A DNA stretch of 52,222 nt from Chthonomonadaceae bacterium. Its GTDB lineage: Bacteria; Armatimonadota; Chthonomonadetes; Chthonomonadales; Chthonomonadaceae. The notes beneath the pieces were generated by a model that did no database searches, was not told the origin of the DNA, and saw nothing but the letters and a program-made list of their open reading frames with translations. Both the position numbers and the translations under genes were made by a program. Location of the stretch: assembly GCA_035650735.1 (NCBI GenBank), contig DASRGZ010000081.1:1-52222 (forward strand). Reading direction: 5' to 3'. Positions 1 through 52,222 of this stretch are shown here, in pieces (the stretch's first letter is position 1; each line of letters starts with the position of its first letter).

Positions 1-190
1 CCGCCTTGCCACAGCCCTCCGCCTCGCGACACCTAGCGACCTCTACGGGGACACCACAGAGCTTATCGCAAGGGAGTGCCCGCGTAGGCGGGCACTGGGC
101 CGGAGGCCACCCAGCGAAGGGCTTTAGCCCGTCGAAAACAAAAGCCCGCCCGTGAACCTTGCAGGGAGAGGGTTGGGGTGAGGGTTGGGC
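1..190 (-). repeat. Modular REP/BIME-like intergenic repeat copy (reverse orientation, cut by window edge)
   Basis: CCACAGCCCTCCGCCT near position 9 is the reverse complement of AGGCGGAGGGCTGTGG at ~4448. Also contains a TGCCCGC-GTAG-GCGGGCA hairpin and the GGGAGAGGG..GGGGTGAGGG module seen inverted at 45466 and 48842. Confidence 0.65.
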
Positions 191-662
191 CTTACAGCCA
201 AGTTGTGTTAGGGACTCTAAACACTCCCGCAGAATCAACGCCTGAAATCGTATGGCGTCCATCGCCGACACAAACCAGGGAACTCTACGCTTGATTCCGC
301 AGTCAATCAGGTTGTTGAACGCCCGTTTAATGGCCTTTGCCGGGTTCTTTTGCAAGATCGGCAACGTGGCAGGTCACATTGGGGGAGCGTGCACGTATCT
401 GTAGGATCCTGGAGATCAATGATAACGTGCTATAGACTTCTTGCCTCTGTCCTCTGAGACAATCCGAATCCTATCTCATCGGAACCGTTAAGGCAAGAGG
501 TCGAATAGATTTTGCGCCGCTTCCGGCGCGCCCAGGCGAACGGCCCATCGCCTATCGGATAATCCTAATTGAAATGGGGACGTGCGCTCCGCGTATTTCC
601 GGCCGTGAGGAGGACGAGGGAATTCCCGACGCCTCCGACCTTGAAAGAGACGGAGAGGACCC

Positions 663-2513
663 ATGGATCGTCATAACCGTATTTGGATTCTATCCTTAGG
701 TCTGGGCCTTCTGGTTGGAGGGGTGCTGATCGCCGGCTGCGCCCAGGAGCGTTCGGCACCGCCCACGACGCCGCCCGCAACCCCGACGGCGGCCGCGCCA
801 CCGCCCACGTCAGCGCCGCCTGCCACGGCCCCTGCCGCCCCGGCTGCGCCCGCAGCCCAAACGGCGGCTGCGCCCACGACGCCCACGACGCCCGCCGCCG
901 TTCATGCGCCGCAGACGTTTCGGCCCTATATCGTGGTGAATCAGCCGCCGCCCAAACCGGCGCATGTGACGCACCGGCATCGGCGGCTGCACCTGACCCG
1001 CTATCACCGGCGCTACTATCTGGCCGATGATACGGGCCGCTACTACGACATCGGCCGCGACCGCCGGGGGAATCTCTACCCGGCCTATCGCGACCCGGAC
1101 AGCGGAGCCTATCTGCCGCTCCATTACGACCCGGATCGCGACCGCTACTATCGCCTTGCGCGTGACGACGAGGGCCACTACTACCGCAACTATACGGATG
1201 AGCCCGACGACCGCTACTACCCGGACGAGGACGACTACTATTACCATCGCCGACGCTACTATCATGCCGAGGACGACTATTACGATCAGGACGACCGGCC
1301 CGTCATTACCGCGCCGCATCACTCCAGCAATCGGGACGCCTGGCTGCTGGCCATCCCGGTGCTGATCGCCGCCTACTTTCTGCTGCGGCCCCGGCACCAC
1401 AATCCGCCCACGCCGGTCACGCAAACGCGCACTGTGATCGTGCGGCCCGCCCCGCAGCCGACGCCGCCTCCGGTGAACGTGATCGTGATGCCGCCGTCGC
1501 CACAGCCTTCCAGGCCGCCGGTGGTTGTCAGGCCCGTGCAGCCGACACCGCGCCCGACGACGGTAGTCGTGGTTCCGCCCACACGCGCCGCCGCTCCGCC
1601 TGTGCGTCGGCTCGCGGTGGCGCCGCGTCCGGTTGTGCGTGCGCCCGCGCGGCCCATTGTGCGCCCGGCCCCGCCACATCCGGCGATAGCGGCTCCTCCG
1701 CCTACGCGGGTGGTCCGGCGCTCTGTCCCGCCGCTACCTCACCCGGCTCCGGCCCTCCATCCGGCAGCGCCGCCGCCGGTAGCCCATGCAGTGGCGCCTC
1801 ATCTCCCGACGCGCGCCCCGGCACCGCCCGCCGTACATCCGGCCCCGCCACATCCTATCGCGCGCACTGTCCCGGCACATCCTGCACCGGCGCATGTGGT
1901 CGTGCGTCCGCCCATGCATCCTGCGCCGATAGTTCCGCGCGCGCAGCCAGCGCCCGTGCGGTCTGTAGCGCCTCCTCACCCGGCGGTTCGTTTCAGGGCT
2001 CATCGGACGCGGCGCCCCGTCGTGCGCGCCCCGGCGCGGCCCGTGCGGCCTATGGCGCCCCCAAAACCCGTACACCGCGCGGTGCCGGCGCATCCTCGCC
2101 CGCGCCCGGTAGTGCCTCCCCCACCGCGCAGGGTGGTCCGACCGGTTCCTCCGCCAGCTAGGGTGCTGCATCGCGCACCAGCCGCGCCGCGCGCCGTGCG
2201 TATCCATCCGGCAAAGCGTGCGCCTGTACGCCCGGCGCATGTTTACCGGACGCATCCCACGGTGGTGCGCCGATCTGTGCCGCAGATCGTGCGGCGCAAG
2301 CCGATAGTGACGGCGCGAACGCGTATCGTGGCCCATCCGACTCGCCCGGCGCCTCCCGTGCGGCTGCATGTCACGCGGCCCCCTGTCTCGTATCCAGGGC
2401 CGCCGGCCTATGGCGCCCGACGCAAATTCGGCCAGGCCCCGCCCATAGCCCGCGGACACTCTAAGGGGGAGAAGGAGGCAAGAAAAGCCGAGAAACACAA
2501 CGAAAAACACTAA
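663..2513 (+). CDS. Pro/Arg/His-rich predicted lipoprotein with Tyr/Asp-rich segment and internal TM helix (hypothetical)
   Basis: 616-aa ORF with RBS GGAGAGG, hydrophobic N-terminus ending in lipobox LIAG-C, TM segment AWLLAIPVLIAAYFLL and long low-complexity tail. Confidence 0.75.
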   Translation: MDRHNRIWILSLGLGLLVGGVLIAGCAQERSAPPTTPPATPTAAAPPPTSAPPATAPAAPAAPAAQTAAAPTTPTTPAAVHAPQTFRPYIVVNQPPPKPAHVTHRHRRLHLTRYHRRYYLADDTGRYYDIGRDRRGNLYPAYRDPDSGAYLPLHYDPDRDRYYRLARDDEGHYYRNYTDEPDDRYYPDEDDYYYHRRRYYHAEDDYYDQDDRPVITAPHHSSNRDAWLLAIPVLIAAYFLLRPRHHNPPTPVTQTRTVIVRPAPQPTPPPVNVIVMPPSPQPSRPPVVVRPVQPTPRPTTVVVVPPTRAAAPPVRRLAVAPRPVVRAPARPIVRPAPPHPAIAAPPPTRVVRRSVPPLPHPAPALHPAAPPPVAHAVAPHLPTRAPAPPAVHPAPPHPIARTVPAHPAPAHVVVRPPMHPAPIVPRAQPAPVRSVAPPHPAVRFRAHRTRRPVVRAPARPVRPMAPPKPVHRAVPAHPRPRPVVPPPPRRVVRPVPPPARVLHRAPAAPRAVRIHPAKRAPVRPAHVYRTHPTVVRRSVPQIVRRKPIVTARTRIVAHPTRPAPPVRLHVTRPPVSYPGPPAYGARRKFGQAPPIARGHSKGEKEARKAEKHNEKH

Positions 2514-2529
2514 AAGTGGATTCCACCGC

Positions 2530-2559
2530 TTGACAAGCAAGCCGTCCGGCGTGTATAAT
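2530..2559 (+). promoter_or_regulatory. Sigma70-type promoter for the T-box leader
   Basis: Perfect TTGACA (2530-2535), 18-nt spacer, TATAAT (2554-2559). Confidence 0.85.
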
Positions 2560-2712
2560 CTGCGCACGTCACCATTGCTTGCAAGCGCTCTGTAGGGCGC
2601 AGAAGAAGCAACAGATTTATTCTCACCCCGCGCGGGAGAAACCGGGCGAGACGCGATCTCACTTCCGGGGTAGTCCTTCTCTCTGCGCGGGGTGAACCGA
2701 GAACAACGTACA

Positions 2713-3005
2713 GCGTCGAGAAGGTGGAGTAAGCGGGCGGCGCGGTCCCAGCGAGCCGGGTTGGTGAGAGCCGGTACGAGCGAACCTGCCGAAATGGCCT
2801 TTGAGCTGCGTCCGTGAAAGGCTTGGGCCGAGTAAGGGACGCCGGGGGGCTCCCGTTACAGGGTTAGGGTGTCAGGCGGCGCTGCCGTACGCAGATGGAC
2901 CGCTGGCGCACCCGCTGAGGTCGCGTCCGCGAGGGCGCGGCGAAGACAGGTGGAACCACGAAGGCCTCAGCCTCTCGTCCTGTGCCGGGGACGAGAGGCT
3001 TTCTT
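2713..3005 (+). ncRNA. T-box riboswitch (transcriptional), specifier most likely AUG = Met
   Basis: Stem I with GA motifs, AGUA, AGCGAG bulge, GGUG apical loop and GAA-AUG-G specifier loop (2791-2797). Stem II CGUCC/GGACG with GAA/AGUA S-turn, then CCGUUA element. T-box ACAGG-UGGAACC-ACGA (2946-2961) pairs with UCGU-CCUGU as antiterminator, overlapping the terminator. Confidence 0.93.
2969..3005 (+). terminator. Intrinsic terminator of the T-box attenuator
   Basis: AGCCTCTCGTCC (2969-2980) / GGACGAGAGGCT (2989-3000) 12-bp stem followed by TTCTT. Confidence 0.88.
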
Positions 3006-3071
3006 GGTTTGGCGTAGAGGAGAATACAAGCGGACGTGGGGCGAGCGGTTACGCCCGCAGGAGGAAGGGGA

Positions 3072-4328
3072 ATGGCCAAAGTACTCGGATTGCGATGCCG
3101 GGAGTGCGGGGAGGAGTATCCCATCAGCCCGGTGCATGTGTGCGAGCTCTGTTTCGGGCCACTGGAGGTGGTGCTCAACTGGGAGGAGGTCGCGCCCAAA
3201 GTCTCGCGCGAAACCATCGCCGCCGGCCCGCCGTCCATGTGGCGCTATCACGATCTGCTGCCCGTCGAAGGCCCGCCCACCGTCGGCAAAAATGTCGGGT
3301 GGACGCCGCTGATCCGGGCGGAGCGGCTGGGCCGCGCGCTGGGCCTGAATAATCTCTATATCAAGAATGATGCCGTCAACCATCCGACCCTCTCCTTCAA
3401 AGATCGCGTGGTGGCCGTCGCGCTGACCAAAGCGCGCGAGTTCGGCTACGATACCGTCGCCTGCGCCTCCACCGGCAATCTTGCCAACTCCGTCGCCGCT
3501 CACGCTGCCGAGGGCGGCTTCCGCTCTTATGTCTTCATTCCGGCCAACCTGGAGCAGGGCAAGGTGCTGGGCACGCTCATCTATGGCACGAACGTGCTGG
3601 CCGTCAGCGGCAACTACGACGAGGTCAACCGCCTGTGCGCGGAGGCCGCCGGCAAGTACGGCTGGGGCTTCGTCAACATCAACCTGCGGCCCTTCTACGG
3701 CGACGGCTCCAAGACCTTCGGCTACGAGATCGCCGAGCAGCTGGGCTGGCGCGCGCCCGACCATGTCATCGTGCCGTGCGCGGGCGGCTCGCTCATCAGC
3801 AAGATCTACAAGGGCCTCAACGAGTTGAACCGGCTGGACCTGCTGGAAAACGGCGTGCCGACCCGGATGTATGCGGCGCAGGCAAAGGGTTGCTCGCCCA
3901 TCACCACCGCCATCAAGACCTGCGCCGACGTGTTCCGCCCCCAGAAGCCCGACACCATCGCCAAATCTATCGCTATTGGCAACCCGGCGGACGGCTACCT
4001 GGCAATGGAGACCGTGCGCAAGTCCGGCGGCTGGGCCGAGGACGTCACCGATGAGGAAGTCATCGAGGGCATCCGCCTGCTGGGCCGCACCGAAGGCATC
4101 TTCACCGAGACCGCCGGCGGCGTGACCGTCTCCGTAACCAAGAAGCTGGCCGAGCAGGGCCGCTTCCAGCCCGATGATGTCGTCGTCATCGCCATCACTG
4201 GCAACGGCCTCAAGACCCAGGAGGTCGTTGTTGGGCAGCTGGGCCGTCCTGTCGCCATCGAGCCGAACCTGGCTTCCCTGGATTCGGCGCTCAAGACCGA
4301 GAAATTGCTTGCAAGCGTGAATGCTTAA
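3072..4328 (+). CDS. thrC: Threonine synthase-like fold-type-II PLP enzyme (probably a sulfur-carrier-dependent O-phosphohomoserine sulfhydrylase)
   Basis: N-terminal CxxC..CxxC zinc ribbon, PLP lysine motif PTLSFKDR, ASTGNLA, ITGNGLK. ATG at 3072 after GGAGGAAGGGG. Confidence 0.9.
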   Translation: MAKVLGLRCRECGEEYPISPVHVCELCFGPLEVVLNWEEVAPKVSRETIAAGPPSMWRYHDLLPVEGPPTVGKNVGWTPLIRAERLGRALGLNNLYIKNDAVNHPTLSFKDRVVAVALTKAREFGYDTVACASTGNLANSVAAHAAEGGFRSYVFIPANLEQGKVLGTLIYGTNVLAVSGNYDEVNRLCAEAAGKYGWGFVNINLRPFYGDGSKTFGYEIAEQLGWRAPDHVIVPCAGGSLISKIYKGLNELNRLDLLENGVPTRMYAAQAKGCSPITTAIKTCADVFRPQKPDTIAKSIAIGNPADGYLAMETVRKSGGWAEDVTDEEVIEGIRLLGRTEGIFTETAGGVTVSVTKKLAEQGRFQPDDVVVIAITGNGLKTQEVVVGQLGRPVAIEPNLASLDSALKTEKLLASVNA

Positions 4329-4570
4329 CCTCACCCCTGGCGGCAGGCTAAACCCTGCCGCTGTGGGGCCTGCGGCCCGCTGCCCACCTACGTGGGCAGA
4401 AAAACCCTGGCTTCTCTTCTCCCCTCCCCTGTTGTTGGGGATCGCTAGGCGGAGGGCTGTGGCCAGGTGTGGCTAGGCGGAGGCGCGAACCATTGCAGCG
4501 CCGACCCGAGCAGGGGCCCGAGCCCTTGCAGGGCCGACCCTTGCAGTGGGTCGGAGGTGGGGGCCTTAAC
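4327..4570 (+). repeat. Modular REP/BIME-like intergenic repeat copy
   Basis: GCGGCAGGCTAAACCCTGCCGCTGTG (4340-4365) is identical to 37082-37107. GCCGACCC-[TT/GA]-GCAG tandem units are shared with 32940-33025. Confidence 0.75.
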
Positions 4571-4599
4571 CGGGGTGAGAGCCAAAATGGAGAAAGAAA

Positions 4600-4875
4600 A
4601 TGGCTGTTAACGTGCTGATTCCTACGCCGCTGCGGAAATATACCGATAATCAAGAGATGGTCACGGCCTCCGGGGACACCGTGGCCGCGCTGATCGCCGA
4701 CCTGGAGCGCCAATATTCCGGCATCGCCGCGCGCCTGACCGATGAGCAGGGCGAGCTGCGCCGTTTCGTGAATATCTACGTCAACGAGGAGGATATTCGC
4801 TTCCTGGAAGGGAAAGATACCCCCGTCAAGGACGGAGACACTGTTTCCATCGTCCCCGCCATCGCAGGAGGCTGA
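4600..4875 (+). CDS. MoaD/ThiS/CysO family ubiquitin-like sulfur carrier protein
   Basis: 91 aa with V.IPTPLR, LRRFVNIYVNEEDIRFL and C-terminal IVPAIAGG di-glycine. Confidence 0.95.
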   Translation: MAVNVLIPTPLRKYTDNQEMVTASGDTVAALIADLERQYSGIAARLTDEQGELRRFVNIYVNEEDIRFLEGKDTPVKDGDTVSIVPAIAGG

Positions 4876-5113
4876 TTTCCGCGCCGCACGCCGTTGCTGG
4901 CCCCGGATCGCCGCCTCCGGGCTTGCACGGCATGGCTGACGGTTTCCTGTGAGTTCGGCCCTTCTAATGTTTGCCTATCGAATGGGGTACTTCCAGGGCT
5001 AAGACCTGCCGAAATAAAGAATGAAAGGACATTCAGAGGCTTGCCGCCGGCAGCCTCGTCCTTTAGGGCCGGGCAGAAACCGATGGATGCTCCTCAGGAG
5101 GAGGCGCCCTCGA

Positions 5114-5647
5114 ATGCCTGTTGTTACCGTTGAATTGACCGCTGACAGCGATAGCGTAGGCCAGCCGATCATCTGGCGGCTCGGCAAGCTGTTTAACGTC
5201 GTCACCAATATCCGCCGCGCCCGCGTGACCGAAGACTACGGCCACGTGGCGCTCACCCTGGAAGGCTCCACCGGCGAAGTCGAGCAGGCCGCCAACTACC
5301 TGCGCTCTCTTGGCCTGCTCAAAGACACCGACGCTTCCGCTCCCTCTGCGCCGAGCAGCGCCGCTCCCCCGGAAGAGGCCATCCCGCGCCCCAGCAGCAT
5401 CTACGTGCGCCTCAGCACGGTCAACGCCGCGCAGGGGCAGACGCCGTTGCTGTACCGGGTGGGCAAGGATTTTAATGTCGTCGTCAACCTGGAGCGCGCC
5501 GCTTTCGACGACGAAGAGGGGGGATGGGTGGAAATCACCATCTCCGGGCCGCTATCGGAGGTGCAGCGTGCCATCGCCTTCCTGCATACCACCGGCCTCC
5601 ACGTCAACCCACGCCAGCGCTCCGTGACCGATTACGGAAACTTGTGA
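5114..5647 (+). CDS. Tandem (double) NIL-domain protein
   Basis: Two repeats of the NIL signature (QPIIWRLGKLFNVVTNIRRA..G...L.LEG and TPLLYRVGKDFNVVVNLERA..GGWVEITISG) joined by an Ala/Pro/Ser linker. ATG 5114 after AGGAGGAGG. Confidence 0.85.
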   Translation: MPVVTVELTADSDSVGQPIIWRLGKLFNVVTNIRRARVTEDYGHVALTLEGSTGEVEQAANYLRSLGLLKDTDASAPSAPSSAAPPEEAIPRPSSIYVRLSTVNAAQGQTPLLYRVGKDFNVVVNLERAAFDDEEGGWVEITISGPLSEVQRAIAFLHTTGLHVNPRQRSVTDYGNL

Positions 5648-5792
5648 CGAGTCTGACAGCCCCGCCGGAAACTGTGGTCCGACATTGAGCCTTCGAGAGG
5701 CAGCCACGTTTTCATGGGGCGCTACCGATCAATCTTTCCCAGCGAGCAAAACGGAGCAAGTGTCCACCCGCACGATTACGGAAACTTGTGAC
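5629..5792 (+). repeat. 20-bp exact direct repeat duplicating the NIL gene 3' end
   Basis: CGATTACGGAAACTTGTGAC at 5629-5648 and 5773-5792. Confidence 0.85.
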
Positions 5793-5831
5793 CAATCTCT
5801 CCGGCGAGAGTAGTAAGGGCTGTAATCACCT

Positions 5832-6869
5832 ATGCATGTCTCCTTCCTTCCCTACCTGGTAGACCCGGCGACGCAGGAACCGCTGCAATTGGCGGTCGAA
5901 AAGCGTGAGGGGGATATTATCCTGGAGGGAACCCTGTATTCCTCCTCCCATCGCTATCCTATTGTGCGCGGCATCCCGCGCTTTGCTGGCTACAACGAGT
6001 CGGCCAACTACGCCCGTTCCTTTGGCTATCAGTGGCAGAAGTGGTCCCGCGTACAGTTTGAAAGCGAGAATCGGGGCAGGCACATGGAGGGTCATACGCT
6101 GCGCATGTGGGAAAGAATCACCGGCATCGAAACCCAGGACTTGCACGGGGCCGTGATCGCCGATTTTGGCTGTGGGCCGGGTCGGTTTATCGAGATCGTC
6201 CGGATGAAGAACGGCAAGGCAATTGGGCTGGACCTGAGCGAGGCTGTGGAAGCGGCGGCAGAAAACTTCCAGGGCGACCCCAACGTGCTCATCTGCCAGG
6301 CCGACGTCTTGAATCCTCCGATTCGTACCCGCTCGGTAGACGGCGCATTTTCTATCGGGGTTTTCCACCATACGCCCGATCCGGCGGGAGGCTTTGCGGC
6401 CATGGCCCGGACGGTGCGGCCCGGCGGATGGACGGCGGTGTGCGTCTATGGCAAGGGAGGTTACTACGATTTCCCGACCGTGACGCTCTACCGCAAGCTG
6501 TTCAAGCTGCTCTGGCCGATCTGCAAGCACTATGCTCCGCTGATCTACGCCCACCTGACCGTCTATCTGCTCAGTCCCATCGCCCGCATCCCGCTGGTGG
6601 GCAAGCTGGTGAAAGGGTTCTTTCCCTTCATCTGCCTGCCGGATGTGCGCTGGTCCATCCTGGATACCTTCGATAGCGTCACGCCCTCCTACCAATCGGC
6701 CCACGAGGCTTACGAAGTCTTCCAGTGGCTGAAAACGAACGGCCTGGTGGAGATAGAAACGAGCAACTGGGGCTTTGCCACCTATAACGGCCGCATACCG
6801 GAATGCGAAGTCGCTGTGGTTCCCTGTGCGGAACAGACGGCCACAGCAGCCCGCGCCGGCGCCCGATAA
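5832..6869 (+). CDS. Class I SAM-dependent methyltransferase with N-terminal Trm112-like domain
   Basis: LVDPATQEPL...YPIVRGIPRF (Trm112-like), SFGYQW, DFGCGPG SAM motif I, SIGVFHHTPDP, LDTFD. Confidence 0.88.
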   Translation: MHVSFLPYLVDPATQEPLQLAVEKREGDIILEGTLYSSSHRYPIVRGIPRFAGYNESANYARSFGYQWQKWSRVQFESENRGRHMEGHTLRMWERITGIETQDLHGAVIADFGCGPGRFIEIVRMKNGKAIGLDLSEAVEAAAENFQGDPNVLICQADVLNPPIRTRSVDGAFSIGVFHHTPDPAGGFAAMARTVRPGGWTAVCVYGKGGYYDFPTVTLYRKLFKLLWPICKHYAPLIYAHLTVYLLSPIARIPLVGKLVKGFFPFICLPDVRWSILDTFDSVTPSYQSAHEAYEVFQWLKTNGLVEIETSNWGFATYNGRIPECEVAVVPCAEQTATAARAGAR

Positions 6870-7009
6870 CCTATCCGAAGCCTGACCCTCCGCTTTGTCC
6901 TGCTTGGCGCTCCACCGCATTTGCGGTGGAGCGCCCTATCTTTGGGGCCAGAGCCTAGCACAGCGCGTTCTTGAGGATAATGCGAATGAACTGCGGCGGG
7001 CGGGTGGCA

Positions 7010-7561
7010 TTAGGGGGCAACGAAACATTGCGGTACGCGCTCCTCGACTTGCCGGACGTGCCGCTCTGTATGGGCCGTCATTATCTCCAGGCAGTCCGCT
7101 AGGTTCATGCGGATCACCCGGACGAACGGGTTGCGTACCGGCGCGCTACTGAGGTCTACGCCGGCAGCCTGATCCAGCAGCGAGAGCAGTTGGGTCTGCT
7201 GCTGCTGCCACTCCGCAAGCACCTCAAGCCAGGTCGGCACAGGGCGAGGGTGCAGAATCTTGGGGGCGGGCGCGTTGCCTCTGGGGCCGGCGGCCTTGAT
7301 AAGCAGCCTACCGAAGAAGCTGTGGCGGATCGGAGGGTCGCCTGTGCACCGCCCTGCGCCCGCCAGGCCGCCCTGTATCGTCTGAAGGTAGGGTCGGTTG
7401 GCAAGCACCATATGTTCGACGACCTGCGCAGGACTCCACGTGCGCGGGTCAGGATGCCGGTTCAGCGACTCGTCGTCGAGGTCGCGCGTGGCGCGGACGA
7501 GGCGGCCCAGCAGCGCTTCGTTCCGTGTTCTCCAATCTACAAGGCTCTCTGAGCACTTCAT
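7010..7561 (-). CDS. DinB/YfiT family four-helix metalloprotein
   Basis: WSPAQVVEH and H..RH..Q metal-binding motifs. Confidence 0.85.
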   Translation of the reverse strand: MKCSESLVDWRTRNEALLGRLVRATRDLDDESLNRHPDPRTWSPAQVVEHMVLANRPYLQTIQGGLAGAGRCTGDPPIRHSFFGRLLIKAAGPRGNAPAPKILHPRPVPTWLEVLAEWQQQQTQLLSLLDQAAGVDLSSAPVRNPFVRVIRMNLADCLEIMTAHTERHVRQVEERVPQCFVAP

Positions 7562-7625
7562 CTGTTTATCCCACGCACTCCTGCTTGCCGGCCCTGTTTT
7601 TTACAGCGTGAGACGGAGCGAGGGC

Positions 7626-9422
7626 CTAGCGAAGCGCATTCTTGAGAATAACGCCGTCGCAGGCACTCGGCAGCTCCACTCCCAGCAGGGCGGAGAGCGT
7701 CGGGGCGATGTCAGCGGGCGAGACTGGGTCCGTCCAGACGCCCGCGCGGATGCCCGGCCCCGCAATCAGGATCGGAACGTGCAGGTCGTAGGCGTAGGGC
7801 ATACCGTGCGTGGTGTAGTAGGGGCCGAGCTCGTTGACGATGTGCATCTGCTCGTTGACCACCACCACATCCCCGGAGATTTTCGGGTAGTAGCCGTTGA
7901 CGATCCGCTTTGCTATCTCCGTCGCGGGCAGTTGGCCGTCCATGATCTGCGAGCGCGTGTAGCAGGCGTAGATGCCCGGCAGCGCGGCGACGGCGCGGGC
8001 CGCGACCTCCTCGATCTGGGCGCGAGAGGCCGTCTTGCCGCTGGATAGCGCCTGGCTGATCGCCGCCTCATTCAGGTAGATGTACGGCTCCACATAGCCG
8101 CCGACCACCTTGCCCTCTGCATCCTTGCCGACCCAGGTCCCCCCTCCAAACGCCTCCGCCAGCGCCTTCTGCGCCGCGTTATTAATATCCTCGTCCAGAA
8201 TGCGGCCCGCGTTGATGTCGCGGGCTTGCAGGTTCTCCGGGATGGGCACGACGCCGTGATCCGCAGTCACGACAAAGACGACCTCGCGCAGCCCGCCGGG
8301 CACCGTCGTATTCAGAAAGTTGAGGAAGTCGGCGATCATGCGATCCGTCTGGACGGTAATATCCAGGGCCTCCGGGCTCAGCGGGCCGAACGCATGACCG
8401 ATGTAGTCGTTGGTGGCCAGGTTGATGGCGAGCAGGTCCGGCGTATTGCCATGCTGCCCCAGCTTCTCCGCCGTGACCGCGCGCTTGGCCGTCTCAAAGA
8501 CGTAGGCGTTGGCGGCGGGCGTCAGAGTAAACGCCCGATAGTTGGCGCGCGTCTTCTCCGGGCCGATATGGTGCGGGAAGCTCACTCCCAGGCCGTAGGG
8601 GTTGCGCTCCGGGGGCAGATCGGGGGGAACGGCCCGCGCCAGGGCCTCCGGCGGCACGGAGAGCGCCCAGGTCGTGCCGAGCGCCTTATCGGGCAAACCT
8701 TCGGCGTTCACCTCCTCGACCCAGGACGGCAGCCGGCCATCCCGGCAATAGGCGGTGCTGCTGATCCAGCGGCCCGTGCTGTCGTCGAACCAGATGCTGA
8801 CATCCTGCGTGTGCCCGCCCAGCAGGATGGCGGCGCGATCCTTGAGCGAGAGGGTCACCACCTTCGCCGCGCCGTTGGTCGCCAGCTTGAGCTCATCGCC
8901 GACCGTCGTGGTGCGTAGGTTGAGCGGGCCCATCGGCGTAGCCTTGCTGTCCGGCCCTGCGCCGACCACCTTCTGCCGGGGATCGTCCACGCAGTAGACC
9001 ACCGCATTGGTTGCTTTGTCCCACCAGGAGTTGCTGATGATGCCGGTCTTGTAGGGGTAGCCGCCGGTGAGGATGATGGAGTGGCCGGGGCCGGTGAACA
9101 GGGGAAAGTGCCCGTAGCGCGCATCCACGTAGTAGGAGCCCGCCGTCATCAGGTAGCGGAACCCGCCGACTTTGCCGTTGCCCTGCGTGGCCGGCAGGAA
9201 CAGGTCGGTCAGACGGCGCAGGTAGTCGGCGCGAAACTGGTCAATGGAGATCACTACCGTCAGATGGGGGTGCTTGAACTGGCGGACGCTGGCGGCGAAC
9301 TCGCCGTTGCCGTTGCTCTCGGCGCGCTGGGCTGGCACGGGCGCTGCCGCCAGGCTTAGCCCTATCGCCAGCCACAGCAAGAGCAGCCAGCAGCGCGTCA
9401 ACGCACGGGGACGCAAAATCAT
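7626..9422 (-). CDS. Alkaline phosphatase superfamily protein (PafA / nucleotide pyrophosphatase-like), secreted
   Basis: ISIDQFRADY, Thr nucleophile motif FTGPGH, SLKDRAA, DYIGHAFGP, TADHG, THG.PY.YD. Signal peptide. ATG 9422 after GAGGAGGT. Confidence 0.92.
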   Translation of the reverse strand: MILRPRALTRCWLLLLWLAIGLSLAAAPVPAQRAESNGNGEFAASVRQFKHPHLTVVISIDQFRADYLRRLTDLFLPATQGNGKVGGFRYLMTAGSYYVDARYGHFPLFTGPGHSIILTGGYPYKTGIISNSWWDKATNAVVYCVDDPRQKVVGAGPDSKATPMGPLNLRTTTVGDELKLATNGAAKVVTLSLKDRAAILLGGHTQDVSIWFDDSTGRWISSTAYCRDGRLPSWVEEVNAEGLPDKALGTTWALSVPPEALARAVPPDLPPERNPYGLGVSFPHHIGPEKTRANYRAFTLTPAANAYVFETAKRAVTAEKLGQHGNTPDLLAINLATNDYIGHAFGPLSPEALDITVQTDRMIADFLNFLNTTVPGGLREVVFVVTADHGVVPIPENLQARDINAGRILDEDINNAAQKALAEAFGGGTWVGKDAEGKVVGGYVEPYIYLNEAAISQALSSGKTASRAQIEEVAARAVAALPGIYACYTRSQIMDGQLPATEIAKRIVNGYYPKISGDVVVVNEQMHIVNELGPYYTTHGMPYAYDLHVPILIAGPGIRAGVWTDPVSPADIAPTLSALLGVELPSACDGVILKNALR

Positions 9423-9436
9423 GGAGTACCTCCTCA

Positions 9437-10318
9437 TCAGTTCTGTCGGACGTGGCGCATCCAGGCGTGGTTAATAGCAGAGCGAACCCAGGCGGCATCG
9501 GGGGCTTCGGGCGCTCGCTCCAGGTAGCGCGTCAGCCATTCCACGCCGCGCGATAGGGCGTTCTCCTGTAGAAAGAGCAGGCCCCGGTCGCGCACGTCGG
9601 CATGGGAATCCGGGGCGACGATCAGCATCTGCTCCACCACGCGCCCGGCGCGGCCCGGCTCCTCGCGGCGCAGGTAGATCTGCTTGAGGTTGTTGAGCAG
9701 GCGGTAGAGGATCCGGCGCTTGGGCGTGGCGTTGAGGCAGGCCGGGTCGAAGACGATGGGCTGTCCGGCGATCTGTTCGATGCGCGCGCGGCAGTCCTCC
9801 GGGGTCAGCATCTCGCCGCCGTAGAAGGGGTCAATGAAAATCTCCTGCCCCGGCGCTATATACTTAACGATAAAGTGCAGCGGCATACCGACGCCGTAGA
9901 GGGGCAGTCGCAGACGGTGCGCGAGGGCCAGGTAAAGAACGCTGAGCGTGATGGGCAGGCCGGTTCGCCTGTCCAGCACCTCATTGAGAAAGCTGTTGGC
10001 GGGGTTGTAATAGTCCTCGCGGTTGCCGTGAAAGCCCAACTCGTCGAACAGAAAGGCGTTGAGCGCGCTCACGACACGCAGGGGGCGGCGCGTGCGCCCA
10101 ATGCGCTGCCGAGCCTCCTTCGCCAGAGCATCCAGCCGTGCCAGATACCCCGCCATATCAAAGTCTACATAGTGGGCGGCGGCGATGGCGAGCGCGGCGC
10201 GTCCGAGATCGAGGGCGGCCTCGTCGCACCCAACGGCCTGCGTCAGCATTGCCAGCGGGTCGGAGGAGGACGAATTCGGGGACGGCTCCGGAGAGGGAAA
10301 AGAACGTCGGGCATTCAC
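9437..10318 (-). CDS. SirB1 / transglutaminase-like (Transglut_core2) protein with C-terminal TPR
   Basis: GFHGN.EDYY.P.NSFL..VLDRRTGLPITLS, IDPF.GG, RLLNNLK, RDRGL. Confidence 0.9.
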   Translation of the reverse strand: MNARRSFPSPEPSPNSSSSDPLAMLTQAVGCDEAALDLGRAALAIAAAHYVDFDMAGYLARLDALAKEARQRIGRTRRPLRVVSALNAFLFDELGFHGNREDYYNPANSFLNEVLDRRTGLPITLSVLYLALAHRLRLPLYGVGMPLHFIVKYIAPGQEIFIDPFYGGEMLTPEDCRARIEQIAGQPIVFDPACLNATPKRRILYRLLNNLKQIYLRREEPGRAGRVVEQMLIVAPDSHADVRDRGLLFLQENALSRGVEWLTRYLERAPEAPDAAWVRSAINHAWMRHVRQN

Positions 10319-10324
10319 GCTCCC

Positions 10325-10353
10325 ATTATGACAAGCTGGAGCCCGACTGTCAA
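10325..10353 (-). promoter_or_regulatory. Sigma70-type promoter, probably yielding a leaderless mRNA
   Basis: Minus strand TTGACA, 17-nt spacer, CATAAT. Predicted +1 falls on the GTG at 10318. Confidence 0.65.
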
Positions 10354-10418
10354 GCGTAAATTCAACGCTTTACGCCAGTCGTGTTATAATAGATCAACCG
10401 TAATCGGAGGAATACAGC

Positions 10419-10709
10419 ATGGCACCGCCACAAGTGATCGAAGGCACAGGCGAGGAGTTGCAGCGTCATCTTGCACAGTTTCCTAACGAGCGCTTCTTGC
10501 TTGTTCCCCTTTCCTCTTCTGGCGTAGATACGGCCCAGGAAAAGACGCAGGAGGCAGAGCTATCGCCGGTCGCGGAGGGAGAGATCCTGGCAGATTTCTT
10601 GGGTGACTTCATCGGCTGCATTCAAGGAAGCGGTGCGAACAATTCCGAGAACACCGGGCAGAAGTTTACGGAGTATCTTGTGAAGAAGCACAAAGAGGGC
10701 CACCTGTGA
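10419..10709 (+). CDS. Putative antitoxin (small acidic protein upstream of a PIN gene)
   Basis: 96 aa, RBS GGAGG, extended -10 TGTTATAAT at 10382-10390. Stop overlaps the GTG of a PIN fragment. Confidence 0.7.
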   Translation: MAPPQVIEGTGEELQRHLAQFPNERFLLVPLSSSGVDTAQEKTQEAELSPVAEGEILADFLGDFIGCIQGSGANNSENTGQKFTEYLVKKHKEGHL

Positions 10710-10834
10710 CACTTACGGATACCGGCCCGCTCGTGGCGATGCTGGATAAGAACGACCCGAATCACGCGCGCTGTTTTGCTGCTGCACAGAAACTTCCAAA
10801 AGGCCGCGTAGGCTATTCGGCGAACAGGGAATAG
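10706..10834 (+). pseudogene. Truncated PIN/VapC toxin
   Basis: Translates MTLTDTGPLVAMLDKNDPNHARCFAAAQKLPKGRVGYSANRE*: a typical PIN N-terminus (DTGPLVA..D..D..H), but only 42 aa. Confidence 0.8.
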
Positions 10835-11088
10835 AGACGGTATTCCAGGCGGGGCAGGAAGGGAATACGAGCAAATTCTGACAGGGAAGGCGCATCCCAA
10901 CCTGCGGCGGTGCGGCGGTGCAGTTGCCGATGGGCATAGCGTACCCGGCGCTGAGCCTCCAGGCAGACAGCAAGCTGGCGTGCCGTGTATAAGCCCCGTG
11001 CAGGCGCGCAGGTTCGTAGCGCGCGGCGCTCCCAGGCTTCTAGCCCCACCTCGCAGGGATGTATCCGTTTGTTCCTCTCTTTCCTCAT
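10813..11088 (-). CDS. Possible small hypothetical protein (91 aa) downstream of the regulator
   Basis: ATG at 11088 preceded by GAGGT. No recognisable family. Confidence 0.3.
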   Translation of the reverse strand: MRKERNKRIHPCEVGLEAWERRALRTCAPARGLYTARQLAVCLEAQRRVRYAHRQLHRRTAAGWDAPSLSEFARIPFLPRLEYRLYSLFAE

Positions 11089-11164
11089 AGGAACCTCACT
11101 CCAAAACGCCCGACTTGATTTGTGCTCCTCTGTGACCTCTATAGAGTCTGCGTTCAGGGAAGCC

Positions 11165-11563
11165 TCAAGGCTGTGGCTCAGAGGATGCCCCGCCAGCCTC
11201 CTCTTCGGCGCTTTCGGCGGCGCGGATGATCTGCTCCAACGCCAGCAGGTAGCGGTGAAACGCGGCCCGTCCGGCCTCCGTGGGTGTATAGGTTGTACGG
11301 GGCTTGCGGCGCACGAACTCCTTATGCGCCTCCACATAGCCCCGCTCTTCCAGCAGCGTCAGGTGCGTGCTCAGGTTGCCGTCCGAGAGCGCCAGAGTCT
11401 CCTTGAGCAGCTTAAAATCGGCTTCGCCCAGAGCGAGCAGCGTGGACATGATCCCCAGGCGCACTTTCTGATGGATAGTCTCATCCAGAGTGCCCAGCGC
11501 CTCCAGTGCGGCGACCGCTTGGGGCGCTCTGGGATGGGAAGCAAGTATATCTATCATCGTCAT
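11165..11563 (-). CDS. Winged-helix transcriptional regulator (MarR-like HTH_34 type)
   Basis: IH.KVRLGIMS.L, ADF..LK..L.LSDGNLS.HL..LEE.GYV..K.F..RKPRT.Y..T..GR.AF..YL. Confidence 0.9.
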   Translation of the reverse strand: MTMIDILASHPRAPQAVAALEALGTLDETIHQKVRLGIMSTLLALGEADFKLLKETLALSDGNLSTHLTLLEERGYVEAHKEFVRRKPRTTYTPTEAGRAAFHRYLLALEQIIRAAESAEEEAGGASSEPQP

Positions 11564-11630
11564 ACGTCCTCATTGAGAGAAGCAGGAGAAGTAACCTCCT
11601 CCACCTTTTTGTTCCTCTCTCCTGCTTTTC

Positions 11631-12251
11631 CTACCAGCCATCTTTCCCGGAAATCCCCAGGCCGTAGAGAATATGGAACCCGCCAAAACTAACGGCCATC
11701 ATGATCAGGCCCCATTGCGGCGGCAGCAGCAGCGTCATCGCTCCTGCCCAGAGAAAGGCCGCGCCCAGGTAGGAGACTTCGCGCTGGGAGAACTGGCCGA
11801 CGGCGCAGACTGCGATGCCGTAGCATAACATCCAGACCGAATAGATATATCCAAGCAGGTGATGCTGAAGGAAAAACAGCGTCAGCAGCACGCCGGTTCC
11901 AAGCCCCGGCGCCGAGCCCAGGAGCATCTGCCGGCCCAGGCGCGAGACAATGCGCTTGCCGACCTGCGCCGCGCGCCGCTTGGTCAGCAGGTAGTCGGCC
12001 CCGAGGGCAAAGGCGATCACCAGCGACCAGATCGTCAGAAACGCGGCCTGGAAGTCAGTCGGGGGTGGCGCTGCCAACTCCAGGCGGCGCGTCAGCAGAC
12101 AGCCGACGATAGAAGCGATCCCGGCCAGCACGCCGGAGAGGCCGGAGAACGTCGAATACTTGGTCGAGCGCTCCATCAGGTCACGGATGACGCGCAGATT
12201 CTCTTCCGCTTCGCGCGCCTCGCGCCGGCGGTCTTCCTGCAACATAGCCAT
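11631..12251 (-). CDS. Multi-pass membrane protein co-transcribed with the regulator
   Basis: E.L..IR.LMERS..Y...SGLSG start, about 6 hydrophobic segments, FGGFHI.YG end. Confidence 0.85.
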   Translation of the reverse strand: MAMLQEDRRREAREAEENLRVIRDLMERSTKYSTFSGLSGVLAGIASIVGCLLTRRLELAAPPPTDFQAAFLTIWSLVIAFALGADYLLTKRRAAQVGKRIVSRLGRQMLLGSAPGLGTGVLLTLFFLQHHLLGYIYSVWMLCYGIAVCAVGQFSQREVSYLGAAFLWAGAMTLLLPPQWGLIMMAVSFGGFHILYGLGISGKDGW

Positions 12252-12283
12252 AGATTGTCTCCAGGGAAAGGATGAAGCCTGCC

Positions 12284-12343
12284 GCTTTGTATTGCAAAGT
12301 GCTTTGCACCTTTAGTATAAAGCCCTTTGCGATACCCTGTCAA
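12284..12343 (-). promoter_or_regulatory. Promoter plus palindromic operator for the membrane protein/regulator operon
   Basis: Minus strand TTGACA (12343-12338), 18-nt spacer, TATACT (12319-12314). Palindrome CTTTG-N5-CAAAG at 12285-12299 lies just downstream of +1. Confidence 0.7.
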
Positions 12344-12642
12344 GTGGTTGGCCAATGCAAATGGAGAGGAAAAGAGTCGCATAGTTCGAAAGTTAGCCCA
12401 CGCCGTAGTCAGCCAATGCAAATGAGGTAGAAAAGGAAAGAATGGGAGAATGGGCCGCTCAATAGCGCCGAAGGCTGCATCCTTCAACGGGAGCAGCCTT
12501 CGGGAGGTGGGTTCGGCTCGTTGGGAGCCTCCGATTGAGATTGGTCGCTATGCATTGGGCTGGTTGTCAGATCTCCAATACAGACGGAGAGAGCAAATTA
12601 CCAGGCGCAAAGGAGGCGCCGGGCATGAGTGAGTCAGGACGA

Positions 12643-12822
12643 TCACGCTTTCCAACTGCCGCGTATCGTCCATTGCCGCCGACGACGGAAAGAGTGCCGG
12701 AAAGCCTGCCAGGAAAGGCTGGCCTCATGGCATACACGTAACACCGGCGGACTGATGACGCTCCAGAGGATGGGCAGCGCACTGCACGCCACCATCCAGG
12801 CGATACTGGGCTTGCGTTCCAT
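12643..12822 (-). CDS. Small hypothetical protein (59 aa), not in ORF track
   Basis: MERKPSIAWMVACSALPILWSVISPPVLRVCHEASLSWQAFRHSFRRRRQWTIRGSWKA. RBS AGGAG overlaps the upstream stop codon. Confidence 0.45.
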   Translation of the reverse strand: MERKPSIAWMVACSALPILWSVISPPVLRVCHEASLSWQAFRHSFRRRRQWTIRGSWKA

Positions 12823-12832
12823 ACCAGCGCTC

Positions 12833-12952
12833 CTAGAAACCGCGCGGGCCGATGCTCAGCATCACGCCCAGCAAAATAGAGCCACCAACAATGATGACGC
12901 CGATGAGCAGCACAATCGCCTCTACCGGGTCGAAGCCTTTCTTATCTTCCAT
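12833..12952 (-). CDS. Small single-pass membrane protein (39 aa), not in ORF track
   Basis: MEDKKGFDPVEAIVLLIGVIIVGGSILLGVMLSIGPRGF, with strong RBS GAGGAGGT 7 nt upstream. Confidence 0.7.
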   Translation of the reverse strand: MEDKKGFDPVEAIVLLIGVIIVGGSILLGVMLSIGPRGF

Positions 12953-13435
12953 CGAGTTCACCTCCTCGGAGTTTTGCTATGGGAACAAAAGTCAGGCGAG
13001 AGCGCGGTTAGAGTCAAGCCCATATCGGATCGCCTGCCAGCAATGGCAGGCAAAAATTGTAGGATTAATCCGTAATTATCTGGTCTGTAACCTTCCGTGC
13101 GAGCGAACGATGCAGGAAATTCCTGCGGTAGGAGATGGGCGCCTCTCTTGAGGCTCCAATCGCCCGTATTGTCGTCTAGGATAGTACTTAGTATAGGACA
13201 ACAATTGGTTCCTGTCAATACGTCCGTTGAATTTGCACCGACTTGCCTTCAAGGGCTATAGTGGCAAATCGCTAACCTGAGCCTCTCCTGAGCCCAAAGC
13301 GAAATCCCGGCATTTGCCTGTGTGAGAAAGTTAACAGGGGAGATGTGGAAAAGTTCCTATCCCTTGCATAAAGCTTCTGTTATTATACCCGCGTTACGAG
13401 GAATCGTTTGGTTGCTTCAAGAAGGAGGCAGTACC

Positions 13436-14191
13436 ATGCTGACGCGCCAGCAGCTCAAAGAGAGACGCCAACAGGGGCAAGTGCTCAAGCAGGCCGGTTT
13501 CTCCCGGCATTGGGCCGTTCGCTATATCCCCTGGCTACTCATTTCAATCACCGTAGTGGCCGCTATAGTGGTCGGCATCCTGATGCAGAGTCAGACAGGC
13601 CGGGATGGCGTGCAGGCTGCCGCAGGATTGGTCGCTTTTGGCGCCGTCATTGCCGGTTACTGGCAGTGGATGCAGGCACGCCATGAGATCGCCTTCGACA
13701 AATTTTACGAGCGGTTGAACCTGGCCAACCAGAGACTGGACACCTGGCCTGCCGCCCGCGGCCTGATCAATCCTCTGTGGTCCGGAGACGCAGGCAGGGA
13801 TCAATTCCACCGTGAAATGTATGTCTTTACCGAGCTGGATAACCTGGAGTATGCCATCGAGAAGTACAAACTGGGCTACATGAGCACCACCAACGCTTAC
13901 CGGGCTTTGGAAACCTTCATGGCGCGCTGCCGGCCCTCCCGCGATTTCTGCGAAGCGGCTTTGCGACTCGTTCGCGGGAACAACGGCTATACGGAGACAA
14001 CGATCAAGGTCGTCGAGGCCGTCGTAGAGCAGGCGCTTCAAGATTTACACGAGCCGAACGTTGGGGAAGGCGGAGGGTTACCCTGCGAGGCCGTCGTAGG
14101 GAAGGCGCCTCAAGACGTAAACGGCCAGCCGGCAGCGGCCCAGGAACCAGACCCGAATCTGGAGGCGAACCGCCATCAGCCGGCAGCTTAA
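13436..14191 (+). CDS. Hypothetical protein with two N-terminal TM helices
   Basis: ATG after AAGGAGG. Two hydrophobic segments followed by a helical soluble domain. Confidence 0.7.
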   Translation: MLTRQQLKERRQQGQVLKQAGFSRHWAVRYIPWLLISITVVAAIVVGILMQSQTGRDGVQAAAGLVAFGAVIAGYWQWMQARHEIAFDKFYERLNLANQRLDTWPAARGLINPLWSGDAGRDQFHREMYVFTELDNLEYAIEKYKLGYMSTTNAYRALETFMARCRPSRDFCEAALRLVRGNNGYTETTIKVVEAVVEQALQDLHEPNVGEGGGLPCEAVVGKAPQDVNGQPAAAQEPDPNLEANRHQPAA

Positions 14192-14317
14192 CAGCCTGAG
14201 ATCCCGTACAAAAACACCCTCTCGCGCTGTGCCGGGCACGGAAAGTACCCGGCTAGAGGGCGGCTCTGCCGCCAACCGTCCTGCCGGACGGAACAACCCG
14301 GCTTGGCTTTGCGTCCG

Positions 14318-14514
14318 CCAGGACGCCTGGCCGTAGGCCCTCCAGACGGGGGTTTTCACCCCCCGACGTGCCGGGGCGGCTATGCCTGCGGACGGAACCA
14401 CCTGCCTATCGGGAGGTTGCTCTCTGCGTAGAGCAGGAAGAACCTGCCGCAATGGGGCGTCCAAAGGACGCTTGGCCGCTGGCCCCCAAGACGGGGGTTT
14501 TTCACCCCCGGCGC
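14318..14514. repeat. Imperfect ~50-bp direct repeat, each copy ending in a GGGGG/CCCCC hairpin
   Basis: AGGACGC[C/T]TGGCCG..GGCCC..AGACGGGGGTTTT(T)CACCCCC at ~14320-14365 and ~14464-14508, between convergent genes. Confidence 0.65.
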
Positions 14515-14553
14515 CGCTACCGGGCGGAAAGCGGTAAACACGCCTGGGCGCGC

Positions 14554-16968
14554 TTACCGAGGAGAGGTTGCCGGCCCGCTGGAGGCAAGATCTCTCTGGA
14601 AGCGATCTGTTTTCTCCAGGTAGTCGTCCTGGGAGTAATAGTAGAGGTAGCCCCCATCCCCGCGCGAGGCGTGGCGATTCGAGTAGGCATTCCCCCAATT
14701 AGGCTGCGAATAGCTGTCTTCCTGGCCCTCCTGGTCGTTCCCTTGCGCGACAGGTCCTCTATCGCCGCGGGCATCGGAGGACATGCCCTCCGAATCGGCA
14801 GGCTGATCGACCTCTTCGGAATCGTCAGGGGGCGGGGCTGCCGCAAACGATTTAGGCTGATAGTTGTCCGGCTGCGGCTCTATCTCCGTGCCGGTGCCAA
14901 ACACCTCGTCGTGCTCCTCTTCCGTGCGCGCCAGCCCCTGCTGCTGCTGCTGCTGCAATGTCTTCTGCAACTGGGCCAGCGTGGGAACCGGCAGTGGGCC
15001 GGGCGCAATGCCGCGCTTGCGATTGTATTTCTGCTGGAGGGGCAGCGCCGCCGCCATAAAGCGCCGCCAGATTGGAGCGCAGAGGTGTCCGCCCGTCGCG
15101 CCGGGCATCGGCAGATAGCGTGTCACGATGAGGGACTTGCCTCCGGCGGCGTGCTTTTTGACTTTGTGGGCGTTGGCTACCCAGACGGCGGTCGCCAGGT
15201 CGCCCGTGTAGCCGACAAACCAGGCGTCGCGTCGGCTGTCGGTCGTTCCTGTCTTGCCGCGTGCGTCCGGGATGAAGGCGGCGGCCGCGCCCGTGCCGTC
15301 CAAAACCACATGGCGCAGGGCGGCGTTGAGTTGATCGAGCGCGAGCGGCCGTATAAAATTGGGATGCAGCCGCGCCTCGGGATTGTCCTTGAAAACCTCC
15401 TGGCCCTCCGGCCCGTTGATCCGCACCACAAAAGCCGGGTCGTAGCGGTAGCCGCCGTTGGCAAAGGCGCTGTAGGCCGAGCAGATATCCAGTGGATGCA
15501 CGCCGGAGGCGCCCAATGCCAACGGCAGGCCCGCCTGAAGCGGCGTGGTGATCCCCAGGTTGTAGGCATAGCTGGCGATGGTGCCCGGATCGGTCTTTTC
15601 CGCCACCTGCACCGCAACCGTATTGATCGAGAAGCGCAGCGCGTCCAGCACCGAGACGGGGCCGCTGTAGCCGCCGGAATAGTTGTGCACCACCCAGGTC
15701 TTGGGCGGCACGGAGTAGACCAGCTTCTGGTCCTTCACCGTCGTCCACAGGTCGCAGATGTCGTTATCGAACGCGGTCAGGTAGACAAAGGGCTTGAAGG
15801 CCGAACCGGGCTGGCGCACGCCCTGCGTGGCCGCGTTGAACTGGTCGCGCCGGAAATCAGCCCCGCCGACCAGCGCGCGGACATAGCCGGTACGCGGGTC
15901 AATGGAGACCAGAGCGCCCGTGGTCGCGCCCCATTCGCCGTGCAGCGCGGAGCGCAGCGCCCGTTCCGCCGCCTGCTGCATCCTCCAGTCCAGCGTGGTC
16001 TCTATCGTCACGCCGGCATAGAGCATCTCCTCGCCATAGGATTGGCGCACCTGCTTGAGCACCTGGGTCACGAAGTAGGGAGCTTTCCAGTCGGCTGCCG
16101 TCTCCACATGCGGGCGCAGGATATGCAGCCGTTGGGCTTCCGCCTTAGCTTTCTGGCCCGGCGTGATCATACCCAGCGCGGCCATACGCTCCAGCACCTC
16201 GGCACGGCGCTGCAAGGCGGCGTCGCGATGCTGCACGGGCGAATAGGCGCTGGGACGCTGGGGCAGCCCGGCCAGCAGCGCGGCCTCGCCCAGCGTGAGC
16301 TTGCTGGCCGGCTTGCCGAAGTAGGCGCGCGATGCCGCCTCCGCGCCGTAGTTGCCCTCGCCGTAGTAGACCAGGTTCAGGTACATCTCCAGGATTTCGG
16401 GCTTGCTGTAGGCCGCCTCGATCTTGCGGGCCAGCAGTATCTCCTGGAGCTTACGGTTTAGCGTCTTCTCCGGAGTCAGGAACACGTTGCGCGCCAACTG
16501 TTGCGTAATGGTGCTGGCTCCCTGCCCGACCGGATCCCGGTCGCGCAGATTGCTCCAGAGCGCGCGAGCGATGCCCCGGTAGTCCACGCCATGATGCGTA
16601 TAGAAGCGGCTATCCTCAATGGCCAGAGTAGCGTTGATCAGATTAGGTGAAATTTGCGAGAGAGGCACAGGCCGACGATGCTGCGTCTCCAGCGTCGCCA
16701 GAACCACGCCGTCGCTGGAGACGACCCGCGTGATGGCCACCTGGCGCAGATCGGCGAGATTTGCGATGGAAGGCAGGTTCGCGCTTAGCGCGCGAATCAG
16801 CCAGACGCCATAGAGCAGCACGACGGCGACCGCTGTCAGCGCAAACAACAGCACAACGGCCGCAATACGCTTGAGGATGGCCTTGCGTGACCGTACAGTA
16901 CGAGGGCGCACCATCCCTGTGGTGCGCCCTCGCCGTGCGGTTCCTGGATAAACGGAACCCATTGCCAT
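14554..16968 (-). CDS. Class A penicillin-binding protein (PBP1A; transglycosylase/transpeptidase)
   Basis: EDSRFYTHHGVD, GASTITQQL, RKLQE, SAFK (SxxK), SIN (SxN), KTGT. N-terminal TM anchor. Confidence 0.95.
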   Translation of the reverse strand: MAMGSVYPGTARRGRTTGMVRPRTVRSRKAILKRIAAVVLLFALTAVAVVLLYGVWLIRALSANLPSIANLADLRQVAITRVVSSDGVVLATLETQHRRPVPLSQISPNLINATLAIEDSRFYTHHGVDYRGIARALWSNLRDRDPVGQGASTITQQLARNVFLTPEKTLNRKLQEILLARKIEAAYSKPEILEMYLNLVYYGEGNYGAEAASRAYFGKPASKLTLGEAALLAGLPQRPSAYSPVQHRDAALQRRAEVLERMAALGMITPGQKAKAEAQRLHILRPHVETAADWKAPYFVTQVLKQVRQSYGEEMLYAGVTIETTLDWRMQQAAERALRSALHGEWGATTGALVSIDPRTGYVRALVGGADFRRDQFNAATQGVRQPGSAFKPFVYLTAFDNDICDLWTTVKDQKLVYSVPPKTWVVHNYSGGYSGPVSVLDALRFSINTVAVQVAEKTDPGTIASYAYNLGITTPLQAGLPLALGASGVHPLDICSAYSAFANGGYRYDPAFVVRINGPEGQEVFKDNPEARLHPNFIRPLALDQLNAALRHVVLDGTGAAAAFIPDARGKTGTTDSRRDAWFVGYTGDLATAVWVANAHKVKKHAAGGKSLIVTRYLPMPGATGGHLCAPIWRRFMAAALPLQQKYNRKRGIAPGPLPVPTLAQLQKTLQQQQQQGLARTEEEHDEVFGTGTEIEPQPDNYQPKSFAAAPPPDDSEEVDQPADSEGMSSDARGDRGPVAQGNDQEGQEDSYSQPNWGNAYSNRHASRGDGGYLYYYSQDDYLEKTDRFQRDLASSGPATSPR

Positions 16969-17277
16969 TTGGATATGCTCCCCTCTTTCGGCCCCACACG
17001 GGACATGGGATGAGGCATAGCAAACGAAAAGCGCCTGCACGCGGCGAGGGATATAAGTCGCCGGTTCAGACGCACAGGGCCTCTTCCAACTATCCTCAAA
17101 CAGGGAGGACGCTGGAGACGATATTCAATTCTCCTCTGCCGACCGCATAGAGGCCGCCGGCAATTGACGAGGATAGAGTATTCTAGGGTTGTAGTGCAGC
17201 GCTTGGTAGCATAGCGCTTGGTATTCAAATTTCAAACTTCACGCATATAGACGCAGAGAAACAGACTATGTTCCCAA

Positions 17278-17306
17278 AGTTTGCCTTCGGTACCCGAAGG
17301 CAAACT
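17278..17306. other. Perfect 13-bp-stem palindrome in divergent intergenic region
   Basis: AGTTTGCCTTCGG-TAC-CCGAAGGCAAACT. An extended -10 TGATATAAT follows at 17332-17340. Confidence 0.6.
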
Positions 17307-17400
17307 AGCCCTGTTCCTCCCCGCCAATTCGTGATATAATCTTGATGGCTTCACGACCGAACTTTACCCGGCCTTTCCGTACCCTTGATCTAAGGACATT

Positions 17401-19233
17401 TTGGTGAGACAGTCACTCCAATCCGCCGTCCATGCCTATCACCCTGAAACGAATACCAACCGAAGCGGCAGGCCCTCCAGCAGCGTCTTTCGCCGCCTGT
17501 TGCCCTACCTGCACCCCTATCGCTGGAAGATCGCGCTGGGCGTTTGCCTGCTGCTGCTCTCCACGCCGCTCGGCTCGGCCCATCCGCTGATCTGGAAGCA
17601 GATCGTGGACGACGTGATCGGGCATCATCACCCGAATCTGCTGGCGATGTGGCTGCTGATCATGTTCGTCCTCCAGGCCATAGCGACCCTGCTCGACGCC
17701 GGCAAGAGCATTCTCCTGGAGCGCGTCGGGCAGCGGTTCGTTTTCGATCTACGCAATGCCATCTATGCCAAACTACAGCGGCAATCCCTGGCGTACATGC
17801 ATGAGCACCGCATCGGCGACCTGATCGCCCGCGCCATGAGCGATGTGGACGTGCTGCAAGAGGTGGCCTTCCAGAGCATTGACGCCGTGATCGGCAATAC
17901 GCTCAGCTTCCTGGTCGTGGTCGGCATTCTCATCGGCTTGAACTGGAAGCTGGGCCTGGCGACCCTTTTGCCGATTGTCGCCGTCTTCTTCCTGACCCGC
18001 TTCTTTAATGCGCGCGTCAAAGCGCTCTATCGGCAGGCGCGCGACAGGTTGGGCGAGGTCAACGCGCGCCTCCAGGAGAACTTGACCGGGCTGACGCTCA
18101 TCAAAGCCTTCGCCAAAGAGCGCTACGAAGCCAGCCGCTTTCGCGCGGTCTGCGAACGGTACTTACAGACCAATTACCGCGCTATCGCGGCGCGCAACAC
18201 CTTCTTTCCCGCCGTCCGATTCATCGGCTTTTTCAGCAACGTGATCTCAATTGGGTACGGCGGATGGCTGGTGCTTCACGGCCAATTCACTATCGGCGGC
18301 CTGCTTGCCTATCGTGGTTACTGGTGGCAGCTTTTCAGCCCTATCAACAGCCTGGCGACCATCAACGAGCTTCTCCAGCGGGCCAATGCGGCGGGCGCCC
18401 GCGTCTTTGAGCTGCTGGACGCGCCGGAAAGCCTCACCGATGCGCCCGACGCAAAGACGCTCCAGTTGAGCAAGGGCGAAAGCCGGGTTGAGTTCCAGCA
18501 CGTCTCTTTCGCTTATGGCGCCAAGCCGACGCTGCGCGATGTGTCGTTTGTCGCCGAGCCGGGGCAGATGGTGGCCCTGGTCGGGCCAAGCGGCGCCGGC
18601 AAAACGACCGTCCTCAACCTCATTCCCCGCTTCTGGGATGTGACTGCAGGGCGCATCCTGATCAACGGGCAGGATGTCCGGCAGGTCACCCAGGAGAGCC
18701 TGCGCCAGCATATGGCGATGGTGCTGCAGGAGACGTTCCTGTTCAACGGCACCATCCTGGACAATATCCGCTACGGCAGGCCGGACGCGGGGATGGATCA
18801 GGTGGAAAGCGCCGCCCGCGCGGCCAACGCGCACGACTTCATCTGCGAGCTGCCCAAAGGCTACGAGACGGAGATCGGCGAGCGCGGCGTCAAGCTCTCA
18901 GGCGGACAGCGGCAGCGGCTCTCCATTGCCCGCGCCTTCCTTGCCAACCCCGAAATTCTCATCCTCGACGAGCCGACTTCCAGCGTCGAGCCGGAGAGCG
19001 AGGCCATCATCACCCAGGCGCTGGAGCGGCTGATGCAGGGCCGGACGACCTTCGTCACCTCGCACCGGTTCTCCATCGTGCGCAATGCCGATCAGATCCT
19101 CGTGTTTGAGAGCGGCAGGCTCGTGGAGAAAGGCCGCCATGCTGAGCTGCTTGCGCAGGGCGGCCTGTACGCGCAAATGTACACGCTGCAAATGGGCTAT
19201 GAGGCCGAGATGATGGAGGACGCCCGCGTCTAA
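17401..19233 (+). CDS. ABC exporter, fused permease/ATPase (MsbA/MdlB-like)
   Basis: TM domain, Walker A GPSGAGKT, LSGGQRQR, ILILDEPTSS, SHR switch. Exact start uncertain. Confidence 0.95.
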   Translation: MVRQSLQSAVHAYHPETNTNRSGRPSSSVFRRLLPYLHPYRWKIALGVCLLLLSTPLGSAHPLIWKQIVDDVIGHHHPNLLAMWLLIMFVLQAIATLLDAGKSILLERVGQRFVFDLRNAIYAKLQRQSLAYMHEHRIGDLIARAMSDVDVLQEVAFQSIDAVIGNTLSFLVVVGILIGLNWKLGLATLLPIVAVFFLTRFFNARVKALYRQARDRLGEVNARLQENLTGLTLIKAFAKERYEASRFRAVCERYLQTNYRAIAARNTFFPAVRFIGFFSNVISIGYGGWLVLHGQFTIGGLLAYRGYWWQLFSPINSLATINELLQRANAAGARVFELLDAPESLTDAPDAKTLQLSKGESRVEFQHVSFAYGAKPTLRDVSFVAEPGQMVALVGPSGAGKTTVLNLIPRFWDVTAGRILINGQDVRQVTQESLRQHMAMVLQETFLFNGTILDNIRYGRPDAGMDQVESAARAANAHDFICELPKGYETEIGERGVKLSGGQRQRLSIARAFLANPEILILDEPTSSVEPESEAIITQALERLMQGRTTFVTSHRFSIVRNADQILVFESGRLVEKGRHAELLAQGGLYAQMYTLQMGYEAEMMEDARV

Positions 19234-19244
19234 TGCTGTGCGCT

Positions 19245-19910
19245 TTATTGGGCAGCAATCGTGGGAGGCTCCTCTGCCGGCAGGATTTCCAGATGGCAAT
19301 GGGGCGGCGTTCCTCGCTCGCACTGCTGCTGGACAGGCACTCCCATGATCGCGCTCACGAGAGCTTGAGCCAGTTCGCAGATAGTGGGGTTTCTGGCCGC
19401 AATGGTGGAGAATGGGCAGCGATGGCCCTCAATGAAGAGCCTGCCATCCTCCCTGGCCTCTAACTCTACCAGGCCCCCCAGGCTGGTCAGCGCCTCCAAT
19501 GCCTTCCCGATCCGCTCCTCTAGGGCCGCTCCCTCTCCCGCCCGGAGATATTCTTGCGCTATCCCTTGCCCTGCTGTATGGAGAAGCCCAATAAAAGCCT
19601 CGGATGGCAGGCGGGCTGCAAGCGCCCGCAGCAGATGATCGAGTACCGGATCGCACGCTTCAAGAAACAGCGCCTCTCCGGCGTCTGTCAGGTTATAGGC
19701 ATAGTGCGGCTTTCTCAGGCCAGGACGAAGACCCCGCTGCTCTACCAATCCATCACGTTCCAGAGTGGCCAGGTGGGCGCGCACCGTGTTATCTGCCAGC
19801 TCCAACGCTTCCGCCAGTTCCGTGACCGTACGACTTTGACGACGAAGCAGCGCCAGAATGCGCCCGCGTGTGCTCGCAAAAAAGCGTCGGTTGCGCTCAA
19901 AAGGCCCCAT
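19245..19910 (-). CDS. ArsR/SufR-like HTH transcriptional regulator (COG2345 type)
   Basis: STRGRIL.LL, TV.ELA..L....NTVRAHL..LERDGLV, C-terminal CPF...C...C..C. Confidence 0.88.
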   Translation of the reverse strand: MGPFERNRRFFASTRGRILALLRRQSRTVTELAEALELADNTVRAHLATLERDGLVEQRGLRPGLRKPHYAYNLTDAGEALFLEACDPVLDHLLRALAARLPSEAFIGLLHTAGQGIAQEYLRAGEGAALEERIGKALEALTSLGGLVELEAREDGRLFIEGHRCPFSTIAARNPTICELAQALVSAIMGVPVQQQCERGTPPHCHLEILPAEEPPTIAAQ

Positions 19911-20089
19911 GCGTTTCTCTCCCCCTTATCCTATCTATACGCGCCTGAAGAATAAATTGCACAATGAGCTAAAAGTTAGGAATTTTTGGGACTTATTCGA
20001 CTCCTTTGCGTATACGCGGTTATCGAAGCCCGCTTGTGGCCCTAGCTTGGGAACAAGCCAAGTGCGAGTTCGACTTTGGGAGGCAAACG

Positions 20090-20908
20090 ATGCGTTATTA
20101 CAAGGTATCTCTCCTCGCTGCCGCTTTGGGCCTGGGCCTCCTGCCGGTCTCGGCAAGGGGACAGGGCATCGGCGATGTCTTGCGTCTCTTGCGGCCCGAA
20201 GTGCTGCGCCAACTGAACGGGGACGTGGTACGGCTGGTCAACTTTCTCCCCCAGGTAGACGGCCAGAACAGAGCCATTGTGGGTCGGCTGTTCGCCCATG
20301 GCGGGCTGGGACATGCCAAGTTAGGCAAGGATGGGGTCTATCGCCTGCTCATCCGCGTTCCTTCGGGCCAGTTTATCTGGCGGCCCGCTATCATCGTCAT
20401 GGGCCATGCCGGAGACCTGGAGCTAGATTTCAGCAATGAGGACGAGTTCAGCCACCATGCGGCCATTCTGCCTAGCAACGGCGGGCGGGTTTTCATGATA
20501 CTGCCCCAGTACGAGCGGAGGCGAGCGCGCCTGCATCTGGATGCCCCTGGCTACTACTGGTTTGGCTGCCCGGTAGCCAACCATGCGGGTCGGGGAATGC
20601 TGGGCCTCATTCTTGTGCTTGGGGATGTTCCTGACGAAGCCAAGCTGGATCGTCCCAAGAATCTTCGTCTGCCGACTCCTAGCGCCCGTTCCTCACGGGA
20701 GGACACAAGCCATGGACGCCTCACGTCGTTGCCTGCTGCCTACGGCAGCACTGCTTTTGCTTTTGGCTCCTTCACTCCAGGCACAGAAGCCTGGCAACCC
20801 GCGGGAATATCCCTTAACCCAGACGGCGCAGCCCTTAGCTGCCTCTTCTGCCGCCAAGGGGAGCGCGCCGCCCGTCGCGCAAAACCTCACCGCAGAGCGG
20901 CTCGTTAA
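20090..20908 (+). CDS. Secreted PQQ-system-associated cupredoxin-like protein (MSMEG_3727-like); C-terminus reads ~197 nt into the next gene
   Basis: Signal peptide, GGLGHA, LPSNG, PGYYWFGCPVANHAGRGM (C-x4-H-x4-M), EAKLDRP. ATG 20090 after GGGAGG. Confidence 0.78.
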   Translation: MRYYKVSLLAAALGLGLLPVSARGQGIGDVLRLLRPEVLRQLNGDVVRLVNFLPQVDGQNRAIVGRLFAHGGLGHAKLGKDGVYRLLIRVPSGQFIWRPAIIVMGHAGDLELDFSNEDEFSHHAAILPSNGGRVFMILPQYERRRARLHLDAPGYYWFGCPVANHAGRGMLGLILVLGDVPDEAKLDRPKNLRLPTPSARSSREDTSHGRLTSLPAAYGSTAFAFGSFTPGTEAWQPAGISLNPDGAALSCLFCRQGERAARRAKPHRRAAR

Positions 20909-22475
20909 CGCCCGCGCAGAGCCGCAGAACTGGCTCACCTACTATGGGGCCTATGATGGGCAGCGCTATAGCGCCCTCGATCAGATTAACGTAGACAACG
21001 TTAAAAACCTCAAGCCGGCCTGGATTTTCCAGTACGGAAACATCGGCTTACTTGCCACGCCCGCCACGTTCTCCTTTGAGGCCGCGCCTATCGTCGTGGA
21101 CGGGGTGATGTATGTGTCCGGCTGGGATGGCTACGTCTGGGCGCTGGACGCCGCCACCGGTCAACTGCTCTGGGTCTATCAGCACGCCATACCGCTGGAC
21201 ACGCCCATCTGCTGCGGCAACGTCAATCGCGGCGTGGCCGTTGCTAAGGGAAAAGTCTTTGTCGCCACGATCAACGGCTACCTGCTCGCCCTGGATGCAG
21301 CCACGGGAAAGCTCGTCTGGAGCCAGCCTTTCTGCAATGTCCGCTCCGGAGAAAGCGCCACCGCCGCGCCCCTGATCGTCAAGAACCTGGTCATCGCGGG
21401 CAGTTCAGGAGCGGAATACGGGGTGAGAGGCCATCTCGATGCCTTCGACATGGATACCGGCAGGCGAGTCTGGAGGCGATACACCGTGCCCAGGCCGGGA
21501 GAAGCGGGCTCTGAGACCTGGGGCAAAACCAACGATGGCTGGGCCGTCGGCGGGGGCAGCACGTGGATTACCGGCGCCTACGATCCCGCGCTCAACACCC
21601 TCTATTGGGGAACCGGCAACCCCGGCCCGGACTTTGATGACCGCCTCCGCCCTGGCGATAACCTCTACACCTGCTCGGTCCTGGCCCTCAACCCGGACGA
21701 TGGCTCCATCAAGTGGCACTACCAGTGGACGCCTCATGATGTCTGGGACTATGACGGCATTGGTGAGAACATCCTCCTCGACCAGGGAGACCGGAAACTG
21801 CTCGCCCACTTCGACAAGAACGGCTTTCTCTTCCTTCTGGATCGCGTGAGCGGCCAGTTTGTCCGAGCCATCCGGTTCGGCAAAGTCACCTGGGGAGATA
21901 TTGACCCGAGCACAGGCAAGGTGTCCGTCCTGCGCACTCCCACGCCGGAAGGCCAGGAGATATGGCCGGGGCCTGCCGGAGCCAAGGAGTGGCCGCACGC
22001 GGCTTACAATCCCACAACCGGCCTGCTCTACACGCCGGTCATCGAGGCCGGAGCGATTTTCAAGGTCCGGCCAATGCAGTTCCGCGAAAGCATGCCCTAC
22101 TGGGGAGGCGATGCCCATGTGATCGGCAAAGACCATCCTGGCTACATCCGGGCCTTTGATCCGAAGACGGGCAGCCAGGTCTGGGAGTACAAGCACGACT
22201 ATCCGATGGTGGCTTCGGTACTGACCACAGCGGGGGGCCTGGTGATCACCGGTAAGCCGACCGGAGAAGTGATTGCCCTGAACGCCCGCACGGGAGAACT
22301 CCTGTGGCAGTTCAATGCCGGCAGCGGCATCCATAGCAATCCCGTCACCTACAGCGTCAATGGCAAGCAGTACATCGCCGTGCCCAGCGGCTGGGGCGGT
22401 TGGATCGAGGGGTTTGCCCCCAACCTGATTGGCGGCCCACGCGGGAATGCGCTCTTTGTCTTTGCTCTCCCCTGA
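20712..22475 (+). CDS. PQQ-dependent alcohol dehydrogenase, methanol/ethanol family (lanthanide-type D-x-D motif)
   Basis: Signal peptide, RYS.L.QIN..NV..L..AW, vicinal CC in ICCGNVNRG, GAEYGVRG, TGNPGP, HDVWDYDG, PVTYSVNGKQY. ATG after GGGAGG. Confidence 0.95.
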   Translation: MDASRRCLLPTAALLLLLAPSLQAQKPGNPREYPLTQTAQPLAASSAAKGSAPPVAQNLTAERLVNARAEPQNWLTYYGAYDGQRYSALDQINVDNVKNLKPAWIFQYGNIGLLATPATFSFEAAPIVVDGVMYVSGWDGYVWALDAATGQLLWVYQHAIPLDTPICCGNVNRGVAVAKGKVFVATINGYLLALDAATGKLVWSQPFCNVRSGESATAAPLIVKNLVIAGSSGAEYGVRGHLDAFDMDTGRRVWRRYTVPRPGEAGSETWGKTNDGWAVGGGSTWITGAYDPALNTLYWGTGNPGPDFDDRLRPGDNLYTCSVLALNPDDGSIKWHYQWTPHDVWDYDGIGENILLDQGDRKLLAHFDKNGFLFLLDRVSGQFVRAIRFGKVTWGDIDPSTGKVSVLRTPTPEGQEIWPGPAGAKEWPHAAYNPTTGLLYTPVIEAGAIFKVRPMQFRESMPYWGGDAHVIGKDHPGYIRAFDPKTGSQVWEYKHDYPMVASVLTTAGGLVITGKPTGEVIALNARTGELLWQFNAGSGIHSNPVTYSVNGKQYIAVPSGWGGWIEGFAPNLIGGPRGNALFVFALP

Positions 22476-22796
22476 TTCTACTCCGTCAGCGTCCTCCTCA
22501 ATCGCGGTTTAAGGCAGAAGGATGAAGCAAGCACGCGCCCATTTCATCCTTTTGCCTTCCTCTACATCCTTGCCTGGTGGCAGAGCTGTCTCTATTGCTA
22601 AAGAGCTTAGCCCTGTGAGCTGAAATATAAAAAAAACTATAAAATCCTGATTTTTTGTGCTTGACTGCGTGACATGCCCACCACTGCCTGGTAAACGCTT
22701 TCAAGGGGTAAGCGTTCGATTCCGATAGAATGCCTGTCTTCCCGAATTCAGCGCCCTGTCCGACCTACATTGTCTACCTAAAAAGAGGAGGTGGCT

Positions 22797-24206
22797 ATGT
22801 TGCAAACTACGAAGTCACGCACCTACGTTCTGTGTGCCTGCCTCAGCCTTGCCCTGCTGCTTTCCGCCTGCCTGTTCCGGGTGAAAGCACAGGGGCCGCC
22901 ACACAGCCATGCCTTCGACAATGCGATCCTGCTCAACGCAGGCCGCATGCTCGCCGATGGCAGAAGGACCTTCCGCTTTGATACCTTTGGAGACGAGGCG
23001 TTCTGGGGCGACACGCTCAAGCTCCACCAGGCTATCGAGGGTCAGACCTTTGGAGGGGTTGGCCCTGGGGTCAGCCCCCGACAGGCGCTGGCTCTGGGGT
23101 TGAAAGTAGATGTGGATGCCCTGCCAGCCGACCTGATGCAAAAACTGAGAAACAATCAGGTTAACCTCGATGATCCGGCGAACACGCTGGCCCTGATGAA
23201 GCTCAACGCGGTGGTGGGAATCACCGGCTTCTTTAACCCCGATGGCAGCCTGAAGTCTATGGGTATCCAATGTGCTCTTTGCCATTCAACGGTGAACGAC
23301 TCCTTTGCTCCCGGCATCGGCCATCGGCTGGATGGCTGGGCCAACCACGACCTTAATGTCGGCGCGATCATCGCCTTGGCTCCCGACCTGAGCGCGCTCG
23401 TCAACCTGCTCAAACTTGCCGACCCGACCGTTACCACGGCTCAGCTCAAAGACGTGCTCCTGGGCTGGGGACCCGGTAAGTTCGACGCCGAGCTGTTCCT
23501 CGACGGCAAAGCCCTCAACCCCGACAGCCCGATCTCCGGCAAGTCCGCCGCCACGCTCATTCCCAATGCCTTCGGCCTGGCCGGCTTCAACCTGCACACC
23601 TGGACCGGCGGATGGGGCACGGTCACCTACTGGAACGCCTTTGTGGCCAACATCGAAATGCACGGCAAAGGCACCTTCTTTGATGAGCGGCTGGATAATG
23701 CAATCCAGTTCCCCATTGCCGCTGCCGCCGGCCTGGGGCATCTGAAAACCGACCCGGACAGCGACCTTATCACCAAGAAGCTGCCGGCGCTCCAGTTCTA
23801 CCAGTTAGCCATTCCGGCCCCGAAGCCCACGCCCGGCGTAGATTTCGACCCGGCAGCGGCGGCACGCGGGGATGAACTCTTCGGCGGCAAGGCCCAGTGC
23901 GGCAACTGCCACATCGAGCCGCTCTGGACGGAGCCGGGCTGGAATACGCACAAACCAGAAGACATCAAGATCGAGCGTTTCCAGGCCGACCGGTCGCCGG
24001 ATCACAGCTACAAGACAATGAACCTGGCCGGTCTCTTTGTGCGCGAGCGCGGCCTGTTTATGGATCCGGCCAACAAGGGCCGCTTCTATCACGATGGCCG
24101 CTTTAAGACGCTGCGGGATGTCGTGGATAGTTACAACGTCCGTCTCAACCTGGGGTTAACCGATCAGGAGAAGAGCGACATCGTTGAATACCTGAAGTCG
24201 CTGTAG
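22797..24206 (+). CDS. Secreted diheme c-type cytochrome (peroxidase/RoxA-like architecture, function unknown)
   Basis: Two CxxCH motifs (CALCH, CGNCH), RG..LF preceding the second heme, FYHDGRF.TL, DIVEYLKSL end. RBS GAGGAGGT. Confidence 0.85.
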   Translation: MLQTTKSRTYVLCACLSLALLLSACLFRVKAQGPPHSHAFDNAILLNAGRMLADGRRTFRFDTFGDEAFWGDTLKLHQAIEGQTFGGVGPGVSPRQALALGLKVDVDALPADLMQKLRNNQVNLDDPANTLALMKLNAVVGITGFFNPDGSLKSMGIQCALCHSTVNDSFAPGIGHRLDGWANHDLNVGAIIALAPDLSALVNLLKLADPTVTTAQLKDVLLGWGPGKFDAELFLDGKALNPDSPISGKSAATLIPNAFGLAGFNLHTWTGGWGTVTYWNAFVANIEMHGKGTFFDERLDNAIQFPIAAAAGLGHLKTDPDSDLITKKLPALQFYQLAIPAPKPTPGVDFDPAAAARGDELFGGKAQCGNCHIEPLWTEPGWNTHKPEDIKIERFQADRSPDHSYKTMNLAGLFVRERGLFMDPANKGRFYHDGRFKTLRDVVDSYNVRLNLGLTDQEKSDIVEYLKSL

Positions 24207-24274
24207 ATATGAGTGAAAGAGCCTGGAAACGGTTTCACCGCCCGTTTCCACAACCACATGAAAAGGAGCCGATA

Positions 24275-24940
24275 ATGGGCCGCAAGCTGCTTCTTCCCTG
24301 TATCGGTCTGCTCGTTTGCGGATGGTGCCTAATGAGCGTCCTGCCCTCGCAGGCACAGGGGTTATTTAGCGTCCATCTCGACACGTCGCCTTTGATCGGT
24401 GCCGCCACAGGCTCCTTCTCGCTCGACTTCCAGTTGATTGATGGCAGCGGCATAGGGGATGGCAACAACACCGCCACGCTCAGTAACTTTCAATTCGGCA
24501 TGGGAGGCGCTCCCTCCGGCAGTCCCAGCCTGCTTGGGGATGCCACAGGAGACCTCGCTTCGACTGTAGGGCTGGGGGATACGACAGCCTTCAGCGAGTT
24601 TGCCCAGTCCTTCACGCCGGGGGATGCGCTCCGGTTTGGCCTTCAACTGACCAACAACCCGGATATGAGCGGGATCTCCGACCAGTTTGCGTTTGCCATC
24701 CTGGATGGCAGCGGAACGGCGATTCCAACCGAGGGACCGGGGAATGCCTTGTTTACTGTAGACCTGGCCTCCGGGGCCGTACAGGCCTTCGGCACTTCCG
24801 CTGCTGCTGCCGTTACGCTTGCTGCGCCCACCGTGCGCACCGTACCCGAGCCGAGTACGCTGGCCTGGCTCCTGGCAGGCCTGCTCGGATGGGCCACCAG
24901 AGGACAACGCCGACGCAGATATCCCCAGCGAGTCCGCTAA
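24275..24940 (+). CDS. PEP-CTERM sorting-domain protein
   Basis: Signal peptide. C-terminal VPEPSTLAWLLAGLLGW followed by an RRRR basic tail. Confidence 0.9.
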   Translation: MGRKLLLPCIGLLVCGWCLMSVLPSQAQGLFSVHLDTSPLIGAATGSFSLDFQLIDGSGIGDGNNTATLSNFQFGMGGAPSGSPSLLGDATGDLASTVGLGDTTAFSEFAQSFTPGDALRFGLQLTNNPDMSGISDQFAFAILDGSGTAIPTEGPGNALFTVDLASGAVQAFGTSAAAAVTLAAPTVRTVPEPSTLAWLLAGLLGWATRGQRRRRYPQRVR

Positions 24941-25001
24941 TCCAGCAGCCCCGCAGCAAACCGGATTTTAGATTGAGCCTTCGAGAGGCAACCACGCCTT
25001 A

Positions 25002-25060
25002 GAGCCTATCCCGGCAGGCAGGCTTGCGAGAAAGCAGCCTGGCCCTACGGAGATAGGCTC
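25002..25060. mobile_element. 59-bp MITE-like element
   Basis: Terminal inverted repeats GAGCCTATC / GATAGGCTC flanked on both sides by TTA (24999-25001, 25061-25063). Confidence 0.55.
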
Positions 25061-25102
25061 TTATTTTAGTATTCCCGGTTAGGCGGAAGAAACAAAAAAG
25101 GC

Positions 25103-25131
25103 TTGCAATCCCGTGCCCATCGGCGTATAAT
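25103..25131 (+). promoter_or_regulatory. Sigma70-type promoter of cinA
   Basis: TTGCAA, 17-nt spacer, TATAAT. Confidence 0.75.
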
Positions 25132-25151
25132 GGGACAAATCATGTGGAGGT

Positions 25152-26402
25152 TTGTATAGGTTGCGCGCTGAAGTCGTCTCTGTTGGAACCGAGCTGCTAC
25201 TCGGCCAGATCGTCGATACCAACGCCGCCTATCTGGCGCGCGTTCTCTCCGACCTGGGTATTTCCCTGTACCGCCGCACGACCGTCGGCGATAACATGGA
25301 GCGGCTGGTAGCGGCGCTGCGCCAGGCGCTCGCCGACGCCGACGTGGTCATTACCATCGGCGGCCTCGGCCCCACGATGGACGACATCACCCGCGACGGC
25401 CTCGCCGAGGCGATGGGCGATACCCTGCATACCGACCCAGAGATCGCCGAGCGCCTGCGCCAGTTCTTTACCTCGCGCGGGATGACGGTGCTGGAGAGCA
25501 ACCTGCGCCAGGCGCTGGTTCCCGCGCATGGCCGCGCCATAGACAATCCCAACGGCACCGCTCCCGGCCTCCTCTTCGAGAAAGAGAGCAAGATCGGCAT
25601 CGCCCTTCCCGGCCCGCCCAACGAGTTCATCCCGATGGTAGATAACCACGTCGTCCCCTACCTGCGCCAGAAGACCGGCAACGTCGGCACGATCCGCTCG
25701 CTGGTGCTGCGTATCGCAGGCATGGGCGAAAGCCAGGTCGAGGACAAGGTGAAGGATCTGATGCTCGACTCCAACCCGACCGTCGCGCCCTATGCGAAGG
25801 TGGGCGAGGTGCATCTGCGCGTGACGGCGAAGGCCGACACGGCGGAAGAGGCCGACCGGATGATCGCCGCGCGCGCCGCTCTGGTGCGCGCCCGGCTCGG
25901 CGAGGCCATCTATGGCGAGAACGACGACCCGCTGGAAAAGGCGGTCGTGGCCGTCCTCAAGGAGCACGGCAAGACGGTGGCGACGGCGGAAAGCTGCACC
26001 GGCGGCCTGGTGGCCCAGCGCATCACAGATATTTCCGGCAGTTCGGCGGTCTTCCTCGGCGGGGTGGTCGCCTACAGCAACGCCGCCAAGACGGCGTTTG
26101 TCGGCGTGCCTGCGGAGATGATCGCCCGTGTGGGCGCGGTCAGCCCGGAGGTCGCGCAGGCGTTGGCAGAGGGCGCGCGCAGCCGCTTCGGCGCGGACTA
26201 TGGCATCGGCATTACGGGCATCGCCGGGCCGGAGGGTGGCACCCCGGAGAAGCCGGTCGGCCTGGTCTATATCGGCATCGCCTATCCCGGCGGCTGCGAG
26301 GTGGACAAAAGCAACTACATCGGCTCCCGGCAGATCGTCCGCTACCGCGCCTCCCAGACCGCGCTCAATATGCTCCGCCTCCGCGCGCTGCGGGAGGGAT
26401 GA
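25152..26402 (+). CDS. cinA: Competence/damage-inducible protein CinA (MoCF-like domain + PncC NMN deamidase)
   Basis: VGTELLLGQIVDTN, GGLGPT.DDIT, NPNGTAPG, LPGPP.E, TAESCTGG, TGIAGP.GGT.EKPVG. Start may be the TTG at 25161. Confidence 0.96.
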   Translation: MYRLRAEVVSVGTELLLGQIVDTNAAYLARVLSDLGISLYRRTTVGDNMERLVAALRQALADADVVITIGGLGPTMDDITRDGLAEAMGDTLHTDPEIAERLRQFFTSRGMTVLESNLRQALVPAHGRAIDNPNGTAPGLLFEKESKIGIALPGPPNEFIPMVDNHVVPYLRQKTGNVGTIRSLVLRIAGMGESQVEDKVKDLMLDSNPTVAPYAKVGEVHLRVTAKADTAEEADRMIAARAALVRARLGEAIYGENDDPLEKAVVAVLKEHGKTVATAESCTGGLVAQRITDISGSSAVFLGGVVAYSNAAKTAFVGVPAEMIARVGAVSPEVAQALAEGARSRFGADYGIGITGIAGPEGGTPEKPVGLVYIGIAYPGGCEVDKSNYIGSRQIVRYRASQTALNMLRLRALREG

Positions 26403-26502
26403 GGCCCTGCTCACGTTCCCCGCACGCTTTATCGCTCTGTCCCCGCGCGCCAGGGGAGGGATAAAAACGGCTCCATGAGGAGGGCAGTAAGGAGATAACC
26501 GT

Positions 26503-27071
26503 ATGGCAACCAAATCACGAGCGACCATTGACGACCTTTACAACGTGCCCGACAACGGCAAGGCGGAGATCGTCAACGGAGAACTGATATTGATGAGTCC
26601 TACAGGCAACAGACCGGGCCGAGCCGCTGGCAAAATATTCGCCAGTCTGAACAGATATGAGGAGGAACACGGCGGCGGCGATGATTATGGCGATAATGTC
26701 GGCTTTATCGTCCATCTGCCAACCGCGACTCCTTCAGTCCCGATGCGGCCTGGTACACCGGCAAGGTAGATGCAGAGGATATGAACTTTCTGGAAGGCGC
26801 TCCCATATTCGCCGTCGAAGTTCGCATCAAGGGCGATTACGATCCGAAGGCGGAACGCGCCATTAAACAGAAAATCGCCGACTATTTTGCCGCCGGAACG
26901 CAAGTCGTCTGGGACGTGGACCTGCTCAGCGAGGACGTGGTAAAGGTCTATCGTACCAGCGCCCCCGACCATCCTGACATCTACCGGCGGAGAGAAATAG
27001 CCGAGGCGGAACCCGCCGTTCCCGGCTGGAGAATGCCCGTAGACGATCTATTCGAGACTAATGGTGCTTGA
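26503..27071 (+). pseudogene. Uma2/DUF820 family endonuclease, frameshifted
   Basis: First frame KAEIVNGELILMSP..., second frame NRDSFSPDAAWY...GAPIFAVEV...KIADYFAAGTQVVWDVD...PGW. One base is missing near 26720. Confidence 0.85.
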
Positions 27072-27182
27072 ACTTAGCGGGTATGCGGTTGCGGTCTGTC
27101 GTGCAGATAGCGGGAGAACGCTGGCCTTGAGCATATGCTGTATGCGTGAAGCACTTTATAGCAGAGAAAGGGAGAAGCGGAT

Positions 27183-27545
27183 ATGGCAGAGGAACTGGGG
27201 CCGGTACTGCGGGAGATTGCGGATCTGCTCAAACAGCGCGTGGAGCATGACCGAAAGGTTCTTGAGTTTCAGCAGGAGAAGGAGCGGCAGCAGCGAGAAC
27301 TGATGGCCCAGGCGTTTGGGAAAGTGGCCGACTTGAAGTCCGAGGCTTCCGAAGCCCATTCTGAGCGCCCCGAACTGGCTGGCATTGCTCGGATGCGAGA
27401 AGAAGCAGAAAAGTATAGGCAGGAGACAAGGGCACAGATGGAGCAGGAACGGCAGGAACGACGCGAGTTCCGGATGCGGCGGCTGGCGGAGTTGGAACGG
27501 CACAACAACATGTTGGAGCGCATTCTGGAGAGGTTGACGCGCTGA
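27183..27545 (+). CDS. Hypothetical coiled-coil protein
   Basis: 120 aa, E/R/Q-rich helical, RBS GGGAG. Stop overlaps the thpR start (TGATG). Confidence 0.7.
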   Translation: MAEELGPVLREIADLLKQRVEHDRKVLEFQQEKERQQRELMAQAFGKVADLKSEASEAHSERPELAGIARMREEAEKYRQETRAQMEQERQERREFRMRRLAELERHNNMLERILERLTR

Positions 27546-28150
27546 TGCGGCTGTTTTTTGCGGTGCTGCTTACCGAGGAGGCGCGCGAGGCTGTCCGCCG
27601 CGCGCAGCAGGCGTTGCGCGCCTCTGCCGGCGAAAAAGGGATCAAGTGGGTGACGCCGGAGCAGTTCCACTACACGCTCAAGTTCCTGGGCGAGACGCCG
27701 GAGGAGCGGATGCTGCTGGCGATTGAAGCCGCCCGGCTTACTGCCACGCAGAGTGCGCCCTTCTCGTTCACGCTGGCCGGCGTTGGGGCTTTCCCGCAGC
27801 CGCGCCGTCCGCAGGTTTTATGGATCGGAGCCACGGAAGGCGTTCCGCTTTTGGCAGGGCTGGCGGAGTCCCTGGATAGGAACCTGGCGGAACGCGGTTT
27901 TGCGGCGGAGACGCGCCGCTTCAGCCCGCATCTGACCCTGGCCCGTGTCAAGTCGCCGGAGGGACAGGAAGCCATCGCAAAGGCGCTGTCCGCCCAGGTC
28001 GCCGAACTTAATAGCGTAGACAAATTTGGCGTAATTCCGGTCGAATCGTTCGTAGTAATGAGAAGTGAACTGCGTCCTGGCGGGCCGATTTATACCGTCC
28101 TGGAGACGTTCGCGCTTACCCGATCAGGAAATGGGGAAACGCGGCAATAA
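27545..28150 (+). CDS. thpR: RNA 2',3'-cyclic phosphodiesterase (2H family)
   Basis: MRLFFAV, two H-x-T motifs (HYTLKFLG, PHLTLAR), SEL...GP.Y. Lies in cinA-recA context. Confidence 0.94.
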   Translation: MRLFFAVLLTEEAREAVRRAQQALRASAGEKGIKWVTPEQFHYTLKFLGETPEERMLLAIEAARLTATQSAPFSFTLAGVGAFPQPRRPQVLWIGATEGVPLLAGLAESLDRNLAERGFAAETRRFSPHLTLARVKSPEGQEAIAKALSAQVAELNSVDKFGVIPVESFVVMRSELRPGGPIYTVLETFALTRSGNGETRQ

Positions 28151-28371
28151 GGAAACGGTTACGTCCTTTCCTTTCCCCGTTCCCTCCTTTCCTGCGTACT
28201 TTCCCGTTGTTTTGACGCCGGAGGCCACTCGCGTCCCCGCCGGCAGTGCCGGCAAGCCGCGCGCGTCGTTTGCCGCTGCAAATCCATAGGCAGCGCGCAG
28301 GCGGCGGCGGGTGGGACGCCGCTGCGCCCTCACGAGACGCGCCCACGGGCGCAAAGAAAGGATGAACTGAC

Positions 28372-29424
28372 GTGGCTACTGAAGAGCTTGACAGCAAGAT
28401 TGACCCCAAAAAGCAAAAAGCCCTCGATATGGCCCTGACCAATATCGAAAAGCAGTTTGGCAAGGGCAGCGTCGTGCGGCTTGGCCAGTCCATGCGCCTG
28501 AACGTGGACTCCATCTCCACAGGTTCTATTGCCCTGGACATGGCCCTGGGGGTCGGCGGGATCCCGCGCGGACGCATCACCGAAATCTACGGCACCGAAT
28601 CTTCCGGTAAAACCACCATCGCCCTCCAGGTTATCGCGCAGGCCCAGAAGCTGGGTGGCGTCTGCGCCTACGTGGACGTGGAGCACGCCATTGACCCCGA
28701 ATACGCGCGCAAGCTCGGCGTGGATGTGGACAACCTCTTCATCTCCCAGCCGGCTACCGGCGAGGAGGCCCTGGAGATCATGGACGCGCTCATCCGTTCC
28801 AGCGCCATTGATGTCTGCGTGCTCGACTCGGTGGCCGCGCTGGTCCCCAAGGCCGAGCTGGAAGGCGAGATGGGCGACTCACATGTGGGCATCCATGCCC
28901 GCCTGATGTCGCAGGCCCTCCGCAAGATCGCCGGCAGCATCAATCGCACCAATACCGCCGCCATCTTTATCAACCAGATCCGCCAGAAGATCGGCGTTAT
29001 GTTCGGCAACCCAGAGACGACCCCGGGCGGCCTGGCCCTCAAGTACTACGCCTCCGTTCGCCTGGAGGTGCGCCGCACCGAGACGGTCAAGAGCGGCACC
29101 GATGCGGTCGGTGCGCGCGTCAAGGTCAAGGTCGTCAAGAACAAGGTCGCCCCGCCCTTCCGCCAGGCCGAGTTCGATATCATGTTCGGCAAGGGCATCT
29201 CCCGATCCGGCAGCCTGCTGGATATGGGCGTGGATCTGGGCGTCATCAGCAAGAGCGGCGCCTACTTCTCCTATGGCGATATCCGGCTCGGTCAGGGACG
29301 CGAGAACGCCCGCCAGTTCCTTGAGGACAACGAGGCGCTGATGGAGGAGATCGAGGGCCGCATCCGTACTAACGGCGCGGACACCCCGATCCTGACCGCC
29401 GCCGTCGTCGAAGAAGAGGAATAG
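28372..29424 (+). CDS. recA: Recombinase RecA
   Basis: [66 protein letters not shown]. Confidence 0.99.
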
Positions 29425-29440
29425 ACCCTCTCTGTCCGTC

Positions 29441-29478
29441 TTCCCCTCTTCCTGCTTCAGGGAGAGGGGAATTTTTTT
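29441..29478 (+). terminator. Intrinsic terminator after recA
   Basis: TTCCCCTCTTCCTG-CTT-CAGGGAGAGGGGAA stem-loop followed by T7. Confidence 0.85.
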
Positions 29479-29535
29479 CCGGCCCGATTCACGATCAGGG
29501 TATAACGAAGAGAGTAATCGAGAGGAGGCACAGAA

Positions 29536-29784
29536 ATGGCCGTCTTACCCAAACCGGACAAAAAGAAGCTCTTCGTCACCGGCGCAGAAAAGGAAGCCTT
29601 TCGTAAATTGGCGCGCGAAGTGAACGAGCGGATAGAAATTACCTACCCTCCAGCCATGACCATTGAGGAGTTATATGCGAGCCAGGTTGCGCATGGGATC
29701 CGCCCTGAAGACAACGGGGCCTCTCGCGAACTGATGCGAATGCGCTACGGAGATGATTACAAAGAGGATGACGAACAGGAGTAA
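29536..29784 (+). CDS. Putative antitoxin
   Basis: 82 aa with acidic C-terminus, RBS GAGGAGG, 3 nt upstream of a PIN gene. Confidence 0.7.
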   Translation: MAVLPKPDKKKLFVTGAEKEAFRKLAREVNERIEITYPPAMTIEELYASQVAHGIRPEDNGASRELMRMRYGDDYKEDDEQE

Positions 29785-29787
29785 TTC

Positions 29788-30285
29788 ATGCCGCAACTAT
29801 TGTGGGACGCTAGCGCACTGGCGAAGCGGTACTACAAGGAAAGCGGAAGTGATACTGTGCTCGCTCTATTCGCTGCTGTGCCTACCGTGCCAATGATTAC
29901 AACCTATATGAACTACGCAGAAACCGCTGCCATTCTGAAGCGTGGGCTGAATCCGAGCTTTCTAACTCTGCTTGAATTTAACACGGCGCGTGTTTCTCTT
30001 GAGGATGAGGTTCTCACGAGCGCCGACTTTGCTCTGCTTTCTGTGGACGATGCCGATGTCCTGGCCGGTATCGCTCTTACCGATGCGCATAACCTGAATT
30101 CGACCGATGCGGCGATATTGGCGGCCTATCTCCTCTATGCGCTGAGCCTGGCGCCTTCTGAGCCGCCCTGCGTTCTGGTAGCTTCCGATTTACATATGCG
30201 CCGCGCAGCGGTGGCCGAAGGATTACGGACACTGAACCCCGAACAATTAAACGTCGCGGATGTTCCCGCCTTCCTGTCTACATGA
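29788..30285 (+). CDS. PIN-domain (VapC-like) toxin
   Basis: WDASALAKRY..E.GS, E in YAETAA, L.STDA.ILA, LVASD..M.RAA..EGL..LNPE. Confidence 0.9.
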   Translation: MPQLLWDASALAKRYYKESGSDTVLALFAAVPTVPMITTYMNYAETAAILKRGLNPSFLTLLEFNTARVSLEDEVLTSADFALLSVDDADVLAGIALTDAHNLNSTDAAILAAYLLYALSLAPSEPPCVLVASDLHMRRAAVAEGLRTLNPEQLNVADVPAFLST

Positions 30286-30418
30286 AAGCCGTCTGGCCGT
30301 CGGCACGCAGTATGAGTTCAGGACCTCCAGCCTGTGCCGCCGTTGGCGGACAAGGCGGAGCAGAGACGATTTCATACGTTCTGCGTACTGAGGAGAGCGG
30401 GGAGAATCGAGAACAGCT

Positions 30419-30907
30419 ATGGATACAGAGGCATTGGAGGCGGCCCGCGCGGTCGCCTTTCGATTTATAAGCTACACGCCGCGCAGCCGCGCCGAGATCG
30501 AGCGGCGGCTGGCACGGGCAGATTTTGACCCGGAGATCATTGCGGCGGTCGTCGCCGAGTGCGAAGCGCTGGGCTGGGTGGATGATGAGGAGTTTGCCCG
30601 CCGCTGGGTGGATGACCGCGCCGACCGCAAGAAGTACGGGCGGACGCGCCTGGCCGCCGAGTTGAGCCGCAAAGGCGTGGATAAAGAGGCGGTCGAGGCG
30701 GCGTTAAGCGCTACGAGTGAGGAGGATGAGCTAAGACGCGCCCTGGCCGCCGCCCGCACCAAATGGCGCCTGCAAACCCTCGCGGATGTGGACGAGGAGA
30801 CGCTGCAAGCCGAAAAACGCCGGCTCGTAAATTTTTTACAGCGGAGAGGCTTTTCCTGGCACCTGATCACGCAGGTATTGAGCGAACTAATGGCGAATAA
30901 GGAATAA
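30419..30907 (+). CDS. recX: Regulatory protein RecX
   Basis: A.RFIS..PRS..EI..RL, GWVDD.EFA, G..RL..EL..KGV, FLQRRGF. Lies downstream of recA. Confidence 0.93.
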   Translation: MDTEALEAARAVAFRFISYTPRSRAEIERRLARADFDPEIIAAVVAECEALGWVDDEEFARRWVDDRADRKKYGRTRLAAELSRKGVDKEAVEAALSATSEEDELRRALAAARTKWRLQTLADVDEETLQAEKRRLVNFLQRRGFSWHLITQVLSELMANKE

Positions 30908-31155
30908 CCTTCTCTTGTTTTTCTGGAAACAGCGTGGTTTCCAGCTAACCTGCCAGTCATCGGCAGGGCGGAGCGGAGATAATCGTCGGCGGCAGAGGCC
31001 CGATACAGCCCTTTGCCCTCCACGAAGGGAAAACTCCTTTTCGTAGAGGGAGCGGGCGTGGCCGCTGCCGTGGTGGCAATCCCGCCATGCCGATACCCTC
31101 GCTCAACCTCGGACAAGGCTGACTTGCATTCAAGCCGATGTCTGGAGGTGAGAGA

Positions 31156-32736
31156 GTGCCAAATCAATTCTACTTTGTTCTGGAGTTCATCATAGTCGCC
31201 ATCGTCGGCTTGATAGCCGGGGCGGCGGTTGGCTACAATTACTTGATTCGCCCGTTAGATGCGCGAGAAAGGGCACGCATCAAGGAGATAACCGAGGCGC
31301 AGATTGCCGAGGCGCACCGCCTGAAAGAGGATGCGCTGAAAGAGGTGGAAGCCTCCAAACGGCAAGCGTTGTTGGACGCCAAAGAAGAGGCGCTCCAACT
31401 GCGTACCGAAGTCGAGAACGAAAACCGGGAGAAGCGAGCCGAAATCCAGAGGTTAGAGCGAAGACTGGCACAGAAAGAAGAGAGCCTCGACCGTCGGGCC
31501 GAGGGCCTGGAGCTTAAAGAGCGCCAGCTACAGGCACGGGAGGCGGAGGTGGCCCGCGTGCGCCAGGAAGCCTGGGAGTTGCGAGAGCGCCAGGAACAGG
31601 AGCTCCAACGGCTCTCCGGGCTGACCGCCGAGGAAGCCCGCAGCCTGTTCCTGAAGGCCATAGAGGACGATTGCCGCCATGAGGCCGCCAAGCTCATCCG
31701 CGACATCGAGGAGGCCGCCCGCCGTGATGGCGAGCACCGCGCCCGCCGGATCGTGACGGATGTCATCCAGCGGTGCTCGGTAGACCAGACATCGGAGACG
31801 ACGGTTTCCGTCGTTCCCCTGCCCAACGACGAGATGAAGGGCCGGATCATCGGGCGTGAAGGCCGCAATATCCGCGCCTTTGAGACCCTGACCGGCGTAG
31901 ACCTTATCATTGATGATACCCCCGAAGCCGTGGTGCTCTCCGGCTTTGATCCCGTGCGGCGCGAGGTAGCCCGGATCGCGCTGACCAACCTGATCGTGGA
32001 TGGCCGTATCCATCCGGGCCGCATTGAGGAGGTGATTCGCAAGGCGCAGATTGAAGTGGACAGTCGCATTCAGGAGGCGGGCGAGCGCGCTGTGCTGGAG
32101 ACCGGACTGACCGGGCTTTCGCCGGAGATCGTCCACCTGCTGGGCAAGATGAAGTACCGCACGTCCTACGGCCAAAACGTGCTCAATCACTCCATTGAGG
32201 TGTCCCTTATCTGCGGCATGTTGGCGGCGGAAATTGGCGCCGATGTCTGGGTCGCCAAGCGCGCGGGGCTGCTGCATGACCTGGGCAAAGCGGTGGATTT
32301 CGAGATAGAGGGCCCCCATGCGCTGATCTCCGGGGAAATCCTGCGGCGCAACCGGGAGCCGGAAGCGGTCGTCCATGCGGCGGAAGCGCATCACTATGAT
32401 GTAGAGCCTGCCACCGTGGAGGCCATCCTGGTCATCTGCGCCGACCAGATTTCGGCGGCACGGCCCGGAGCACGGCGCGAGACGCTGGAAACCTACGTCA
32501 AGCGCGTCAAGAAGATCGAGGAGATCGCCGACGGCTTCCATGGTGTCGAGAAATCGTTTGCGGTGCAGGCGGGGCGTGAGGTGCGCATTATCGTCAAGCC
32601 GGAACAGGTTGACGATCTTGCCGCACTGAAGCTGGCCCGTGAAATCGCCAAGCGCATCGGGGAGGAGATGGAATTTCCTGGCCAGATCAAGGTTACGGTC
32701 ATTCGGGAGACGCGCGCGGTGGACTTCGCGAAATAA
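31156..32736 (+). CDS. rny: Ribonuclease Y
   Basis: N-terminal TM, coiled coil, KH domain [45 protein letters not shown] 31156 after GGAGGT. Confidence 0.98.
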
Positions 32737-32750
32737 GCCCTCGTCTCTAG

Positions 32751-33050
32751 CAGACCTCACCCCCGGCAGGCTAAACCCTTAGGGGGCCTACGGCCCGCTG
32801 CCCGCGCAGGCGGGCAGCGGTATGGAGAGAAGGGAGAGCAGAAGCCGGGTCCCCCCTTCCCTAGCGAGGAACGAGCGAGTAGGATCGCGAGGCGGAGCCG
32901 TGTCGCAAGGTATCGCTAGGCGGAGGCAAGGGCCGTAACCTTGCCGACCCTAGCAGTGGCCCCAACCATGGCAGGGCCGACCCTTGCAGTGGCCCGAACC
33001 ATTGTAGCGCCGACCCTTGCAGTGGGGGACGGGGGTTAGGTCAAGAAGGG
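32751..33050 (+). repeat. Modular REP/BIME-like intergenic repeat copy with 33-bp tandem units
   Basis: Shares CGGCAGGCTAAACCCT with 4341/37083, AGAAGCCGGGTCCCCCCTTCCCTAGCGAGG.ACGAGCGAGTAGG with ~45556, and GGGGGTTAGGTCAAGAAGGG with ~49075. GCCGACCCT.GCAGTGG units at 33-bp period. Confidence 0.8.
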
Positions 33051-33149
33051 GTCTGGATGAACGCTTCCGGCGTTTATCCCGTCTAAATAGGCAGAGAAAT
33101 CGGGAGGGGACGCCGCTGCTTCCCTCCCTTAGAAAGTCAACGTGCTCCC

Positions 33150-33989
33150 TTGCGAATACTGTTCGTCGGCGATGTGGTCGGCAAACCGGGACGGCAGGCT
33201 ATCCTCGATTGGCTGCCCGACTTGAAGGCCCAGCATGCCGCAGATTTCGTCGTCGTCAATGCGGAAAATGCGGCAGGCGGCGTGGGCATCACGCCGGAGA
33301 TCGCCGAAATGCTATTCCGTGAGGCCGGGATAGATATCATCACTCTGGGCAATCATGCCTGGGGCAAGCGCGAGGTCTATCCTTATCTGGACAGCCAGCC
33401 GCGCATCCTGCGTCCCGCCAACTACCCGCCGGGCACGCCGGGGCGTGGCTACGGTCTCTTTCCTTGCCCTGCGGGGCTGATCGGGATCGTCGCGCTGCAA
33501 GGCCGCACCTTCATGGACCCGGTGGACGATCCGTTCCGCGCTGCCGATGCCATCCTGGAAGCGCTGCTGCCCAAGACGCGCCTGGTATTCATTGACTTCC
33601 ACGCCGAAGCTACCTCGGAAAAGCAGGCTTTCGGCTGGTATGTGGATGGACGCGCCAGCGCGGTCATCGGCACCCATACGCATGTCCAGACCGCCGATGA
33701 GCGCATTCTGCCCAGCGGAACAGCCTACCTGACGGACGTGGGCATGACCGGGCCGATAAACTCGGTGATCGGCATGCGCCACGACGTCATCCTTACTAAA
33801 TTCACCACGCTGCTGCCGGCGCGCTTTGAAGTCGCCGAAGGCGAGACACAACTGTGTGCCGCACTGGTGGATGTGGATCCGGTAACGGGCCAGGCTGCCG
33901 CCATTCAACGCTTACAAGTTCCGGCGCATATCCGGCAGAGGAGCGCTGCATCGGTGGAACAGGCCGGCCCGGCCAAACCGAACGCTTAA
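33150..33989 (+). CDS. ymdB: YmdB-like metallophosphoesterase (TIGR00282 type)
   Basis: ILFVGDVVGKPGR, NAENAAGG.G, TLGNH, DFHAEATSEK, GTHTHVQTAD, TDVGMTGP. Follows rny. Confidence 0.95.
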   Translation: MRILFVGDVVGKPGRQAILDWLPDLKAQHAADFVVVNAENAAGGVGITPEIAEMLFREAGIDIITLGNHAWGKREVYPYLDSQPRILRPANYPPGTPGRGYGLFPCPAGLIGIVALQGRTFMDPVDDPFRAADAILEALLPKTRLVFIDFHAEATSEKQAFGWYVDGRASAVIGTHTHVQTADERILPSGTAYLTDVGMTGPINSVIGMRHDVILTKFTTLLPARFEVAEGETQLCAALVDVDPVTGQAAAIQRLQVPAHIRQRSAASVEQAGPAKPNA

Positions 33990-34057
33990 GGCGGAAGGGG
34001 AAGCCGGAGCCTGTCCCAGATGCGGCCAGAGATGGAGATTCAGGAGGAATCCTTACG

Positions 34058-35119
34058 ATGAGGAGAAAGCAGCTTTTCGCGCCTGCGCCGCTATCGCTGG
34101 CTCTGGTCTTAGGGGCGGGCCTGGCGGTTGTCGGGTCCATCGGGTTCCTGCGCCCGGCCAGGGCCGCCGGCCAGAATCCCGCCGAGACGGTTCTCTATCG
34201 TGGCGATAGCCCGCAAGTTTCCGGCATCCGTCTGGGTAGCTGGGGCAGCGGCACGGTCGAGCCGGATACGCGCATTGCCTATAGCGGCAAGGAGTCGCTG
34301 CGTATCGTCTCGCAGGGTCCCTATCAGGGCGTGCGGGTGGAGCTTTCCCAGCCCGCCGACCTCAGCCCTTACATTGACAATAAGTTTGCCTATCTGCAAT
34401 TCGCCGTGCGCATTCCCTCGCTCGGCACAGGCGGCACAAACTCCCGGTTTCCCGGTGGTTTTCCCGGCGGCTTCCCTGGCGGGTTCCCCGGTGGGCCCCG
34501 GGGCGGCTTCCCCGGCGCCGGTCCCGGTCCCGGCGGCCCACCGCCCGGCATCTTTATGGGCTATGGTGGTCGGGGCAGGGGCGCGGCCCGAAGCCAGAAC
34601 GTGCGGTCGCAGAAGCAGCAGACGGTGGAGAATCTGCGTGTCGTGCTCGTCACGGCGAACGGCAAGCCGCTGGAGTTTTTCCTGCCGGTGGATGCGGCCA
34701 GGCAGGATAACCAGTGGCTGCTGCTGAGCATCCCGGTCGCGGGCATTCCGGGCATCAAGCCGGATAATGCCCAGATCCAGGAGGTCCGCCTCTTCTCCGA
34801 CATACCGACGACGCTGTGGCTTGGCCGCATTGGGGTGGTTACCGATGCGACGCCGATTACGGTGGAGCGGATGGAGGAGAAATATATTCCCCGCAACACG
34901 CCGTACCGCTTTACCGCGAACGCAACCGGGGGCATCACGCCGCTGAAGTATAGCTGGGACTTCGACGCTTCCGACGGCATCCAGGATGAGGCGGAAGGTC
35001 GTTCCATAACGCATACCTTCTACAAGACCGGCGACTATACCGTCACGGTGACGGCGAGTGATCTCTACGGCCTGAAGCCGTCCGCTAAGACGACCTTCCA
35101 CGTTAAGGTGACGCCGTAA
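34058..35119 (+). CDS. Secreted protein with internal GGFP repeats and C-terminal PKD domain
   Basis: Signal peptide, (GGFP)n stretch, YSWDFD..DG...HTF.K.GDYTVTVT PKD signature. RBS AGGAGG. Confidence 0.82.
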   Translation: MRRKQLFAPAPLSLALVLGAGLAVVGSIGFLRPARAAGQNPAETVLYRGDSPQVSGIRLGSWGSGTVEPDTRIAYSGKESLRIVSQGPYQGVRVELSQPADLSPYIDNKFAYLQFAVRIPSLGTGGTNSRFPGGFPGGFPGGFPGGPRGGFPGAGPGPGGPPPGIFMGYGGRGRGAARSQNVRSQKQQTVENLRVVLVTANGKPLEFFLPVDAARQDNQWLLLSIPVAGIPGIKPDNAQIQEVRLFSDIPTTLWLGRIGVVTDATPITVERMEEKYIPRNTPYRFTANATGGITPLKYSWDFDASDGIQDEAEGRSITHTFYKTGDYTVTVTASDLYGLKPSAKTTFHVKVTP

Positions 35120-35253
35120 CCTTAACCTGACTCCCATCCCCTCAAAAGGATAGGTATGCACGTTCCTTCCTTCCCTTGACAGCCGCACACGTTGAGAGAG
35201 GCTGGGTGAGCTTACCTATCCCTTTGAGTCTCAGGCAAGGGATGGGGGGCAGG

Positions 35254-37047
35254 TCAATGCGGCTCTGTTTGCCCGGATTTGTAGGCTACTTTCAGGCCAG
35301 CAGAGTCGCCTCGATTGGGCAGCCTTTCCGCCACGAAATCGATCCTGGCCACTGCGGGCGCCTGTGGATTGCGCGGTGCCTCCACCTTCTGCTCCACGCG
35401 AAAGCTAATATCCGCAGGCGGGGCCGGCAGCTCCGACCATAGTTCCATGAACAGGATCTGGAGCAGGGCCTGCTGCTGCGCCGGGGACATCTGGGCGAGC
35501 GGCAAGCCCTGTGGCGAGAGCGCCTGGCGCTTCTGTTCCTCGTTTAGCTGCGCGTAGACCTGGAGATAGCTATAGGCTCCCCGCGCCAGACTGTCGCCGC
35601 GGAGCCGCTCATAGGCTTCGGGGTCTGTGTAGCTGAGTTTCAGGCCGCCCTTATCCAGGGCGGTGAGCGCGTTCAGTCCTTCAAGCTGCCGGCGCGTCAA
35701 CCGGCTCAGGGCGTCGAGGGCCTGCGTATCGAATTGTCCGCTGGTTTCCAACTGTCTTCTCAGCAGCGCCAGCACGGGCGGCGGGACTTCATATTGCCGC
35801 TCGATAAACCAGGTGCGGTTGCGGAAGAACAGCATGCCGTCCTCGTACCACCAGAGGTAGTGGTAGCGGCTGCAGAGCGCATCCAGCCCTTCTGCCAGAG
35901 AGAGCTTGCTCAGATCGGGCAGGTTCGCGCTGTCGCGTTGGCGCGGCACGAACCGGAAGGTAAACGCATCGGAGAACAGCGGCAGGGATAGATGCCTGGA
36001 TAGCTCCGCCACGACCTGTGTCCAGGTCGTGGTCTTGTTGGGGTCAAGCTTGAACTCTGGCGGAAAAGGAGTGCGCTCCAGGTCGGGGTAGGCGGGCGGT
36101 TGGGTTCCGCGCTGCCGCTTATAGGGGTAGCCGCGCACGGGCAGCAGGTCCGTCATGGGAAGCGCGCCCTGCGGCGAGACGCCCGCATAGTTCATCCCGC
36201 CCAAGCCATAGCCGAATCCGATCCAGGCGTCGGTGGCCGGGTCTATCTCTGCGTGCAGCACCAGCCCAAACTGCTTGAGCCATTCCACGCTGTCTTCGGC
36301 CCTCTCCCCTTTTCGGAACGGCGCAATCCCTTGCTCAGCGTTATTCTGCCTATCTTTGCCGATATTGAGCGCCAGGATCTGAGCTAGCTCCCGCTGGCGC
36401 GGCGTCATGGCGCTCCAGGGCAGGAAGTAGCGCTCGTCTGACAGCAGGGAATAAAGTTGTTCCGAAGAGAGCGTCAGCGCCAGTTCCAGTGCAGCCCGAG
36501 AATCGGCATGGCTCAGGTACCAAACGTTGCCGTCTCGCAATTGCGGGTCCTCCGGCTCTTGATGATTGGCCTCAAGCGATTGCTCCAGACGCTTGAACTC
36601 TTCCGGCGGCGTCTTCAGGTAGCCGGCCAGCTTGAAGAGGGGCGTGGCCCGCTGCTCCAGGGTCTCCCGCCAGAGCTGTGCCTCGTAGTCCTGCGCACGC
36701 TGCCCCTGTATCAGCGTGTATTTGCCGGGAGGTGGGGCAGACGCCTCTTCCATCCAGGCCGCGTTGAACAGCTTGCTTAGCCCGGACTGGAGCCGTCGTA
36801 AGGGAATTCCATGCGCAAAGACCGTGGCGCGATCCCATTTCAGCGCCCGTCCCGCCTCCAGTTGCGGCCTGCCCGGCGCGTTCAATCCACGCACCAGCTC
36901 TTCCAGGGTTTGCTCGCGTCTGGCAAGAGTAACCGCTGCCGCCAGCGGCTCGGCTTTGCGTGTGGATGGCTCTTGCGCCGCTGCCGACAGCGTCAGGCCG
37001 GTTCCGAGCAGTACAGAGAGCCATCCGAGAAAGGCTGTACGTCGCAT
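35254..37047 (-). CDS. Secreted hypothetical protein
   Basis: 597-aa ORF with signal peptide ending AAA-Q and RBS GGAGGT. Confidence 0.8.
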   Translation of the reverse strand: MRRTAFLGWLSVLLGTGLTLSAAAQEPSTRKAEPLAAAVTLARREQTLEELVRGLNAPGRPQLEAGRALKWDRATVFAHGIPLRRLQSGLSKLFNAAWMEEASAPPPGKYTLIQGQRAQDYEAQLWRETLEQRATPLFKLAGYLKTPPEEFKRLEQSLEANHQEPEDPQLRDGNVWYLSHADSRAALELALTLSSEQLYSLLSDERYFLPWSAMTPRQRELAQILALNIGKDRQNNAEQGIAPFRKGERAEDSVEWLKQFGLVLHAEIDPATDAWIGFGYGLGGMNYAGVSPQGALPMTDLLPVRGYPYKRQRGTQPPAYPDLERTPFPPEFKLDPNKTTTWTQVVAELSRHLSLPLFSDAFTFRFVPRQRDSANLPDLSKLSLAEGLDALCSRYHYLWWYEDGMLFFRNRTWFIERQYEVPPPVLALLRRQLETSGQFDTQALDALSRLTRRQLEGLNALTALDKGGLKLSYTDPEAYERLRGDSLARGAYSYLQVYAQLNEEQKRQALSPQGLPLAQMSPAQQQALLQILFMELWSELPAPPADISFRVEQKVEAPRNPQAPAVARIDFVAERLPNRGDSAGLKVAYKSGQTEPH

Positions 37048-37081
37048 GGCATACCTCCGTTCACCTAAGGTCGTCCTTTGT

Positions 37082-37290
37082 GCGGCAGGCTAAACCCTGC
37101 CGCTGTGAGGCTCTGCTAGGGTCGGAACTGCGCACGCTCGACTGCCAGGGACGCCGCTCAACGGTCCGCGGCTCTGCCTGGCGATCTCCGCCTGGCGAGG
37201 CCCGCTGCCTGCCTACGCAGGCAGAGAGCCTTGCCCGCCTGCGTGGGCGGAAAGATCCCCCTCCACGAAAGGGCAGACAAGAAGCCGGAG
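37082..37290 (+). repeat. Degenerate copy of the intergenic repeat family
   Basis: 26-bp exact match to 4340-4365, plus TGCC[T/C]GCCT.CG..GGC hairpin units. Confidence 0.65.
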
Positions 37291-37398
37291 GCACCATTAA
37301 GACGGCGGCGGCGTGCATAACGTTACAGCGCGGGACTGAACTGCTGCTGTGGGGCTGGAGAGGGCTGTTTGCGCCAAAGCGGAAGGGAATAGGGTTTC

Positions 37399-37983
37399 TC
37401 AGTCAAAGCGGCAGTTCAGGCGCAAGGCTCGCTGGAGGTGGCCATAATAGACGCGGTGAGGTATCTCGATGGTTCCGAAGCGTGCCAGGTGCGGCGTCAG
37501 ATATTGTACGTCCAGCAGGGCAAAGCCGCGCTCTTTCAGGCGCGCTACCAGGGCGGCCAGCGCCACCTTGGAGGCGTCCGTTTCGTAGTGGAACATACTC
37601 TCGGCCATGAACGCGCCTCCCAGCGCCACGCCATAGGTCCCGCCGACCAGCCGCCCGTTGCGCCAGGTTTCCACGCTGTGCGCCTTGCCCATCCGATGCA
37701 GCGCGCCGTAGACCTCGATAAACTCTTCGGATATCCAGGTATCTTCCGCGCGGTCGGCGCAGCCGCGCATCACGCCCTCAAAATCTGTGTTGAACCGCAC
37801 CTCAAACACGCCCCGGCGAATCGTCCTTGCCAGGGAGCGGGAGATATGGAACGACTCCAGAGGAAGGATCGCGCGTGGGTCGGGCTGAAACCAGTAGATG
37901 CGATCCGTCCTTGGGTCGTGCATGGGAAAGATGCCGCGCCGGTAGGCGAACTCGATTCCGATGGGGGTGAACATCAGATACAT
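37399..37983 (-). CDS. aat: Leucyl/phenylalanyl-tRNA--protein transferase
   Basis: AYRRGIFPM, PDPRAIL, TWIS, AHSVE.W, LVGG.YGV.LGGAF.AESMF, ASKVAL, LDVQ..T.HL. Confidence 0.95.
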   Translation of the reverse strand: MYLMFTPIGIEFAYRRGIFPMHDPRTDRIYWFQPDPRAILPLESFHISRSLARTIRRGVFEVRFNTDFEGVMRGCADRAEDTWISEEFIEVYGALHRMGKAHSVETWRNGRLVGGTYGVALGGAFMAESMFHYETDASKVALAALVARLKERGFALLDVQYLTPHLARFGTIEIPHRVYYGHLQRALRLNCRFD

Positions 37984-38238
37984 AGCATCTTCCAGGCTGT
38001 TGACAAGCTGGCACGCATCTTGCGACGAGGTATTCGGCGTCGGGAGCGTTCCCGTCCGGGGCCGGGAGGGTGCGAAATCGTCTTTCGGCGCTCTCCACCT
38101 GGCTAAATTGCGTATCGAGGCGCAGAACTCCTGCTCCTGAGAGAAAGTGGAGCGCCCCTGGAATTTCCCTGCGCGTTAGGGTAGACTAAAGCACGCTTTG
38201 AGCGGGCCTGCGGCAAAAAGGGAAGGAGACGCGAGCCG

Positions 38239-39576
38239 ATGAGTTTCAACACCATCGAAGAAGCTATTGAGGATCTGCGCCAGGGAAAGATGATCATCGT
38301 CGTAGACGACGAAGACCGGGAAAACGAAGGGGACTTCATCGTTGCGGCGGAGAAATGCAGCCCCGAGATCATGAACCTGATGATCAAGTACGGGAGCGGC
38401 TTTGTCTGCGCGCCGACCACCGCACAGCGGCTGGTCGAGCTACAGATCCCGATGATGGTCGAGCGCAACTCCTCCCGGCTTGGCACCGCCATGACCGTCA
38501 CGGTGGATGCGCGCAAGGGAACCACCACCGGCGTTTCCGCCCATGATCGCGCCGTGACCGTGCGCGCCCTGGCCGATCCCAACACCCGGCCCGCGGACCT
38601 GACACGGCCCGGCCATATCGTCCCGCTGCGCGCCGAGGAGGGCGGCGTTCTCAAGCGCGCCGGTCATACCGAAGCGACGATAGACCTCTGCCGGCTGGCC
38701 GGGCTCTATCCAGTCGGCGTGCTGGCGGAGGTGATGAACGACGATGGCACCATGGCCCGCGTGCCCCAGCTGCTTGAGATCGCCCGGCACCTTGGCGTCA
38801 AGATCATCACGATTGCCGACCTCATCAAATACCGGCGGCGGACAGAGCGGCTCATCACGCGCGTCGCCACAACGAAACTGCCCACCGGGCGCTATGGCGA
38901 GTTCACCGTCCATGCCTACGAGGCCAGCGTCGAGCCGCATCATGTGGTCGCGCTGGTCAAGGGCGATGTCACAGGAGGAGAACCGACCCTGGTGCGCGTA
39001 CATTCCTCCTGCGTCACCGGCGACCTGCTCGATTCGCTGCGCTGCGACTGCGGCAGCCAGCTGCACCTGGCCCTGCAAAAGATCACAGACGCGGGGCGGG
39101 GCGCGCTGATCTACCTGGAGCAGGAGGGACGCGGCATCGGCCTGATCAATAAGATCCGCGCCTATGAGCTACAGGAGAAAGGCGCCGATACCGTAGAGGC
39201 CAACGAGATGCTGGGCTTCAAGCCCGACCTGCGCGATTACGGCATCGGCGCGCAAGTGATGGTGGATCTGGGCCTGAAGAAGATCCGCTTCATGACGAAT
39301 AATCCCACCAAGGTCGCCGGGTTGGAAGGCTACGGCCTGGAGATTACGGAGTGGGTGCCGCTGCCCGTCCAGCCCAACCCGCATAACGTGAAATATCTTG
39401 AAACCAAGCGGGACAAGATGGGCCATGTCTTCACGGCAAACGACTTGACTCTGGAGGGCCAGAAGTGGATGGAGGCAGCAAGGGCCGAGCCTAACTCGGA
39501 CCAGACTCCGCCGGCACAGGCCGCACAGCCGCCGGACGGGCAGGAGAAGGAAGGGGACCGGGCCGATGCTGCATGA
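38239..39576 (+). CDS. ribBA: Bifunctional DHBP synthase / GTP cyclohydrolase II
   Basis: [41 protein letters not shown]...[18 protein letters not shown]. Confidence 0.98.
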
Positions 39577-40072
39577 GGTGGTGGAAGGCAAATTGACGGC
39601 GGCGGATCTCTCGTTTGGCATCGTCGTCAGCCGATGGAACGACTTTATCACGAGGGCGCTCCTGGAAGGCGCACTGGACGCCCTGCGGCGGCACGGCGCC
39701 GACGAGAGCCGCATCACCGTCGCCTGGTGTCCGGGCAGCTTTGAGATTCCCATCACTGCCAAAGCGATGGCGCAATCGGGACGCTACAGCGCCATCATCG
39801 CGCTCGGCTGCGTGATACGCGGCGCCACGACCCATTACGACCATATCGCCTCCGCCGTCACCAGCGGCCTGAGCAGCCTGGCGCTGGAGGTCGGCGTGCC
39901 GGTCACGTTTGGCGTGCTGACCGTCGAGAGCATCGAGCAGGGCATCGAGCGCGCGGGAAGCAAGGCAGGCAACAAGGGGGCCGAGGCGGCGCTGGCGGCG
40001 GTGGAGATGGCTAATCTCCTCAAAGAGCTGGGGCATATCCCCGGCCCGCGGCAGGTCCATTTTAAGAAGTAG
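39566..40072 (+). CDS. ribH: 6,7-dimethyl-8-ribityllumazine synthase
   Basis: [44 protein letters not shown]. Confidence 0.97.
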
Positions 40073-40230
40073 AGGCCACAGGTAGTGTCCCTCTACAGAG
40101 TTGATAAGGTCATCGGCGACGAAGTATCAACTCTCTATGGGTACACTACCAGGCCACAAGCCGATAGTGATACTACCGTTTATCCTGAGAGTGTATACGA
40201 TAGCTTCTGGCAGCCCACCCGTAAACGAGT

Positions 40231-40342
40231 GGGCTGCGGACGGCAAGCCCCATAAATGGGGCTACGAGAGGTCGGTTAGCCCCCTTCCGAGGCTACCAGA
40301 GGGAAGGGCAGCCCCCTTGCGGGGGCTTGCCGCCCACAGCCC
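40231..40342. repeat. Inverted pair of REP-like palindromes
   Basis: GGGCTGCGGACGGCAAGCCCC-ATAAAT-GGGGCT, and on the opposite strand GGGCTGTGGGCGGCAAGCCCCC-GCAA-GGGGGCT. Confidence 0.65.
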
Positions 40343-40421
40343 GGTCCTTTAGGGCCGGGCACAGCCGGGTTCCGTAGACACTCTCAGTATATGGGTTGGT
40401 CTGGCAAGGAGCAAGTGCAAG

Positions 40422-41582
40422 ATGGGAGTGCGGCGCATCCTGGGATTTGGGCTTGTTTTCGGTCTGGGAATTGCGGTCGGCATGCTCATGCTGCGGACTA
40501 CGGTCGTCCGACCGGCGACGCTGGCGGAGGCACAGCGCCACGCCCTACAGATACTCGATCAGCCGCCTGTCGGCTTTCGCGTCAGCGATAATAAGATCGT
40601 CAGCGCCGTGCAGCGCATCGAGCCGGCGGTCGTCAATATAGATACGGTGGGCCGCATCCATACCGACGACGACACCGGCGTGCCCTGGATGCTGGATCAG
40701 GAGGTGCGCGGCAAAGGCTCCGGCGTGATTCTGACCCCGGATGGCTATATCCTCACCAATAACCACGTCATTGACGGGGCCAGCCGTATTCGCGTCACCC
40801 TGCCCGATAACCGCTGGTTTTATGCGCGGCTGGTCGGGCGGGACCCGCAGACCGATCTGGCGGTCGTGCGCATCGAGGCCAGCAACCTGCACGCCGCTGA
40901 GTTGGGCGACTCTGACCAACTACAGGTAGGCGAGTGGTGCATCGCCGTCGGTAACCCGCTGGGCCTGGGCTCGACGGTCACGGTTGGCGTTATCTCGGCG
41001 CTCAACCGGCGCAACCTCCAGATAGACGAGAACCACACCCTGGATGGGGCCATCCAGACCGACGCAGCCATCAATCGGGGTAACTCCGGCGGCGCGCTCG
41101 CCAATATCAACGGCCAGCTGATCGGCATCAACACCGCCATTCTCAGCTCCGGCCCCAACGGCGGCAACATCGGCCTGGGGTTCGCCATTCCGGTCAATAC
41201 CGTGCGCCGCGTCGCCCGCGAGCTTATTCAGAACGGCAGGGCGCGCACGAATGTGGTCAAACATCCCTGGCTGGGCATTCAGTATGGGGCGGTGCCGGAG
41301 GAGGTCGCTCAATCGCTGGGCCTATCTCCGGATCGCGGCGTGCTCATTCGGCGCGTGCTGCCGGAAAGCCCGGCCAGCCTGGCTGGCCTGCATGATGAGG
41401 ATATTATCCTCTCCATTGACGGCAAGATCATCGGCGACGAGCGCGACGTCAAGGAGGCCGTCCTGCAACGCAAGATCGGCGACAAGGCGCTGGTCCATAT
41501 CCTTCGGCCTGCCGACCGGCATGAGCGGGATGTCCGCGTCACGCTCCAGGAAGGCCCAGAGCACATTCCGCCCGCCCCATAA
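40422..41582 (+). CDS. htrA: HtrA/DegP family (S1C) serine protease with one PDZ domain
   Basis: GSGVI, TNNHV, DLAV, IQTDAAINRGNSGG, C-terminal PDZ, N-terminal anchor. Confidence 0.95.
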   Translation: MGVRRILGFGLVFGLGIAVGMLMLRTTVVRPATLAEAQRHALQILDQPPVGFRVSDNKIVSAVQRIEPAVVNIDTVGRIHTDDDTGVPWMLDQEVRGKGSGVILTPDGYILTNNHVIDGASRIRVTLPDNRWFYARLVGRDPQTDLAVVRIEASNLHAAELGDSDQLQVGEWCIAVGNPLGLGSTVTVGVISALNRRNLQIDENHTLDGAIQTDAAINRGNSGGALANINGQLIGINTAILSSGPNGGNIGLGFAIPVNTVRRVARELIQNGRARTNVVKHPWLGIQYGAVPEEVAQSLGLSPDRGVLIRRVLPESPASLAGLHDEDIILSIDGKIIGDERDVKEAVLQRKIGDKALVHILRPADRHERDVRVTLQEGPEHIPPAP

Positions 41583-41810
41583 AGCAGGGTAGACACCCCT
41601 AACCGTGTGGATCTCTCCCAAAGGATATGGCTCCATCTTTGCTCCCACCCACTGAAAACGGGTGCTTCTCGTAGGCGGCGACGACACCGTAAACAGGCAT
41701 AAGCGAATTAAAGAACATTTTAACGCTGCTTTGGTGCTACAGCAGGAGAATCCAGGAAGAGCCTCGAAAAAGCCCACGCGTTCGGCTTTTTGAATAAAGG
41801 AGCACTATCC

Positions 41811-43043
41811 ATGAAATCCTTCGTTTCAGCCCTGCTGTTCGTGGGCGCGGCCCTGTGGCTTATGTCGCCGTCGCCTGTCTACAGCCAGGGCGGTCCCGGC
41901 AGCAGGGTGATCGTGCCCGACTCGAGCATCGAGCAGCCCTGGGATGTCGGCCACCGTGCCCACACCAATCACCTGATCTACAATCACGTGCGGTTCGGCA
42001 ATCCCCAGGGAGGTCTGGGGCCTGGCGGCGGGATGACCCCGGCCCAGATTCGGTCCTTTTACAATCTCCCTTCTACCGGCGGATCGAAGGCCATCGCCAT
42101 TGTGGACGCCTACCACTACCCGACGGCGCTGAACGACTTTAACGTGTTTTCGGGGCAGTTCACCCTGCCCAAGGAGACCTCTGCCAATCCGCTGGCTTCC
42201 ACGAACCAGGTCTTCCAGGTCGTCTATGCCAGTGGCAGACAGCCCCGCACCGATAGTAGCTGGGCGCTGGAAGCGGCGCTCGATATTGAATGGGCGCACG
42301 CGATGGCCCCGAGCGCCAAGATCGTGCTGGTGGAGGCAGCCTCTAATAGCTTTGCGGACCTGCTGGCCGCCGTGGACAAAGCCAGCCAGATTGTCCGGAG
42401 CGCGGGCGGCGGGGAAGTCTCCATGAGCTGGGGCGGCAGCGAGTTCTCCGGCGAGACCGGCTACGACTCGCACTTCCCAACGAAGACGGGAGTCGTCTAT
42501 TTCGCCGCGAGCGGCGATACGGGCGGCCAGACGATCTGGCCCGGCACGTCTCCCTACGTCGTCTCGGCGGGCGGCACCAGCATCACAACGGACAAGTCCG
42601 GAATGGTGGTGGTCAGCGAAACGGGCTGGAGCGGCAGCGGCGGCGGCCCCAGCCTGTATGAAAGCATACCCTCCTACCAAGGCGTGATTGCCAATATCGT
42701 GGGAAGTCAGCGCGGGGCTCCGGATTTCTCCTTTGATGCCGATCCCAACACGGGCGTGGCGGTTTATGATACGACTCGATACCAGGGCTACAAGGGCTGG
42801 TGGGTTGTGGGAGGCACCAGCGCCGCGTCGCCTGCGCTGGCCGGCATCGTTAATCTGGCAAGTACCTCCTCTGGTCATTTCTCTTCAGATTCCTACGACG
42901 AGCTGACTACCATCTACAGTAATCTTGGGAACAGCAACGATTTCCGAGACATCACGTCCGGCTCGGCGGGTAGTTATACCGCAGTGGGCGGTTGGGACTT
43001 CGTCACCGGCGTGGGCAGTAACCTGGGGCTGAATGGGAAGTAG
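41811..43043 (+). CDS. S53 (sedolisin/kumamolisin-like) peptidase, secreted
   Basis: EAALDIEWAHAMAP (E-x3-D), SMSWG, ASGD, GGTSAASP, WDFVTG.GS. ATG 41811 after AAAGGAG. Confidence 0.92.
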   Translation: MKSFVSALLFVGAALWLMSPSPVYSQGGPGSRVIVPDSSIEQPWDVGHRAHTNHLIYNHVRFGNPQGGLGPGGGMTPAQIRSFYNLPSTGGSKAIAIVDAYHYPTALNDFNVFSGQFTLPKETSANPLASTNQVFQVVYASGRQPRTDSSWALEAALDIEWAHAMAPSAKIVLVEAASNSFADLLAAVDKASQIVRSAGGGEVSMSWGGSEFSGETGYDSHFPTKTGVVYFAASGDTGGQTIWPGTSPYVVSAGGTSITTDKSGMVVVSETGWSGSGGGPSLYESIPSYQGVIANIVGSQRGAPDFSFDADPNTGVAVYDTTRYQGYKGWWVVGGTSAASPALAGIVNLASTSSGHFSSDSYDELTTIYSNLGNSNDFRDITSGSAGSYTAVGGWDFVTGVGSNLGLNGK

Positions 43044-43123
43044 CTTTCTCCGAAACCATCTTCTTTCCCTTCCTTCTCCTCTGGCTGGCCAGAGCTGAAT
43101 GGGAAGTAGCTTTCTCCGAAACC
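43028..43123 (+). repeat. 30-bp exact direct repeat duplicating the S53 gene 3' end
   Basis: GCTGAATGGGAAGTAGCTTTCTCCGAAACC at 43028-43057 and 43094-43123. Confidence 0.85.
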
Positions 43124-43299
43124 CCGATTGTGCCGCACGCAGCCGAACGCAAACAGCTTGGACAGGACAGAGGGGGTAAGCCGTTCGCTTGCCCCCTCTT
43201 GCAGTTTCAATAACTCTCCTCACCGACCGCTCCCTACGTTCCGGGCGCGGAACGCATAGAACAAGCGGTTAGCAGCAACGCGGACTCTGGAGGCAGGCG

Positions 43300-44916
43300 A
43301 TGTCGGATCGCCCGTTGGTAGCGTTGGCCCTGGCTTTTGCGGCGGGGATCGCCCTGGCATCTCTGGCCGGGCCGCTGGTGCTGGCGTGCCTGCTATGCCT
43401 GTTTCTGCTGGGCGTCGGCTTTGCCATCACCCGCCGCCCGATCTGGGGCCTGGGCGTCCTGCTTCTGGCGTTCGCGCTGCTGGGCGCGGCCCGCTACTAT
43501 GCCGCCTCCTGGATTGCCCCCAACGATATTTCCCGCTTGGCGCCTGCCGTTGTCACCGTGACGGGCACGGTGCAATCGGAGGTGGAGGTCTCGCGCCCCT
43601 TGCCGCGCGCCGGACGGCAGGTCGCACGGCTGACGCTGGCCGTGCAGAGCCTGGCCTGGGAGCCGGAGAGTGAAAGCACGCAGCGCGGGCGGCTTCCTGT
43701 CTCCGGCAGCGTGGCCGTGCGGCTGCCGCTTCTGCCGCATTCTAATCCTGCCCGGCACATTCCCCGCTACGGCGACACGCTCACCATCTATGGCCGATTG
43801 GCGCAGCCCGAAGGCCCGCGTAATCCCGGTGTCCTGGATTACCGGGCCTACCTGGCCCGTCGTGGCATTTATGCCATGCTGACGGCACGCCGCCCGGAAG
43901 ACTGGCGGAGAGCGCCGAGTTCGGGAGGCAATCCGGCGCTGCGCCTGGCGTTCGCGCTGCGGCGGCGCATCCTGGGGCACGCGCAGAGCGCGCACGCGCC
44001 GACGCCTGCGGGCGCGCTCAATGGCATCCTGCTGGGCGAGCGGGCCGACCTGCCCGGCGCGCTAACCGACGACTTTGAGCGCACGGGAACCGTTCATATC
44101 CTGGCGACGGCAGGGCTGCATGTGGGCATGGTGGTCGGGCTGCTGCTCAGCCTGCTGCGCTTTTGCCGGGTGGCGCGGCGTCCGGCCCTGACCCTGGCGT
44201 TGCTGTCGCTCTTGCTCTACGCGGTGATGGCGGGCGGACGTCCCTCGGTGGTGCGCGCGGCGGTCGTGGCGGGCGTCTATCTGCTAGGAATCCTGCTGGA
44301 GCGCGAGCCGGATCTTCCCAATGCGCTGGCGCTGGCGGCGCTGATTCTGCTGCTGATCAATCCCTACCACCTGTTTGATCCCGGCTTTCAGCTCTCCTTT
44401 GCGACCGTCATCACCATCCTCCTGCTCATGCCGCTGGCGGAGGAGGCGCTGCGGGGCCTTCGCCGGGAACCTAACGGCGCCTGGCCCGGCGGGCGGTGGG
44501 CGCGCAGCGCGGCGGCTGTCCTGGCGACCTGCTTTTGCCTGGCGGTTGCCGCTCAAATCGGGGCCGCGCCGCTCGTCGCCTACTACTACAACGATCTCTC
44601 TCTGGTCTCTATTCCTGCTAACACCCTAGTCGTGCCGGTCATCGCGCTTATCCTGGCCCTCGGTTTCCTGGCGGCAGCGTTCGGAACACTGGCGCCCCTG
44701 CTGGCCTTTCCGCTCGACTGGCTGCTCTCCGGGCTGCTGGCGTATGTGATCGGCGTCGTGGAGTGGTGGGCGGCCCTGCCGTATGCCAGCCTGCCCCTGG
44801 CCTCCCCTTCGCCCTGGCTGATTGCCGGCTATTATGGGCTGGTGTGGGGCCTGGCATGGCGCTGGCAGGCCCGTAGGAAAGAGGAGATTGCCGGGTACGC
44901 ATCGAAAAGACTGTAG
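43300..44916 (+). CDS. comEC: ComEC/Rec2 competence channel (OB + Competence domains, no beta-lactamase domain)
   Basis: P.GPRNPG..DYRAYL, F.RTG..HILA.AGLHV, PSVVRA, NP..L.D.GFQLSF. Confidence 0.92.
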   Translation: MSDRPLVALALAFAAGIALASLAGPLVLACLLCLFLLGVGFAITRRPIWGLGVLLLAFALLGAARYYAASWIAPNDISRLAPAVVTVTGTVQSEVEVSRPLPRAGRQVARLTLAVQSLAWEPESESTQRGRLPVSGSVAVRLPLLPHSNPARHIPRYGDTLTIYGRLAQPEGPRNPGVLDYRAYLARRGIYAMLTARRPEDWRRAPSSGGNPALRLAFALRRRILGHAQSAHAPTPAGALNGILLGERADLPGALTDDFERTGTVHILATAGLHVGMVVGLLLSLLRFCRVARRPALTLALLSLLLYAVMAGGRPSVVRAAVVAGVYLLGILLEREPDLPNALALAALILLLINPYHLFDPGFQLSFATVITILLLMPLAEEALRGLRREPNGAWPGGRWARSAAAVLATCFCLAVAAQIGAAPLVAYYYNDLSLVSIPANTLVVPVIALILALGFLAAAFGTLAPLLAFPLDWLLSGLLAYVIGVVEWWAALPYASLPLASPSPWLIAGYYGLVWGLAWRWQARRKEEIAGYASKRL

Positions 44917-44998
44917 CATTTACCTTGCTTTTGCGTCTTATTAGAGACGAGCGCGCCACAACCCCTCGGCGCGCATCCTGGAAAGGAGAAGGAAACGG

Positions 44999-45388
44999 TT
45001 GTCAGGAAAAAACAAAGGGGCTGCGCTGCTACTGGCGGGCCTTCTCTCTGGATCGCTATGGATGACGACGGCCTTTGCGGCTCCGCCGAAGAAGAAGCCT
45101 ATCAAGAAGAACGATAAGGGCAACACGGCGCTGATCGCGCAGGGCAAAAAGGTTTTTGCCGCCAATGGATGCGCCAACTGCCATGCTATCAAGGGCAAAG
45201 GCGGCACGAGCGGCCCTGAGCTGACCAAGACCGGGGCCGATCCCAAGCATACGGTCAAGTGGTTTGAGGAGAAAGTGACGAACCCGAAAGCCGCCAATCC
45301 TGACTCGACCATGCCGGCCTTTGCGGGCAAGATCAAGGGCAAGGACCTGACCGCCCTCGCTACCTACCTGGCCAGCCTGAAAAAATAG
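44999..45388 (+). CDS. Monoheme class I cytochrome c
   Basis: Signal peptide, G..VF...GCANCH, GP.L, distal Met in STMPAF. Confidence 0.92.
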   Translation: MSGKNKGAALLLAGLLSGSLWMTTAFAAPPKKKPIKKNDKGNTALIAQGKKVFAANGCANCHAIKGKGGTSGPELTKTGADPKHTVKWFEEKVTNPKAANPDSTMPAFAGKIKGKDLTALATYLASLKK

Positions 45389-45465
45389 CCCCTTGCGATC
45401 CTTCCCGCTGGTGACGGCACAGGGGCCTTCCGTTCTTGGTAGCGGGCGAATAAATTTGCGGCAAG

Positions 45466-45623
45466 CCCTCACCCCCTACCCCTCTCCCACGCTGCGGGAG
45501 AGGGGAGAGACCTCGCCCCCTGCTCCCTCTCCCACGCTGCGGGAGAGGGGAACGGAGAAGCCGGGTCCCCCCCTTCCCTAGCGAGGGACGAGCGAGTAGG
45601 GAAGGGGGCCGGGGGGTTAGGTG
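45466..45623 (+). repeat. Modular intergenic repeat copy
   Basis: Two CCCTCTCCCACGCTGCGGGAGAGGGG hairpins, plus the AGAAGCCGGGTCCCCCC...AGGGAAGGGGGCCGGGGGGTTAGG module. Confidence 0.8.
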
Positions 45624-45703
45624 CCTTTGTTGCTGCGGCTTTAGCCGCCCGAAAGGAAAGGCGGCCCACGCCCATCGCATTCTCTCTGAAGAAGGAGCGG
45701 CTC

Positions 45704-47779
45704 ATGTCGCAGCCTGTCCCTGCCAATATCACCCTGGACGCCGCTACCCTGCGCGACGATGCCGCCGCCCTGCGGCGCGAGTGGCTTGTGACCAACGGAC
45801 TGGGCGGCTACGCCTCCGCCAGCGTCGCCGGAGCCAATACGCGCCGCTATCACGGCCTGCTGGTTGCCGCACTGCGCGCTCCCGTCGGGCGTGCCGTCCT
45901 CCTCTCCAAGCTGGAGGAGACGCTGGAGGTCACCCTTCCCGACGCGCAAAGCCCGCAATCCTTCCCCCTCTCAACCAACCTGTATCCGGGCGTCCTGCAC
46001 CCGCAGGGCCACTATCAGCTCGAATCGTGGACGGCCTATCCCGCGCCGACCTGGGTCTGGTCGCCCGCGCCGAGCGTGCGCTTGGAGAAGCGCGTCTGGA
46101 TGGCGCGCGGCCACAACACGACCTATATCGCCTATCGGCTGCTGGAGGCGCCGCCGGGCAGCACGGCTCGCCTCTCCCTGGTTCCCCTGCTCGCCTGGAA
46201 GGACTACCACAGCGAAATGCACGCCGGCGACGTCCGCGTGGATGCCGCCTGGACGTCGCCGGCGGAGGGAGCATCAGAGACGGGCCTGTTGCGCGTCACA
46301 CTGCCGGGCGTCTGGGGGATAACGGAAGGGGCGTTCTCTCTGAACCTGTGGGTAGCAAAAGCGGACGGCGCCGCCTATCCGGGCGCTGCGTTCACGGCGC
46401 AGGCAACCTGGTACTACCGTTTCCAGCACCCGCGCGAAGAGGAGCGCGGCCTGGACCATGAGGAAGACCTCTACACGCCCGGCACGCTCACGGCCCCGCT
46501 GGCGGTCGGCGAGAGCCTGGTGGTGGTCGCCTCGGCGGAAGAAGGCCGCGCCCCGGCGCCACAAGCCTCTTTGCAAGCCCTGGAGGCACGCCAGACCGAG
46601 CTGCTGCAAAAGGCAAGGGCGCAGAACGAATTCATGCAGCTACTGACGCTGGCCGCCGATGCGTTTGTGGTGGAGGTGCCCGGCGTCCGTACCTCCGTCA
46701 TCGCGGGCTACCACTGGTTTGCCGATTGGGGCCGCGACACGATGATCGCGCTTCCGGGCCTCTGTCTGGTCACCGGGCGCCCGGAACTGGCCCGTGAGAT
46801 CCTGATATCGTTTGCAGCCTACGTGGATCAGGGCATGTTGCCCAACCGCTTCCCGGACAAGGGCGAAACGCCGGAGTATAACACGGCAGACGCCACGCTC
46901 TGGTACTTCAACGCCATCTACCATTACATCCTGGCGACCGGCGACGTGACGTTGCTGAAGGATGCGCTCTGGTCCGTGCTGGAGGGAATCGTCGGCTATC
47001 ATCGGCAGGGAACGCGGTATAATATCCATGTGGACGCCGATCATCTGCTCTACGCGGGGCAGTCCGGCGTGCAGTTAACCTGGATGGACGCCAAAGTCGG
47101 CGATTGGGTGGTGACGCCGCGCATCGGCAAGCCGGTCGAGATCAACGCCCTCTGGCACAATGCCCTGCGGATCATGAGCCACTTCGCCGGTCTGCTCGAC
47201 GATGGGGACGCGGCGGCGCGCTACGCGGCGGAGGCGAAACAGAGCGCCGACAGCTTCCTGGCCCGCTTCCCCCGCCCGGATGGCAAAGGGCTTTACGATG
47301 TGCTCGATACTCCCGACGGCGGCGCGCCCGATCCTGCCGTGCGCCCCAACCAGGTCTTCGCGCTGAGCCTACCGTTTGCGCCGCTGGAGCCGGAGGGACC
47401 GGTCGCCGAGTCCATTATCGCCGTCCTGCACGATAAGCTCTGGACCTATTTCGGGATGCGTACCCTCGCGCCGGACGACCCAAACTATCGTCCGCGCTAC
47501 GGCGGCGACCAGTGGAGCCGGGATGGCGCCTACCATCAGGGCACGGCCTGGCCCTGGCTGCTGGGGCCGTTTGCGGAGGCGTACTATAAGGTGCATGGCA
47601 ACAAGGCGATAGCCCTGGCGATGTTCGAGCCCCTGCGCGAGCACCTCTCCGAGTTCGGCCTGGGCTCCATCGCCGAGATTTTCGACGGCGAGGCGCCCCA
47701 GCATCCGAACGGCTGCATTGCGCAAGCCTGGAGCGTGGCCGAAACCCTGCGCGTCTGGAACGATCTTTTGAAAGGGTGA
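45704..47779 (+). CDS. Glycogen debranching enzyme, amylo-alpha-1,6-glucosidase type (GH133-like)
   Basis: REWLVTNGLGGYAS, TRRYHGLL, IAGYHWF.DWGRDTMI, QLTWMDA, VEINALW, RPNQ, AYHQGT.WPWL, QAWSVAE. Confidence 0.95.
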   Translation: MSQPVPANITLDAATLRDDAAALRREWLVTNGLGGYASASVAGANTRRYHGLLVAALRAPVGRAVLLSKLEETLEVTLPDAQSPQSFPLSTNLYPGVLHPQGHYQLESWTAYPAPTWVWSPAPSVRLEKRVWMARGHNTTYIAYRLLEAPPGSTARLSLVPLLAWKDYHSEMHAGDVRVDAAWTSPAEGASETGLLRVTLPGVWGITEGAFSLNLWVAKADGAAYPGAAFTAQATWYYRFQHPREEERGLDHEEDLYTPGTLTAPLAVGESLVVVASAEEGRAPAPQASLQALEARQTELLQKARAQNEFMQLLTLAADAFVVEVPGVRTSVIAGYHWFADWGRDTMIALPGLCLVTGRPELAREILISFAAYVDQGMLPNRFPDKGETPEYNTADATLWYFNAIYHYILATGDVTLLKDALWSVLEGIVGYHRQGTRYNIHVDADHLLYAGQSGVQLTWMDAKVGDWVVTPRIGKPVEINALWHNALRIMSHFAGLLDDGDAAARYAAEAKQSADSFLARFPRPDGKGLYDVLDTPDGGAPDPAVRPNQVFALSLPFAPLEPEGPVAESIIAVLHDKLWTYFGMRTLAPDDPNYRPRYGGDQWSRDGAYHQGTAWPWLLGPFAEAYYKVHGNKAIALAMFEPLREHLSEFGLGSIAEIFDGEAPQHPNGCIAQAWSVAETLRVWNDLLKG

Positions 47780-47921
47780 CGACGGCACGCGCCCTGATGG
47801 GCGCGACCTGTAACGGATGCCGCTGTATCCCCGGCTGAGAGCCTTTGCCCATAGGCCGGTTTTCCCATCCTGGCAGAACGCCGAAGGGGAGAGGCGCTTA
47901 CAAGGTGGAGGCTTTAGCGGC

Positions 47922-48197
47922 ATGGAGATAATAAGCAACATGGCCGAGACCGAAAGCATTCGCGTCCAACTCGACTACCCGCTCGAACGGGTGACCCAGC
48001 CGATCATCTATCATCTGGTGACCGACTACCACCTCATCCCCAATATTCGGCGCGCTAACATCGACTCGCACGCCGGCGGCATGATGGTCCTCCAGATCGA
48101 GGGCACGCGCGCGGACCTGGAGGCAGGCATGGACTACCTGCGGCGCCTGGGCATTACTGTCACCGAGGTCGGGCTGGAGCAGCCATGGGCGGTCTGA
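47922..48197 (+). CDS. Stand-alone NIL-domain protein
   Basis: L.YP...V.QPIIY.L..DY.L.PNIRRA.I....GG.M.L...G. Start is 47922 or 47940. Confidence 0.85.
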   Translation: MEIISNMAETESIRVQLDYPLERVTQPIIYHLVTDYHLIPNIRRANIDSHAGGMMVLQIEGTRADLEAGMDYLRRLGITVTEVGLEQPWAV

Positions 48198-48712
48198 ACA
48201 ACTCCAGGGCGTTCGCCTCGCTTCAGGGCTGCTGCGGCAAAGTCGAGCCGCTGCCGCCCGCGTCGGCGCTGCACAACGAGCCGCTGCCCCGGCTGTTCAA
48301 GGCGGTGGAGCAGGCGTTCCGGCAGCAGGCGCTCCAGCAGATGCGCGCCGAAGGCATCGCCGATGTCTTCCCCGGCGCAACCCCGCTGATTCTGCACCTG
48401 GGGGAGGAGGATGGGCTGACGCTGTCGGAGCTGGGCAAGCGCTGCGGCCTGGAAAGCTCAACCATCACCCCGCTGGTGGATGAGCTAGAGCGCCATCAGA
48501 TCGCCGTTCGCGCCCGCGATCCCGCCGACCGGCGCGTGGTGCGCCTCTACCTGACCGAATATGGGCGCTCTCTGGCCCCACGCCTGCGCGGGCTGCTGCT
48601 GCGCTTGCAGGAGGTCGCTCTGGCGGGCATCTCGGAGGAGGAGCTGGCGGCGCTGCGCCGCACTCTGGAACGCATTGCCGCCAATTTGAACAGCCTGGAT
48701 AGCTCCGAGTAG
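48185..48712 (+). CDS. MarR family transcriptional regulator
   Basis: GLT.SEL....LE.STIT..VD.LE......R..DP.DRR...LYLT..G. Confidence 0.88.
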   Translation: MGGLNNSRAFASLQGCCGKVEPLPPASALHNEPLPRLFKAVEQAFRQQALQQMRAEGIADVFPGATPLILHLGEEDGLTLSELGKRCGLESSTITPLVDELERHQIAVRARDPADRRVVRLYLTEYGRSLAPRLRGLLLRLQEVALAGISEEELAALRRTLERIAANLNSLDSSE

Positions 48713-48840
48713 GCCCGTCGCGCGCTTCGCCCAAAGCCGCTCTCTTTTTATTTTGCGTCGGCCCGGCAGGAATTCTCCGCGCCTCCGAAACGTATCGAAG
48801 AAGAAATCGGCCTCTTGCCTGCCTGGGCTCTTAGCTTCGG

Positions 48841-49110
48841 GCCCTCACCCCCGGCGCTGCGGGAGAGGGGAGAAAGACCTCACCTCCGGCCCCTCTCCTT
48901 CTAAAGGAGAGGAAAGCAGCCCTCACCCCCCAACCCCCTCTCCCACGCTGCGGGAGAGGGGGAAGTCGGGTTCTAGCCTCCTCCCCGGCCCTTCTCCCTG
49001 CCAGGGAGAAGGGGGAAGAGAAGCCGGGTCCCCCCCTCCCTGCCGCGTCAGCGGCGAATCAGGGAAGGGGGCCGGGGGGTTAGGTCAAGAAGGGCAGGGG
49101 GTGAGGGCCG
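48841..49110 (+). repeat. Modular intergenic repeat copy
   Basis: Several CCTCACCCC..CCCCTCTCC..GGAGAGG hairpins and the AGAAGCCGGGTCCCCCC..AGGGAAGGGGGCCGGGGGGTTAGGTCAAGAAGGG module. Confidence 0.8.
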
Positions 49111-49298
49111 AAAACAAAAGAATCCGGCGCGAAAATCTTCAGTTTGGGGTATCCTGTTATCATTAGCTCGGTACAGAAACTTTTCGTTATCTAAAGTACG
49201 TGGCGTTCGGCGCTTTGGGCGGCAGGCAGGCGCGGAGCGCATTCTCGTTTCGCTCAACGGAAGGAACCTGCGCGGCGCGCGTGGTTGGAGGAGAGGTC

Positions 49299-52222
49299 AT
49301 GCAGAAATTAGCGGAAGTCTGTGTGCGGCGTCCCGTCTTTGCGACCGTCATTATCCTGGCGCTGGTGGTGATCGGCCTCTTCAGCTACACCCGGCTCGGC
49401 GTGGACCGCTTTCCCAAAGTGGACTTCCCCGTCGTCGTCGTCACCGTGCGCGAGGACGGCGCTTCCCCGGAGGACATCGAGACCAACGTCGTGGACAAAG
49501 TCGAGGAGGCCGTCAATACCATCAACGGCATTGACCAGCTCTCCTCCGTCTCCTATGAGGGGCTGGGACAGGTCATCGTCACCTTCCAGCTGGAGAAGGA
49601 CATCAACATCGCCGTCCAGGAGGTCCGCGATAAGGTCAACACCATCCTCCCCGACCTGCCGCTGGACATCAAAGCTCCCATTGTGGATAAAGTGGACCCG
49701 GACGCCGCGCCGATCCTCGACATCGCCCTCTCCGCTCCCGGCGACATCCGCGACACCACCGAGTTTGCCGATAAGGTGCTGCGGCGGCGCATCGAGAGCA
49801 TTCAGGGCGTCGGGCAGGTCAACATCATCGGCGGGCGCAAGCGCCAGATCAATATCTGGCTCGACCCGCAGCGGATGGAAGCCTACGGCCTGACCGCCAC
49901 CGACGTCCAGTACGCCCTCCAACGGCAAAACATCCAGATCCCCGGCGGCAAGGTGGACCAGTACAGCCGTGAGCTGACCCTGCGCACCTATGGCCGCGTG
50001 CAAAGCCCGCAGGAATTCAACAACATCGTCGTCGCCAAGCGCGGCGGCACGCCCATCTATATCTCCGACATCGCCCGCGTGGACGACAGCACTGAGGAGG
50101 CACAGACGGTGGCCAAGCTAAACGGCGTGCCCACCGTCCTGCTCTCCATTCGCAAGCAGTCCGGCCTGAATACGGTCGCGACAGTGGATGCGGTCAAGGC
50201 CCGCCTCAAAGAGATCGAGCAGACTCTGCCGCCCGGCTACAAGCTGATTATTGCGCGCGACCAATCGCTCTATATCAAGGCCTCCACGCACGCCGTCCAG
50301 GAGCACCTGATCCTGGGAAGCGTGCTGGCCGCCGTCGTCGTCCTGCTGTTCCTGTGGAATATCCGCACGACGATTATCTCCGGTATTGCTATCCCGGCCT
50401 CGATCATCAGCACGTTCGGGCTAATGTATGCGATGGGCTTCACCCTCAACGGCCTGACGCTGCTGGCCCTGGCGCTTTCGGTAGGCATCGTCATTGACGA
50501 TGCCATCGTCGTGCTGGAAAATATCTACCGTTTCATCGAAGAGAAGCGGATGAATCCCTTCGAGGCGGCGATTGAGGGCACGCGCGAGATCGGCCTGGCC
50601 GTCATGGCGACGACGCTGTCGCTGATCGCTGTGTTCCTGCCGGTCGCCTTCATGTCGGGCATCGTCGGGCGCTTCATGAACTCATTCGGCCTGACGATGG
50701 CCTTCGCGATCTTCGTGTCGCTGATCGTCTCCTTCACGCTGACGCCGATGCTCTCCTCGCGCTGGATCAAGACGCCGCCGCATCCCGCCGAGGAGCCGGA
50801 AATGCCGGAAAACATGCCGGTCGGCCTTCCGATGAACGACACCGAGGCGGCAAGCCAAAGCGAAGCGGCCAGAGGGAGGCGAGAAAAGCCGGGCGTGCCG
50901 CCGGCGCAGGAAAACCATGCCCCGCACGCTGGCTCAAAGCAGACCGGGCTGTTCAAGCCGATTGACGCCTTTTACACCTTCCTGCTCAAATTCTCCATGC
51001 GGCACCGCTGGCTGATCGTGCTGGCCTGCCTGTTTACGCTGTTCAGCATGAAGTGGATCGTGCCGGCGGTGCCCAAAAACTTCCTGCCCGACGACGATGA
51101 GTCTCAGTTCCAGATCAGCGTGCGCGCGCCGGAAGGCTGGAGCCTGGCGGCTACCGAGGCGCTGGGCGGGCGCATCGCCGCCGACGTGCGCCAACTGCCC
51201 GGCGTGGCCTATACGGTGCTGACTATCGGCAACAACGACCAGCGCACGCCCAACCTGGCTAACATCTTCGTCAAGCTGGTAGATGTGGAGAAGCGCAAGG
51301 GGCTATCGCAGCAGGACCTGATGCAGCAGGCGCGCAGCCAGATCCTGCCGCGCTATGGCTCGCTGCGCACCAGCGTCGGGCCGGTGCCGGCCATATCGGG
51401 CGGCGGGGGGCCGACCGGCGCGATCACCTACTTCATCGCCGGGCCGGACCTCGATAAGCTCACCGAGTACTCCCAGCGGGCGATGGCGGAGCTGCGCAAG
51501 GTGCCGGGCGTGGTGGATGTGGATTCAACGCTGGTGGTCGGCAAGCCGGAGCTGGGCGTTCACATTGACCGTAAGCGCGCCGCCGACCTGGGCGTCTCCG
51601 TGGAGGATATTTCCAATACGCTGCGCCTCCTGGTCGGTGGGGCTAAGGTGAGCGACTACTTTGAGAAGGGCGAGCAGTACGAGGTGCATCTGCGCGCGCC
51701 GCTGGAGTACCGCAACGATCCGGACATGATCGCGCAGATGGCGGTGCCCTCTTCGACGCAGCCGAGCGGCACGGTCAAGCTCAGTCAGGTGGTGGACTTC
51801 ACCACGGGCACCGGCCCCTCGCAGATCAGCCGTCTGGATCGGCGGCGGCAGGTGACGATCTCCTGTAACGTCCTGCCGGGCATCTCGCAGCAGGCCATCC
51901 AGCAGGAGATCAGCAAGATCATCCAGGGGCTGCATATGCCGCCGGAGTACACCTCAGGCGTGACGGGCACCTCGCGGGAGCAGGTGCGGGCGTTCGTGGC
52001 GTTCATCGCCGCCTTCGCGCTCGCCGTCGTGTTCATGTACCTGATCCTGGCGGCGCAGTTCGAGTCCTGGGTCCACCCGATCACGATCCTTATGGCGCTG
52101 CCGCTGACCATACCGTTCGCGCTGCTGGGCATCCTGATATTCGGGCAGTCCCTGAACATCTTCTCGATGCTGGGCGTGCTGGTGCTCTTCGGCGTGGTCA
52201 AGAAGAACGGCATCTTGCAGGT
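49299..52222 (+). CDS. RND (AcrB/AcrD/AcrF family) efflux permease, 3'-partial at window edge
   Basis: Absent from the ORF track because no stop occurs in the window. ATG after GGAGGAGAGG gives [84 protein letters not shown]. Confidence 0.95.

Follow-up and report, generated by a model that had tools for sequence, protein, structure and literature searches.

The locus described here lies within a window of 52,222 nucleotides (the window being the whole stretch of Chthonomonadaceae DNA that was analysed) and raises the question of which amino acid is served by a PLP enzyme that would be annotated thrC, when the gene is accompanied by those of a sulfur carrier and a NIL-NIL protein and is preceded by a T-box leader whose specifier codon reads methionine. 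From sequence comparisons, we consider it quite probable that the three genes constitute a homocysteine pathway of the MetM/MetO type, in which a SAM switch would have been replaced once by a Met T-box. The features of the locus are the following:

2530..2559, + strand: sigma-70-type promoter (12/12 consensus, 18-nt spacer)
2707..3010, + strand: class I (transcriptional) T-box leader including the terminator (RF00230 match, alignment, covariation)
2713..2806, + strand: Stem I, comprising the AG bulge, the GNUG loop, and the specifier loop (RF00230 alignment; covariation in helices 1-4)
2794..2796, + strand: AUG specifier codon for Met, occupying bases 2-4 as counted from the bulge end
2808-2842, + strand: Stem II (covariation; helices 5-9 cover 2808..2941, as for the next three features)
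2843-2865, + strand: Stem IIA/B pseudoknot
2867-2913, + strand: extra conserved hairpin between IIA/B and Stem III
2920-2941, + strand: Stem III
2946..2983, + strand: antiterminator, with a 7-nt UGGAACC bulge at 2951-2957 and the variable base A at 2954 (RF00230 alignment; covariation in helices 10-11)
2969..3010, + strand: intrinsic terminator, with a 13-bp stem and a U tract; overlaps the antiterminator, the two being mutually exclusive
3072..4328, + strand: MetM-like PLP enzyme, 418 aa (PALP, TIGR00260; would be annotated thrC)
4329..4599, no strand: enzyme-carrier spacer, a genome-wide repeat (605 blastn matches in the genome) that is not part of the system
4600..4875, + strand: MetO-like sulfur carrier of ubiquitin fold, 91 aa, with a C-terminal Gly-Gly (ThiS family, 72.1 bits)
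5114..5647, + strand: tandem NIL-NIL protein, 177 aa (Pfam NIL; read from the ATG at 5114, which has a ribosome-binding site, and not from the ORF start at 5021)

The original prediction had claimed a complete T-box, and Stems I, II, IIA/B, and III, the antiterminator, and the terminator were all found: the Rfam model RF00230 matched the window at 2707-2985 over all 219 model positions with 61.7 bits (E 5.2e-13), which score is below the gathering score of 93 bits, so that a default Rfam scan of the window lists nothing reaching that score. The other three T-boxes of the same genome (G000) attained 85.4-92.7 bits, all four lying below 93. Stem I contains an S-turn. With the structure drawn on the window's sequence, 95.6% of the cells paired in an alignment of 30 leaders, and 31 of the 54 pairs had changed on both sides (12 of 17 in helices 1-4 of Stem I); none of 500 shuffles equalled the real alignment, and the slid controls paired at 35-44%. 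The minimum-free-energy folds were no better than those of shuffled sequences (z -0.35 for the whole leader, +1.54 for Stem I alone), for which reason the leader structure rests on the covariation instead. Two promoter-type sites were observed in 2400-5900 against 0.5 expected, and boxes resembling the one at 2530..2559 also stand 5' of the leader in relatives. The DNA runs X1 and X2, which belong to different studies and one of which may be the window's source, have contigs covering the leader without any difference; a strain variant in X6 carried 9 differences within 2715-2856, with the AUG untouched.

The specifier loop reads GAA-AUG-G, as had been claimed, and is closed by AAGG/CCUU. According to the register rule for specifiers, by which the codon comprises bases 2-4 as counted from the bulge end (PMC7778990), the codon is AUG; the T-boxes of the aspS-like, ilvB, and valS genes of G000, read in that register, yield Asp, Leu, and Val. 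The AUG was invariant both in the 30 aligned leaders and in all 44 Stem I loops that are complete among the Armatimonadota orthologues, while the flanking bases vary in those relatives—the preceding one being absent, A, or C, and the following one G, A, or U—which variation breaks the readings in the frames AAU, UGG, and GGC (Asn, Trp, and Gly). The sequence evidence accordingly supports a T-box specific for methionine.

One feature of the leader departs from that reading. In most T-boxes the variable antiterminator base fits the discriminator of the tRNA (PMC7778990), and in the other three T-boxes of G000 it does match their own tRNAs; in the window, however, the UGGN-discriminator pairing fails (UGGA against A73 or C73), A2954 being unable to pair with the A73 of the elongator tRNA-Met of G000. 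The idea that the family's tRNA-Met might carry U73 proved wrong, since at all 30 loci the elongator has A73 and the initiator has C73, the initiator of this order having moreover an odd U1-U72/C73. Within the family leaders the variable base was A in 27 of 30, G in 2, and U in 1. From this conserved mismatch with both species of tRNA-Met it might be argued that the T-box has ceased to respond normally to tRNA-Met, and either answers to another ligand—a U73 being carried in G000 by tRNA-Thr, -Gly, and -Cys—or has become a weakened, largely closed switch. We hold that explanation to be very improbable: the loop conserves no Thr, Cys, or Gly codon beside the invariant AUG, every helix is still under covariation, and the leaders of sister lineages have the matching UGGU (6/6 and 10/10, 16/16 together) with the same AUG, which combination indicates that the Met specificity is ancestral.

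Outside the Armatimonadota the same gene appears under another control. A SAM-I riboswitch preceded the orthologues at 20 of 20 loci scanned with Rfam (20 of 59 loci, 17 of which were picked by motif and 3 not), as well as at 9 of 20 further loci, including that of Nonomuraea. In G000, where 150 of 502 candidates were scored, the single SAM-I match lies 5' of metK, and the metM-like gene has the T-box instead, in agreement with the predicted substitution of a T-box for a SAM riboswitch. In a quick tree the T-box-led enzymes formed one branch (SH-aLRT 99) within a clade shared with the SAM-led enzymes (100), and because of that tree we infer that the SAM-I riboswitch was swapped for a Met T-box a single time, in an ancestor of these Armatimonadota.

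The enzyme itself, with a Cys-rich, Zn-ribbon-like N-terminal segment and the PLP lysine K110 in SFKDR, passes the thrC model TIGR00260 with 278.8 bits against a cut-off of 167.1, as the expected automatic annotation as thrC implied, that model being a broad one. Seven ThrC sequences stand apart from the MetM-type clade in the same tree (SH-aLRT 99). All the MetM-type rows have the active-site loop N-x-N-x-R-P-x-Y-x-x-G-x-K, in contrast to N-S-x-N-P-x-R-x-x-G-Q-K in 7 of 7 ThrC; the Arg of the latter loop carries catalytic weight in the Thermus enzyme. A sequence search of the PDB returned no solved MetM, the top matches being threonine synthases. The SAM-I-led homologue of Nonomuraea shares 51.6% identity with the window enzyme, and its carrier 53% with the window carrier; a putative orthology to the MetM of Streptomyces albulus (A0A059WBP2) is judged indirectly, via this pair and the shared clade. 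A cyanobacterial homologue is reported as 51.6% identical to S. albulus MetM (PMC12172450). Homologues occur in 57 of 251 genomes of the phylum of G061, where the genes read from two large genomes did not resemble those of Streptomyces.

Might the enzyme nevertheless serve mainly as a second threonine synthase, or as a Thr/homocysteine enzyme whose principal product is threonine, with the carrier and the methionine control being incidental? Besides the TIGR00260 score, a Microcystis homologue that lies beside a carrier gene acted in vitro as threonine synthase and as deaminase, its authors concluding that it does not function fully as MetM (PMC12172450). In addition, both relatives that have lost the T-box (G013, 98% complete in 20 contigs; G014, 94% in 940 contigs) also lack a detectable ThrC and retain the enzyme as their sole ThrC-like match over the cut-off, the G013 copy showing 12 departures at conserved sites versus 0-7 in the T-box-led copies. 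Against such a role, a canonical ThrC is kept in 35 of the 39 enzyme-bearing genomes (three of these being truncated at a contig end), none being detected in the other 4; in G000 it lies on a separate contig, C201 (326 bits), so that the window enzyme is not the genome's only ThrC-like one. The carrier gene furthermore adjoins the enzyme in 29 of 30 loci, the ThrC active-site loop is absent, and Met T-box or SAM-I control extends across several phyla. We therefore give this alternative very little credence.

Next to the ThrC-homologous PLP enzyme is the carrier with the GG ending that had been predicted, the spacer between the two being only 18 nt in a same-genus relative; a HomK as the source of O-phosphohomoserine scored 504 bits with TIGR02535 (cut-off 446), and no ThrB was found above a cut-off; a MetH is present, cut by a contig end. 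The moeB and mec functions to be sought outside the window are represented by MoeZ and Mec in an operon of contig C17 (cysM-mec-carrier/MoeZ), where another carrier is fused to MoeZ. Throughout the order, MoeZ accompanies the enzyme in 38 of 39 genomes versus 8 of the 22 others, and Mec in 36 of 39 versus 9 of 22. The supposition that metA, metX, metB, and metY would all be absent held in part: MetA was found in 0 of 61 genomes and no MetX-like match in G000, but that genome has a MetY-like sulfhydrylase above the cut-off and a MetB-like enzyme just below it, on account of which MetM/MetO may not be the sole route. When the 45 good genomes of the order are sorted by enzyme and MetX, 25 carry just the former, 15 just the latter, 3 both, and 2 neither, which pattern mostly follows two families and so contains few independent contrasts. 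That the enzyme and carrier make some other sulfur compound (cysteine, cystathionine, or cysteate), the methionine control being a matter of sulfur economy, is scarcely credible, in that the frequent clustering of orthologues with cysM, mec, and moeZ (in Nitrospirota, Nitrospinota, and deltaproteobacterial loci) is opposed by the CysM of G000 with its own MoeZ-fused carrier, by a score of 58.3 bits with the cysteate-synthase model TIGR03844 (cut-off 324.9), and by an alternation of the gene with MetX and not with a cysteine gene. The MetM/MetO reading of the enzyme and carrier is instead supported by the clade shared with SAM-led enzymes, the loop motif, MoeZ and Mec, and the lack of MetA and MetX matches.

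In the proposed homocysteine pathway HomK would furnish O-phosphohomoserine, and MoeZ, by its known chemistry, would adenylate and thiocarboxylate the C-terminal glycine of the window carrier. The PLP enzyme would then exchange the phosphate of O-phosphohomoserine for the thiocarboxylate sulfur, yielding homocysteine, with Mec possibly regenerating or maturing the carrier; for S. albulus, the papers citing that work state that homocysteine formation with Mec has been shown (PMC12172450; PMC13759103 with S1D Text; bioRxiv 10.64898/2026.09.15.751699). MetH would methylate the homocysteine. When methionine ran short, uncharged tRNA-Met would pair through its CAU anticodon with the AUG and, at the CCA terminus, with UGG in the bulge, and the antiterminator so stabilised—a structure demonstrated by covariation, with a response presumed from T-box biology—would allow transcription of the operon.

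The third protein is, as had been claimed, a NIL-NIL protein, each half being singly above the Pfam cut-off of 24 (43.6 and 32.7 bits). By sequence it had no match in the PDB; by fold, the best three among 48,161 chains were MetN C2 domains (Z 9.0-9.3), the top Foldseek ranks being microcompartment proteins with poor rmsd. In the explanation that we favour, the protein corresponds to a MetN-C2-like dimer whose two halves are linked in a single chain. Its N32/A36 and N125/A129 have the N-x-x-x-A spacing of MetN N295/A299, from which spacing the equivalence to the methionine-binding N295 is deduced; among 22 family copies this Asn is kept 13 times in one repeat and 14 times in the other; it is replaced in 6 of 6 distinct Armatimonadales/Capsulimonadaceae copies scored, and mostly kept in other phyla. 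A complex prediction with the enzyme scored 0.02 and was given no weight either way. We only tentatively suggest methionine feedback at the enzyme, and just as tentatively an action at the carrier or the sulfur-loading step, something else being hardly less probable. The methyltransferase gene farther downstream (5832-6869) stood beside the operon in none of 88 loci beyond one weak match.

The pathway and the kind of switch are each already known; their combination, which the original prediction had deemed undescribed, was in no paper found by our literature search. A broader reading, which we regard as unlikely in its entirety, would see an undescribed two-layer methionine circuit, in which a mismatch-tuned T-box (perhaps reading both the A73 elongator and the U1-U72/C73 initiator) were joined to a methionine-sensing NIL-NIL subunit gating the carrier pathway, and in which the enzyme were a latent threonine synthase, such that the lineages losing thrC (G013, G014) would discard the T-box and have a single enzyme serve both amino acids. 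With the MetM/MetO assignment, no fewer than 39 of the 61 Chthonomonadales genomes would have a 'thrC' re-annotated, and a methionine gap would be filled in a family in most of which MetA and MetX were not found. The codon furnishes an independent argument that a widespread enzyme clade serves methionine, in agreement with the SAM control elsewhere, and T-box control along with the SAM-to-T-box swap would be extended to a phylum that the surveys consulted (PMC3766115, PMC2494555) do not list. The family also offers a case for examining how a T-box is affected by a conserved discriminator mismatch, which role the NIL partner of MetM/MetO has, and whether MetM may revert to threonine synthesis after the loss of thrC.

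With respect to known systems, Met-specific T-boxes replaced SAM riboswitches in the Lactobacillales (PMC3766115, PMC2494555), and the window leader resembles those and RF00230 in Stems I, II, IIA/B, and III, the antiterminator/terminator, the AUG, and the replaced SAM control; the target here, however, would be a sulfur-carrier pathway, the Armatimonadota are not among the T-box phyla of those papers, and the family-wide UGGA not pairing with A73 and the extra hairpin between IIA/B and III differ from known class I T-boxes. The NIL-NIL protein shares with the MetN NIL (C2) domain the fold, the N-x-x-x-A spacing, and a link to methionine metabolism, a NIL/ferredoxin protein belonging also to the DUF39 homocysteine route (PMC6233128, PMC5764234); unlike those proteins it is a stand-alone tandem without ATPase or ferredoxin, and its Asn, unlike that of MetN C2, varies among orthologues. 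The enzyme has in common with ThrC (the class of Thermus, Aquifex, and Bacillus) the type II PLP fold, the SFKDR lysine, a likely shared substrate, and the TIGR00260 match, but belongs to a separate clade, is 37% identical to the ThrC of its own genome, and has the Cys-rich N-terminal extension and a different active-site loop. A further close counterpart is the MetM/MetO thiocarboxylate route of S. albulus, whose description, to which the original prediction alluded, exists (Hasebe et al. 2024, AEM 90:e01247-24): according to papers citing it, the two share a ThrC-like enzyme to which the name threonine synthase is often wrongly given, a carrier beside it, MoeZ and Mec encoded in the genome, and a methionine-linked control, whereas the control there is a SAM riboswitch and here a Met T-box, the window locus has a NIL-NIL gene that is not among the four steps listed, and the substrate here would come from HomK instead of ThrB.

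The leader of the gene that would be annotated thrC, on C81, the contig that makes up the window, in a genome of 6.5 Mb and 97.6% completeness (G000), matched the whole RF00230 model at 61.7 bits (E 5.2e-13), and was absent from the default Rfam scan because that score is under the gathering score. The locus comprises the following features:

2530-2559, sigma-70 promoter upstream of the T-box leader, 12/12 consensus match
2707-2985, T-box leader
2946-2983, antiterminator, with the bulge UGGAACC
2969-3000, terminator, plus a U tract
3072-4328, PALP enzyme (MetM-like), 418 aa
4600-4875, ThiS-family carrier protein (MetO-like), 91 aa, C-terminal GG
5114-5647, NIL-NIL protein, 177 aa, two NIL domains

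The antiterminator and the terminator are mutually exclusive. With the structure drawn on the window's own leader and 30 leaders from related kin aligned to it, pairing occurred in 95.6% of the cells and both-side changes in 31 of the 54 pairs, values that none of 500 shuffles reached, the slid controls pairing in 35-44%; the complete T-box of the original prediction is borne out. The leader recurs without any difference in contigs from sequencing runs of two studies (X1 and X2). The intergenic spacers contain genome-wide repeats (605 and 60 blastn matches in G000), and in a same-genus relative measure only 18 and 26 bases; we therefore infer that the enzyme, carrier, and NIL-NIL genes form a single operon. 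Palindromic repeats fill 4329-4599 and 5038-5075, with genome copies in the hundreds and tens. The 147 bases that separate the promoter from Stem I (2566-2712) are unique, form a long hairpin, and exceed in length those of most relatives; farther upstream lies a 616-aa Pro/Arg/Ala-rich lipoprotein-like ORF (663-2513) with no Pfam or NCBIfam match.

According to the TBDB rule, by which the specifier is bases 2-4 counted from the end of the specifier bulge (PMC7778990), the window leader reads AUG (2794-2796). The same register served for three other T-boxes of G000, each with a matching UGGN (the antiterminator bulge, whose N pairs with tRNA discriminator base 73), the gene names being read from translations:

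C165:6676-6996, Asp T-box (GAC, aspS-like)
C118:13549-13835, Leu T-box (CUC, ilvB)
C98:34556-34856, Val T-box (GUC, valS)

All three fall under the Rfam gathering score, so that T-box regulons in Armatimonadota are probably under-annotated. Across the order Chthonomonadales we counted specifiers at 39 loci, representing by handle 38 of the 39 enzyme-bearing genomes, plus locus L135. Stem I was complete in 34, and every one of these read AUG; two of the remaining loci were cut by the contig end, one had no upstream DNA, and two had no T-box. AUG was also present in 10/10 Armatimonadales/Capsulimonadaceae loci, so that the Met specifier noticed originally in the window proved invariant. AUG is preceded by A, C, or no base at all and followed by G, A, or U; the Asn, Trp, and Gly frames are therefore not conserved, and were excluded.

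The discriminator evidence, for its part, counts against a Met specificity of the leader: within the window's family 27 of 30 leaders carry a UGGA bulge (UGGG in two, UGGU in one), and the discriminator is A73 in 30/30 elongator and C73 in 30/30 initiator tRNAs-Met, these being the 30 best of 45 and of 61 matches, respectively. The expected UGGU is found in 6/6 leaders of two sister families and in 10/10 of the Armatimonadales group, so that the mismatch must have arisen within the family and become fixed there; it may represent the tuning of a Met switch. The initiator tRNA-Met itself combines a U1-U72 mismatch with C73 in all 30 Chthonomonadales loci read (L140:121-197, equivalent to G000:C119:64820-64896, and L172-L201), A73 being usual in bacterial initiators. 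ARAGORN also predicted a tRNA-Sec gene in G000 (C198:18921-19018).

The enzyme, 79-87% identical to its closest named relatives, all of them Chthonomonadaceae/Chthonomonadales, passes the broad thrC model TIGR00260 (278.8 bits) and falls below the cut-off of the cysteate synthase model TIGR03844 (58.3 vs 324.9 bits). The genome does contain a second thrC, a short canonical ThrC on contig C201 (326 bits), 37% identical to the enzyme. A third, distant paralogue (L045:1326-2579, contig C79) is Cys-rich at its N-terminus and differs in its phosphate-binding motifs. In a quick IQ-TREE analysis of 66 proteins, 18 T-box-led enzymes formed one branch (support 99), nested in a clade (100) with 25 SAM-led homologues and 13 for which neither motif nor Rfam scan gave a label, while seven ThrC stood apart (99), so that the phylogeny separates the enzyme from true ThrC. 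Members of the clade have an N-terminal Cys-rich segment in common, and their active-site loop is unlike that of ThrC, with R206 and Y209 in 56/56 members and N and R at those sites in 7/7 ThrC. Among the 80 best loci of the enzyme search, the T-box motif preceded the gene in 21/21 Armatimonadota loci and in 0/59 others; SAM-I was upstream in all 20 of those 59 that were scanned with Rfam (17 selected through a SAM motif, three without that criterion), from Verrucomicrobiota, Planctomycetota, Methylomirabilota, and deltaproteobacterial and acidobacterial records, and in 9/20 further loci, including one from Nonomuraea, where the enzyme shares 51.6% and the carrier 53% identity with its counterpart in the window. 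The enzyme clade is in this way linked to methionine by two switches that are unrelated to each other.

As for the remainder of the pathway, the MoeB and Mec to be sought outside the window are both encoded on contig C17, where a single operon comprises cysM, mec (of the JAB type), and a gene in which carrier, MoeB, and rhodanese are fused, a fusion that is full-length in most of the family. In this fusion (L043:2998-4500, downstream of cysM and mec) the carrier domain is joined via its GG, from which Mec would presumably have to release it. MoeZ occurs in 38/39 enzyme-bearing genomes vs 8/22 others, and Mec in 36/39 vs 9/22. HomK of G000 exceeds its cut-off, and HomK has been reported to complement thrB (PMC13759103). 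Also found are catalytic domains resembling MetE and a MetH that is truncated where its contig begins; with 150 of 502 candidates scored, G000 gave a single SAM-I, upstream of metK. At nine Armatimonadales/Capsulimonadaceae loci (L069:4287-5117 and eight others), the Met T-box also precedes a chlorite dismutase/HemQ-family gene, which sits after the enzyme gene and before that of the carrier.

The original prediction had further expected the absence of metA, metX, metB, and metY, which expectation held for the first two alone: MetA occurred in 0/61 genomes of the order, and the same 61-genome search found MetX-like genes in 23 and none in G000. Of the 45 genomes with a completeness of 90% or more, 25 carry only the enzyme, 15 only MetX, three both, and two neither, a split that largely tracks two families; yet genomes G056 and G057 sit in the MetX family and carry the enzyme without MetX. 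G000 does possess a MetY-like sulfhydrylase over its cut-off (TIGR01326, 546.9 vs 495.1 bits; L041:2278-3594, contig C118), located between ilvC and leuA in the ilv-leu cluster behind the Leu (CUC) T-box of this genome without MetA or MetX, and a MetB-like enzyme under its cut-off (494 vs 513), both of which speak against the MetM-like enzyme as the sole route. We consider it most likely that HomK would supply O-phosphohomoserine, MoeZ would charge the carrier, the PLP enzyme would form homocysteine, and MetH would finish methionine, with uncharged tRNA-Met opening the operon.

The predicted model of the NIL-NIL protein (pLDDT 87.8) has two ferredoxin-like domains, and in a comparison with 48,161 chains MetN C2 domains took the first three places (Z 9.0-9.3 and rmsd 2.0-2.4 over 77-78 residues, for the second repeat). 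The C2 dimer of MetN holds methionine between its two subunits via N295 (PMC6233128). NIL genes accompany the system widely, as a tandem in the window's family and in Nitrospinota, as two neighbouring single genes in Methylomirabilota, and fused C-terminal to the carrier's GG in three deltaproteobacterial loci (L080:5287-5799, L083:5287-5799, and L087:5282-5794), arrangements that would suit a dimer acting in the carrier pathway. Both repeats of the window protein contain N-x-x-x-A, but of 22 family copies only 13 (repeat 1) and 14 (repeat 2) retain the Asn, and in Armatimonadales-type copies it is replaced; a putative role in methionine feedback is possible. A second, single, stand-alone NIL gene (47922-48194, 59.4 bits) is flanked by a glycogen-debranching-like gene on one side and a MarR-like gene on the other, as read from translations.

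In two relatives, G013 (L247, contig C1) and G014 (L025, contig C96), the T-box is gone and a promoter and terminator remnant are left; the deletions differ from each other and look independent, a single origin being still compatible with well-supported branches. Canonical ThrC was detected in neither, nor in G001 and G057 (610 and 740 contigs), which kept the T-box; these are the only four of the 39 enzyme-bearing genomes to lack a match. The chance of this overlap between T-box loss and missing ThrC, calculated by hand for a pattern noticed after the fact and with G014 fragmented, is about 6 in 666. The enzyme of G013 is fast-evolving: it sits on a long branch and departs from the consensus at 12 conserved sites, two of them in the active-site loop, compared with 0-7 such changes in copies led by a T-box and one in G014. 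Together with the threonine synthase activity reported for a Microcystis homologue (PMC12172450), this pattern suggests a latent dual activity of the enzyme.

The proposed chemistry is that of MetM/MetO of S. albulus (Hasebe 2024, as relayed by PMC12172450, PMC13759103 with its S1D Text, and bioRxiv 10.64898/2026.09.15.751699), with which the window system shares each membership feature tested, the SAM switch excepted, orthology to the S. albulus MetM protein being based on indirect comparison only. Met T-boxes in place of SAM switches are known from Lactobacillales (PMC3766115, PMC2494555), papers that name as T-box bearers Firmicutes, Actinobacteria, Chloroflexi, Deinococcus-Thermus, and a few deltaproteobacteria; the one thrC reported behind a T-box belongs to the true hom-thrC-thrB operon found in Bacillota (PMC12452182). 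NIL/ferredoxin, in turn, serves the DUF39 homocysteine route (PMC5764234). In a literature that lacked most subscription journals we found no paper on an Armatimonadota T-box, and no description of T-box, MetM/MetO, and NIL combined. The system, its structure, specifier, gene content, and distribution being shown here, is real and well supported; its pathway would be of the known MetM/MetO type, and what appears to be new is the regulation.
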